DNA of 64,000 nt from Macrostomum hystrix (taxonomy: Eukaryota > Animalia > Platyhelminthes). The notes beneath the pieces were generated by a model that was given only the letters and a program-made list of their open reading frames with translations, did no database searches and was not told where the DNA came from. The DNA is taken from contig CATNEN010000025.1 of NCBI GenBank assembly GCA_950097015.1, forward strand, positions 6,014,001-6,078,000, written 5' to 3'. The translations under genes were made by a program, and so were the position numbers. Below, piece after piece: positions 1 to 64,000 of this stretch. The first letter of the stretch is position 1, and each line of letters starts with the position of its first letter.

Positions 1-110
1 CCACAGGCCGATGGGGGGGCGGCCACCACCCCCACCCCCTGGTTGCGCTAACTGGTTGCTTTTAACTAAAAACCAATCATAAGATATTTTATTTTTCTTC
101 CAAATAAAAT

Positions 111-419
111 CATAATTAATAATTAATAATAATTGATTACACCTGCCCCAATTGGGTCAGATGTGCAGCCGACAGCACAGCCACAGCTAATGCGCGGCGC
201 ATCTGAAGGCTGCGTACAGCTGTTCAGTCCATGGACTGGGGGGACGCCACACCCACCTTGGGTACCAGCTGATGCTGGTACCCATTTAACAGCTGGGTGA
301 ACTGAAGCAATGCAGAGTTAAGTGTCTTGCTAAAGGACACAAATTGTTCCAGTGGGGTCGGGAATCGAACCCCTGACCTTCAAGTCATGAGTCCGATGCC
401 CTAACCACTAGGCTACAAC
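111..419 (-). mobile_element. tRNA-derived SINE, family 1 (CORE-like central domain), full length
   Basis: On the minus strand: tRNA-like head with A/B-box-like motifs (GTAGCCTAGTGGTTAG...GGTTCGATTCCC), a centre resembling the CORE-SINE consensus (TGTGTCCTTTAGCAAGACACTTAACTCTGCATTGCTTCAGT...AAATGGG) and a (TAAT/ATT)n tail. A near-identical inverted copy lies at about 30221-30515. Confidence 0.85.
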
Positions 420-2508
420 CTCCTTTCTAAATAAGGTTTTTCTTCTAAAAACAAAAGACAAAGAGATTACCAATTAACTTGTTATTTTATTTTTTTGGGC
501 AAAATCTGGCTCCAAAGGATTTGTCTAAAATCAGTCTGGAAAGAGATTAAGAATGAGAAACATATAATTTCTCTTAATGTCTCATCTCTCATTAAGAATG
601 AATATAGCTACTTAAAAGTTCAGGCAGTTTTAGTGTTCATGCTAAATTTGGAACAATTTATAAATTTATACATGGCTAGCTACAATTGTCTCACTTTGAA
701 TGCCTAGTATGCCACTTGGTGCACAAGCTAGAAGATGGATATAATGCATGTTAAGCATAGAATGACTAATAGAAACAAGTAAATAAGGTTGTTGTAAGAG
801 AAAATGGACTGTTTTATTACCAGTTATAAAATTATTTTACTTATATTAACTCTAAATGATCAAGACTGCCACACACCAAGACTTCCATAGCTCTGACTGG
901 CTCAACAGATAAGAGGAGGTCATCATTTTTATAAATTAGCAATGGAAGTGCATTGCTGATCAGTGTCAAATCCAACACCTAGCAACATGGCTGCTCTGAA
1001 AAGATTAAAGTAGGCCCCTATTATATAGTATTTTCTACGAAGAACAAATGTTTTGTTACCTATTAAAAGTAAGAGCCTGAGAAACAACTTTTTAGTTTAG
1101 GCTTTGGATTTTAAATGGAATTACTTGACTGCAAGTGTGGTCTCTACCAATCTCACATCTACCCACCCAAGCTATCCAATAGATGACCATCAGTTATTCC
1201 CTTGTAACCCCCACCCCAGATGTGGCAGTCTTGGTGTATGGAAGTCTTGGTCCTAAACCCTCTAAACTCTCAATTGTGCAAAATAAGCATTCTAGCCTGC
1301 ACTCTAGCTTTCCATTTTTTCTGGCATGAACCTAGCATGATCTAGACTATAGAAACATTACAAAAATATTTCTGACAACATACTCATTACAAAAGACTTT
1401 GTTATACAGTTATTTTTATCTTTAACAGTTTGTTATAACAGCATTTATATTTATACATTAAATATATTTTATCAAACTCATAGGGTTACAACTTACAAAT
1501 TTAAGTAATGCAATACTTCACTATAGCTATAGGCTATAAAAGGTAACAACTCGCCAATATTTGCTCTTATATAGGCCCTAGTAATGTGAACAGAAAGGGG
1601 AAAAATACTCAGTTTTTTAAGAAACGTTTTTAAGCAACTGCAAGTACAACATACAAGTTTAATTATATTTTGTACATAGCTTGTCTTGTGGTATAGGCTC
1701 ATAGAGAAAGTAAATGAAAAAGACGGCTAAAAATTAAGACAATTATTATACCGTAATTTTACTACTAGAGCATTTAACAACGTTGCATTGCATCGAAAAG
1801 TAGGCCTAGTGAATGGAATAGCCACTTTTTATAGCCATGGTCTTCGTCTTTATTAAGAAGAAAAAGGCTTAGACATTAGCTTATATGGAAAATCGATAAA
1901 GCATTGCAGGAATACAATCCATGCAGAAAGGACAAGTAGCGAATACACTAGAAACTTACCTTAACAAAGCTGATTCTGTATTTAAAAGAACCTTTACTCT
2001 TTACAGTTTACAAACGGTAATCCAGGAAACAGTGTATTTTGACACGCGCTTTCTAAGAAACTCACACTTTAGAAACACGAAAAGTAACATGTTTCAAGAA
2101 TGTCTGTCTGATTTTGGCGAATGCTTAAAATTAGTTGCTCTAGCTTGAAAAACTGAAAACAGTGGGATCATGAATTTATTCATTATTAACAAAAAATAAT
2201 GGCACTTAGTAGACTCTAATGTTTCACTTTTTACCGGGTGTTGTAGGTAAAACAAAATAAAAGAGTAAAATACTATTTCATCTTCAAAAAGCACAAAACT
2301 TGAAGCTTGCGATGTTGAATGTAAACGTTTTTGTATAGAATATAATATTTTTTGTACTCTTTTTGCTATGATTAATGAAAAACTTTCCTTTTTAAAACGG
2401 AGAATATTCTTTCGTCCTTCCTGTTAATATTGGCTTCAATAGTGACGATTTGAAACTTACTGTTGCATGTACTTACCCCCCTTTTGCTTATATGGTCTTT
2501 TATAAGTC

Positions 2509-5500
2509 ATGAGCGTTGTGTGCCTTTTGCTTCTGCTACCAGCGTTTGTGGTTTCACGTAAGTTTAAAAAAGCTTAAAAAATTGCCATCATTTGTAATAA
2601 TAAACTGCTGTATGGTCATGAGTTTAAATATTTATTAAAATGTGGCCTCCAGTTTTTAATAACAGTCCTTATCATTCTGAAATTGTAGCACATCTAAAAT
2701 TCCTGAAATTTTCGCTCCCTTTTTGTCCAGTAAATGCCATGCTTTTTTATAAGACCATTACATTAGCTAGAAATTAAGTTATACTCTCACTGTTTTGCTA
2801 TAGTCAGGAGGGTGTCCAGTGTACAGCGGAACTAATTCTGGGCCAAATCAAGTCTGAACGCCAATTTACACAGATTTTTAACAGCCTTTTTTATTTAACT
2901 CTATATGCTGAAGTAATTTTATCATTTTTTTCTCATTAAGAGACTTTTTGACTATGCTTCCACATATACTAAATATATCAATTTTTCCATGTGCTTTCAC
3001 ATCAAACAATCTTAAATAGTTTATTTGGGAACATAAAGAAAAAGGCATAACTATCCAACTGATTTTCTTGATTAAAGTCCAAGATAAATTGAAAAATTAT
3101 TGCAGGCAAAAATCTAAAATGTTGTCCTTTTGCAAAACAAAAGCAATTTAAAAATGGTTGTTTACAAGAATGCAAAATACTAATATTATTTTTCCCTTTT
3201 AGCTTTTTTTATTATGAGCAGTCCAATCTTAATGACAGTTAATACATATATTCAGATTTAAGCTAAATTATTTTAGAGTTATGCTTATGCGGACACTTAT
3301 GGTTGCTAATAGCTATTATGAATTTGTATATTGAATTTTACAAGTTTGTGTGTGTATGGTTTTTTTGCCTTGCACATGGATATGTATGCATATACCAATT
3401 TTTTAGGACAATTTCACCTTTCCTGATAATAGCCACTCTGCTTTGTTTAAATTCTTGACAGTTACAAACATATGATATGTCAATACAAAATGACAATCCT
3501 CTTTTATCTAATAACAATAATAAATGGCGATAGATTTACTACTTTGCAATCTGGTACTATATATGGATTGTAACCTAGTGGAGTAGTGGTTAGAATTTAG
3601 AATCCGTAGCTTAAAAGTTTGGGTTTGATTTCTTACTCCACTTGAACAATGTGTCCTATGGCAAGACAACTAACTCTGCATTGCTTCATTGCTTGATTCT
3701 AACAGATAAATCATGTTAATGTTTAAAATGGTTTGTTGTTAAGGTGGGATAGATGTCTAAAAAGCTAATCTTGTCAAAAGCATGGTACCTGTGTAAGCCA
3801 GGAAGTGGCTATAGCTACTTTTTGTTTTTAAGTGAATGCCTCATTGTTTAATTCATCTCTTAGGTGTGAATACTTTCCAATTAGGAAATTATAGCTCGTT
3901 ATTATTATATCAAAAATCTAAATTAGTGTTTTTATATCTAGGTGTATACTATTTGAGATACAACAATCCTTTTTATAGGACATATATATTAGGGTTCGTT
4001 TGTTCTGTTGCTTTTTACTTGTATGTTTGGGATCATGTCTACAGCTAGAAAATTCTAACAAACCATTTTAGAACGATGCGAGCTGTTTCCACTTATTCCT
4101 CTGGGCATGACTGACAGATACAATGGTATACCAGATTCCGCCATTAAGTCTTCCTCCCAACTGAATGAGCAATCCAAAGCATATTATGGACGATTGCACT
4201 TTTCGGATGGTGAGTTTCCATTCAATTGCGTAATGAAGTTTTTCCAGTTTTTCAATACATCTGCTCAAATTCTCGAACTGTCTAATTGATTTATATTTCA
4301 GGCTTTCTGTTCTTTCGCAATCAAGAAGGCGCCGGATCTTGGATGGCCGGCGATCAGAACACTGTCCAGTGGCTGCAGGTTGATCTTGGCGAGCGAAAAG
4401 TTGTTACTGGCATTGCCACCCAGGGCAGAAAGGGCGGTCGCGAATGGGTCATGGATTACTTTGTCCAGTACGCCGACGACAACGATGGAAAGAACTGGCT
4501 CTATTACCGAGACGAATATGGCTCTCCGTACCTATTTAGTGGCAACATTGATGACCAGGGTGTGGTGAAAAATGAATTTCTTTATCCTATCATAGCTAGA
4601 TTTGTGCGCGTTAATCCGCAAAGGTGGCACAATTTGATCTCCCTTCGCATGGAGCTTTACGGGTGTAGCCTCGAATCTTACATCGCCACTTTCTCTGGTC
4701 AGAGTCGCATAGAGATGAGCCTGAACCAAGGTGTTCAAACAATCAACGATCGCATCCAGTTCCGATTCCGCACTCAGCAAACGAACGGACTGATACTTTA
4801 CGCTTCCTCTCATCAGACTGATTACCTAGTAGTTGAGCTTTACCAATCGAAACTGCGCATTAACATCAATCTTGGCCGGACGGCTTCTATTTCTGGCATA
4901 AATGAGATCTTTGCCGGCTCCATGCTTGACGACGGCCTATGGCACGATGTCCTGATTGTGCGCGAGCAGCGAATGTTTAACATCAGTGTTGACCGAGTAA
5001 AGGTGTGGCTCGAGCTGCAGACTGAGTATCTGCATCTAAATCTGAACGGAAAAATCTATCTAGGTGGCTTAGATGTGTTCACAAACAAGCAAGGCCTGTT
5101 AGTGCGAAATAACTTCACTGGTTGCTTAGAAAATGTGTGGATCAACGGTCTAAATCTTATTAGGGACTCCAGAACTACGCCAGACAGTGAGAACGCAGTG
5201 TCAGGTTTCAAAATCGTCGGCGGTGTTGGAAGCACGTGTTCCCAGACTAGCGCATCAACTGGTGTGATCACCTTGGCCTCAGTCGATGCTTATGTCAAAG
5301 CTGTCCGCGATCCAGGCAGAAATCTGCAAGTGTCAGTTTCGTTCCGAACTTTTCAAAAAGACACAGTTCTTATATATCATCCTCTTCAGACAGTGAACGG
5401 AGTTACTGATAAATTTGTGGCTGTTGACCTTATCGAAACTGGTCAACTGCAGCTTGTTGTGCAGCTCAAAAACGCCATCCAAAAGGATGTTGGCGTCGTC

Positions 5501-8500
5501 TATTCTAACCAAAACGCTTTGGCTGGTCCAGATCAGTTTGCCGACGGATTGTGGCACACGATTGACATGCAGCTTACAACCAATTCAATTATCGTCACGG
5601 TCGATGGTGCGACATATTCCACTGTGCAACTTTTGGACTTGAACTACAACTCTATCACCTATATTGGCTGGTCTCCAGACAGGCTCAGCCTGGTCAACAA
5701 GAACTGGAAGGGCTTCCGTGGCTGCATTAAGCAGGTTTCTGTTCAGAGTCGCATTATTGATTTTGAAAACTTGGACCCAACTAATATGCAGGGTACTATT
5801 AAAAATGGCACTTGCGCTATGCGTGACTTCTGCATGCCAAATCCCTGCAAGCGTGGCGCCAACTGCAGCCAGAACTGGGACGAGTTCTTCTGCAACTGCC
5901 CTGAAGGCTACAGAGACAGTGCAGTCTGTCACGAGTCAACTTATTTTACCTCCTGCTCTGAGATGCAGCTTCTTTACCCAACTATTAGCGAGAAGAACAT
6001 CACTATTGACATTGACGGCTCGCAGATTTTGGATCCGATTAAGGTCAGCTGTGTATTCCGGGACAACATAGTTCGAACTCTGGTTAATCACACCGCCAGG
6101 CCTGACACAGTGGTGCGTCAATCATACATCATGATTTTTTTAAGTTTATTTGTCTGTTCTGTTATGCTTTGGCTAAGAGATTAGAACTTCGGACTCAGGG
6201 AAAACAATTTCGTGCAATTAAAAAAACTGTGTCCTTTCAGCAAGACACCTTCTTTTTTGCGAAATTTTAACCAGGTGTAGAATGGGTGCCTGCTTGGACA
6301 GCTGTACAGTCATTGGTTGCGCCGCATTGTAGCTGTGACTGTGCCACTGGCTGTACTATCTGACCCAACTGGCTAAGGTGTCATTTCTATATTTATTACA
6401 TCTCTATGCTAGTCTATGGGTTGTAGCCTTGTGGTTAGAGCATCGGACTAACGACTTAAGGGTCGGGGGTTCGGTTCCCCACTCCACTTGACCATTTTGT
6501 GTTCTTTAGCAAGATGGTAAATTCTGATTTGCTTCAGTTCGCTAAGCTATAACTGGGTAGCAGCATTAGCAGTGGTAATTGCGGATTTAGGGTAATTCAG
6601 ACAAATACTTTCTCGAGTCAAGCATACCGAACATAAACATATAATTATTGCTATTGTTTCTCTCGCATTACAGGTGGACGGCTTCCAATTGCCTGGATCC
6701 TTCATCTACACCGTCAATTATCAGACATCGACCCTGTCCCTAGCCGAACTTGTTCGCCGCAGCGTCTCCTGTCGCCAAATGATCAACTATAAGTGTCGCA
6801 ATACTCGCCTACTCAGTAGGCCCACACTAGGCGGCACAACATTGACTAATCGGGCCTGGTCCTGGTGGATCTCAAGGCGCGGACAGCCTCGCTATTATTG
6901 GGGCGGCTCGGCGCCCGGCATTCAACGCTGCGCCTGCGGCGTCACTGGCACCTGTCAGCGAGGCGCAGTATGCAACTGCGACAGCTTCTCCGACACTGTG
7001 GACTCCTCCGATTATCAGCAGGATACGGGCTACTTCACCTATAAGGAAGATCTGCCAGTAACTCAGCTTAGATTTGGCGATACTGGTAGTACGGCCGATT
7101 TAAAGCAGGGCGAATTCACTCTAGGACCTCTGGAGTGTACTGGAGATACTCTGTTTGATAACACAGTCACCTTCAGAAAAACTGACGCCACTATTGAATT
7201 GCCGTCGATCTATTCTGAGACGGAGCTGGACGTGCGCTTCCTATTCAAGACTACCCAGACTGACGCAGTGTTTTTCCAAATCTCCGGCAATAAGACTGGA
7301 CACTTTTTAGAGGCTCGTTTGAAGCGTGGGCGCGAGATTCAATTCTCATTTAATGCCGGCTACGGTGTCTTGTCGCTTAGCTCGGTGTCCTTTAGCAGTA
7401 GTCCTGGCGAGAGTCAGGTCACGGTTATTTATAATGATAACGAGTGGCATATTGTGCAGTTTGAAAGAAATCGCAAAGAATTCACTCTGCGCGTTGACCA
7501 GGTGATTTTGATTCACATTATTAGTATATAAATTTCAAATTTCATTGCTGATTTAATACTTGTACTTTTCTCTTGACATATTGCTTCTTGATCCCATCTC
7601 TCCCGACACCTGTCTTCACGGGAGTACGTGGATTACTGGCCAGGAAAACAAGAAAACTGTTTGTAGAGGATTGCTTGCGGGAGGATTGCTTGCGGGAGGA
7701 TTGCTTGCGAGAGAATTGCTTGCGAGAGGATTGCTTGCGAGAGGATTGCTTGCGGGAGGATTGCTTGCGAGAGAATTGCTTGCGAGAGGATTGCTTGCGA
7801 GAGAATTGCTTGCGAGAGAATTGCTTGCGAGAGGATTGCTTGCGAGAGAATTGCTTGCGAGAGAATTGCTTGCGAGAGGATTGCTTGCGGGAGGATTGCT
7901 TGCGAGAGAATTGCTTGCGAGAGGATTGCTTGCGAGAGAATTGCTTGCGAGAGAATTGCTTGCGAGAGGATTGCTTGCGAGAGAATTGCTTGCGAGAGGA
8001 TTGCTTGCGAGAGGATTGCTTGCGAGAGAATTGCTTGCGAGAGGATTGCTTGCGAGAGAATTGCTTGCGAGAGGATTGCTTGCGAGAGAATTGCTTGCGA
8101 GAGGATTGCTTGCGAGAGAATTGCTTGCGAGAGAATTGCTTGCGAGAGGATTGCTTGCGAGAGAATTGCTTGCGAGAGGATTGCTTGCGAGAGAATTGCT
8201 TGCGAGAGGATTGCTTGCGAGAGAATTGCTTGCGAGAGGATTGCTTGCGAGAGAATTGCTTGCGAGAGAATTGCTTGCGAGAGGATTGCTTGCGAGAGAA
8301 TTGCTTGCGAGAGGATTGCTTGCGAGAGAATTGCTTGCGAGAGGATTGCTTGCGAGAGGATTGCTTGCGAGAGGATTGCTTGCGAGAGAATCGCTTGCGA
8401 GAGAATTGCTTGCCAGAGGATTGCTTGCAAATGCTAGCTCTTATCCGCTTAAAATAGGCAAGCACTGCGAAAAAAGCATCGTTTAGCAAACAGTCCTTCC

Positions 8501-11500
8501 GCAAGCAATCCCCTTTGACCCATCTTCGCTGACACCCTTTCCTACCGCAGGCACCCACCTCGTCGGACACCGATCGCTACTAACACCCTAGTCCCCACTT
8601 CTCCTATAGTCACCTCTCGACACCTATTGACAAGAATGTTATTCTACTCCACAGGATGAAATCCGTCGCGATCGTGAGCCGATCGATCAGGCCTTCCAGT
8701 TTTTGAAATTCGACAGTCCACTGTACGTTGGCGCCACTCAGAACTTCAACGAGGGCTACCTTGGCTGCCTATCCAACTTCATGATTAACGGTGTTGTGCA
8801 AGACCTGCTGGGCATTGTCAGCAGGAGGGAGGTCACCTACGGCGTTCTGCCCGGCTGCCAGCCGCGCTGCCTATCAAATCCTTGCCTAAATCGTGCTGAA
8901 TGCTTCGAGTTTTATTCGCACTATTATTGCGAATGCGGCATCACGCCATACCGAGGCTACATCTGCGGCAGGACAGTCGGCGCCACTTTTAAATCCAGCT
9001 CGGATATAATTAGTATCGACATTTCCCAACCAGCTGGCGCCAAGGGTATCAATACCATAGACGAATATATTCGGATTGGCTTCAAGACCAGGTCTAAGGT
9101 TGGCATCCTGATGCAGATTCGCAACGAAGACATACCGGCCAATAATATGCAAGGCGGGCCGCACGAATCATTAATTGTGCGTATTAACAACGCCGGCGGC
9201 ATCACAGTCGAAATTGATCTTGGCTTCCAATGGTACGAAGTCACCACTAGCCAGTTGGATGTGGATTTCACCAACGATCAGCACCACACTGTGGTTGTGT
9301 ACAGGACAAAGGCTGGCCGACAGGTTAGTGAATTTATATTGTGCTTTTAATCCGAAGCTAACCTAAGTGTTCACATACTTAAATCTTCTAAGAGCACAAG
9401 GAATTTTACACACTCCCAAATTATTAGTTTAAGTTTTGATCCTTCCCAGATCCTCATGTTCAGCTCACAATCTTCCGAGATCCTTATGTTCAGCTCACAA
9501 TCTTCCCAGATCCTCATTTTCAGCTCACAATCTTCCCAGATCCTCATGTTCAGCTCACAATCTTCCCAGATCCTCATGTTCAGCTCACAATCTTCCCAGA
9601 TCCTCATGTTCAGCTCACAATCTTCCCAGATCCTCATGTTCAGCTCACAATCTTCCCAGATCCTCATGTTCAGCTCACAATCTTCCCAGATCCTCATGTT
9701 CAGCTCACAATCTTCCCAGATCCTCATGTTCAGCTCACAATCTTCCCAGATCGTCATGTTCAGCTCACAATCTTCCCAGATCCTCATCTTCAGCTCACAA
9801 AATTCCCAGATCCTCATGTTCAGCTCACAATCTTCCCAGATCCTCATGTTCAGCTCACAATCTTCCCAGATCCTCATTTTCAGCTCACAATCTTCCCAGA
9901 TCCTCATGTTCAGCTCACAATCTTCCCAGATCCTCATGTTCAGCTCACAATCTTCCCAGATCCTCATGTTCAGCTCACAATCTTCCCAGATCCTCATGTT
10001 CAGCTCACAATCTTCCCAGATCCTCATGTTCAGCTCACAATCTTCCCAGATCCTCATGTTCAGCTCACAATCTTCCCAGATCCTCATGTTCAGCTCACAA
10101 TCTTCCCAGATCCTCATGTTCAGCTCACAATCTTCACAGATCCTTATGTTCAGCTCACAATCTTCCCAGATCCTCATGTTCAGCTCACAATCTTCCCAGA
10201 TCCTCATGTTCAGCTCACAATCTTCCCAGATCCTCATGTTCAGCTCACAATCTTCCCAGATCCTCATGTTCAGCTCACAATCTTCCCAGATCCTCATGTT
10301 CAGCTCACAAACTTCCCAGATCCTCATGTTCAGCTCACAATCTTCCCAGATCCTCATGTTCAGCTCACAATTTTCCCAGATCCTCATGTTCAGCTCACAA
10401 TCTTCCCAGATCCTTATGTTCAGCTCACAAACTTCCCAGATCCTCATGTTCAGCTCACAAACTTCCCAGATCCTCATGTTCAGCTCACAATCTTCCCAGA
10501 TCCTCATGTTCAGCTCACAATCTTCCCAGATCCTCATGTTCAGCTCACAATCTTCCCAGATCCTCATGTTCAGTTCACAATCTTCCCAGATCCTCATGTT
10601 CAGCTCACAAACTTCCCAGATCCTCATGTTGAGCTCACAATCTTCCCAGATCCTCATGTTCAGCTCACAATCTTCCCAGATCCTCATGTTCAGCTCACAA
10701 TCTTCCCAGATCCTCATGTTCAGTTCACAATCTTCCCAGATCCTCATGTTCAGCTCACAATCTTCCCAGATCCTCATTTTCAGCTCACAAACTTCCCTGA
10801 TTGTCAAGTTAGGCTTAGAACCTTGTCTAGATTCTAGATCCCAAAGTTTTTGCATTTCTTTAAAACTCCAATAGCGACTAAACAACTTCACTTTGCTAAT
10901 AAAATCCCCTTTCAGGTGAACATTGCCGTTGACGACTATCCGGTGCAGTTTTTCGACTTCTCGGGTATGCTTAGCGCCACCTCCGATACCCGTCTGGACA
11001 ATCCGGCCCGCATCTACATCGGCCGGAATAGCAGTATGGCCGCAGGCTTCGAGGGCTGCATCTACGGAGTGCAGTTTAACAACTTCTTTCCATTGAAAGC
11101 CGCTTTCCAGGAGCCTGCTAATTCTAAGGTTAATATGTCGTCTGGAATTGTGGAGAATTATTGTGGTATCGAAGAAATTCTGCCTATTGATGATCCGGCC
11201 GAAATCAGGTGAGCTTAGTATTCCATCATTAGCATCATTAATAAACCATAATCTTCTACATCCTCAGAGTACGGCGTTAATCTTCCCAGATCCTCATATT
11301 ATGGTTTTGATTCTCCCAGATCCTCAGAGTATGGTTTGAAATCCTCCCACATCCGCAGATTATGGTTTGAAATCTTCCTGCATCCTCAAATTATGGTTTG
11401 AAATCCTCCCACATCCGCAGATTATGGTTTGAAATCTTCCCAGATCCTCAAATTATGGTTTGAAATCCTTCCAGCTCCTCAAATTATGGTTTGAAATCCT

Positions 11501-14500
11501 CCCAGATCCTCAAATTATGGTTTGAAATCCTTCCAGATCCTCAAATTAGGGTTTGAAATCCTCCCAGATCCTCAAATTAGGGTTTGAAATCCTCCCAGAT
11601 CCTCAAATTAGGGTTTGAAATCCTTCCAGATCCTCAAATTATGGTTTGAAATCCTTCCAGCTCCTCAAATTATGGTTTGAAATCCTCCCAGATCCTCAAA
11701 TTATGGTTGAAATCCTTCCAGCTCCTCAAATTATGGTTTGAAATCCTTCCAGATCCTCAAATTATGGTTTGAAATCCTTCCAGCTCCTCAAATTATGGTT
11801 TGAAATCCTCCCAGATCCTCAAATTATTGGTTGAAATCCTTCCAGCTCCTCAAATTATGGTTTGAAATCCTTCCAGATCCTCAAATTAGGGTTTGAAATC
11901 TTCCCAGATCCTCAAATTAGGGTTTGAAATCTTCCTGCATCCTCAAATTAGGGTTTGAAATCTTCCTGCATCCTCAAATTAGGGTTTGAAATCCTTCCAG
12001 ATCCGCAGATTATGGTTTGAAATCTTCCTGCATCCTCAAATTATGGTTTGAAATATTCTCAGATCCTCAGATTATGGTTTGAAATCCTCCCACATCCGCA
12101 GATTATGGTTTGAAATCTTCCTGCATCCTCAAATTATGGTTTGAAATATTCTCAGATCCTCAGATTATGGTTTGAAATCCTCCCACATCCGCAGATTATG
12201 GTTTGAAATCTTCCTGCATCCTCAAATTATGGTTTGAAATCTTCCTGCATCCTCAAATTATGGTTTGAAATCTTCCCAGATCCGCAGATTATGGTTTGAA
12301 ATCTTCCCAGATCCTCAAATTATGGTTTGAAATCCTCCTGCATCCTCAAATTATGGTTTGAAATCCTCCCACATCCGCAGATTATGGTTTGAAATCTTCC
12401 CAGATCCTCAAATTAGGGTTTGAAATCTTCCTGCATCCGCAGATTATGGTTTGAAATCCTCCCACATCCGCAGATTATGGTTTGAAATCTTCCCAGATCC
12501 TCAAATTAGGGTTTGAAATCCTCCCACATCCGCAGATTATGGTTTGAAATCCTCCCAGATCCTCAAATTAGGGTTTGAAATCTTCCCAGATCCTCAAATT
12601 AGGGTTTGAAATCCTCCCAGATCCTCAAATTAGGGTTTGAAATCCTCCCAGATCCTCAAATTAGGGTTTGAAATCCTCCCAGATCCTCAAATTAGGGTTT
12701 GAAATCCTCCCAGATCCTCAAATTAGGGTTTGAAATCCTCCCACATCCTCAAATTAGGGTTTGAAATCCTCCCAGATCCTCAAATTAGGGTTTGAAATCC
12801 TCCCAGATCCTCAAATTAGGGTTTGAAATCCTCCCAGATCCTCAAATTAGGGTTTGAAATCCTCCCAGATCCTCAGATTATGGTTTGAAATACTCCCAGA
12901 TCCTCGGGATATAGTTTTAAATATCCTCCTAGATCCTCAGATAATGGTTTGAAATCTTCCCAGATCCTTAGCTAATGGTTTGAAATCCTTCCAGATCCTC
13001 AAATTATGGTTTGAAATCTTCCCAGATCCTCAAATTATGGTTTGAAATCCTCCCAGATCCTCAAATTATGGTTTGAAATATTCTCAGATCCTCAGATTAT
13101 GGTTTGAAATCCTCCCACATCCGCAGATTATGGTTTGAAATCTTCTCGGATCCTCAGATTATGGTTGAAATCTTCACGGATCCTCAGATTATGGTTGAAA
13201 TCTTCTCGGATCCTCAGATTATGGTTGAAATCTTCTCGGATCCTCAGATTATGGTTGAAATCTTCTCGGATCCTCAGATTATGGTTGAAATCTTCCCAGA
13301 TCCTCAGATTATGGTTGAAATCTTCTCGGATCCTCAGATTATGGTTGAAATCTTCACGGATCCTCAGATTATGGTTGAAATCTTCTCGGATCCTCAGATT
13401 ATGGTTGAAATCTTCTCGGATCCTCAGATTATGGTTGAAATCTTCCCAGATACTCAGATTATGGTTTGAAATCTTCCCAGATACTCAGATTATGGTTTGA
13501 AATCCTCCCAGATCCTCAGATAATGGTTTGAAATCTTCCCAGATCCTTAGCTAATGGTTTGAAATCCTTCCAGATCCTCAAATTATGGTTGAAATCTTCC
13601 CAGATCCTCAAATTATGGTTTGAAATCCTCCCAGATCCTCAAATTATGGTTTGAAATATTCTCAGATCCTCAGATTATGGTTTGAAATCCTCCCACATCC
13701 GCAGATTATGGTTTGAAATCTTCCTGCATCCTCAAATTATGGTTTGAAATCCTTCCAGATCCTCAAATTAGGGTTTGAAATCTTCCCAGATCCTCAAATT
13801 ATGGTTTGAAATCCTCCCAGATCCTCAAATTAGGGTTTGAAATCCTTCCAGATCCTCAAATTATGGTTTGAAATCCTCCCAGATCCTCAAATTATGGTTT
13901 GAATTCCTTCCAGATCCTCAAATTATGGTTTGAAATCCTTCCAGATCCTCAAATTATGGTTTGAAATCCTTCCAGATCCTCAAATTATGGTTTGAAATCC
14001 TTCCAGATCCTCAAATTATGGTTTGAAATCCTTCCAGATCCTCAAATTATGGTTTGAAATCCTTCCAGATCCTCAAATTATGGTTTGAAATCCTTCCAGA
14101 TCCTCAAATTATGGTTTGAAATCCTTCCAGATCCTCAAATTATGGTTTGAAATCCTTCCAGATCCTCAAATTATGGTTTGAAATCCTTCCAGATCCTCAA
14201 ATTATGGTTTGAAATCCTCCCAGATCCTCAAATTATGGTTTGAAATCCTTCCAGCTCCTCGGGATATAGTTTTAAATATCCTCCTAGATCCTCAGATGAT
14301 GGTTTGAAATCTTCCCAGATCCTTAGCTAATGTTTTGAAATCCTCCCAGATTCTCAGATTATGGTTTGAAATCTTCCCAGATCCTCAGATTATGGTTGAA
14401 ATCTTCACGGATCCTCAGATTATGGTTTGAAATCTTCTCGGATCCTCAGATTATGGTTGAAATCTTCTCGGATCCTCAGATTATGGTTTGAAATCTTCAC

Positions 14501-15818
14501 GGATCCTCAGATTATGGTTTGAAATCTTCACGGATCCTCAGATTATGGTTGAAATCTTCTCGGATCCTCAGATTATGGTTGAAATCTTCACGGATCCTCA
14601 GATTATGGTTTGAAATCTTCTCGGATCCTCAGATTATGGTTGAAATCTTCTCGGATCCTCAGATTATGGTTGAAATCTTCTCGGATCCTCAGATTATGGT
14701 TGAAATCTTCTCGGATCCTCAGATTATGGTTTGAAATCTTCACGGATCCTCAGATTATGGTTGAAATCTTCTCGGATCCTCAGATTATGGTTGAAATCTT
14801 CTCGGATCCTCAGATTATGGTTGAAATCTTCTCGGATCCTCAAATTATGGTTTGAAATCTTCACGGATCCTCAGATTATGGTTGAAATCTTCTCGGATCC
14901 TCAGATTATGGTTGAAATCTTCACGGATCCTCAGATTATGGTTGAAATCTTCTCGGATCCTCAGATTATGGTTGAAATCTTCTCGGATCCTCAGATTATG
15001 GTTGAAATCTTCTCGGATCCTCAGATTATGGTTGAAATCTTCCCAGATCCTCAGATTATGGTTGAAATCTTCTCGGATCCTCAGATTATGGTTGAAATCT
15101 TCTCGGATCCTCAGATTATGGTTTGAAATCTTCCCAGATACTCAGATTATGGTTTGAAATCCTCCCAGATCCTCAAATTATTGTTTGAAATCCTCCCAGA
15201 TCCTCAGATTATTGTTTGAAATCCTCCCAGATCCTCAGATTATTGTTTGAAATCCTCCCAGATCCTCAGATTATTGTTTGAAATCCTCCCAGATCCTCAG
15301 ATAATGGCTTTATTTTCCGGATCCTCTAACGTTGGCCTTAATCCTTCCACATCCCCAGAATAAGACCCAAAATTTCACAGATCCCATGATTTAACCTATT
15401 GTTCTTCCACTACCTGCATTTTTTGTCAAAGTATACATAAACGGTTATTAATTTACCTCAGACTTTTATTCATTAAGGTTACGGGCTTATTACTCGAGGT
15501 GTTTTGCTAAATTTTCGCATCGCCCACTCTGAAACCATCCGCAGACCCTACCCGACCATACCGCCGAATCTGACCTTCGCTCAGCCGGATGAAATCCAAC
15601 GCCAGAACCAGACTATCATAATCCTGGCAGTTGTGGGCTTCCTAGCCCTGCTGATTCTAATTGGCGTTGTCTGTTTCTTCCGCAATTATACATTCGAACG
15701 CGGCGACTACTGGACTAACGAGGCTAAGGCTGCCGATCTCACCGACGATCCCGACGTGGCGCTGCAGCACGCCGAGGGCGGCCTGCCCGCTGTGCGCGGT
15801 CAGGAATGGTGGCTGTGA
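2509..15818 (+). CDS. Nrx-IV: Neurexin IV / contactin-associated protein (Caspr/CNTNAP family), 7 exons: 2509-2557, 4072-4209, 4302-6112, 6674-7501, 8655-9323, 10916-11208, 15545-15818
   Basis: All junctions are GT-AG and phase-compatible. Signal peptide MSVVCLLLLLPAFVVS (exon 1, not in the ORF track), then F5/8 discoidin (WLQVDLG, RFVRVNPQRW), LamG, LamG, EGF, fibrinogen-like (SCRQMINYKC, WWISRRG..YWGG), LamG, EGF, LamG, TM (IIILAVVGFLALLILIGVVCFF), 4.1-binding-like motif (RGDYWTNEAK) and PDZ-type end EWWL. This is the Caspr/NrxIV domain order. Confidence 0.93.
3572..3700 (+). mobile_element. Decayed SINE family 1 fragment (head and CORE-like part) in NrxIV intron 1
   Basis: GTAACCTAGTGGAGTAGTGGTTAG...CAATGTGTCCTATGGCAAGACAACTAACTCTGCATTGCTTCA resembles the family 1 head and core. 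Confidence 0.5.
6225..6575 (+). mobile_element. Two adjacent decayed SINE family 1 fragments (3' part, then 5' part) in NrxIV intron 3
   Basis: 6225-6390 resembles the core and 3' end (TGTGTCCTTTCAGCAAGACAC...GCTGTGACTGTGCC..GGCTG..ATCTGACCCAA). 6418-6575 has a tRNA-like head (GTAGCCTTGTGGTTAGAGC...GGTTCGGTTCCC) plus core. Confidence 0.6.
7665..8430. repeat. 15-bp minisatellite (GAG[G/A]ATTGCTTGCGA), about 50 copies, NrxIV intron 4
   Basis: Visible perfect tandem with two interspersed unit variants. It explains ORFs 7542-8570, 7560-8486, 7573-8457 and 7633-8430. Confidence 0.97.
9440..10800. repeat. 30-bp minisatellite (CCCAGATCCTCATGTTCAGCTCACAATCTT), about 45 copies, NrxIV intron 5
   Basis: Visible tandem with period 30. 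Confidence 0.97.
11275..15320. repeat. 30/31-bp minisatellite (CCCAGATCCTCAAATTATGGTTTGAAATCT), about 130 copies with variant sub-blocks, NrxIV intron 6
   Basis: Visible tandem that shares CCCAGATCCTCA with the intron 5 array. Confidence 0.97.
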
Positions 15819-17011
15819 TGTCGCTATGTGCAGCAACAGAATCGTCCGCTAGCGTATTTCGCTTCTTGTTACCGTGTTTTTATATTTCACTGACAGCTGT
15901 TAATCTCATAGCTCGGTTACTTAAATATTATTACTGTCCGTCTGGTGGCCAATATTTTCGTGATCCTCAAATTGAGTGTGCATCGTTTAGGCACTCAACA
16001 CAGATCTTCGAATCGAATGTACACTAGGGCACTAAACCTCAATTAAGTTTTTCTATGAGGCCAATTTCTCAAAACAGATCCCCATATTTAGCCTACATTG
16101 GGATACTTCCCACAGATCCACGATTTCGATTTCTTGGATAGTAGGGATTCTAGGCACCACTTTTAGGGTTCTTTTTAAGAACCAATAAGAATTGCTTACC
16201 TATTGTTAAGATTTGTGTTATTCTTATTTTTATCCACTACATTCCGATAACTATAAGTACAATTTTTTTCTCCACAAAATTAAAATGCATTCCGCTATGA
16301 GAAATAAGCCACAAAATAGGATTTTTAGCTGTGCTGAATCTCGGAAATCCTTACCAGTAAATGTAGCTTTTACTTTTTTAGAGCATATCAGCTTGTTATA
16401 TTTAAACTAAACTCAACTTGTCTATTGTCGCCATTCATGTGGTCGAGTATTTTATTAGTAGTAACAAATAATGTCTTTATTTGTGTTCTCAATCATGCTT
16501 GTGTGTGTCAATTTACCGCCATTCCAAAAACTTTTTTGTTTTATACACTTACGCATGTTGCTTAGTATATTTAATTAGAATGCAACTGACCAAGTAATCT
16601 CTATAAGTAATACATACATTCCCAATTTTTATATAGCATTGTGCTGAATCTCTTTAATTTAAGTACGGTAATACTAAGACTTTTTTACTCTTACGATAAA
16701 ACAGCTGAAGAAATAGTCTAAAATTTGGGTCCATTATTTCGCAACTCCATTCCTAATGCTTTAAATACTACTTGTGTACATATTTGCTGATCATTAATGC
16801 ACCATTTATTGACCGCTACTTTTATCATGCCTCCCTTGAAAATCAGTTTGTTATACAAGCTAACGAATGGGTCTCACTTTTTTTTAAATACGTGGCCTAC
16901 GTTTCAAATATTCAGTTATAATGTACTGTTTCGACGGCCGTTCATTTTTTATCGACTGCTAAACAAGTAAATGATTGCTAATAGTTTGGCTTAGTTTTTT
17001 ATATAGAAATT

Positions 17012-17268
17012 GTAGCCTAGTCGCTAGTGCGTCAGACTCAGAACGTGTCGGTCGGAGGTTCGATTCCAGACTCCACTGTGTGTAGTAATACACTTACCTG
17101 TCCATTGCTTCTGTTCACCCAGTTGTTGAATAGGTAAATGATGTTAGGATTGGCCAAACCCTAGTCTATGGACTGAACAGCTGTGCCGAGCGATAGCTAC
17201 GGCTGTGCTGTCGGCTGCACATCTGATCAAATTGGGGCAGGTGTAATCAAATGTTGTTACATCACTTA
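17012..17268 (+). mobile_element. SINE family 1 variant
   Basis: tRNA-like head (TAGCCTAGTCGCTAG...GGTTCGATTCC) and the same 3' end as family 1 (GGCTGTGCTGTCGGCTGCACATCTG...GGGGCAGGTGTAATCAA). Confidence 0.75.
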
Positions 17269-17504
17269 TTGCGAGTATACTTGACATATATAAGTTAAAT
17301 ATCTGCTTCCTTTGCTGCCCAGCGCCCAAATAGTTGAAGCGACTTGCTACACTTACCTTACCATACTACTATTATACGTACTAAACCAAAATCTGATAAG
17401 AGGTGGTTAAAGCATCTTCATATAGGCTTGGCAGTGAGATAAAAGAGAGTGGAGTGTGACTTATATTAGAAAGAACTAGAGTCCGAGCATTCGGAATAAG
17501 AATG

Positions 17505-17665
17505 CGATGACAGACGGACCAATCAGAAGCCGGTGACATACGGACCAATCAAAATGCGAGAACAGACGGATCAATCAGAAGCCGGTGAGATACGGACCAA
17601 TCAGAATGCGAGAACAGAGGGACCAATCAGAAGCCGGTTAGGCGCGGACAAATCAAAAGGCGACA
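17505..17665 (+). repeat. Short tandem of CCAAT-containing units (GGACCAATCAGAA core, alternating ~22-24 bp units)
   Basis: Six ACCAATCA-like cores, four with an exact CCAAT, at regular spacing. Confidence 0.75.
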
Positions 17666-18444
17666 AGATTAAGAAAATGTGGTTATGTCACAGTTGGGCA
17701 CGACGACGGGTAGAATAGTGATTAAATATTATTTTTATTTCCTCAAATCCTAATTAACGTTTCTCACATATGGGAGCGTGAAGAGAAGCATGAGAAACAT
17801 GCTAATTTTATCGAGCGAAAAGCTTTCTTTACAGAATTTTAGCTCTTGACCAAAATGTATAGTCTTGGTTATTTTATAAATGAAGAAAAGCACGCGAGGC
17901 GAACTACCAAGTAGATAAAGAATTAACAAACAGTGTCGATTTTTGTGTACAACATTACCATTGTACAGGCTAGTATTAATTCCATACTTGCAGTATTCGC
18001 AATTTTATCATGCAATTCAGTGCATTATATATTTATTTGTGATTCGGATATGGGATCAATCAAGACAGAACTCGGAAATCTTTTAAATTGAGTCAAATAT
18101 TGTGAATGCCTTATTGTATTGCATAAAACAATTTTTGCACAACAAAATGAAGTATTTTTAGACTACATTGTTCTCAGAATTGACATCTTAAAAGATGCTT
18201 GCCAGACTTATATCCGGCCGTAGTTCATGATATCTACTTGACAGCTAATCATATTATTGATTGATATTTTTGTACCAATCAGGCCCATGATGCGTTAGGC
18301 AAGTAAAACTCCATCTGGTTCGACTTGCTTACTGAAAAGTAAAAAATAATTAATTTAAGCTTTGAGACATAGGTATCGCATTTTAGGAATTACTCATTTA
18401 ATTTCGTTTGCTGACTGTATTTTGCTTTACTCTAGCTATGTAGC

Positions 18445-18885
18445 CTCTCAGCCTACCCTCTACCCCTCTCCCAGGCCACACTCTACCCCTCTCCCAGCCA
18501 AAACTCTACCCTCTCCCAGGCCACACTCTACCCCTCTCCCAGGCCACCCTCTACCCCTCTCCCAGGCCACACTCTACCCCTCTCCCAGCCAAAACTCTAC
18601 CCCTCTCCCAGCCCACACTCTACCCCTCTCCCAGCTCACACTCTACCCCTCTCCCAGCTCACACTACCCCTCTCCCAGCCAAAACTCTACCCCCCTCCCA
18701 GCCCACAATCTACCCCTCTCCCAGCCAAAACTCTACCCCCCCTCCCAGCCCACACTCTACCCCTCTCCCAGCTCACACTACCCCTCTCCCAGCTCACACT
18801 ACCCCTCTCCCAGCCCACACTCTACCCATCTCTCAGCTCACACTCTACCCATCTCCCTGCCCACACTCTACCCATCTCTCAGGAG
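18445..18885. repeat. C-rich ~19-21-bp minisatellite (CTCTACCCCTCTCCCAGC..CA)
   Basis: Visible tandem just downstream of the MTMR9-like ORF end. Confidence 0.9.
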
Positions 18886-19030
18886 ACTCTAACAAATTAG
18901 CAATCTTAGCCTAACCTATACTCCACTCATCACCCACCTCCACTTCCCTCTCCACCAGGCCTAGTGGCGTGCCTACTCTCTCAATTGCATGGTAGTCAAA
19001 GTCCAAATTGAGCAGTCAAGCAGCCACTAC

Positions 19031-22000
19031 TCACAGCCTGGCCAGCCTGTCCTCAAGCTCTCGTTCCCGCCTGATGGAGGCGGCCAGCCTAGCTGCAAGA
19101 CGTTCGCCAGGCGGCGGCGGCAGCGCCAACGGGCAGCAGACGGCGCCGAGGTAGAGCTCCGTCCAGGGCGTCAGCTCGGCCGGTCGGATGTCGGCTAAAA
19201 GTACGGCGGCCGCGACTGTAGGCCCGGACAATCGCCGCTCGTCGTACAGTGGATTGATGAATTTATCTCTAACTTCCGACTGTTCAAAGTGCGACCAGAG
19301 CGAGACGGTGGACTCGGCGGCTCTCAGACGGGCCCTCATGGCGCAGTCGTCAAATAGAAACGTGCCATAGTTTGAGCTGTAGGCATGCTCGGCCAGTTCA
19401 GCAAGCAAGTCGACGCTAAACTCGAAGGCGGCCGGATACTGGCGGCAGAGACAGCGGCAGCAATCCAGGAAGAGTAGGAACACTGGAGAAGAATCGGCCA
19501 GCTGGAGCTGCTGTTGCTGCAACAACTGCTGCTGGAGCTGTTGCTGCTGCTGCAGCTGCTGCTGTTGCTGTTGTTGCATACTGTAGAGAGCGGAACGCGC
19601 GCAACGCCGGTGAAACGGATGGCTGAGCTGCACGAATGTCCGATCGATGGCAGCCTAAAGTGTGTGCGTCGTAAAGATTGACAGTAATACAAATAGTACA
19701 ATTTTGTTATCTATTGATTATATCATAGACAAAGTACGAGCATCGCAAAGATGCTTGCGAAGTGGGCAAGGACGTTTAGAAGGGCGTCATGTGAGTGTAC
19801 ATAGTTCGATGGGTTAGAAGTTTTAATATGGCGTCATCTGGGCGTCATCTGGGCGTACATCAGCCGAGGGGTTAGAAGTTTTTGAAAGGCGTAAAGTGTG
19901 CGTACATTAGCAGAGGGGTTAGAAGCTATTAAATGGCGTCATGTGGGCGTACATCAGCCGAGGGGTTAGAAGTTATCAAATGGTGTCATGTTGGTGTTTA
20001 TCAGCCGAGAGATTAGAAGCTATAAAATGGCGTCATGTGGGCGTACATCAGCCGAGGGGTTAGAAGTTATCAAATGGTGTCATGTTGGTGTTTATCAGCC
20101 GAGAGATTAGAAGTTATAAAATGGCGTCATGTGGGCGTACATCAGTCGTGACTCGTGGGGTTAAATGTCTAAGTAAGGCGTCAAATGCGCTGTGGGAAGT
20201 TTTGGAATCGTGCCTTTTTAATGAATAGGGTTCAACAAAGGTAATTGGCCTTACGAGGAATCCATCGAGCCGCCTGGCCTCGGGGCACAGCATGACCTGG
20301 ACCAGGGCAGCCAGCAGCAGCGTGTAGTCGCTGCCACCTCGGCCGTGCAGAAATACGCAGGCGAATTCGCGGGCACCCGGACCGTCCAGCAGGTTAGCCA
20401 GCTGGTTGGCAGCCTCTAGAGTGCGCTGCAAGACGTCCATCCAGTGCGGCACGCTTGTGACGCCTCCGACGCCGCCGCTGCCAGCGCCACGCCGCTTCAA
20501 CGGCAACGAATTGCCGCTGGCGCCGCTGCCGCCGACAGCGTCAGATTTTTTAAACTGACGCGGCATACTGGAGTCCAACGATTCCGAAGTTAGAGACGCC
20601 ACGAGGCGGCACAGCGAGGACAACAGTTCGCCAGTTGGCGGCAGGTCTAGGTAGCGCCCGCGCCACTGGTTGTAGTGCTGCGGCGGTTCCACACCCCCTG
20701 GAGATTCAGGATTGTCTATTGGCAATAATGTGCTTGCAAATCAATGGGCAACCTTCAATTCACATTAATGGGGTGAGTGGCAGAGAGGTTAATGCGTTTG
20801 CCATTCGCACCAACGTCCCTGAGCTCGATTCCACGGCGAGGCCACATTCATTTGAGGCGCAGCCGCGGAGAAAAGGCTTGGGGGCTTGTCATGCAATTTA
20901 CGCCCTTGAGGACCCACCTCCAGGGCAAAGCGAGAGTGTAAACTGCCTGACGATGAGAATGTCAGGGCAGATGTACACACCTGTGTGAGCGTGTGCCTGC
21001 GTACGGTATCTGTGTGCTTGTGTGCTCAAGAGTCAGCGAAATGGGTAGAATTGCCTCTTCGCTGGCTGCGGGTCTAGTGTCGCCAAAAATCATGTGCCAC
21101 TGCACGCAGCCCTCCTGCTATGACCTGCCATTGCTTCCTCACCCTCTGCCTTGGCAGCCTTCGCCGATCTCGTGTCCACCAGGCAGCCGAACAGTCGCTG
21201 ACCGCCAGCCAATCGGCAGCTAATATCAAGAGCGGCGGCTAGTAGAGCCATATCAGCCGGGCAGCGCTTATCATTGGCTACACCGGCACCAACCAATAGG
21301 AATCGCCGAGTAGTCGGATGCAAATAGGCCAGAACAGGGAACCGACCGCCAATACGGTGCCTTGCAGATTCGGTCAGTTGTTTATCATCTAAGCGGGCTG
21401 GCACAATCACTCGGTTCGGATAGGCTACGCACAGCCTCTGGCCGGTGTTAACCTCGCTAAGTCGCCAATCTGCCAGATCACAGTCCGGTGGTAGGCCGGC
21501 CAGAGTGTACTTTAGCCAATGAGATAACTGATTAGCGAAACCTGGCAGCCGGAAATGAAATTGAAAGCACAGGCTCTGCTCTAGGGCGCGCCGGCTGGTT
21601 AGCAGGTCGGATAAGTTACGAAGTGATTGATAGACATCTTGGCCAAGCTTGTCGCCTGGCACAGTGACTAAGTACATAGCCAGGGTGCGACAGCGCAACA
21701 GCAGATGGGTATAACAGCCAGACACTGAGCGATCAATGCCATCTAGATTGTCGTGACGAATCTCCTATGGAAGTGTTTCAGTCGATGTATGAATAAAAAT
21801 CTAGATGAATAAAAATGTAGTCTCTTTCATAATCACTACTCTGTAGCCCAGTGTTTAGAGCTTTGGCCTCCTGACTGACAGGTCGAGAGTTAGAAAGCTA
21901 CAAGAATAGCAGAGTGAAGGCCCAATTGAGTTTGTAGCATCAATCTATCTAAGTTTATAGTTCAACATTCGAAAAGTATACCAGACTATTTAGCTCAATA

Positions 22001-22879
22001 CAGTAAGCAACATACGAAAATAATAATGTAATTTGTAGATTCACAATTGTATACTTATTATAACCTCTTATTATCTTCTTACTTACTATATTGTATATAA
22101 ATGAAGATTGAACCAAAATGTAGTTAATAAACATTGAATATGTAACTATTTCATTATTCAAATAGAAACATTTAGGCCATTTTTCTATTGTAACTATTAA
22201 TGTTATGTATGAATACATGAACATGTTTGTAGATGCACACTGCTATGTTTAGCTAATAAAATATGTAAATTATTGCTATGGGTATGCACAGAGCAGCAGA
22301 CTAGTCAAAATATAGCAATATAAAACAGTATATAAAAGTAAATAAATTATAAATTTACTATTAGCTAAGTGCAATCAATTGTAAATGAATATGCTTTTAC
22401 TGTTAAGGATGTTTAATTTAGTGTTAAAAAGAAAATAGAGAATATAGAAATTCGCTATAGAGCAATAACATATTGTGCCTGTATCCCACTCTAAGACCAC
22501 TCAATCTGCAATTCACCTGCAAGATCTACAAGTCCAAAAAGTAGGGCACAATCAATACTTTAACACAACATATTATATTCCAGATAGCTACTAGTGATCT
22601 AGCTATAGCTATCATCAAAGAAATAAAAAATCTGAACATGTTTCTAATTACATGAATATGTATTTTGGATCGCTATTTCCATGTAGAATATTCTTGAGTG
22701 AGAGTCAAAAAAGTTTTTTTACATAGAATTTGACTTACGATTTGACGACCATCTGTGGTAAAAAACACAGAAAAATATGATGTTAAGGAAAGGCAAGAAG
22801 ATACTTGCGGTGTCGAGCCAATCTTTGAAATAGTTACATTGTCCACTCTAGTAACTAATACATGCTCCTGCAATTCCAT
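19031..22879 (-). CDS. MTMR9: Myotubularin-related protein 9-like pseudophosphatase, exons 22879-22739, 21764-21143, 20697-20255, 19654-19031
   Basis: GT-AG, phase-compatible junctions. N-terminus MELQEHVLVTRVDNV (PH-GRAM). Myotubularin motifs WRLSEVN..LC.AYP..VIVP, R..GRFPVLAY and GGVE...HYNQW. The catalytic loop reads VFLHGRGGSDYT, lacking the Cys of active VHCSDGWDRT, as in MTMR9. Also FLLFLDC...QYPAAFEF and a coiled-coil end. A possible donor at the stop (CT|GTGAGT) means one more 3' exon cannot be excluded. Confidence 0.88.
19780..20190. repeat. ~40-bp degenerate tandem (ATGGCGTCATGTGGGCGTACATCAGCCGAGGGGTTAGAAG) in MTMR9 intron 3
   Basis: Visible repeated units. Confidence 0.85.
20771..21010 (+). 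mobile_element. tRNA-derived SINE, family 2 (copy 1; MTMR9 intron 2, antisense)
   Basis: GTGGCAGAGAGGTTAATGCG...TCGATTCCACGGCGAGGCCACATT..., shared with 38581-38772 and 54092-54325. Confidence 0.8.
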
Positions 22880-23910
22880 TTCTCTCTACAAGTGTAGTAG
22901 TCGAAGCTACGTTTTGACCAGTAAGGTCAAGTCCAAGAACATTAGTTATATATTTTTACAAATGTAAAATGGGTTAGTACTTCTTTAGTATGCTTATATA
23001 TAGCGTGTTCTCTTGAAAAAAGCAATAAACAGTTCGAACCTACGGCATAAATTGCGTTCCGATTCAAGCAAGTAATTAAAATTGAAAACATGAAGTTTTC
23101 TATTTTAAGTGTCGCAGAAAATTATATTTTTGAATTATTGTTTACGAGTTATAACTTCAGTATCTCTATATGTCTATTTACAGTCCAAAAGTTTTACGAA
23201 TAAGATATTTGCTAAGTGAAAAGAATAAAATATTTGAGTTGGTTACTTAGGCTGACTATTAGGCAACGTCAAAGCAAGAAGATGTACTCACGACCATGAG
23301 GAGGAGTAGCATCAGTTTTTATTACTGAGTTCTAGGTTACTGTGCGATAGAGGAAAAATGTAAATCGACAGCAGCCAAACTGAATCCTACTGGCCTTGCT
23401 ATTAGCAACCTTGGCTAATCCATTCAATTTACGAAGATAAGACAAAAATTATTTCTACGGTACCGTGGGGATAAGCACTGCCATCTTGCTTTACATTTGT
23501 AATGGTAGGCTACTTTAGTTCTATTCCACTCCACTGAGGAGATATTTTTAGGCCTATCATTCAGTAATTACTTTCCTTGATATTTAGCTACTTCGCTACT
23601 AGCTAGGCTGTTAACTAGTTAAGAGACTTCGATTTAAAAAAAACCTTAGCAATTAGCAGTTAGCATAGTATTAGGCCTAGTAATTAGGCCTAGGGCCTAG
23701 CATAAATTTAGCATTGCATCATATTGTTTCATCAAAACAACATAACCCATATTCCATAGCTACAATAGACATGATAAGCTTACTTTAATTAAATTAGATT
23801 GCTACATTTGCTATTTTTTTTATAGTGCTACAAAAATCAGCTTACAAACACTTTAATTTGTTGGCCATCTCCTAGTTTATAGTGTTAAAATATTTTTTCC
23901 TTGTCATACC

Positions 23911-26900
23911 TGTGAAGTCGTGGGTCAATTGAAGAACAGAAGCAAACACATTGAGCAGGTTGCAGGACAGTCACAAGCGCAAACTCTAGCCGTGCACCTT
24001 CGATCAATATATATTGTGCCAGACAGGAATGATTCAGCAATCACACGAGATAACAATAGGGTCAATAGGGTGGAGGATGGGTGGTTGTATAAGACACATC
24101 AAAGTAAATAACAGCGGCGGGGGTGGCACGCGCGCACTTAAATAAACTGAACTATTACAACAACGACAGTGACTGCACTAACAATTGCCATAGCCCGACA
24201 TCTCCCCCCCTAGGCTAGAAACATCCCAGTCAATCCGCATAGTCCATTCAAGTCCCTAATCACGATTGCAACCGCTCGGGTGGTCGCCTTTGCCATAGCG
24301 GGTAGCGACGATGACGAGCTGGTGTGTCTGTCGGGGATGTTGCATTGCTAGCGTCGGCGGCGTCGGTGGCGTCGGCGGCTGCCCCGACTGTCGGCGCCTC
24401 AATGTCTTGACCGCCAGGCTCCGCCAAGGTCGATGGTGCCTCGGCTGTGACTACTAGCGGGGTCACGGGAGTTGTCGGCGGTGGGAGGGTGGCCGACAGC
24501 AGCTGGTTTGTGTGCGGCCGGTGGATAGTTCCGCGAACATAGACGGCGCAGTTGCGGGACCTGGCGGAAACGACAGTGCCCTCTGTCCAGCGGCCGCCGC
24601 CGGTCCTGGCATCCGAGCTGAAGTCGCGCAGCAGCACTGGGTCGCCGGCATGGAACTCACGTGCTCGCGGCTGCTGCTCCACTTGCTGCTCTTGGCGCTG
24701 CTGCATGCTGTTCGTCAGCGATGGCATCAGTAGGTCCAGCCGGCTGCGTAGTCTGCGACCGATGAGCAGCTGACTGGGGGCCGCGCTGGTGATTGAGTGC
24801 GGCATGTTGCGGTAGGAAATTAGCATTTGTTGCAGTGCGGCTGTCGAGTGGCCGCTCTTGAGCAGATGTCGCTTGAGCACCTGCACGAATCTCTCCGCCT
24901 GGCCGTTTGTGGCCGGGTGGAAGGGCGCCGAGAAGACGTGACGAATGCCGTTGCGCCTGGTGAACTCGCTGAACTCCCCTGAGGTAAACTGCGTGCCGTT
25001 GTCAGAGACCAGCACGCGCGGAATGCCCAGTCTCGCGAACACCTCACGAAGACGCTCAATGGTCGCCGCCCCGTCACACTGTGCACCTGCAGAACCTCCG
25101 GCCACTTACTGAAGGCGTCCACAATGACCAGGTAGGTGCGGCCGTTGACGGGCCCGGCGAAGTCAATGTGCAGCCTTGCCCACGGTTCGGCTGGGAACGG
25201 CCACGGCTGCACCGGCGCCTTGGGGCGGATTGGCCTGGTTCAGCATGCAGGTCCGGCAGGCCTTGACGGTCATCTCGAGCTGCCTGTCCAGACCGGGCCA
25301 CCAGACGTAGCTGCGGGCCAGCGCTCGCATGCGGTTGATGCCGGGGTGCGCCTGGTGAAGCTCATCCAGCATGCCTTGCCGCAGGGCCGTCGGTACCACT
25401 ACTCGGGCACCCCACAGCACGCAGCCCTGCTCGACGCTCAGCTCATCTTGCCGCCTCGCAAAGTCTGTCAGGTCCAATGACGCCATCGGGGCGCCAGTCT
25501 GCAGGCAGCGAAGCACCCGGCCGAGGGTAGCATCCAAACGCGTGTGCCGTGCCACCGCCTGAGCTGTGATAGCAGACCCAGTCTCCTCGTCGAGCAGCAG
25601 GGCGTTTACGGCCGGCTCCTCCTCGAACTGTCTCGGCAGCGGCAGCTGGGACAGTGAATCGCAGTTTGCGTGTTTGCTGGTGGGCCGGAACTCAAGCGCG
25701 TAGTCATAACCAGCCAAGCGGATCGCCCAGCGCTGCATGCGGGCAGCCGCGTGCTCAGGGATGCCTTTGTGCTCGCCTAGAAGTCCCAGGAGCGGCTTGT
25801 GGTCGGTCACGATGACAAATTTGCGGCCTTGCAGGAACTGATTGAAACGCTGGAGGCCGAACATGATCGCAAGGGCCTCTTTGTCCAGCTGCGAGTAGCC
25901 CTTCTGAGCCATAGTCAGGCTGCGGCTGGCAAAGGCGATCGCTCGGTCCTGGCCGTCCATGCGATGTGTCAGCACCACGCCGAGTCCGTAGGGGCTGGCG
26001 TCGCACTCTAATCGCAGCGGCAGCTTCGAGTCGTAGTGAACAAGCACCGGAGACTCGAGCAGTAGGCGCTTGGACCTCTGGAAGGCCAGCTGCTGGGGCT
26101 CTCCCCAGCACCAGCGGGCGTTCTTAGTCAGCAACTGGTTGAGCGGAGTGACCACGGTAGACAGATGAGGCAGAAACTTACTGTAGTGAGTTAGCATGCC
26201 GAGATAGGCTCGAAGCTGACTGCAATCAGTGGGCGCCGGTGCGTCCTGCACTGCCATCACCTTCTCCGCCAGCGGCCGCAGACCTTGGCTGTCGATCCGA
26301 TGGCCCAGGTAATCGACCAAGTCGCGGAAGAACTCGCACTTGTCCTTGTTTAACCGTAGACCCGCCTCCTGGAGGCATTGAAGGACCTTGGCGAGATTCT
26401 CACGATGATGCTGCAGAGTTCTGCCTGTCACCAGGATATCGTCAACGAAGACTTGCACCGACTCCAGGTCACCGAGCAGAGAGTCGAGCGTGCGCTGGAA
26501 CACGGCACTGGCGCAGTTGATGCCAAATGGCATGCGGTTCAGCTGGAACAGACCTCGCTGCGTATTGATGGTCAAGAAAATCTTACTGTCCTTAGACAGG
26601 GGCAGCTGCAGAAAGGCGTTCGACATGTCCAGCTTGGACCACTTGCAGCCGCCGCCCAACTTAGCGAACAAGTCTTCGATGCGTGGCAGCGGGTACAGCT
26701 CTGGCGTAGCCTCCGCATTGTAGGTCAGCTTATAGTCTCCGCAGATCCGCACTGCACCGTTCTTCTTAACCACGGGCACGATGGGCGCCGCCCAGTCTGA
26801 GTACTTGACTGATGTGATGATGCCGTCCGCCACCATTCGCCGAAGCTCGTCGTCAACGCGTTCTCGGAGCACGTAGGGGACCGGCCTGGCCTTGAAAAAG

Positions 26901-28492
26901 CGTGGCTTAGCCTCCGCAGGCATGTGCAGCTTCACCTTGCCGTGCCGATAGGTGCCCAGGCCGCCTTGGAAGACCTCGGGAAACTGCGCGATCAGACCAT
27001 CCGCCTCGCCAGTCACCGAGTTGACTTGCCCGAAGATCCTCGGCCAGTCAAGTTTCAGCTTCGCCAGCCAGTCTCGGCCGAGCAACGCGACGTCGCCTTG
27101 TTCGACGACCAGCAGTGGCAGCCGCAGGTCCTGGCTGTTGTGCTGGACGGTGACCTCCGCCTGCCCGACTGGCCGAAAGCTTTCTCCAGTGTAGGTACGC
27201 AGCACCGTGGAGGTCGGCGACAAGCGCAAGTCCGGCAGGACCTCCTCTTGCAGGTTCTTGGGTATGACAGTGAGGGCAGACCTGGTGTCCACCTCGAAAC
27301 AGCATGGGCTGCCCTGAACAAGCAACTTGACTACCAGTCCCTTGCTTGATCCGCCTTGCCTAAGGCTGAAAATGGGCTCCTGCGCCTCAGCCGGCTCGGG
27401 ATCTACTTTGTGCAGCCTGGATGACTTGCACACCTTCCGGATGTGGCCGACCTTACTGCAGCCATGGCATTTGGCCTCGCGCAGCTTACACTGCTGCCGA
27501 CTATGGGCGCCGCCGCAGCTTGCACACGCACTTGCGGCCGAGCACGACTGCGCTGCCCGAGCTGGGTCAGCGAAGCTGGCAGCTGACTGGCGAGGAGCTT
27601 GCCTGCTGACGTCCTTAACTCCCTTGGCTCCAGATGGGTTCCTGTGCGGGCGCAGGTGGGCCACTGGCTCGGCCCTGTGTGTCATCTCGGATGAGGACAT
27701 CTCTGCCGTCTCCAGCGTTTCAATCTTCTTAGTCAGGGCATCAAAAGTCGGATCCTCAATTTCCAGAAGCTTCGCTCGGTGGGCGTCACTGCGTATGCCG
27801 AAGATGAGCTGGTCGCGTAGCCTCTCAGTCAGAGTAATGCCGAACTTGCAGTGCTCAGAAGCTGCTTTGAGACTGGCAACGAAGTCAGTGAAGCTCTCGC
27901 CGGGTCTCTGGATGCGCTGCTGAAAACGAAATCTGGCCAAGAGCATTGATGTTTTTGGAGCGTAGTGATCCTTCAGCAGCTGTGTCAACGTTTCGTAGGG
28001 CTTGGAGGACACTGCGTCTGGCAGGCACAGGTTGCGGAGCAGCTTGTATGCCTCTTCTCCAATGACTGTGATCAGGGTTGCAACCTTCGCTTCGTCTTTA
28101 ACTTCCTTGTAGACCAGGTACTGATCTAGCCTCTCGATGTAAACCTCAAACATCAGAGTTTGCAGAGAGTGTAGGAATAGTCGCAGCCATCTTCGTCGCC
28201 ACTGTGAAGTCGTGGGTCAATTGAAGAACAGAAGCAAACGCATTGAGCAGGTTGCAGGACAGTCACAAGCGCAAACTCTAGCCGTGCACCTTCGATCAAT
28301 ATATATTGTGCCAGACAGGAATGATTCAGCAATCACACGAGATAACAATAGGGTCAATAGGGTGGAGGATGGGTGGTTGTATAAGACACATCAAAGTAAA
28401 TAACAGCGGCGGGGGTGGCACGCGCGCACTTAAATAAACTGAACTATTACAACAACGACAGTGACTGCACAAACAATTGCCATAGCCCGACA
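23911..28492 (-). mobile_element. Full-length Ty3/Gypsy LTR retrotransposon, Mag-like clade
   Basis: Two 290-bp TG...CA LTRs (23911-24200 and 28203-28492, 2 mismatches). PBS TGGCGACGAAG follows the 5' LTR. Polypurine tract AGGGGGGGAGA (24201-24211) precedes the 3' LTR. Order is gag-PR-RT-RH-IN. Confidence 0.96.
24260..28153 (-). pseudogene. Gag-Pol polyprotein of the LTR element, frameshifted
   Basis: Two zinc knuckles (CX2CX3HX4C, CX2CX4HX4C; typical of Mag). Protease motif altered to DTRS. RT motifs RICGDY and FVDDIL. RNase H motifs CDASPYG and TDHKPL. Integrase H-H/C-C and SDNG, split over three frames with shifts near 25222 and 25072. Confidence 0.9.
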
Positions 28493-30220
28493 CCTAAATT
28501 CAGGGCCATATATAGTATTTCTGATGCCCCCTTTGAGAGTTATCTTATTCTTAAAGGATATGTATGACAAAGAGTCTTTCTATGGTAATGGAATGCACGT
28601 GGGAACTTCCTACATTGGCTACAGCACTAGGCCTACTATTGACTATAACTATAATAGGCCACTAACAGTTTTTATGTCATAAAAGTTAAAAATATGTGAA
28701 AATAAACTAACTTGGAGATTGGTTTATTTGTTTTATATGCTAATTATTATTCAGATAGGTTCCTATATGCACTTAAGGTAGGGAAATCTTTTGGGCCTTT
28801 GAATACCAATAGACTTCTTTGCACAGTAGACAATCTTTTGTAAACAAAACTGCAAAGTATGTAAGCATACCAAATTAAGTTGACAAATTAAATAATGTGT
28901 TAAGTCCCCCAATATGGCAGTCAACAAAGATTTATAATCTTAGGTTTATATTAGGTTTATATTAATTCTAATTAGTTGATTAAGCATTAACCGCATTTAA
29001 TTTTTTGACTTAGAAAATCTATACTGAAACTAAGTTTAAGTGCATATACATATGAAGTAAAAAAAACAAATTTATAACCTAATCAAAGACAAATATATAT
29101 ATATCTAAATACACCTAAAAGCCATTCTTGAAGCATTCTCTATAAATTTGCAACTATTGAAAACTAAAATTTTGACTGATTTTCAGACTTTTTCTGACCA
29201 GAAGTATTATCTATAAGCACATTTAAACTCTGTTTTCAGTTTGGTTTTTTTCAAGTCAGAAAATGTTTATGCAGCACTGGTGCAAGTAAGTGCATAGTGC
29301 ACTTTTATAATGCATATAAGTGCATAGTGCACAGGCCCTTGATATGTCAAAGCTAGCTATGTACTATCATAGAAGTATTGTAAGTTGATACTATGTTGAT
29401 ACTCTGTACTTTGACATTCAAATTTCCAAAGCAAACTTAAGTCAAATCCATCCTTCCCTAACTTAGTTTAGTACCTTTCATTTGTATTTTTATATATGAG
29501 CTTGTCTAATTTTGGAAATCAAAGTAATGATGGTCATATTTAAATTTAATTACAATATCATTTCAAATAAGTTAACAAGTGCACAAATTTTAACTGATTA
29601 GGATAATTTGTGGATATAATGCAACCTGCAATTTTTCTAATAGAGCTATCATTTGTTACAAAGAGAGGCCAATTACATGTTCATAAGTGGGCCTTGTCTG
29701 GCAGTTGCAAGGCTATTGTCATTGTATATGCACTAAACCAGTTGTCAAAGTGACTAAGTTTTTTTTTAATGCATGAATCATCACATAATTGAACAGTTTC
29801 AAGTCTCTTCATTTCCAAGTTGGCTAGAATTGACCAACTATCAATCAGTTTCTACAAACCCAGTTGAAAAAATGGCTAAGTGACTAGGATCCATATATTC
29901 AGTTTTGACTAAATAGAGCTGTTTAGCTTTTGGTAGCCTTGCTTCCATGGAACTAATAGTTATTTGAATAGTATTTAAAGTTATCTGGGCTTAGTATCTA
30001 AAAAGAGGAATGCTTTTTGCTTATCAATTTTCCCATAGTGGTACTCATGATTAATTTTTTTCAATGTCAAAAGTAAAAAAATGCTTCTTCTTAGGGCTTA
30101 AGCAGTTGGTATGTGAATGTCAAGCAATTGCTTTACCTAGTGGTGTAACTGTGTTGTAAATCTATGCTATTCCGTGCATATCAGCTTTCTAGTATTAGTT
30201 ATAAGCAAATGGTTAGTGGT

Positions 30221-30515
30221 TAAGCCTAGTGGTTAGGCTGCTGGACTCATGGCTTCAAGGTCAGGATTCAACTCCCACTGGAACAATTTGTGTCCTTTAG
30301 CAAGACACTTAACTCTGCATTGTTTCAGTTTACTCAGCTGTTAAATGGGTACCAGCATTAGCTGGGATAATTGAAGGTGGGCATGGCGTCCCCTTAGTCC
30401 ATGGACTGAACAGCTGTATGCAGCCTTCATATGCGCCGCGCAATAGCTGCGGCTGTGCTGTCGGCTGCACATTTGGCCCAATTTGCACCTGTGTAATCAA
30501 TTATTAATTAATTTT
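30221..30515 (+). mobile_element. SINE family 1, full length
   Basis: Inverted near-copy of 111-419, with tRNA-like head, CORE-like centre and ATTA tail. Confidence 0.85.
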
Positions 30516-30773
30516 TCTTCTTTTATTATATGCAAGTGCAAAATATAGTTGTATACTGAGTATGTGCTAATTAAAAATGGTCTTTTAGAGTGATATTTTT
30601 TTAATAATGCTGCCCCTACAAGAATATTAGGATAAATACCAGTTAAATATTTATCCTAATGTTTATTTATTATTAGTTAAATAGCAACATGCATTCTTGC
30701 ATTTGAAGCAAAAATGTATAAACTTCTGTTTATTCTGATGTATCTACTTTAACATTTCAGTATAACAATAAAT

Positions 30774-33656
30774 ATGGAAGCCAATGTCCATGAGGATGTC
30801 GAGATCCCGCTTGCCTTTTTCGGCTACCTAACCAATGCCCTGCAAGATCTTTGCAAACTCAGAAATGCTCTGCGCAATCTGGCCGACGACTCAGCCCTGG
30901 CTGAAATTCACAACCTGATTCACCTGTCAGTGAATGAGTCCCTTAGCCTGAAGGGCGACGAGACTTTAGTCATGCTTTTTGAAAGACTTATAACAGTTGA
31001 GCAGTTGCTCTCACTGCAGTCTGAGAGCCTGGCAGAGCTGCAGCACTGCCTGCAGCAGCTACTGAACGGTTGGCAGAAGAGAGGCTGCTCGGACAGATTG
31101 AATCACTTCGCCGACTTTCTGCAGCGCTGCGGCCACCTTCGTGACTTCGGCGATGGCCGATTGTCTGGCCTCATCCAGCTGGCTGGTGCCGGCCGGGCCG
31201 TGGCGCTCGCCCGGAGACTCGAGGCTCCTCTGGGCGACATTTTTAACCGGCCCGAGTCGCTGATCAAAATGTACTTTAACAGACTGCAGAACCGCGACCT
31301 GCGCAATGTTGTCGACAATATTGCCCTGCTGCAGGGCGTCAACTTTCAGGCCATTCTGGGCATGGATTTGGTTAGTGATTCGCATATCAGAAACAGTCTA
31401 CTTCTTTTCCTTTTCACTAAAATGCAGTGCCTACTCACCAGTGATCCAGGATTGTGTCTACTCACCTGTACTGATCCCAGATTGTGTCTGCTCACCTGTA
31501 CTGATCCCAGATTGTGTCTGCTCACCTTTACTGATCCCAGATTGTGTCTGCTCACCTTTACTGATCCCAGATTGTGTCTGCTCACGTGTACTGATCCCAG
31601 ATTGTGTCTGCTCACCTTTACTGATCCCAGATTGTGTCTGCTCACCTGTACTGATCCCAGATTGTGTCTGCTCACGTGTACTGATCCCAGATTGTGTCTG
31701 CTAACCTGTACTGATCCCAGATTGTGTCTGCTCACCTTTACTTATCCCAGATTGTGTCTGCTCACCTGTACTGATCCCAGATTGTGTCTGCTCACCTGTA
31801 CTGATCCCAGATTGTGTCTGCTCACCTGTACTGATCCCAGATTGTGTCTGCTCACCTGTACTGATCCCAGATTGTGTCTACTCATTTGCCACTGATCCAA
31901 TTGTCTACGCATGCCAGTTTAAATCTTTCCCTTGTCCCATTCGCAGAATATCATCCAAGCTGAAATCCAGAGCTCAGTGGAACCGTCTGGCCGTTACTTG
32001 CGTCGTGCAATCACAGAGCGGCACCTACTAGAGTTGGCAGCGGTAATCCTGTTCGAGCTAATCGAACAGAGCGCTGAACATCAAGCAATCGATCAGCCCC
32101 GTCCCGCACCGTCTTCATCGTCAAATGGGTGCCGCCAGTCGCGAATAGTTACGCTAAGCAATGCTATACTGCTAGTCTGCGCCAATGGAGCTGTGGAACC
32201 GTCTCTAAACAATCTAGACCCTCCGCTGAGCAAATTTATTCGGACAGGAATCAATTCCTCCATCGAGCTGATTCACTATGCTGTTGAATTTGAAAATTGG
32301 ACAGCTAGTGAAGCTGACCCCATGCTTGAGTCCTATGTTAACTTGATTCTGCCGGTGAGTTTCAGCTCGTGAAATTATATTAGTATTTCACTGATCACTG
32401 ATCAGAGAATAGAGAAAACAAAAATCTAGTTTCTTAGTGGTTTTGTTGTTTCAGGATTCATTTTTAGAGACAGGATGACAAGTTATGTAGAGGAAAAAAA
32501 GAAAACGAAAATGTGAATTCGACGCTTTCTCAAATGTTGTACCGACTGTCCTGCTGAACACTGCAGAATCCGGTAGACTCAGTGTGAAGTCTGAAAATAG
32601 AATGGGACGTACTAGTGCTGCCACCAGGGTGGCTGGTCTTCTGCCTTCGGTGAGGTGAAGGGTCCTTGGCCCGAAAGAGATGAAGTCACGAGAGACGCAC
32701 ATCGAGAAAGAGTTTCCAGGCGCAGTAAGAGGCCGTCAGAGTCCTGCGTAGCTCGGGTGGGAGGGCCTCCAATAAGGCAAGTGCTAGGTCAGAAAGCACG
32801 TGATGGAATCACGTGATTTCTAAAAATAGCAACTGACGTCAGTGGCGCGCAATGCGTCACTCCAACGTAGGCTCTGACTCATTATTTAAAGACAAAGAAC
32901 AAGGCCAGTCACGTGAGACGAAACACTTAATAGCTGACGCCAGACAGGCACACGCGAAACGGGGGGAACAAAGAGGCGCCAAAGTGTGACCTTGAGGTGA
33001 TGACTCATCCCTGCCAGGACGAGAGAAAAATCACTCAAAGTGCACGCGCGGCCAAAGGGGGGTATTCGGGGCAGAGAAGAACAGACCAGGCAGTCGCTAA
33101 GTGCCAACGAAACAGGTACCTAGTCTCCTCTACTTTTTCTAAGAAACGTAGTTTCCCATTCCTCAACTCCTAGTGGTCCTTCGTACACACATGTGTGAGC
33201 GTGTTCCTATTATTCTTATTACTTATCCCGCAGCGGCAACAGCAGCAGCAGCAGAAATCCATTTTCCTATTCGTTCTGGACGAGCCGCTGTTCTCAGTGC
33301 TAAATAAGAAGGCAAGTCTCGCCCAATCGCTGCTGCTTCACTGCCTGTCCACCCGGAGACCGTTGCTATTCGTCTATCGCGACTGCGACACCATTTTCAA
33401 CGGCCTGCTAGACCTCGGCAACAGTCTCCAGGCTGATCTGTTCCGCAGGCCGGATGTCGACTCGTTCCGCTTCCCGTCTTGTCGTTCTGACGAATGTGAC
33501 AACGAGTCAACATCGACTGGCTGTCTGGGCGGCTGTGCTGGTCGTCGCAATGGCAGATCTGTCAGTCAGCGCGAATTGGCAGACTGGGCAACTATGCAGA
33601 ATCTCATGCTCTGTTTGGTTCGATTAGATAGGCTATCGGCTGAGGCTGCCGTCTAG
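30774..33656 (+). CDS. Uncharacterised protein, paralog A (~475 aa), exons 30774-31370, 31947-32354, 33234-33656
   Basis: GT-AG, phase-0 junctions at the same positions as in paralog B, with shared peptide blocks (FADFLQRCGHLRDFGDG, LLELAAV.LF, SIFLFVLDEPLF). Family not recognised with certainty. Confidence 0.8.
31430..31890. repeat. 30-bp minisatellite (TGTGTCTGCTCACCTGTACTGATCCCAGAT), about 15 copies, paralog A intron 1
   Basis: Visible tandem. Confidence 0.95.
32535..33114. mobile_element. Candidate solo LTR (580 bp) in paralog A intron 2
   Basis: TGTT...AACA termini. Absent from the otherwise alignable intron 2 of paralog B. GC-richer than its flanks, with a TATTTAAA motif. No matching target-site duplication. 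Confidence 0.45.
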
Positions 33657-33779
33657 TTCAGCTTAGTGACTCTTCCATTTGGTCCTAAACCTCCCAGATA
33701 CTAAGACTCAAACACTATCGTTCCTGATCCTCATGCTTATTAAATATCGTTGCAGATCCCATTTCTGAGACAATAGTTT

Positions 33780-34400
33780 TCCATATCTCCATCCCTAGAC
33801 AAAAATCTCCCATATTTTATTTTGAAAAGAAAATCTCCCATATTCCATTTTGAAAAGAAAATCTCCCATATCCCTATTTTTAAAAGAAAATCTCCCATAT
33901 CCCATTTCGAAAATAAAATCTCCCGTATCCCATTTTAAAAGAAAATCTTCCAAATCCCATTTAAAAGAAAATCTCCCATATCCCATTTTGTAAAGAAAAT
34001 CTCCCGTATCCCATTTTGAAAAGAAAATCTCATGTATCCCATTTAACAGAAAATCTCCCATATCCCCATTTTGAAAAGAAAATCTCCCGTATCCCATTTA
34101 AAAGAAAATCTCCCATATCCCCATTTTGAAAAGAAAATCTCCCGTATCCCATTTAAAAGAAAATCTCCCATATCCCATTTGAAAAGAAAATCTCACATAT
34201 CCCATTTTAAAAGAAAATCTTCCATATCCCTATTTTGAAAACGAAAATCTCCGATATCCCTATTTTGAAAACGAATATCTCCTATATCCCATTTTAAAAA
34301 GAAAATATCCCACATCCCCATTTTTTGAAAGAAAATCTCCCATATCCCCATTTTTGAAAGAAAATCTCCCATATCCCTTTTCCAAAACAATCTCCCGTTT
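33780..34400. repeat. Degenerate ~26-29-bp tandem (AAAAGAAAATCTCCCATATCCCATTTT)
   Basis: Visible tandem. Confidence 0.9.
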
Positions 34401-34762
34401 CCCAGTCACGAGCAGGAACCTTTCATCTTTCAGAGAATGCAGTTTGCTGATTTGGTGCTGATTATTGCTTTCTGCTTATTTACTGCCAGTTAATCAATTT
34501 TGTGCTATTTTTCATCAGATTTTCTAAAACTAAAGTTTTAGAGACTGTTGCCAGTTTTTCTTCGTGAGTTTATGAATGGATTCTGTTTTGCTTTGCCTCT
34601 ATAAGCAACGGTGTGTCCCGTGAGAAACTGTGTTTCGAACAATTTAATCATGTTCCGTATTAATACATGCAGTTTCCAGTATTTTAGTACAGTCTTCTAG
34701 CACTTCTTAAGATGATTTTTAAAATCAATTGATGGAACTAATTTATCTATTTGCGAACTCGA

Positions 34763-35395
34763 GCTGATGCACTGAGTGATCAGGATAGGGTGTCAGCTGA
34801 TGCACTGAGTGATCAGGATAGGGTGTCAGCTGATGCACTGAGTGATCAGGATAGGGTGTCAGCTGATGCACTGAGTGATCAGGATAGGGTGTCAGCTGAT
34901 GCACTGAGTGATCAGGATAGGGTGTCAGCTGATGCACTGAGTGATCAGGATAGGGTGTCAGCTGATGCACTGAGGGATCAGGATAGGGTGTCAGCTGATG
35001 CACTGAGGGATCAGGATCGGGTGTCAGCTGATGCACTGAGTGATCAGGATAGGGTGTCAGCTGATGCACTGAGTGATCAGGATAGGGTGTCAGCTGATGC
35101 ACTGAGTGATCAGGATAGGGTGTCAGCTGATGCACTGAGGGATCAGGATAGGGTGTCAGCTGATGCACTGAGTGATCAGGATAGGGTGTCAGCTGATGCA
35201 CTGAGGGATCAGGATAGGGTGTCAGCTGATGCACTGAGGGATCAGGATAGGGTGTCAGCTGATGCACTGAGTGATCAGGATAGGGTGTCAGCTGATGCAC
35301 TGAGTGATCAGGATAGGGTGTCAGCTGATGCACTGAAGGATCAGGATAGGGTGTCAGCTGATGCACTGAAGGATCAGGATAGGGTGTCAGCTGAG
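34763..35395. repeat. 33-bp minisatellite (CTGATGCACTGAGTGATCAGGATAGGGTGTCAG), about 19 copies
   Basis: Visible tandem; the 11-aa period in the ORF track matches. Confidence 0.96.
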
Positions 35396-36059
35396 GAAGT
35401 GAGTGTTTTGCCGTTGAAAAAGTCAAAGTAACAATGCACTTTTTTAAAGTGCAAGCTAATGGGCTGGAATGTCTACTCTTTTAATGCGCATTGCCTGTAC
35501 AAACGTGTCATTAAAAATATATATATTCAGCAATTCTGCAATTGCTTAACTAAGTTCTACAAACAGATATCGTCAGCCTCCTTTTAATTGAACATTTTAG
35601 CATTACAAAACATTCAAGTGTTAAAATTTGTTTTTTAAATTTAATGCCTTCTGTACTCCATGCAGCATTTGAAACTTTATTTTTCTACGAATTAGCTTGA
35701 GTTTTAACAAATTGTGCATTATCCTGAATTCTAATCTGTAAATATATAATTGCGTAGCGATCGAAGCAGTATTCTATGAAGCTTGTGCTAACCACTTTTT
35801 CAACCAGAGCCGAGGGTTTGATTTTCTATATCGAATTTATTGTTACCGAGTTGTTCTGTTTTATTTGTACACACTTTGCCGAAATTATTTTATTGCAATA
35901 CTGTCAGAGTGCAATAGTACAGTGCAACTGTCGGTGTACTTTTTCTCTTGATGACTCCGATCAATGCTTCCAGTCTTTTGTAAAATAATATATTTGTGAC
36001 TTAATTTTTTTTAAATTGCAGCTGCAATCTTATTTTTCTAGTAATGTTGGCCCCTTCTA

Positions 36060-36550
36060 ACTCACTCTCTCCCCCGTCTCATCTCTCCCCCGTCTCATCT
36101 CTCCCCTGTCTCATCTCTCCCCCGTCTCATCTCTCCCCCGTCTCATCTCTCCCCCGTCTCATCTCTCCCCCGTCTCATCTCTCCCCCGTCTCATCTCTCC
36201 CCCGTCTCATCTCTCCCCCGTCTCATCTCTCCCCCGTCTCATCTCTCCCCCGTCTCATCTCTCCCCCGTCTCATCTCTCCCCCGTCTCATCTCCCCCCGT
36301 CTCATCTCTCCCCCGTTTCATCTCTCCCCCGTCTCATCTCTCCCCTGTCTCATCTCTTCCCTGTCTCATAATTTCCCTGTTTCATCTCTCCTCCGTCTCA
36401 TCTCTCCCCTGTCTCATCTCTCCCACGTCTGATCTCTCCCCTGTCTCATTTCTCTCCCATCTTACTTCTCCTTTGTCCCATCTCTTCCCCGTCTCAACTC
36501 TTCCCCGTCTCATCTCCCTCCCTTCTCATCTTTTCCCTGTCTCAAATGTA
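36060..36550. repeat. 16-bp pyrimidine minisatellite (ATCTCTCCCCCGTCTC)
   Basis: Visible tandem upstream of paralog B. Confidence 0.93.
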
Positions 36551-36707
36551 TTATATTTCTCACAAGTGCCTGTTAACGTGTCAATGCGGCCCACTTTGTT
36601 AGCAATCCAGTCAAAGTAAGCCAATATTTTTGGATTTTGTGCACTTTTTTCACACAACAAAATCAACCCAACCCAAATTAAATATTTCAGCTATTGGTAA
36701 AGTTTTA

Positions 36708-39700
36708 ATGGCTGAGGCTGTCATGGTGCAGAGAAATGTAAGGCTACCTGTAGCCTTTTTTTGTTACCTGCCCGAATCCAATAAAATTGTTTTTGACATA
36801 AGAGATGAACTACGCATGCTTGTGGCTAATAACAGCTCAGACGCCATTTTAGACACTGTTACTCTATCAGCGAATCAGGCGATAGGCTTGAATGGCGACG
36901 GTATTCTGTTCGTCCTGTTGGAACAGCTGGTGACAGTTGAGCAGCTGCTCTCACTGCAGTCTGGGAACCTGGCTGCGCTTCAGCACTGTCTGCGGCAGCT
37001 GCTGGACTGCTGGGATCCGAAACTGGCTCGCTTCGCCGACTTTCTGCAGCGCTGCGGCCACCTTCGTGACTTCGGCGATGGCCAATTGTCTGGCCTCATC
37101 CAGCTGGCTGGTGCCGGCCGGGCCGTGGCGCTCGCCCGGAGACTCGAGGCTCCTCTGGGCGACATTTTTAATCGGCCGGAGTCGCTGATCAAAATGTACT
37201 TTAAAAGACTGCAGATCCGCGAACTGCGCAATGTTGTCGACAATATTGCCCTGCTGCAGGGCGTCAACTTTCAGGCCATTCTGGGCATGGATGTGGTTAG
37301 TGCTCTGAACGCATTCTCCAAACTCGAACATCTTGTTCTATCCCCAAAATATATCCCCAAACAGCAGCTGAACACCCCATCCCCAAGCAACTGAACACCC
37401 CATCCCCAAGCAGCTGAACACCCCATCCCCAAGCAGCTGAACACCCCATCCCCAAGCAGCTGAACACCCATCCCCAAACAGCTGAACACCCCATCCCCAA
37501 GCAGCTGAACACCCATCCCCAAACAGTAGCTGAACACCCCATCCCCAAGCAGCTGAACACCCATCCCCAAACAGTAGCTGAACACCCCATCCCCAAGCAG
37601 CTGAACGCCCATCCCCAAGCAGCTGAACACCCCATCCCCAAGCAGCTGAACACCCCATCCCCAAGCAGCTGAACACCCATCCCCAAACAGTAGCTGAACA
37701 CCCCATCCCCAAGCAGCTGAACACCCCATCCCCAAGCAGCTGAACACCCATCCCCAAACAGTAGCTGAACACCCCATCCCCAAGCAGCTGAACACCCATC
37801 CCCAAACAGTAGCTGAACACCCCATCCCCAAGCAGCTGAACACCCATCCCCAAACAGTAGCTGAACACCCCATCCCCAAGCAGCTGAACACCCATCCCCA
37901 AACAGTAGCTGAACACCCCATCCCCAAGCAGCTGAACACCCCATCCCCAAGCAGCTGAACACCCCATCCCCAAACAGTAGCTGAACACCCCATCCCCAAA
38001 CAGTAGCTGAACACCCCATATTCAAGCAGCTGTTCAGCAGCCTATCATCTCGTGTCGTATTTCAGGATGACCTGCTAACGAGAATGCTCAAGTCTGGCGA
38101 GAGTGCTCGCAGTCATCTCAAGGGCTGGATTAGGAACAGCCTGCTAGAACTGGCGGCTGTTGTCCTATTCCAACTGTTAGAAGACCTTGATGCCCACGAT
38201 CAGCCAAATAATGCCGTTTTAACACCGGCGGAATTAGAATCAGCTAGGGTTGTTGAACGTCGTTCACTTATTCGCAGCCTAATTGAAAGCCGACGAAGCC
38301 GATTGGCTGCGCTGCCGGCCGGCGTCCTGACCTTGAGTAACTCGCTTCTGCTATTGGTTAGCTCCAACGGCAATTGCATCGATCCGAAAATCGATAAATT
38401 GATTCGCTGCGAGAATAGCGCCGGTGTACAGTGGATCCCGTACTCTATCGAATTTGAGAACTGGACTGCAAAAGAAAACAATCAACTGGCTAAAGCAAGT
38501 GACGACTATATCAATTTGGTTCTGCCAGTGAGTTCCAAGGATCAATAATAAACTATAATAATCACCAAGGTCCCTTGGGCGGGGGGTCGGTGGCAGGGCG
38601 GTTAACGCGTTTGCCTCTCGCACCAAGGTCCCTAAGTTCGATTCCACGGCGAGGCCACATTTAATTGGGGCGCAGCCGCGGGGCGGGGCGAATGCTTGGA
38701 GGCTTGTCGTGAAATTGACGCCATCGAGGGCCAACCTCCAACGCACAGAGAAAAGTCCGGGCAGATGTACCAATGACCATTAGGGGTTGAAAGGACATGA
38801 TCACTCATCAGAGAATAGAGGAAACTAAAATCTAGTTTCCGTGTGGTTTGGTTGTTTCAGGAGCCTAAAGCATTTTAGGGATGGAGAGGGTATGTTGAGA
38901 AAATAAGAAAACCAAAGTAAGAAATTGATGCTTTCACAAATAAAGCTTCACAAATTAATATAAGGCTATAAGACAGGATAATAATATTAAAGTACGAACC
39001 TTTCATCCGCCTTCAATCAAACACTAAATTTGTGCAGAGAAACCAGCCTCCTAATTTATAATTAATAATTGATTACACCTGCCCCAATGGGACCAGATGT
39101 GCAGCCGACAGCACAGCCGCAGCTAAAGGACAAAATTTGTTCCAACGGAGTCGGGAATCGAACCCCCGACCTTTTAGTCGTGAGTCCGACGCTCTAACCA
39201 CAAGGCTACAACCTCTATAGGGCTACAGCATCCAAAACTTTTTCTAAGAAACGTAGTTTCCCATTCCTCAACTCCTACTGGTCCTTGGTATACACCTGTG
39301 TGGGTGTGTTCTTATTATTCCTATTATTTATCCCGCAGCAGCAGCAGCAGCAGAGATCCATTTTTCTATTCGTTTTGGACGAGCCGCTGTTCTCAGTGCT
39401 AAAAAAGCCGGCAAGTCACGCCCGATCGCTGCTGCTTCACTGCCTGTCCACCGGGAGACCGTTGCTATTCGTCTATCGCGACTGCGACACCATTTTCAAC
39501 GGCCTGCTAGACCTCGGCAACAGTCTCCAGGCTGATCTGTTCCGCAGGCCGGATGTCGACTCGTTCCGGTTCCCGGCCCGCTGCCCGCCACTGCGGCCAA
39601 CCACTCTGATTGGCTGGCTGAGCTTCATTGTTAGATACGGATTCAATTGGAACGGCGGCAATAGCAAGGCCGATTTGGTTACTATGCAGAATCTGCTGCG

Positions 39701-39728
39701 CTATCTGCACTACTTTGATCAGCATTGA
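36708..39728 (+). CDS. Uncharacterised protein, paralog B, exons 36708-37295, 38066-38527, 39339-39728
   Basis: Same exon structure and phases as paralog A, intact frames and GT-AG sites. Confidence 0.8.
37360..38030. repeat. ~21-26-bp minisatellite (CAGCTGAACACCCCATCCCCAAG, with or without AACAGTA), paralog B intron 1
   Basis: Visible tandem. Confidence 0.95.
38581..38772 (+). mobile_element. SINE family 2 (copy 2), paralog B intron 2
   Basis: GGTGGCAGGGCGGTTAACGCG...GTTCGATTCCACGGCGAGGCCACATT, homologous to the other family 2 copies. Confidence 0.8.
39052..39212 (-). mobile_element. Internally deleted SINE family 1 copy
   Basis: The tail, 3' end and tRNA-like head match 111-419, but about 140 bp of the centre is missing. 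Confidence 0.8.
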
Positions 39729-40019
39729 TTTGATTTGTTGGATTTAACAAATATTGCGCCTTTATTCCAGATCATCTTATTAGCCACTCGTCTTTTACTG
39801 TAAGAATACTTTGTTACGCGCCTAAAAGTCTATTCCGGTTAATCGAATTTTTAAACTTCCGATTAATGTAAATCTTAATTGTGTTCCATTTTCTGATTGT
39901 TTCTTAGAAACTTGATTATTCCATAATTGAATTCGCTTCGTTGAAAACGGCGCTCTTGCTATTTCTGTAGAAACTTCTCTCTTAAAGCGCAAAATAGCTC
40001 ACCGTTTCTTCTGTTTTTG

Positions 40020-41315
40020 TTCTGAAGCTGGGATATCTTTCAGTTTCTTAGAAACTTATTTTCTGAAGCTGGAATATCTTTCAGTTTCTTAGAAACTTAT
40101 ACTCCGAAGCTGGGATATCTTACAGTTTCTTGAAAACTTATATTCTGAAGCTGGGATATCTTTCAGTTTCTTGGAAACTTATATTCTGAAGCTGGGATAT
40201 CTTTCAGTTTCTTAGAAACTTATATTCTGAAGCTGGGATATCTTTCAGTTTCTTGAAAACTTATATTCTGAAGCTGGGATATCTTTCAGTTTCTTGGAAA
40301 CTTATATTCTGAAGCTGGGATATCTTTCAGTTTCTTGGAAACTTATATTCTGAAGCTGGGATATCTTTCAGTTTCTTAGAAACTTATATTCTGAAGCTGG
40401 GATATCTTTCAGTTTCTTGGAAACTTATATTCTGAAGCTGGGATATCTTTCAGTTTCTTAGAAACTTATATTCTGAAGCTGGAATATCTTTCAGTTTCTT
40501 GGAAACTTATATTCTGAAGCTGGGATATCTTTCAGTTTCTTGGAAACTTATATTCTGAAGCTGGGATGTCTTTCAGTTTCTTGGAAACTTATATTCTGAA
40601 GCTGGGATATCTTTCAGTTTCTTGGAAACTTATATTCTGAAGCTGGGATATCTTTCAGTTTCTTAGAAACTTATACTCCGAAGCTGGGATATCTTAAAGT
40701 TTCTTGAAAACTTATATTCTGAAGCTGGGATATCTTTCAGTTTCTTGGAAACTTATATTCTGAAGCTGGGATATCTTTCAGTTTCTTAGAAACTTATATT
40801 CTGAAGCTGGGATATCTTTCAGTTTCTTGGAAACTTATATTCTGAAGCTGGGATGTCTTTCAGTTTCTTGGAAACTTATATTCTGAAGCTGGGATATCTT
40901 TCAGTTTCTTGGAAACTTATATTCTGAAGCTGGGATATCTTTCAGTTTCTTAGAAACTTATATTCTGAAGCTGGGATATCTTTCAGTTTCTTAGAAACTT
41001 ATATTCTGAAGCTGGGATATCTTTCAGTTTCTTGGAAACTTATATTCTGAAGCTGGGATATCTTTCAGTTTCTTAGAAACTTATATTCTGAAGCTGGAAT
41101 ATCTTTCAGTTTCTTGGAAACTTATATTCTGAAGCTGGAATATCATTCAGTTTCTTGGAAACTTATATTCTGAAGCTGGGATATCTTTCAGTTTCTTAGA
41201 AACTTATATTCTGAAGCTGGAATATCTTTCAGTTTCTTGGAAACTTATATTCTGAAGTTGGGATATCTTTCAGTTTCTTAGAAACTTATATTCTGAAGCT
41301 GGAATATCTTTCATC
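40020..41315. repeat. 41-bp minisatellite (TTCTGAAGCTGGGATATCTTTCAGTTTCTTGGAAACTTATA), about 31 copies
   Basis: Period of 41 counted by hand. Related to the XPA intron array. Confidence 0.96.
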
Positions 41316-42399
41316 AGTTTCCGAAAGTTGTAAAAGTTTACAAAGTTTGTAACTTTTAAGCGTCTTATTGTACGAGTATATTTTCACTATTTTAATCGCA
41401 TGAACCCATTAAGTGCTTTTACACTATACATTTTTTATTAACCAACCATTTGCTTGTCACGATAATATATATTGTGTAAGTTAGCAGTAAGTAAAGGTAT
41501 TTTTATTTATTGAAAAAGCACTTTATTGAGTCAGTTTTGTTTCATTATTCATTATCTATATTTATTGCGTGCTTCAATGATGTTTTTTAGATTTTATAAA
41601 ACAAAATATGGATTTGAATCGAATCCATTCGCCCACTTTACAATAGTTGCAACAACGTTCTTTATGTGCAATAAAAGCTTTTCTATACTCCAGTTTAATT
41701 GCGATTTTAAAGAAAAATAAATCAGTTTTGATTTCAATTGAAAGCAGTGTAGACTTTAATAATTTGTAAAATATATTACCAATTCGTTGACTAGGCGGTA
41801 TAACGATGTATTCTTAGTTACTATAGACGGTCAGGACCTAAGCCTAAAGTGAATAAGGAACATTGATTTCCGCATGATTGGTGCACTTTTAGCCACAGTT
41901 AAACGCTCTGTTATATGACAGGTGGTTAGTTGCTAGGCAAATAGACTTTAGTGTCCGCGCACATGCATACTCGTAATAGCGTTGTTAGAAACTTTATCTT
42001 ATCTCGCATCCTTCTAGGCCCATTTTTAAAGCTGCGAGTTGGTTTTCGTGTTAGTGGTTTTCTGTCTTCAGTATCTGGGGGGTTTCTATGTGGACTGGAA
42101 GCCAAATTTGGTTGTGTTTTAACTAGCCCTAGTGCGGCACAGTTTGCCAATCTGCGCACATTGTGTGTAGATTGAATTATATACAAGTTAAATGTGGAAA
42201 TGCAGAGCGATTAGTGTATTGATAGGTCGAATGTACAAATTTAGATTATTAATGGTATACAAAGTGCTATGAAAGTCAACGCGGCTAGCCATGTAAGTCT
42301 GTACACATATGGGTAGAGATGATAAAAAAGTGAAGATCCGTACACGCATCGGTAAGGACTTTTCATGCGTCTTTACGATCAGTACACAGATAGATGTAG

Positions 42400-42780
42400 A
42401 TCTGTACACAGATAGATTGACATATGTACACAGATTAAAAGTATATCTGTAAACACAGAAGAGTAAACACTGGAATAGTTAACAAATAGCAGCGTGGATG
42501 TGTACACAGATAGAAGTAGATCTATACACAGATAGATTGACATATGTACACAGGTAGCTAGGTAGATCTGTACACAGGTAGCTAGGTAGATCTGTACACA
42601 GGTAGCTAGGTAGATCTGTACACAGGTAGCTAGGTAGATCTGTACACAGGTAGCTAGGTAGATCTGTACACAGGTAGCTAGGTAGATCTGTACACAGGTA
42701 GCTAGGTAGATATGTACACAGGTAGCTAGGTAGATATGTACACGGATAGCAAGGTAGATCTGTACACAGATAGGTAGACC
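42400..42780. repeat. 24-bp minisatellite (ACACAGGTAGCTAGGTAGATCTGT) just upstream of the XPA acceptor
   Basis: Visible tandem; 8-aa period in the ORF track. Confidence 0.92.
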
Positions 42781-42815
42781 AGTGCACATTCCATTCGCCC
42801 AACCCGCGCCCGCAG

Positions 42816-44672
42816 CCTCTGACCCAGGAGCAGCTCGCGCGCAGTGAGCGCAACCGTCAGGCGGCCCTCCTGCTGCGTCAGTCAAAGCAGCGCCTACGCG
42901 ACCTTCAAGAGAAGCAGCCGTCGCAACAGTCAAAGATCGGTGGCGGATCCGCAATCGCCGTCGCCGTCGGCTTCGGCGGTACAGTCGGCGCTGCCACTGT
43001 CGACTCGCGCGCCGGCTTCCTCTACGACGAAGACGATGACGGCGTTGTCGGTGGCAGCGGCAAGCGGCGCGAGCGTCGCCTAGTTACGGAACCCGCGCCG
43101 CTAGTCGACCCCAACGAGTTAGTCTGCGCCGACTGCGACAAGCCTTTCAATTCGTCGTTTCTATTCGACAGATTCGACTTGCGAGTCTGCGACGGCTGCT
43201 ACGAAGCCAAACGAGAGGAGGCCTATGGCCTCATCGCTCGCAGCGATGCCAAGTCGCGCTATCTATTGAAAGACGGCGATCTGGACAGGCGGGAGCCAGT
43301 TCTGCGCTGCTTGCTGCGGAGGAATCCTCACAATCCAAGGGGCGGGGATATGCGCCTCTATCTGGAGGCCCAGGTGGGGGTCCGCTGTTAACAGGAGATT
43401 AGATTTATGAGTAGAAACGAGGTAGTCTTTCAGTTCATTTCAGTTTTCGTTTCGGCCTTCGGTTTCTTAAAAAAAACTTTTCTAAACCTACAGCTTTAGG
43501 TTTTTTTTAATTGTCTTCTGAAGCTGGAATGGCTTTAAGTTTCGTAGAAAGCTCTCATCTCTAGTTGGAGTAGCTTTCAGGTTCTTAAAAACATTTCTTC
43601 TGAAGCTTGGATAGCTTTCAGTTTCTAAGAAAATTCTCTTTTGATGCTCTTAGAAGCTTTAAGGGAATGTACCGAGGGAATAGCTTTCAGTTTCTTAGAA
43701 ACGTCTATTGTAAAGCTGGAATAGCTTTCAGTTTCTTAGAAACGTCTCTTGTAAAGCTGGAATAGCTTTCAGTTTCTTAGAAACGTCTCTTGTAAAGCTG
43801 GAATAGCTTTCAGTTTCTTAGAAACGTCTCTTGTAAAGCTGGAATAGCTTTCAGTTTCTTAGAAACGTCTATTGTAAAGCTGGAATAGCTTTCAGTTTCT
43901 TAGAAACGTCTCTTGTAAAGCTGGAATAGCTTTCAGTTTCTTAGAAACGTCTCTTGTAAAGCTGGAATAGTTTTCAGTTTCTTAGAAACGTCTCTTGTAA
44001 AGCTGGAATAGTTTTCAGTTTCTTAGAAACGTCTCTTGTAAAGCTGGAATAGCTTTCAGTTTCTTAGAAACGTCTCTTGTAAAGCTGGAATAGCTTTCAG
44101 TTTCTTAGAAACGTCTCTTGTAAAGCTGGAATAGCTTTCAGTTTCTTAGAAACGTCTCTTGTAAAGCTGGAATAGCTTTCAGTTTCTTAGAAACGTCTCT
44201 TGTAAAGCTGGAATAGCTTTCAGTTTCTTAGAAACGTCTCTTGTAAAGCTGGAATAGCTTTCAGTTTCTTAGAAACTTCTCTTCTTTAGCAAGCATAACT
44301 TTAAGTTTCTAAGAATCTTCTTCTAAAGCTGAGACTAGATCTGCACAGTTAGAGACGAGGTCATAAGAGACCAACGAGTTTTCTCTCCTGTCCCAGGTGG
44401 CCCAGCGCGCCCTGGACGTGTGGGGCTCGGAGGAGGCGCTGTCCGAGGAGCTGGACAAGCGGGCCGCCAGCAAGGACCGGGCCAAGAAGCGCCAATTCGA
44501 TCAGCGCATGCGAGAGCTTCGGCTGCACGTGCGTTCTAGCCTGGCCCCGAAGCGCGAGTATCGGCACGAGCATCGCTTCGGCGACGAGGAGCCAGTAGGT
44601 GGCGACAACGCCGACGAGTATTGCCGCACCTGCCTGGACTGCGGCTATCAGCAGACCTTCTGCAAGATGTAG
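42816..44672 (+). CDS. XPA: DNA repair protein XPA, exons 42816-43373 and 44397-44672; start codon not present in these exons
   Basis: N-terminal PLTQEQLARSERNRQAALLLRQ, DSRAGFLYDEDDD (similar to the XPA GGGF acidic motif), zinc finger CADC...CDGC, KSRYLLKD.DL, RNPH....DMRLYL..QV..RAL.VWGSEE and C-terminal HEH.FG...C..C...KM. Confidence 0.93.
43680..44280. repeat. 41-bp minisatellite (GCTGGAATAGCTTTCAGTTTCTTAGAAACGTCTCTTGTAAA) in the XPA intron
   Basis: Period 41; same family as 40020-41315. Confidence 0.96.
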
Positions 44673-45099
44673 CGCCGGCATTTTTTTCACTGCGACTGCG
44701 ACTTTTTCTAATACGAATATATAGCGTTTATTTTTTTGTGCAAATTATACTCACCTCACTACTCTCAGTAGCAGTAGTAGTCAAATTGTCTTGTACTTTT
44801 GCTTTAACACAAAATACTTTCAATGTTTGACGTGTTCTCATGAGCCTACTTCCAAAGGCAGTTAATGATAATTTGCTTTGGTGCATCTCAATTGACTAAG
44901 TTTGTTTCTAGACAATTTCTTACTTTTAAATATCTACTGCTGTTGTAATTGTAGGTATTGTTTATCCTGTGTAAATATAGAAAGTGAAAACCTCCTTTTT
45001 TACTTTCAAATCATAATAAGCTTTTGTTCAGAAAATGTGGATTTGAAGTTTTTTGTTTTTTTAACAATCAGCTTTGTACAAAAATGAAAGCTTGAATTT

Positions 45100-45480
45100 T
45101 CACTCTTCTGTCTACCTCTTCTCTCTCCCTTTTCTGTCTCCCTCTACTGTCTACCTCTTATATCTCCCTATTCTGTCTCCCTCTTCTGTCTACCTCTTCC
45201 GTCTCCTCTCTCCGTCTTCTGTCTTCCTCTACTGTCTACCTCCTGTGTCTACCTCCTGTGTCTACCTCTTCTGTCTCCTTCTTCTCTTCCTCTTCTGTCT
45301 ACCTCTTCTCTCCCACTCTTCTGTCTACCTCTTCTGTCTACCTCTTCTGTCTACCTCTTCTTTCTACCTCTTCTGTCTCCCTCTTCTATCTACCTCTTCT
45401 GTCTACCTCTTCTGTCTACCTCTTCTGCCTGCCTCTTCTCTCTCTCTACTGTCTCAGTCTCCCTCTTCTCTATCCCTGTC
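45100..45480. repeat. CT-rich low-complexity tandem (CTCTTCTGTCTAC-like) upstream of the ENPP acceptor
   Basis: Visible pyrimidine-rich repeat. Confidence 0.88.
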
Positions 45481-45585
45481 TGTTTTTGTTAGTATCTTCT
45501 TTATTACGCCCGCTGCATTTTTCTAATTTAGGTAATGTAATTTTAGAATGTAATCACTGCTAATTGACGTCTGCAGGCAATCCTA

Positions 45586-47803
45586 ATGCGCACTCTAAAA
45601 TATATCTTCACTGGCGTTCTGCTGCCAGCCCTGCTGCTTAGCAACAGCTGCTCCGCCACAGCCGCCAGCCCTTGGCAGCCGCCTCTGAAGCCCCAGCGAC
45701 TGCCTCTTCTAATCGTGATCTTCGACGGTTTCCGTCACGACTACATGGAACTCTACCGCTCTAAGTTCGGCATTCGATTGCCGAATTTCGAATCGTTCAC
45801 CGGTTCCGGAGTGCGCGCCAAACTAGTAAAAAATGTTTATCCAACTGAAACCCTGCCTAATCACCAGAGCCTCGTCACCGGACTGTACGCTGACAGTCAC
45901 GGCTTTGTTATGAACACATTCTTAGATTCTCAACTGCCCAGTGCAGGAGTGTTCTCTATATTTAACCAGTCCAGCCTGAATGATCCGGCCTGGACCTTAG
46001 GTTGGCCGGAGCCGATTTGGGTGACCAATCAGCGACAGGGTGGCCGGTCCGCGGTTGTACTTTATCCCAATTCGGATGTTCCGTTTAACGATGTCCTGCC
46101 GTTTGTGCAGGTTAGTGTCCAACTTTTAACCTTCTCATGATTTTTTGTTGCTAAGAGAATTTGCGCTCTTGACAACCGAAATGTTGCCTTAGAAACAAAT
46201 AATAGTACATTTTAAACCAACTGACACCTTAACTACCTCCAAGAATGGCACCCTACCAACCAAGAATGACACCAAAGCAACCAATAATGACACCATAGCA
46301 ACTAAGAATGACACCCTACAAACCAAGAATGACACCATAGCAACCAAGAATGACACCATAGCAACTAATAATGACACCATAGCAACCAAGAATGACACCC
46401 TACCAACCAAGAGTGACACCATAACAACCAAGAATGACACCATATTAACCAAGAATGACACCATAGCAACTAATAATGACACCATAGCAACCAAGAATGA
46501 CACCCTACCAACCAAGAGTGACACCATAACAACCAAGAATGACACCATATTAACCAAGAGTGACACCATAGCAACCAAGAATGACACTATGCCAACCAAG
46601 AATGATACCATAGCAACCAAGAATGACACCATAGCAACCAATTATTATCCTTAGAAACAGTGAAATGCACCAGCAAGCCAATATTGTTACCTTAGCAACC
46701 AGTCAGGTTCTTATATTACCTTAACAACCAATTCCCTACACTTGCAGGTAGACGAATACTCCCTACTAAACAGCGCCAGCAACAGTCGCTACCCGTACAG
46801 CCGCCGCGTGGATCGCATTCTCCACTGGTTAGGCAATCCGGATCAGTACAATATTAATCTGGCCCTGTTGTACTTTGACGAGCCAGACCATACGGCCCAC
46901 CAGACTGGCCACCTGAGCCGTGAAGTTGCCGACAGGCTCCTGGAGCTCGACTTTCAGCTCGGCCGCCTCTTGAATGGCCTCGATAGTCTAAAAATTCTGG
47001 ATAAAGTTAACATTGTGCTGACAGCAGATCATGGCATGACAACTGGAAACACTTCTAATCTGATCGATCTAGATAGCATTGTGAATCCGGCCTGGTACGA
47101 CAATTATCTAGCCGACAAGGCCAATATACATTTTAGTCTATGGCCAAAACCTGGCCGAACTGCCGACATTCTGAAAGCTGTGTCGGACGCTAAACTGCCC
47201 TACCTGTTCGCCAGTCAGCCAGCCAATCTGCCGCAATGGATGCACTTTAACAATTCGCGACGCATTTCGCCAGTATTTCTATACACAAAAGCGCCCTATG
47301 TTATAGTTGTTGGCGGCCTACCCAGCAACCCGCCAGCTAGATTCGGTGTTCACGGATACTTTAACAATGATACGGATATGTGGCCTCTGTGGCTAGCCAG
47401 AGGACCAGCATTTCGCTCTGGCGGCGCTGTTGTTGATGGCCAGTTCCAATCCGTAGACTTGTATCCACTTGCCTGCAAACTATTAGGCCTAGAAGCCAAT
47501 CCTAACAATGGATCGTTGGATAGGATTGCTAGCGTACTGTCCTCGCCTGATTGGTTGCAACTTAACACTATTCAAAATGACAGTCTTCTACTCTATAATA
47601 GGATTATGAAATGGAAATGTCATTTTCTACGAGTACATCAACAGGACGGTGACGTTGATCCAGTTTATTTTGTGGCGCTCGGAATTGTCATCATGCTGGT
47701 TGTAGTGGTGTTTCTGCTTAGTTTTCTAGTACAGCACTGGCGATGGCAGTATCTCAAGCTGCGCGTGGCCTTCGAGGCCAAGCGAGCGTCTGCGATTCTC
47801 TGA
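45586..47803 (+). CDS. Ectonucleotide pyrophosphatase/phosphodiesterase (ENPP4/5-like, type I membrane), exons 45586-46110 and 46748-47803
   Basis: Signal peptide, LLIVIFDGFRHDY, PTETLPNHQSLVTG (nucleophile Thr kept), WPEPIWVT, YFDEPDHTAH, LTADHGM, GVHGY and a C-terminal TM helix. Phase-0 junction. Confidence 0.92.
46240..46640. repeat. 21-bp minisatellite (ACCAAGAATGACACCATAGCA) in the ENPP intron
   Basis: Visible tandem. Confidence 0.93.
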
Positions 47804-47829
47804 TTAACCTTTAGATTGATTATATAAAT

Positions 47830-48480
47830 AAATGACGTGGCATCATCCTATTGGACCAGAGAAGAAAGAGCGAACAGAAACTTTAAAATGTCGTGGGTGG
47901 TTAGTGGTTAGTGATTGGTTAGTGGGCATCATAGTAGAAATAAAGAAACATGTAAAGTGACGTGCCACTGTCCTATTGGTCAGGGGGCTATGAGAGAAAC
48001 AAGCCTATAAAAGGACGTTAATCTACGTTTAGATCCACTTCTAAAAGTATATTTCTGTTCAATGCTTTGTTTTTACTATAGCTGCTTTTTAGTAGTATCG
48101 ACTAATGATGTGCATGGCACTGTCCTATTGGTCAGGTAGGGGTAAGAGAAACGAAGGCTTGAGAATGATGTGGCACTCTCTTATTGGTCAGTGGAGGTCA
48201 GAGAAACGAAGGCTGTAGAATGACGTGGCACTGTCCTATTGGTAAGAGAAACGAAGGCTGAAGAATTATCTGGCACTGTCTTATCGGTCAGATAGGGGTA
48301 AGAGAAACGAAAGCTAAAGAATTATCTTGCACTGTCCTATTGGTAAGAGAAACGAAGGCTGAAGAATTATCTGGCACTGTCTTATCGGTCAGATAGGGGT
48401 AAGAGAAACGAAGGCTGAAGAATTATCTGGCACTGTCTTATCGGTCAGATAGGGGTAAGAGAAACGAAAGCTATATAATG
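47830..48480. repeat. Degenerate ~40-50-bp tandem with TGGCACTGTCCTATTGGTCAG core, upstream of NAA40
   Basis: Visible repeats; same family as 49490-49925. Confidence 0.85.
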
Positions 48481-49019
48481 GTGATTTGGCATTGACGTTT
48501 TATTCAAGAATTTTCTATGCTTTCACAAACCTACTTCCATTGCTCACTTCAGTGTAGGAAATTCCTTTTTTGTGTGTTTCTATTTTTTAGTTGTTTTTTT
48601 TTCTTCAGAAAATTGCATCATTAAATGGCTAATTGTGCTATTTCAAGATTTAAGGGTTTGTGAGTGTATCTTTTTGTGCTCAATTTGAGCATTGTTGTTT
48701 TTAACAATATTTTTGTTATTAAAAAAATAAATAATAACATTTTAATATGCTGCATTAGCACTTTAGCACATGTACTTTTAATAATACTTCAATAGCTTTC
48801 CAGTTAAAAAAGAATTACACCTATTAATTGCTTCTTAGTTTATTTTGACTAAGAGACTCTTGGTGTCAGAAAGGGTTTTAAGATTGTCTTTAATTTTTCA
48901 AGATAAAAGGATGTCACAGTGGCACCTTTCAAAGATACCGAATGTCGCATTGTCACACACCTGTCCTAGCCTATGTGTGAATACAAATAAAGTACAAAAA
49001 ACAGCTGGCCAACTTCCAG

Positions 49020-50237
49020 CCATCCACGCGTGGATCGTTGTCCAAGCCTAACCCCGCCAAAGCCGCCGTCGCCGCGGCCAACCTTGCCGACGATCCGTTA
49101 GCGACATTCGGCTTCGCCAGCGTCGCCAACGCCGATAGCGACCGGCTGGTCTGTCGGCGAGCCCGCAGCCTGGATGGTCGAATGCGTCGGGCCGCATTTG
49201 GTATTGTGCGGTGTAATATGCGCAGCATGTACATGCGCAGCTCCTGGGGCTGGAGTGACTCGGCCAAGCGGCGCGAATTGTTCCATCCCGAGGCTTACTT
49301 TCTGCTGCTCCTAGGCGCAGAGGGAGAGCTGCTCGGATTGGCTAACTTTCGATTCGATTTGGAGAATGGCCGGCCAGTCCTTTATCTGTATGAATTACAG
49401 GTGGGTCCTTGCGACCTGAGCTTCTCTAGACCTGACACCTAATTTGTACTCTAGAGTCTAGGAAGCATCCTAGACCTGCTGAATAATGATGAGGCACTGT
49501 CCTATTGGTCAAGAAGGGGTAAGAGAAACGAAGGCTCTAGAATGATGTGGCACTGTCCTATTGGTCAGGTAGGGATAAGAGAAACGAAGGCTGTAGAAGA
49601 ATGATGTGGTACTGTCCTACTGTGGTACTGGTCAGGGAGTGGTAAGAGAAGAGAGGCTGTTGAATGATGTGGCACTCTCTTATTGGTCAGGAAAGGTAGG
49701 AGAGAAACGAAGGCTGTTGATTGATGTGGCACTCTCTTATTGGTCATGGGGGGAAGGAGAGAAACAAAGGCTGTTGATTGATGTGGTACTCTCTTATTGG
49801 TCATGGGGGTAGGAGAGAAATGAAGGCTGTTTATTGATGTAGGACTCTCTTATTGGTAAGAGAGGGGTAAGAGAAACAAAGGCTCTAGAATGATGTGGCA
49901 CTGTCCTATTGGTCAGGGAGTCGTAAGATAAACGAAGGCGGTAGAATGAACCCCGAAATCAAAGTTAACCAATATTTGCCTGCAGGTGGTGCAAAATTGC
50001 CAAAGGCGAGGTATCGGCGCAAAACTCCTGTCAATGCTTCGTTGCCTAGCAACCGGCGCCAGAATGTCGGCCCTAACTGCAACGGTGTTCAATTTCAATG
50101 TAGCCTCGCTGGTATTCTTCAGTGCCGCAGGATTTCTGCCAGATGATGCCGCATCGGTGGCACAGGATGTTGACTATGTCATTTTGACGTTGCCATTAAT
50201 ATCACCAAAGGAAATATCTAATGACAGCATTGAATAA
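49020..50237 (+). CDS. NAA40: N-alpha-acetyltransferase 40 (NatD), exons 49020-49400 and 49986-50237; no in-frame genomic ATG
   Basis: AAVAAAN...DPL, NMRSMY..S.WGW.D..KR.E, FRFDLE....LY.YELQV, RRGIG..L and TVF.FN..S..FF match the NAA40 GNAT signature. Confidence 0.88.
49490..49925. repeat. GATGTGGCACTGTCCTATTGGTCAG-family tandem in the NAA40 intron
   Basis: Visible repeats. Confidence 0.88.
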
Positions 50238-50704
50238 AACTGCTTTAGATGCAATTATGTTGTCTGTCTAAATGAAATTATGTTGTCGCAATATTATTTT
50301 TATCATTAGTGTTCGACTTTTACGATTGAGTAAAGTAAAACTAACATATTCAGTATAATTTACTGAGAGAATTTCTAATCAAACCGTAAGCTATGAAAGG
50401 TAACTAACTTGTCTGCAATTGTGGAAATACTTTTCTAGTACTTTTCGAGACTTTTTTAGTACTTTTTTAAAGCGGTAAATTTCGTCGTGAAAAACGATAG
50501 AGAAAGGAATATATCATGAGGATTAGACTAGTGACTAGGATAAGGATCTGAAAAAGAGATAAGGATAGGGATTAGAAGGATATTGTGATTAGCGGCAGTT
50601 AAAAAAGACACCAATGCTAAGGCAGGAGCTCAAAAGGCGTACAAATACCTAAGAGAAATTAGACTATTGAAAACACAGAATCAGCCTGTTGAGATTGAAA
50701 CGGA

Positions 50705-53700
50705 TCACAGTTCCTCCTTCTTGATTGTGGCAGCAATCGGCGGCTCTGTTGCGTCGCTACCTGTCGCAATGTTCTTCTTCAAATAAGCCAGCAAGCCGTC
50801 GGCTGTCACCGGCGACTCTGAGTAGGCCGAGTCCGCCTTCTTGCCGTTGACGAATAGCAGCAGAGTCGGGAAGCCTTCGATGTTGTTGTCCACGCAGATC
50901 TCTGAGATTAAGGAAGTGCGATGATGGGACACGGAGTTCACTACCAGATAGCCTAACTCACTGACTACCACATAGTCTACCTCACTGCCTACCAGAACAG
51001 TCTACCACACTGTCTATCACAGTCTACCTCACTGCCTACCAGAACAGTCTACCACACTGTCTATCACAGTCTACCTCACTGCCTACCAGAACAGTCTACC
51101 ACACTGTCTATCACAGTCTACCTCACTGCCTACCAGAACAGTCTACCACACTGTCTATCACAGTCTACCTCACTGCCTACCAGAACAGTCTACCACACTG
51201 TCTATCACAGTCTACCTCACTGCCTACCAGAACAGTTCACTCACCCTCGTTGGCCTTGGCGTCACAGTTGATGCCGACCAGCGCAGTCTCCTTGTCCTCC
51301 TTCAGCTTCTCCGCCGCGGCGTCGAACTCCGGTTTGGCCCGCTGGCAGTGCGAGCACCAGGGCGCGTAGAACATTGCCAGCACCGTCTTGCTGGCCTTCA
51401 GCAGCCCCTTGAACTGCTCCTCTCCGTCGATCAGCCTGACGTGCTTCATCATGTCCTCCGGCTTCTCCGCCTCGCTGTCCTCCTCGTGCCCGGAGGATTT
51501 CGGAGCCGCCATCTTCTCCTTCGGCGGATTGGATAGGAAGGCCAGCAGCGACTGGGGTTCGATTTCCTCATCGAACTCGGCCCAAGCCTCGGTCTTCTTC
51601 ATCAGCCGAATGGTTGGGAAACCCTCCACCTTTTCTCCTTCGCAGAGCTCTGTTGGTTTCATGAGGAGTTTGACTGAATCACTCACTCACTCACTCACTC
51701 ACTCACTCACTCACTCACTCACTCACTCACTCACTCACTCACTACCTCACTCGCTCACTACCTCACTCACTCACTACCTCACTCGCTCACTCACTCACTC
51801 ACTACCTCACTCGCTCACTCACTCACTCACTCACTCACACACTCACACTCACTCACTCACTCACTCACTCACTCACTACCTCACTCGCTCACTCACTCAC
51901 TCACTACCTCACTCGCTCACTCACTCACTCACTCACTCACTCACACACACACACTCACTCACTCACTCACTCACTCACTCACTCACTACCTCACTCGCTC
52001 ACTCACTCACTCACTACCTCACTCGCTCACTCACTCACTCACTACCTCACTCGCTCACTCACTCACTCACTCACTCACACACACACACTCACTCACTCAC
52101 TCACTCACACACTCACTCACTCACTCACTCACTCACTCACACACTCACTCACTCACTCACTCACTCACTCACTGACTCACACACTCACTCACTCACTCAC
52201 TCACTCACTCACTCACTCACTCACCCACTCACTCACTCACTCACTCACTCACTCACTCACTCACTCACTCACTCACTCACTCACTCTGGTTCTCCTTCTC
52301 GTCGCAGTTGACAGCGGCCAGCAGCGCATTCTTCTGCTCGCTGCCAGCCAGAGCCTTGGCGGCGGCCGCGAACTTCGGCTTGGCGTCCTGACAGTGCGGG
52401 CACCAGGGCGCGTAGAAGAACACCAGGGCCAGCTCTTTGGCGGCCAGCGCCTTGGTGAAATTGCTGGCGGACAGGTACGCAACCCCCTCCATTCTGACAA
52501 AGGAGAAAAAAGCTAATATATTGCGGTTGCAATCCGGATTACTAACAGTAATAAATAGTGAAAACTTTTGACTTAAATGACAGGGACACTGAGGCAGAAT
52601 GCTTCAGAAGCAGACTGATCCTGAAGTAGATTAAGGATCCTGAAGGAGAGATAAGCATCATGAAGTAAAGATAAGGATCCCGAAGTAGAGCTAAGGATTC
52701 TGAAGTAGAGAAAAGGATCCTGAAGTAGAGATAAGGATCCTGAAGGAGAGCCAAGGATCCTGAAGTAGAACTAAAAATTCTGAAGTAGAGCGAAGGATCC
52801 TGAAGGAGAGATAATGATCCTGAAGGAGAGACAATGATCCTGAAGAAGAGATAAAGATCCTGAAGTAGAGATAAGGATCCTGAAAGAGATATAAGGATCC
52901 TGAATGTGAGCTAAGGATCCTGAAGTAGAGATAAGGATCCTGAAGGAGAGATAAGGATCCTGAAGTAGAGATAAGGATCCTGAAGTAGAGATAAGGATCC
53001 TGAAGAAGAGATAAGGATCCTGAATGTGAGCTAAGGATCCTGAAGTAGAGATAAGGATCCTGAAGTAGAGATAAGGATCCTGAAGTAGAGATAAGGATCC
53101 TGAAGTAGAGATAAGGATCCTGAAGTAGAGATAAGGATCCTGAAGTAGAGATAAGGATCCTGAAGTAGAGATAAGGATCCTGAAGTAGAGATAAGGATCC
53201 TGAAGTAGAGATAAGGATCCTGAAAGAGATCTAAGGATCCTGAAGGAGAGATAAGGATCCTGAAAGAGATCTAAGGATCCTGAAAGAGATAAGGATCCTG
53301 AAAGAGATCTAAGGATCCTGAAGGAGAGATAAGGATCCTGAAAGAGATCTAAGGATCCTGAAGGAGAGATAAGGATCCTGAAAGAGATCTAAGGATCCTG
53401 AAGGAGAGATAAGGATCCTGAAGGAGATTTCCCTTGCCACCCCCAGTTTTATCCCCTTCTCATCTTCTCACGGCGTGTCCGACTCCGCCGAGGCTTCATC
53501 CTCCTCCGAGCTCGGCTGTCTCGCCGGCGGCCGCTTCTCGCCCTCCTTCGGCGGATCGCGCATGAAGTCCAGCAGGGCCCGCTCAGAGGGTTCGTCCTCG
53601 AAGTCCTGCACCAGCTTGCCGCGTCTGTACAGCCGGAAGGTTGGGTATCCTTCGATCTTCTCCTTGGCGCAGAGGTCTGAATGGGACCCGTTTAAAGTGG

Positions 53701-54616
53701 CGTTTTAAGATTGCATGTTCTTTGCTGAGCGCAAGAACTCGATTAAACCGGATGTAAAAACAGTCCTTCTGATTTGTAACTCGTCCTGAATTATCGACAC
53801 TAATCAATTTATGATTTCACCTCATTTCAGTCCTTCTCACTCAACCCATTCCACTCCATCCCATTCTACTCCACCCAATTCTACTCCACCCCATTCCACT
53901 CCACCCCATTCTACTCCACCCGTTTCTCCTCCACCCCACTCCTCTCCACCCCATTCCACTCCACCCCATTCTACTCCAGCCCATTCCATTCCACCCAATT
54001 CTACTCTATCCAGTTTCACTCCACTCCATTCCACTCCACCCCATTCCACTCCACCCGACTCTACTCCACCCTATTCCATTCTACCCTTCAAACCAACGCG
54101 TTTGCCTCTCGCCCCAAGGTCCAAGAGGTCGATTCCGCAGCGAGGCCACATTCATTTGGAGAGAAGTCGCGGAGAGAAGGCTTGCGGGCTTGTCGTGCAA
54201 TTTACAACCTTGAGGGCCAACCTCAAAGGCACAGTGAAAGTGAACACTGTCTGACGTTGAGAAAGTCAGGAGTAGATGTACACACATATGTGAGAGTGTA
54301 TGCATGCGTATGCATCCGAGTGTGCTCAGCTCAGAGCCCACTGCTCACCCTGGTTAGCAGAGTCAGCGCAGTCAACCATCGCCATGACTTTGTCTTTGCC
54401 AGCCGGCTCAGCCGCCAGAGCCTTGGCAGCACTGGCGTACTTAGGCTTGGCGTCCTGACAGTGCGGGCACCAGGGCGCGTAGAACATCACCAAGGCCGCC
54501 TCGCTGGTGTCTATGGCCTTGTGGAAACTGTCCGCCTTCAGGTTGACAGCGCCGCCAGAGACAACCGTGGCAGCCGCGGCGACTGCGATCGTCAACGAAT
54601 AGAGAAAGCTGATCAT
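50705..54616 (-). CDS. PDIA5: Protein disulfide-isomerase A5-like (three catalytic thioredoxin domains, ER retention signal KEEL), exons 54616-54349, 53676-53472, 52493-52285, 51649-51245, 50901-50705
   Basis: Signal peptide, APWCPHC, APWCPHC and APWCSHC, a G(Y/F)PT cis-Pro motif in each domain and C-terminal KKEEL. All junctions are GT-AG and phase-compatible. Confidence 0.85.
50965..51237. repeat. 47-bp tandem, about 5.5 copies, PDI intron 4
   Basis: CAGTCTACCTCACTGCCTACCAGAACAGTCTACCACACTGTCTATCA repeated. Confidence 0.92.
51675..52284. repeat. (CTCA)n microsatellite, read as (GAGT)n on the sense strand, filling PDI intron 3
   Basis: Visible; begins exactly at the donor site. Confidence 0.97.
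52600..53430. repeat. 20-bp minisatellite (GATCCTGAAGTAGAGATAAG), PDI intron 2
   Basis: Visible tandem. Confidence 0.95.
53830..54090. repeat. 15-bp tandem (CCACCCCATTCTACT), PDI intron 1
   Basis: Visible tandem. Confidence 0.9.
54092..54325 (+). mobile_element. SINE family 2 (copy 3, 5'-truncated), PDI intron 1, antisense
   Basis: AACGCGTTTGCCTCTCGC...TCGATTCCGCAGCGAGGCCACATT..., homologous to the other family 2 copies. Confidence 0.78.
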
Positions 54617-55019
54617 CGTTTTCTGGCAGCCTAATAGAATCCGATCTAAAAACTCACTTGGAGCAGCAATCCTCGGCTAAATATTTATTTCTGTTGGAGC
54701 TTCGGCACTTCTGAGCTTCTGGCTTCCATTTTTTGGAGTTTTCTTTCTCATCGCTGATTGGCTGTGAAAATTTTACTTGAATTCTGAGCTTTGCGCGCAT
54801 TCTGAATGGCTTCTTTGTATTCTTTTACTGATTCTAAAAGCCTTCACTTTCAAAGAATTCACATTTTAAGAAAGTGGGTAGCCTTAAGTGGAAGCCAACA
54901 TTACAGTATATGTTGGGTAAGTGAAATTGAGTGGAAATTATAAAGCCATTGAAAAGTAGACATGAACATTTGAGACTTTCATGGGAGGTTCATGCAATCC
55001 AAGAAGTTCATGGGAGGTG

Positions 55020-57250
55020 ACATTCTGGTTCTTCATGGGGATAGGACATTCTGGTTCTTCAGGGGGAGATGACATTCTGGTTCTTCAGGGGGAGATGACA
55101 TTCAGATTCTTCAGGTGGGAGATGACATTCAGATTCTTCAGGGGGAGATGACATTCTGGTTCTTCAGGTGGGAGATGACATTCAGATTCTTTAGGGGGAG
55201 ATGACATTCTGGTTCTTCAAGGTGATATGACATTCTGGTTATTATTTGGGGAAGTGACATTCTGGTTCTTCAGGGAGTTGATATTCTGGTTCTTATTGGG
55301 TGAAGTGACATTCTGGTTCTTCAGGGAGTTGATATTCTAGTTCTTATTGGGGGATATGACATTCTGGTTCTTCAGAGGGATATGACATTCTGCTGGTTCT
55401 TCAGGGGGATGACATTCTGCTGGTTCTTCAGGGGGATGACATTCTGCTGGTTCTTCAGGGGGAGATGACATTCTGCTGGTTCTTCAGGGGGAGATGACAT
55501 TCTGCTGGTTCTTCAGGGGGAGATGACATTCTGCTGGTTCTTCAGGGGGAGATGACATTCAGATTCTTCAGGTGGGAGATGACATTCAGATTCTTCAGGG
55601 GGAGATGACATTCAGATTCTTCAGGGGGAGATGACATTCAGATTCTTCAGGGGGATATGACATTCAGATTCTTCAGGTGGGAGATGACATTCAGATTCTT
55701 CAGGGGGAGATGACATTCAGATTCTTCAGGGGGATGACATTCTGCTGGTTCTTCAGGGGGAGATGACATTCTGCTGGTTCTTCAGGGGGAGATGACATTC
55801 TGCTGGTTCTTCAGGGGGATGACATTCTGCTGGTTCTTCAGGGGGATATGACATTCTGCTAGTTCTTCAGGGGGATATGACATTCTGCTGGTTCTTCAGG
55901 GGGATATGACATTCTGCTGGTTCTTCAGGGGGATGACATTCTGCTGGTTCTTCAGGGGGAGATGACATTCTGCTGGTTCTTCAGGGGGATGACATTCTGC
56001 TGGTTCTTCAGGGGGAGATGACATTCTGGTTCTTCAAGGTGATATGACATTCTGGTTCTTCAAGGAGTTAATATTCTGGTTCTTATTGGGGGATATGACA
56101 TGCTGGTTCTTCAGAGGGATATGACATTCTGCTGGTTCTTCAGGGGGGGATGACATTCTGCTGGTTCTTCAGGGGGAGATGACATTCTGCTGGTTCTTCA
56201 GGGGGATATGACATTCAGATTCTTCAGGGGGAGATGACATTCAGATTCTTCAGGGGGAGATGACATTCTGCTGGTTCTTCAGGGATATGACATTCTGCTG
56301 GTTCTTCAGGGGGATGACATTCTGCTGGTTCTTCAGGGGGAGATGACATTCTGCTGGTTCTTCAGGGGGATGACATTCTGCTGGTTCTTCAGGGGGATAT
56401 GACATTCTGCTGGTTCTTCAGGGGGATGACATTCTGCTGGTTCTTCAGGGGGATGACATTCTGCTGGTTCTTCAGGGGGAGATGACATTCTGCTGGTTCT
56501 TCAGGGGGATGACATTCTGCTGGTTCTTCAGGGGGATATGACATTCTGCTGGTTCTTCAGGGGGAGATGACATTCTGCTGGTTCTTCAGGGGGATATGAC
56601 ATTCAGATTCTTCAGGGGGAGATGACATTCAGATTCTTCAGGGGGAGATGACATTCAGATTCTTCAGGGGGAGATGACATTCAGATTCTTCAGGGGGAGA
56701 TGACATTCAGATTCTTCAGGGGGAGATGACATTCAGATTCTTCAGGGGGATATGACATTCTGCTGGTTCTTCAGGGGGATATGACATTCTGCTGGTTCTT
56801 CAGGGGGATATGACATTCTGCTGGTTCTTCAGGGGGATGACATTCTGCTGGTTCTTCAGGGGGAGATGACATTCTGCTGGTTCTTCAGGGGGATGACATT
56901 CTGCTGGTTCTTCAGGGGGAGATGACATTCTGCTGGTTCTTCAGGGGGATATGACATTCTGCTGGTTCTTCAGGGGGATGACATTCTGCTGGTTCTTCAG
57001 GGGGATATGACATTCTGCTGGTTCTTCAGGGGGATATGACATTCTGCTGGTTCTTCAGGGGGATGACATTCTGCTGGTTCTTCAGGGGGATGACATTCTG
57101 CTGGTTCTTCAGGGGGATATGACATTCTGCTGGTTCTTCAGGGGGATGACATTCTGCTGGTTCTTCAGGGGGATGACATTCTGCTGGTTCTTCAGGGGGA
57201 TGACTTTCTGCTGGTTCTTCAGGGGGATGACATTCTGGTTCTTCAGGGAA
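55020..57250. repeat. 26-29-bp minisatellite (GACATTCTGCTGGTTCTTCAGGGGGAGAT and GACATTCAGATTCTTC variants), about 80 copies, upstream of the PDI gene
   Basis: Visible tandem with variant blocks. Confidence 0.96.
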
Positions 57251-57928
57251 TTTGTGACCTGCTTTGCATTTTAACAGAAGTTAATCTGCTTCGCATATAT
57301 TTCACAAGCAAATGAGTGTGAGTAGCTGCATTGATCGGGTGCTGATGTCCCAAAGTCACTCACTCAATCAAGTCAAATATCGCCGGACGCAGGAAACGCA
57401 AACAGCTGTTTAGCGCAGGGAGAAGAAAATGGGGTGGTGAATTGGGAGAGCGAATAAACTTCACAGCTCCCCGTGAAAGCGGTCCCACAGTCCGCACCTG
57501 TGCACAATTCTGCCGCATGCTCAAATTTTTTGCCCACATTTGAGTGCATGAAAGGCTTAGAAGTAAAATTTTTAACAATTATATGCTTGGAATTAGAATT
57601 AGAATGGAATCGAAATTACAAGTTGTAGTCTGCAGCGCTTTATAGCGACTCTAGCAAGCTCTGAGAAGCTCTGAATCATACTAACTTTTGCTAGGATTAT
57701 AAAAATTCTCGACAATAAAGAGTATATATATTTCTCAATACACGACTAACAGTTCAGCTTCCAATTTAGTTTAGTTTTTATTTTATATTGTACAGTAAAA
57801 CGCATTTGTCGCTACTCTTAGTAATAAAAGTGGGCACACAGAGTCGAAAAACGGTGGAAGCAAAAAATGACGAAGATTAGAAAAAAAATTTGCTAACCTG
57901 TGCTACTATTCTGAACATGTTTAGCTAT

Positions 57929-58253
57929 ATGACAGATGAAATACTACGAGCTAAACAGATGAAAGACGGGTCAATAAAAATTGATCGCACCGACCCAATG
58001 CTGAGGCAAACTGGGTAGGAAAATACTCGTGAACCTATGTGCTTGTCAATGCACATATGTAATGCATGTGAAAAACAGATGGCCAATCAGGAAAAGGACA
58101 AGAAATCACGAGCTATTTATAGAAAAAAAACGGATGGGGGAATACCCGCTTGGAATGTACATCCGAAGACATTTCAATCCATTAGTAGAACAGAAGCTGT
58201 ATGGAATCCTAGTGGATCATTATGTACTTTTATTCAGACTCAGAAAATCCTGA
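57929..58253 (+). CDS. Candidate small two-exon gene (~86 aa), exons 57929-58014 and 58079-58253
   Basis: ATG preceded by TTTAG, and a 64-nt GT-AG intron joins two open frames (MTDEILRAKQMKDGSIKIDRTDPMLRQTG-WPIRKRTRNHELFIEKKRMGEYPLGMYIRR...). No homology recognised and the polypyrimidine tract is weak. Confidence 0.33.
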
Positions 58254-58481
58254 TTTTCGTGCATGAGGTTAGGATTTCGATGAATCCAGATTTAATTCTT
58301 AGAAAAGACTGAACTATTCGGGTCTACACGAAAAAGCTAAATTTCTTTGAAATTCGAGAGGAATTTATAAAAAAAATTTTGAGATTTCTTAGAAAATTGG
58401 GAAAATTTCTTCAGAAATTGTAAAATGATATTCAGTGCATTATGGGGCAATTAGTTTTCATTCAGAATAAAAGTCCATGTC

Positions 58482-60677
58482 CTAGAGGTCGCTGAACACG
58501 TGCTCGATTCCGGTGGGCCTGTCCGGTCTAGGCGGATCTGGCCGAATATATTCAACGTAGCGCATCGCCTCGAAGCTGCCAGGCTCCACACCTTCGGGCA
58601 GCTCGTTGCGGACGAACACGCTTGACCAGGCGGCCACCCGACTGGCCGCTGTCGGCTCCGCTTGCGGCGCCGCGTCGGCCTCCAGGCGCTTCTGCGGCCC
58701 GATGGAGGGCCGACTGGGCTCCCGAGTGGCGTGCAGCATGCCGTTCGTGTGCTCAGCCAGCCGGCGCATGCTCTCGGCGTGGGCCGCCCGCTCTTTCTCC
58801 AGCCGCTTGTGATGCTCGTACAAGGGCCGGTTGCTCGGCTCAGAGGTTGGGAACGGCGCCGGCTGGGTCTCCAACGGCTCGAGGCGGCCGTCGCGGGTCA
58901 GGCGGTAGCACTGGTAGGGCTCGTCCAGGATGCGCCTCGCCTCAGCTTGGCGTCTCAGCGCGCGGCGTCGATTCTGCTCGGCCTGGGACAAAATCGGCGG
59001 CAGCTGATGCGCCGCGGTCGGCGTCTCAACAATGGTCACCTGCTTCTTGACTCTGGCTCCGCCCGGGGTCGCTTGGCCCATCGGTATTGGCGTCGCAACT
59101 GGCGGCAGCGGCGTCGATGGTCGCGGCGGCGTAGTCTCAGTGGCGCCAGACTGGGCGACCTCTTCCTGAAGGGTGGCGCGCAGTGGCCCGCTGGACTCAC
59201 GAACGAAGCTCTTGCTGCGCGAGCGGATCAGCGGGCGCATCTCAGACTCGGCGCTGACTTGAACGTCGGCGGCATCGGCCTCGTCAGCAGCTGCGCTGCC
59301 TGCGTCGGCGTTGCCCGAGCCTCGGCGCGCTGCCGCCGCGGTTCGGTAGCTGGCCCGATCGATCTCCAGCACCTTGGATGTCACGGTGACAATCTCGGCG
59401 TCATCCTGACTCTGAGCGTCCGCCAGAGCTGGGGCTTCCAATTCTGTTGCCACCGCGACTTCTTCAGGAGTCTCGGCGCTTCGCGAATCTGCCGCCGGCA
59501 ACTGCAGCGGCGAATCGACTACGGCCACCGGACCAGGCTCCGCCGCTGCGCTCAGCTCGGCCATGGCGCGCTCGATCACTTCCAGTTCGCGGCGTCGACG
59601 CTGCCGCTCGTCGGCCCGTCGGGCGTCCAGCCGGGCCTCGTCCTGGCGCCGGCTGGCTCGCTCCCTGGCCTGCTGCCGCCGGTCCAGATGCAGCTTGGCC
59701 AGGCGCCTGTACGCAGCTCGCTGCGACTCCGTCAGCTTATCCACCCGGTAGCGCTGCTCAAAGAACCACTGGCGCAGCAGGCGCTGGGTGTGCCTCTGCA
59801 TGGACTGGTTGTGGCCAACAACGGACGGTTTCAGCTCGGAGCCGCGGACCGGGCAGCGGGGCTTGCTGCGCAGCTGGGCCAGGGCTTCGTCGTCGGCGGC
59901 GTCGTTCACGCGCAGCTGCGAGTCGGGCAGCTGGCCGGATGTGGCAGCGCTGGCGTCGGTGGCGGCGGAGGAGGCTATCGACTTCTGATGTTGCAGCCTC
60001 GGAGTTGCGTTCGACTGTCGGCATTGAGGAGTGAAATTAGAGTGCCTTACGGAGTGACAGTAAAGTGCCTCCAAAAGTGAAACAAGAGTGCCTGCCAGAG
60101 TGACAGAAGAGTGCCTGCCAGAGTGACAGAAGAGTGCCTGCCAGAGTGAAAGAAGAGTGCCTGCCAGAGTGACAGAAGAGTGCCTGCCAGAGTGACAGAA
60201 GAGTGCCTCACAGAGTGAAAGAAGAGTGCCTGCCAGAGTGAAATAAGAGTGCCTGTCAGAGTGAAAGAAGAGCGCCTCAGAGAGGTTAAGAAGAGTGTCT
60301 CAGAGAGTGACAGAAGAGTGCCTCTCCCAGAGTGAAAGTAGAGTGCCACAGTGAGTGAAAGAAGAGTGCTTCACAGAGCGAAAGAAGAGTGCCATGAAAA
60401 GGGACTGGGTGTTACCTGAGTGTGAGAGTAATGTCTATGGCTTTCCGGGAATATTACTTGAAGATAAGTCCCAGAAGAAATTGAAACAAGAGAAGCGAAT
60501 TTCTACCTTTTCTGTACGCGGCTGCTGCTGCTGCTGCAATAACTGATAGATCTCCTCAATTGCCGCAGCGTCCAAACCGAAGTCATTGTCCTCGACGCCT
60601 TCTGTCGAATGCAACTCGTCCAGATCGGAGCCGCTATCCGCAACCGACTCGTTTGAGGCCGACACTGATTTGTCCAT
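58482..60677 (-). CDS. Coiled-coil/low-complexity protein, possibly CCDC190 (DUF4697)-like, exons 60677-60507 and 60014-58482
   Basis: Phase-0 GT-AG junction (PRTEK|SNATP) and a long GC-rich frame with coiled-coil segments. The C-terminal FEAMRYVEYIRP...GIEHVF loosely recalls the CCDC190-type tail. The family call is tentative. Confidence 0.7.
60065..60390. repeat. 23-bp tandem (CCTGCCAGAGTGACAGAAGAGTG) in the coiled-coil gene intron
   Basis: Visible tandem. Confidence 0.92.
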
Positions 60678-61249
60678 GGCCGACTGAAAATCCTTGCACA
60701 CTTTCTTCAAAGTTTTTCCTAAACAATTTAGGGCCTTGAAATTAAATCTTGTCTTTGAATAGAATAGCAATTTATAATAGAAAACTGGTTAACAATATAA
60801 GATTCTGGTGTGGACCAATGCAGTGAGGGCTATAGTGTGCTGTGCTTCTGTTAGACTGCAATAAGGCTATCGCAGGCCAACCCAGTGCAGTGCAAGTGCC
60901 CAGAGACTAAAATCCTTTATAAATGAGGTCGCCCAGCTCTCACGCAAGTTTATTTTCCTTGGAGATATGGTTTCCGTTGAGTTGCCAATAATTCTCATCT
61001 GGGCCAGGAAGTTTGCCGACTTGACTTATAGTGCCAGTCCCACTGGATCACGATGAGATTTGAGCCGGTTCTCTCCTAGGCTACTGAATATCCATTCATT
61101 GTATTCTCCGCCGAAGTTCATTTATTGGCTATTTTTTTCTGGCTGTGCTCAACCATCATTATTCTTTTTTAATGTGATTAACCCACTGCCCACTCGCTTT
61201 CTATACACTCTTACTCGTACTCAAACGCATATAACCCTCACTTTCCACC

Positions 61250-62025
61250 TGATGGGAAGGTCAGGTTTGCAGATGGAAGGTGAGGGTTGCAGATGGAAGG
61301 TGAGGGTTGCAGATAGAAGGTGAGGGTTGCAGATGGAAGGTTAGAGTTGCAGATGGGAAGGTCAGGTTTGCAGATGGAAGGTGAGGGTTGCAAATGGAAA
61401 GGGTTGCAGATGGAAGGTGAGGGTTGCAGATAGAAGGTGAGGGTTGCAGATGGAAGGTTAGAGTTGCAGATGGGAAGGTCAGGTTTGCAGATGGAAGGTG
61501 AGGGTTGCAAATGGAAAGGGTTGCAGATGGAAGGTGAGGGTTGCAGATAGAAGGTGAGGGTTGCAGATGGAAGGTGAGGGTTGCAGATGGGAAGGTCAGG
61601 TTTGCAGATGGAAAGTGAGGGTTGCAAATGGAAAGGGTTGCAGATGGAAGGTAAGGGTTGCAGATGGAAGTGAGGGTTGCAGATAGAAAGTGAGGGTTGC
61701 AGATAGAAGGTGAGGGTTGCAGATAGAAGGTGAGGGTTGCAGATGGAAGGTGAGGGTTGCAGATGGAAGGTGAGGGTTGCAGATGGAAGGTGAGGGTTGC
61801 AGATGGAAGGTGAGGGTTGCAGATAGAAGGTGAGGGTTGCAGATGGAAGGTTAGAGTTGCAGATGGGAAGGTCAGGTTTGCAGATGGAAGGTGAGGGTTG
61901 CAAATGGAAAGGGTTGCAGATGGAAGGTGAGGGTTGCAGATAGAAGGTGAGGGTTGCATATGGGAAGGTGAGGGTTGCAGATGGAAGGTGAGGGTTGCAT
62001 ATGGGAAGGTGAGGGTTGCAGATGC
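61250..62025. repeat. 20-bp minisatellite (GGAAGGTGAGGGTTGCAGAT)
   Basis: Visible tandem. A minus-strand donor (GCAG|GTAGGC, about 62030) and acceptor (CCATCAG, about 61250) flank it, so it may sit in an intron of an unresolved transcript. Confidence 0.95.
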
Positions 62026-63206
62026 CTACCTGCCTACAACTGCCAAAGAATCGGCGGCTTGAGCAGTTAAAAAAGCTTCTCCAGCCAGCCAGCCATGTAA
62101 TTAGACCCCTGAGCACAGAAAGCCAGAACTCAAGTAGTTGGGCTTTGTTAATTCCTTACGGTATTTCGCACTTGGGCAATAAAAGAGTTGCAGACTGTTG
62201 CAGTTAAACAGTTGAATTCAGCTGAGTTCAGGCTGGATAGGTGCTTTTCGTCAGCTGAGGTGTCAGCTTGGCGGTAAAATGCTCTCTGACAGTATAGAAG
62301 CTTTAATTAATATAGAGAACAATGGCCCACAGGTAGAAGGCAATAAAATATCAGTGGATTAGGCCACAAGCCTGAAAAACTTGGTGCATTGTGCTAAATT
62401 GTTTGCGTGCTACAATCTTAGCTTAAATTTTAGTTTTTTTCATCGCCATTTCTCGCTAACTGGATATTTTACAAGCGCATACAATGACCGGCACTGACTC
62501 GCCTTTCACACCTCTAACTGACTTACCCGAGCTAAAAATGGCCAACAATGTCATCATTTCACATTTTCCATTTCCCGTTAAATTTTTTTTCCAAAACGGC
62601 CATTAAAATTTGATGTCTTATACCATTAATAGTCGTGTTGCACTACTCATTGAACAGCAATACAAGTAGCATGTCCAGGTTATTAGAATTGAATTCAATC
62701 GGAGGTAGTTGCTGTTAATCAGCAAGAGTTTAATCGCACATTTCAAATGCATAATATTAATAATATGTAAAGATATATATTTAGAAATATCAATAAAAAT
62801 GGCAGGCTTCAACCCCTGCTTGCGGTCTCTCTTTCTTTAGAGAAACTCGCACAGGGCACAAACTTAATATTTATATAATTAGAACAAACTTATATGCGAG
62901 AAAAATGAATGTGCATTACAAACACATTGATTTGACAATTTCCAGATTCTTCTACAAACTGATCTCGAAACCTTGCAAAATGGGCATAACAAAATTGTAG
63001 AGATCTGTACAGGGCAAAGACAAAATAACCCGCGCGCAAACGCAACAATGGCCAAGGCGAAAAAAACTGAAACAAACTTGTAGCCTAACTTCTGCAGTTT
63101 TTGGTGAGCAAAAATGCGCGTCCATTTACAATGAGAGTTATTTGCTTCTTCCTAAATAAAAACCTTTTTATAAGGAGCCAGATTGACTTGAAAATTGAAA
63201 ACTTAC

Positions 63207-63244
63207 CAGCGCGTGTAAGATAGTTTGAGAACGAATTGAGCATT
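63207..63244 (-). other. Candidate 38-nt exon of a minus-strand gene extending beyond the window
   Basis: Long polypyrimidine tract ending CTCTCCCAG and a perfect GTAAGT donor. A downstream acceptor CTGCAG lies at about 63092. Frame and identity are unresolved. Confidence 0.35.
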
Positions 63245-63339
63245 CTGGGAGAGCGGGGAACAGAGAAAGCAGACATGGGAGACCGACTGAGGAAGAAAGA
63301 AAGAGGAGAAAGGGAAACTGTAAAATCTGTGCCGTGAGA

Positions 63340-64000
63340 TGGAGAAACAAGTAGGGAAGTGGAAAACGATGGGGAAACACGTAGGGAAGTGGAAAAGGAT
63401 GGGGAAATGAGTAGGGAAGTGAAAAATGATGGGGAAACACGTAGGGAAGTGGAAAATGATGGGGAAACAAGTAGGGAAGTGGAAAAGGATGGGAAAACAC
63501 GTAGGGAAGTGGAAAATGATGGGGAAACACGTAGGGAAGTGGAAAATGATGGGGAAACAAGTAGGGAAGTGGAAAAGGATGGGAAAACACGAAGGGAAGT
63601 GGAAAATGATGGGGAAACACGTAGGGAAGTGGAAAATGATGGGGAAACAAGTAGGGAAGTGGAAAATGATGGGGAAACAAGTAGGGAAGTGGAAAATGAT
63701 GGTGAAACACGTAGGGAAGTGGAAAACGATGGGGAAACACGTAGGGAAGTGGAAAACGATGGGGAAACACGTAGGGAAGTGGAAAATGATGGGGAAATGA
63801 GTAGGGAAGTGGAAAATGATGGGAAACACGTAGGGAAGTGGAAAATGATGGTGAAACACGTAGGGAAGTGGAAAATGATGGGGAAACACGTAGGGAAGTG
63901 GAAAATGATGGGGAAACACGTAGGGAAGTGGAAAATGATGGGGAAACACGTAGGGAAGTGGAAAATGATGGGGAAACACGTAGGGAAGTAGAAAATGATG
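63340..64000. repeat. 30/29-bp purine-rich minisatellite (GTAGGGAAGTGGAAAATGATGGGGAAACAC), runs off the window end
   Basis: Visible tandem. Confidence 0.95.

What the first reader, a model, noticed from the sequence alone, without database searches (positions are those of the whole stretch)
42783..42860. XPA has no genomic start codon; its conserved N-terminus begins at a phase-0 acceptor, suggesting the AUG comes from a spliced leader
Seen: the XPA frame opens at CCGCAG|CCT CTG ACC CAG GAG (42816), giving PLTQEQLARSERNRQAALLLRQ, the conserved XPA N-terminal helix. No in-frame ATG occurs before the zinc finger, and all four nearby AG acceptors (42782, 42815, 42827, 42833) are phase 0. The one strong upstream ATG-bearing donor I found (MGRDD...ATCG|GTAAGG, 42309-42351) is phase 1 and does not fit. 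Established: flatworm spliced leaders end in AUG, which can act as initiator Met (shown in schistosomes). Inference: the mRNA reads SL-AUG-CCT-CTG, so translation of this core NER gene would depend on trans-splicing.
Basis: partly seen in the sequence, partly recalled or inferred. Interest (0 to 1): 0.78.

Follow-up and report, generated by a model that had tools for sequence, protein, structure and literature searches.

The report
XPA start codon from spliced leader
This flatworm's DNA-repair gene XPA has no start codon in its own DNA, and RNA data show that its message gets one from the AUG ending the trans-spliced leader, a mechanism already known in flatworms.

Summary
The window holds a two-exon XPA gene (42816-43373 and 44397-44672, + strand).

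- **No genomic start:** an in-frame stop lies at 42771-42773. There is no in-frame ATG until codon 179, which is after the zinc finger.
- **RNA evidence:** transcript contigs from three public runs are spliced across the intron. Each begins with TGCGAAGACTCAATTTATTGCAT, then G at 42815, then CCTCTGACC. That tail equals the last 24 bases of the published 35-nt Macrostomum lignano spliced leader (SL).
- **Trans, not cis:** the leader is not encoded anywhere in the window.
- **Resulting message:** it reads SL…AUG-CCU-CUG, giving M-PLTQEQ….
- **Conservation:** the M. lignano orthologue (74% identical) has the same acceptor and also lacks an ATG. NCBI calls it "partial", starting exactly at PLTQEQ.

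Translation from the leader's AUG is inferred here. It was shown in Schistosoma by Cheng et al. 2006, as cited in PMC9851317. This is a new example of a known mechanism. The scan had already found the same thing on other DNA of this genome. Interest is modest.

The parts
39729..42815 (+). Outron or intercistronic region between the stop of the same-strand upstream gene (39726-39728) and the XPA trans-splice acceptor. It is 3087 nt, of which about 1650 nt is tandem repeat.
   Evidence: ORF list. Tandem repeats at 40020-41313, 42377-42455 and 42497-42777. No RNA contig covers 42760-42814.
42771..42773 (+). Last in-frame stop codon (TAG) upstream of the XPA reading frame.
42796..42815 (+). Pyrimidine-rich tract (14 of 20 bases) ending in the CAG trans-splice acceptor. 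The AG is at 42814-42815.
   Evidence: The SL junction falls here in three RNA runs. The homologous CAG acceptor is present in M. lignano L002.
42816..43373 (+). XPA exon A, 186 codons. It holds the N-terminal helix aligned to human XPA residues 26-46, the acidic GF motif, the C4 zinc finger and the start of the DNA-binding domain. It has no ATG of its own before codon 179.
   Evidence: Covered end to end by RNA contigs.
43374..44396 (+). Phase-0 GT..AG intron holding a 41-nt satellite (43677-44331).
   Evidence: The contigs' loose end after 43377 equals 44401-44430, with GTGG shared by both sides.
44397..44672 (+). XPA exon B, 91 codons plus the TAG stop, ending in the conserved …CGYQQTFCKM.
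   Evidence: It is 76% identical to the C-terminus of M. lignano XPA.
44673..44935 (+). 3' UTR, roughly 240-260 nt. The end is inferred only from contig lengths.
   Evidence: Contig lengths of 1097-1119 nt minus the leader tail and the two exons. This is an inference.

Best explanation
The window comes from a Macrostomum flatworm that is not M. lignano itself. Its XPA pre-mRNA is trans-spliced. The spliceosome joins the SL RNA's leader exon, which ends …UUGCAUG, to the CAG acceptor at 42814-42815, and everything upstream is discarded as an outron. The mature message of about 1.1 kb has no 5' UTR other than the leader. The leader's final AUG is the first AUG on the message and sits directly in frame: AUG-CCU-CUG-ACC. 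The genome encodes no other usable start, so this AUG is the initiator for a 278-residue XPA (M + 186 + 91).

Shown here: the SL-exon junction in RNA, the reading frame, the lack of a genomic ATG, and the same architecture in M. lignano.

Inferred: that ribosomes start at the leader's AUG, and that XPA is co-transcribed with the upstream same-strand gene as an operon-like unit.
For: 1. **RNA junction.** Contigs from X3, X4 and X5 carry a 22-23-nt leader tail fused at 42815/42816 and are spliced across the intron.
2. **Leader identity.** The tail is identical to the 3' end of the published M. lignano SL (PMC8629364). [quoted passage not shown]
3. **Trans origin.** The leader is absent from the 64-kb window.
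4. **No other start.** There is a stop at 42771 and no in-frame ATG before codon 179. The earlier ATGs are out of frame with short ORFs. Starting at codon 179 would lose everything that aligns to human XPA residues 26-185, including the zinc finger.
5. **Conservation.** M. lignano XPA is 74% identical. Identity starts exactly at the acceptor, with 32 identical residues from PLTQEQ…, while the sequence just upstream differs (NPRP vs TSL). NCBI model PAA60043.1 is 'partial' and starts at PLTQEQ. Locus L002 has …cactGCAG|CCG, no in-frame ATG and a stop 12 codons upstream.
6. **SL tail in the M. lignano assembly.** Two other M. lignano copies read …cactCATG|CCG (L001) and …caTGCATG|CCG (L003), that is 4 and 6 bases of the SL tail at this site. 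That assembly was polished with RNA-seq (PMC5730564).
7. **Precedent.** All reported flatworm SLs end in AUG (PMC12582326). More than 40 S. mansoni cDNAs need that AUG to start translation (Cheng et al. 2006, as summarised in PMC9851317).
Against: - Initiation at the leader's AUG was not measured; there is no ribosome profiling or peptide evidence.
- The AUG context (UUGC-AUG-C) has no purine at -3, so some leaky scanning is conceivable.
- All three junction-bearing runs come from one study. They are assembled contigs, which drop rare isoforms and cannot show alternative 5' ends.
- The fourth run (X1) covers only 42907-43142.
- One M. lignano gene model (PAA92718.1) joins an upstream exon to the same acceptor in cis.
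Confidence: 0.85

Rival explanations
1. A cis-spliced upstream exon supplies the real start codon, and the SL form is a by-product. Candidates are the reader's ATG|GTATAC at 42252-42254, or a read-through from the upstream gene.
For: In M. lignano, one annotated model (PAA92718.1, 400 aa) splices a donor TTG|GTAAGG inside the upstream gene's last exon (L002:6768) to the XPA acceptor (L002:9582) and starts at an upstream ATG. Acceptors shared between cis- and trans-splicing are common in flatworms (PMC12582326).
Against: - No contig in three runs shows such a join; all end in the leader.
- The 115-residue extension of the M. lignano model is an out-of-frame reading of the upstream gene. In the window that frame holds stop codons.
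- The homologous donor in the window is GCAAGG, not GTAAGG.
- The other M. lignano models are 5'-partial at or near the acceptor.
Confidence: 0.06
2. The message is SL trans-spliced, but translation starts elsewhere. It could start at the next in-frame AUG (43350, codon 179) or at a near-cognate codon such as CUG at 42819, so the leader's AUG is not the functional start.
For: The leader's AUG context is weak at -3 (read directly from the sequence). Near-cognate starts supplied by SLs have been reported in other phyla (PMC9851317).
Against: - The leader's AUG is the 5'-most AUG and is in frame.
- A start at codon 179 would remove the zinc finger and the motifs that align to human residues 26-185, yet these are under clear conservation between the two species.
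- Leaky scanning would first meet three out-of-frame ATGs.
Confidence: 0.05
3. The gene is a decaying copy that lost its start codon and makes no protein.
For: There is no genomic ATG. M. lignano models are flagged partial.
Against: - The 277-codon frame is intact across two exons with canonical splice sites.
- It is transcribed and correctly spliced.
- It is 74-76% identical to M. lignano, with conservative changes and all four zinc-finger cysteines present.
- The same ATG-less layout is kept in another species.
Confidence: 0.02

Closest known systems
SL-donated initiator AUG in flatworms (Cheng, Cohen, Ndegwa & Davis 2006, J Biol Chem 281:733; called 'slORFs' in PMC9851317)
   Same: The leader ends in AUG. 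It is joined at an AG acceptor directly in frame with a conserved ORF that has no start of its own. The mRNA then has no 5' UTR beyond the leader.
   Different: The species and gene differ: a free-living Macrostomum and XPA, rather than Schistosoma cDNAs. Translation from the AUG was tested there and not here.
SL trans-splicing and operons in Macrostomum lignano (Wudarski 2017, PMC5730564; Ustyantsev & Berezikov 2021, PMC8629364)
   Same: The leader tail is identical. The acceptor is a CAG. The intergenic region is rich in repeats. XPA is a conserved gene, the class they found enriched among trans-spliced genes.
   Different: - Those papers do not discuss the leader's AUG as the start codon of particular genes.
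- The acceptor here (CCGCAG) departs by one base from their YTNCAG motif.
- The distance to the upstream gene is 3.1 kb, or about 1.4 kb without tandem repeats, which is above their 1-kb operon threshold.
XPA / Rad14 nucleotide-excision-repair scaffold
   Same: It has the XPA_N C4 zinc finger, the XPA_C domain, an N-terminal basic helix and an acidic GF motif, all aligned to human XPA. The total length is about 278 residues against 273 in human.
   Different: The N-terminus is about 18-25 residues shorter than human and begins right at the conserved helix. The start codon is not encoded in the gene.

Membership tests
XPA/Rad14 | C4 zinc finger (CX2CX17CX2C; Pfam XPA_N) | tested here: met
   PF01286, E 8.1e-9, above the curated cut-off. 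The sequence CADC-x17-CDGC is read directly.
XPA/Rad14 | XPA_C DNA-binding domain next to the zinc finger | tested here: met
   PF05181, E 2.6e-17. Aligns to human XPA chains 28ke_N and 1xpa_A.
XPA/Rad14 | N-terminal helix and acidic GF motif. In human XPA these bind RPA32 and ERCC1; that assignment is from my own knowledge. | tested here: met
   Query residues 8-186 align to human residues 26-185. 'ragflydeddd' aligns over 'GGGFILEEEEE'. Binding itself was not tested.
SL-donated start codon (flatworm slORF) | The organism's spliced leader ends in AUG | tested here: met
   The contig tail ends …TTGCAT plus G. The published Macrostomum SL ends …TTGCATG.
SL-donated start codon (flatworm slORF) | The mature mRNA carries the leader joined at an AG acceptor, and the leader is not encoded nearby | tested here: met
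   Junction at 42815/42816 in three runs. No leader copy in the window.
SL-donated start codon (flatworm slORF) | The leader's AUG is in frame with the conserved ORF, and no other in-frame AUG precedes the essential domains | tested here: met
   Phase-0 junction. The first genomic in-frame ATG is at codon 179.
SL-donated start codon (flatworm slORF) | Translation actually begins at the leader's AUG | not testable with these tools
   This needs ribosome profiling, N-terminal proteomics or a reporter. It is known for S. mansoni only (Cheng 2006).
SL-resolved operon (downstream gene) | Same-strand upstream gene at a short distance (repeat-adjusted, under 1 kb in M. lignano) | tested here: inconclusive
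   The upstream gene is on the same strand and ends at 39728. The gap is 3087 nt, or about 1.4 kb after removing tandem repeats.
SL-resolved operon (downstream gene) | Co-transcription with the upstream gene | not tested
   The evidence is indirect and from M. lignano only: the gene name 'Mlig004330g2', a read-through cis-spliced model, and conserved gene order. No reads call was left for this species.

The most novel reading that the evidence does not exclude
XPA's dependence on the leader's AUG may be an old, conserved feature of the genus. It would make expression of a core repair gene strictly conditional on trans-splicing, possibly tied to the stem-cell bias of trans-spliced genes. In addition, the CATG and TGCATG found in place of the acceptor in two M. 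lignano copies might be real rather than polishing errors. In that case they would show leader sequence being written back into the genome from cDNA and hard-wiring the start codon.
Probability: 0.1. Interest if true: 0.55.

Novelty: new member of a known kind. Interest (0 to 1): 0.3.

Why it matters
- **Annotation.** Gene finders and databases label such proteins 'partial' or add false N-terminal extensions. Both errors are seen for M. lignano XPA. The protein is in fact complete once the leader's AUG is counted.
- **Biology.** In at least two Macrostomum species a core nucleotide-excision-repair gene cannot be translated without trans-splicing. This adds a clean, conserved, RNA-supported case to the short list of genes that need the flatworm leader's AUG.
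- **Limits.** It does not open a new question. The mechanism has been published since 2006, and this scan has already reported it elsewhere in this genome.

Tried and rejected
1. **Leader in the window.** I searched the window for the leader (29 nt, up to 3 mismatches) to see whether it could be a cis exon. There were no matches.
The candidate exons at 42252-42254 and 42309-42351 have no RNA support, because the contigs stop in the leader. Reads were laid only on 42760-43500, chosen to stay clear of the long tandem repeats on either side. Joints to far upstream exons could therefore appear only as loose ends, and the only loose end was the leader.
3. **Look-up of P0001.** An exact look-up of the UniProt M. 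lignano model P0001 found no contig. The NCBI models did.
4. **Upstream gene.** A Pfam scan of three exons of the upstream gene found nothing.
5. **Literature on XPA.** A paper search for XPA plus spliced leader found nothing on flatworms.
6. **The 400-aa M. lignano model.** I considered it as evidence for a genuine longer XPA and rejected it. Its extension is an out-of-frame reading of the neighbouring gene.
7. **Steps not run.** I did not run the large protein search or a structure prediction, since the family is not in doubt.

Full report
**Observation**

The + strand of the window holds a two-exon XPA gene.
- Exon A runs from 42816 to 43373 (186 codons, donor CAG|GTGGGG).
- Exon B runs from 44397 to 44672 (91 codons plus TAG).
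- Exon A carries Pfam XPA_N and XPA_C above their curated cut-offs. It aligns to human XPA residues 26-185.
- Exon B is 76% identical to the C-terminus of M. lignano XPA.

In this frame the last upstream stop is TAG at 42771-42773, and no ATG follows it. The first in-frame ATG is at 43350 (codon 179), after the zinc finger. Three earlier ATGs are out of frame and stop within 7-15 codons.

One more phase-0 AG (42829-42830) was overlooked.

**What the RNA shows**

One search for runs and one lay of reads were allowed. The run search found six runs from two studies. I laid X3, X4, X5 and X1 on 42760-43500. I chose this stretch to lie between the tandem arrays, because the tool turns away stretches with long repeats.

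In X3, X4 and X5, one contig each (1097-1119 nt) matches 42815-43377 with 0-1 differences.
- Each contig continues after 43377 with letters that equal 44401-44430. The intron is therefore removed and these are transcripts.
- Before 42815 each carries 22-23 loose letters: (T)GCGAAGACTCAATTTATTGCAT.
- With the G at 42815, which fits both the genomic AG and the leader's ATG, the RNA reads …TTGCATG|CCTCTGACCCAG.

The published 35-nt Macrostomum lignano spliced leader is CGGTCTCTTACTGCGAAGACTCAATTTATTGCATG (PMC8629364). The tail is identical to its last 24 bases. A contig stopping about 23 nt into a sequence shared by thousands of transcripts is what a 31-mer assembly graph would be expected to give (my inference).

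The leader is not encoded anywhere in the 64-kb window, so it arrives in trans. Nothing lies on 42760-42814 in any run. X1, from the second study, covers only 42907-43142 and says nothing about the 5' end.

**Organism and conservation**

The nearest protein is M. lignano XPA at 74% identity. The window is therefore from another Macrostomum species. Leaders are reported to be highly conserved in the genus (PMC10468722).

Identity with M. lignano begins exactly at the acceptor. There are 32 identical residues from PLTQEQ onward, while the residues read from the DNA just upstream differ.

The five M. lignano database entries are telling:
- PAA60043.1 is 'partial' and starts at PLTQEQ.
- PAA60049.1 is 'partial' and starts five residues later, at QLARSE. 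This matches the AG equivalent to 42829-42830.
- Two UniProt models start TSLQPLTQEQ without a Met.
- PAA92718.1 has a 115-residue extension.

M. lignano gene boundaries were set from mapped leader-bearing reads (PMC5730564).

At the DNA level, locus L002 has …cactGCAG|CCGCTAACC, no in-frame ATG and a stop 12 codons upstream. The gene order upstream gene - XPA - phosphodiesterase is kept in both species.

**The long M. lignano model**

Its exons map to L002 at 6001-about 6066, 6490-6768, 9582-10151 and 11121-11414. The donor at 6768 (TTG|GTAAGG) lies inside the coding part of the upstream gene's last exon, and the extension is read in the wrong frame of that gene.

In the window the same frame has stop codons, and the homologous site is GCAAGG. 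I therefore take that model as a sign of co-transcription in M. lignano, not as a real longer XPA. It does not rescue a cis start codon in this species.

**Mechanism**

- Shown: the leader is spliced to the acceptor at 42814-42815, and the junction puts the leader's AUG directly before CCU CUG ACC.
- Shown: the genome offers no other start that would keep the zinc finger and the N-terminal motifs.
- From the literature: all reported flatworm leaders end in AUG (PMC12582326). In S. mansoni that AUG is in frame in 28% of trans-spliced transcripts, and more than 40 cDNAs need it to start translation (Cheng et al. 2006, as summarised in PMC9851317).
- Inferred: ribosomes start at this AUG here, giving a 278-residue protein.
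- Inferred more weakly: XPA is the downstream gene of an operon-like unit. The gap to the upstream gene is 3087 nt, or about 1.4 kb without tandem repeats. The 1-kb repeat-adjusted threshold used for M. lignano is lower than that.

**Rivals**

- A cis exon with its own ATG (0.06).
- A start elsewhere on the trans-spliced message (0.05).
- A dead gene (0.02).

None has support in this species. Contigs cannot exclude rare isoforms.

**Comparison and novelty**

This is a member of the known class of leader-donated start codons. Every sequence-level feature was tested and met. The translational step could not be tested.

I found no paper on XPA in this respect. The scan itself had already reported the same mechanism for other genes of this genome (finding s1-316733). 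It also holds an untested sister claim for NAA40 in this window (s1-402534).

I rate it as a new member of a known kind, with an interest of 0.3.

Each exon was searched by reference. The joined coding sequence (leader ATG + exon A + exon B) was never built, typed or searched.

Noticed in passing
L001:5995-6003, L003:2978-2988, L002:9574-9584 (M. lignano, GCA_002269645.1): At the XPA acceptor the three M. lignano copies read cactGCAG|CCG (L002), cactCATG|CCG (L001) and caTGCATG|CCG (L003). Two copies therefore carry 4 and 6 bases of the leader's tail in the genome assembly in place of the acceptor. L001 and L002 have no other difference in the 142 nt upstream. The assembly was Pilon-polished with RNA-seq (PMC5730564), so a polishing artefact is the likely cause. 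A real cDNA-mediated conversion is not excluded.
   Followed up: partly
window 42497-42777; L002:9265-9515: In both species a tandem array with the core AGGTAGAT, which resembles a 5' splice site, ends 40-70 nt upstream of the XPA trans-splice acceptor. The unit is 24 nt here and 31 nt in M. lignano. Whether it has any role in the outron is unknown.
   Followed up: partly
window 40020-41313 and 43677-44331: Related 41-nt satellites (…AGCTGGRATAKCTTTCAGTTTCTTRGAAAC…) fill both the gap upstream of XPA (31.6 copies) and the XPA intron (16 copies). M. lignano has different satellites at the same two places.
   Followed up: no
L002:6001-11414 (PAA92718.1): The 400-residue M. lignano 'XPA' model is a read-through from a cryptic donor in the upstream gene's last exon. 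Its first 115 residues are an out-of-frame reading of that gene, so it is an annotation artefact.
   Followed up: yes
L003:3001 (PAA60049.1); equivalent to window 42829-42831: One M. lignano XPA model starts 15 nt further in, at QLARSE, behind another phase-0 AG. This hints at alternative in-frame leader acceptors. In the window's species only the 42815/42816 junction was seen.
   Followed up: no
window 43094: A C>G difference appears in runs X5 and X1. It is at the third position of a proline codon, so it is synonymous. It is likely an allele or a strain difference.
   Followed up: no
No reads call was left to test it.
   Followed up: no
Only the last 23-24 nt were seen here, so the length is unresolved.
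   Followed up: no
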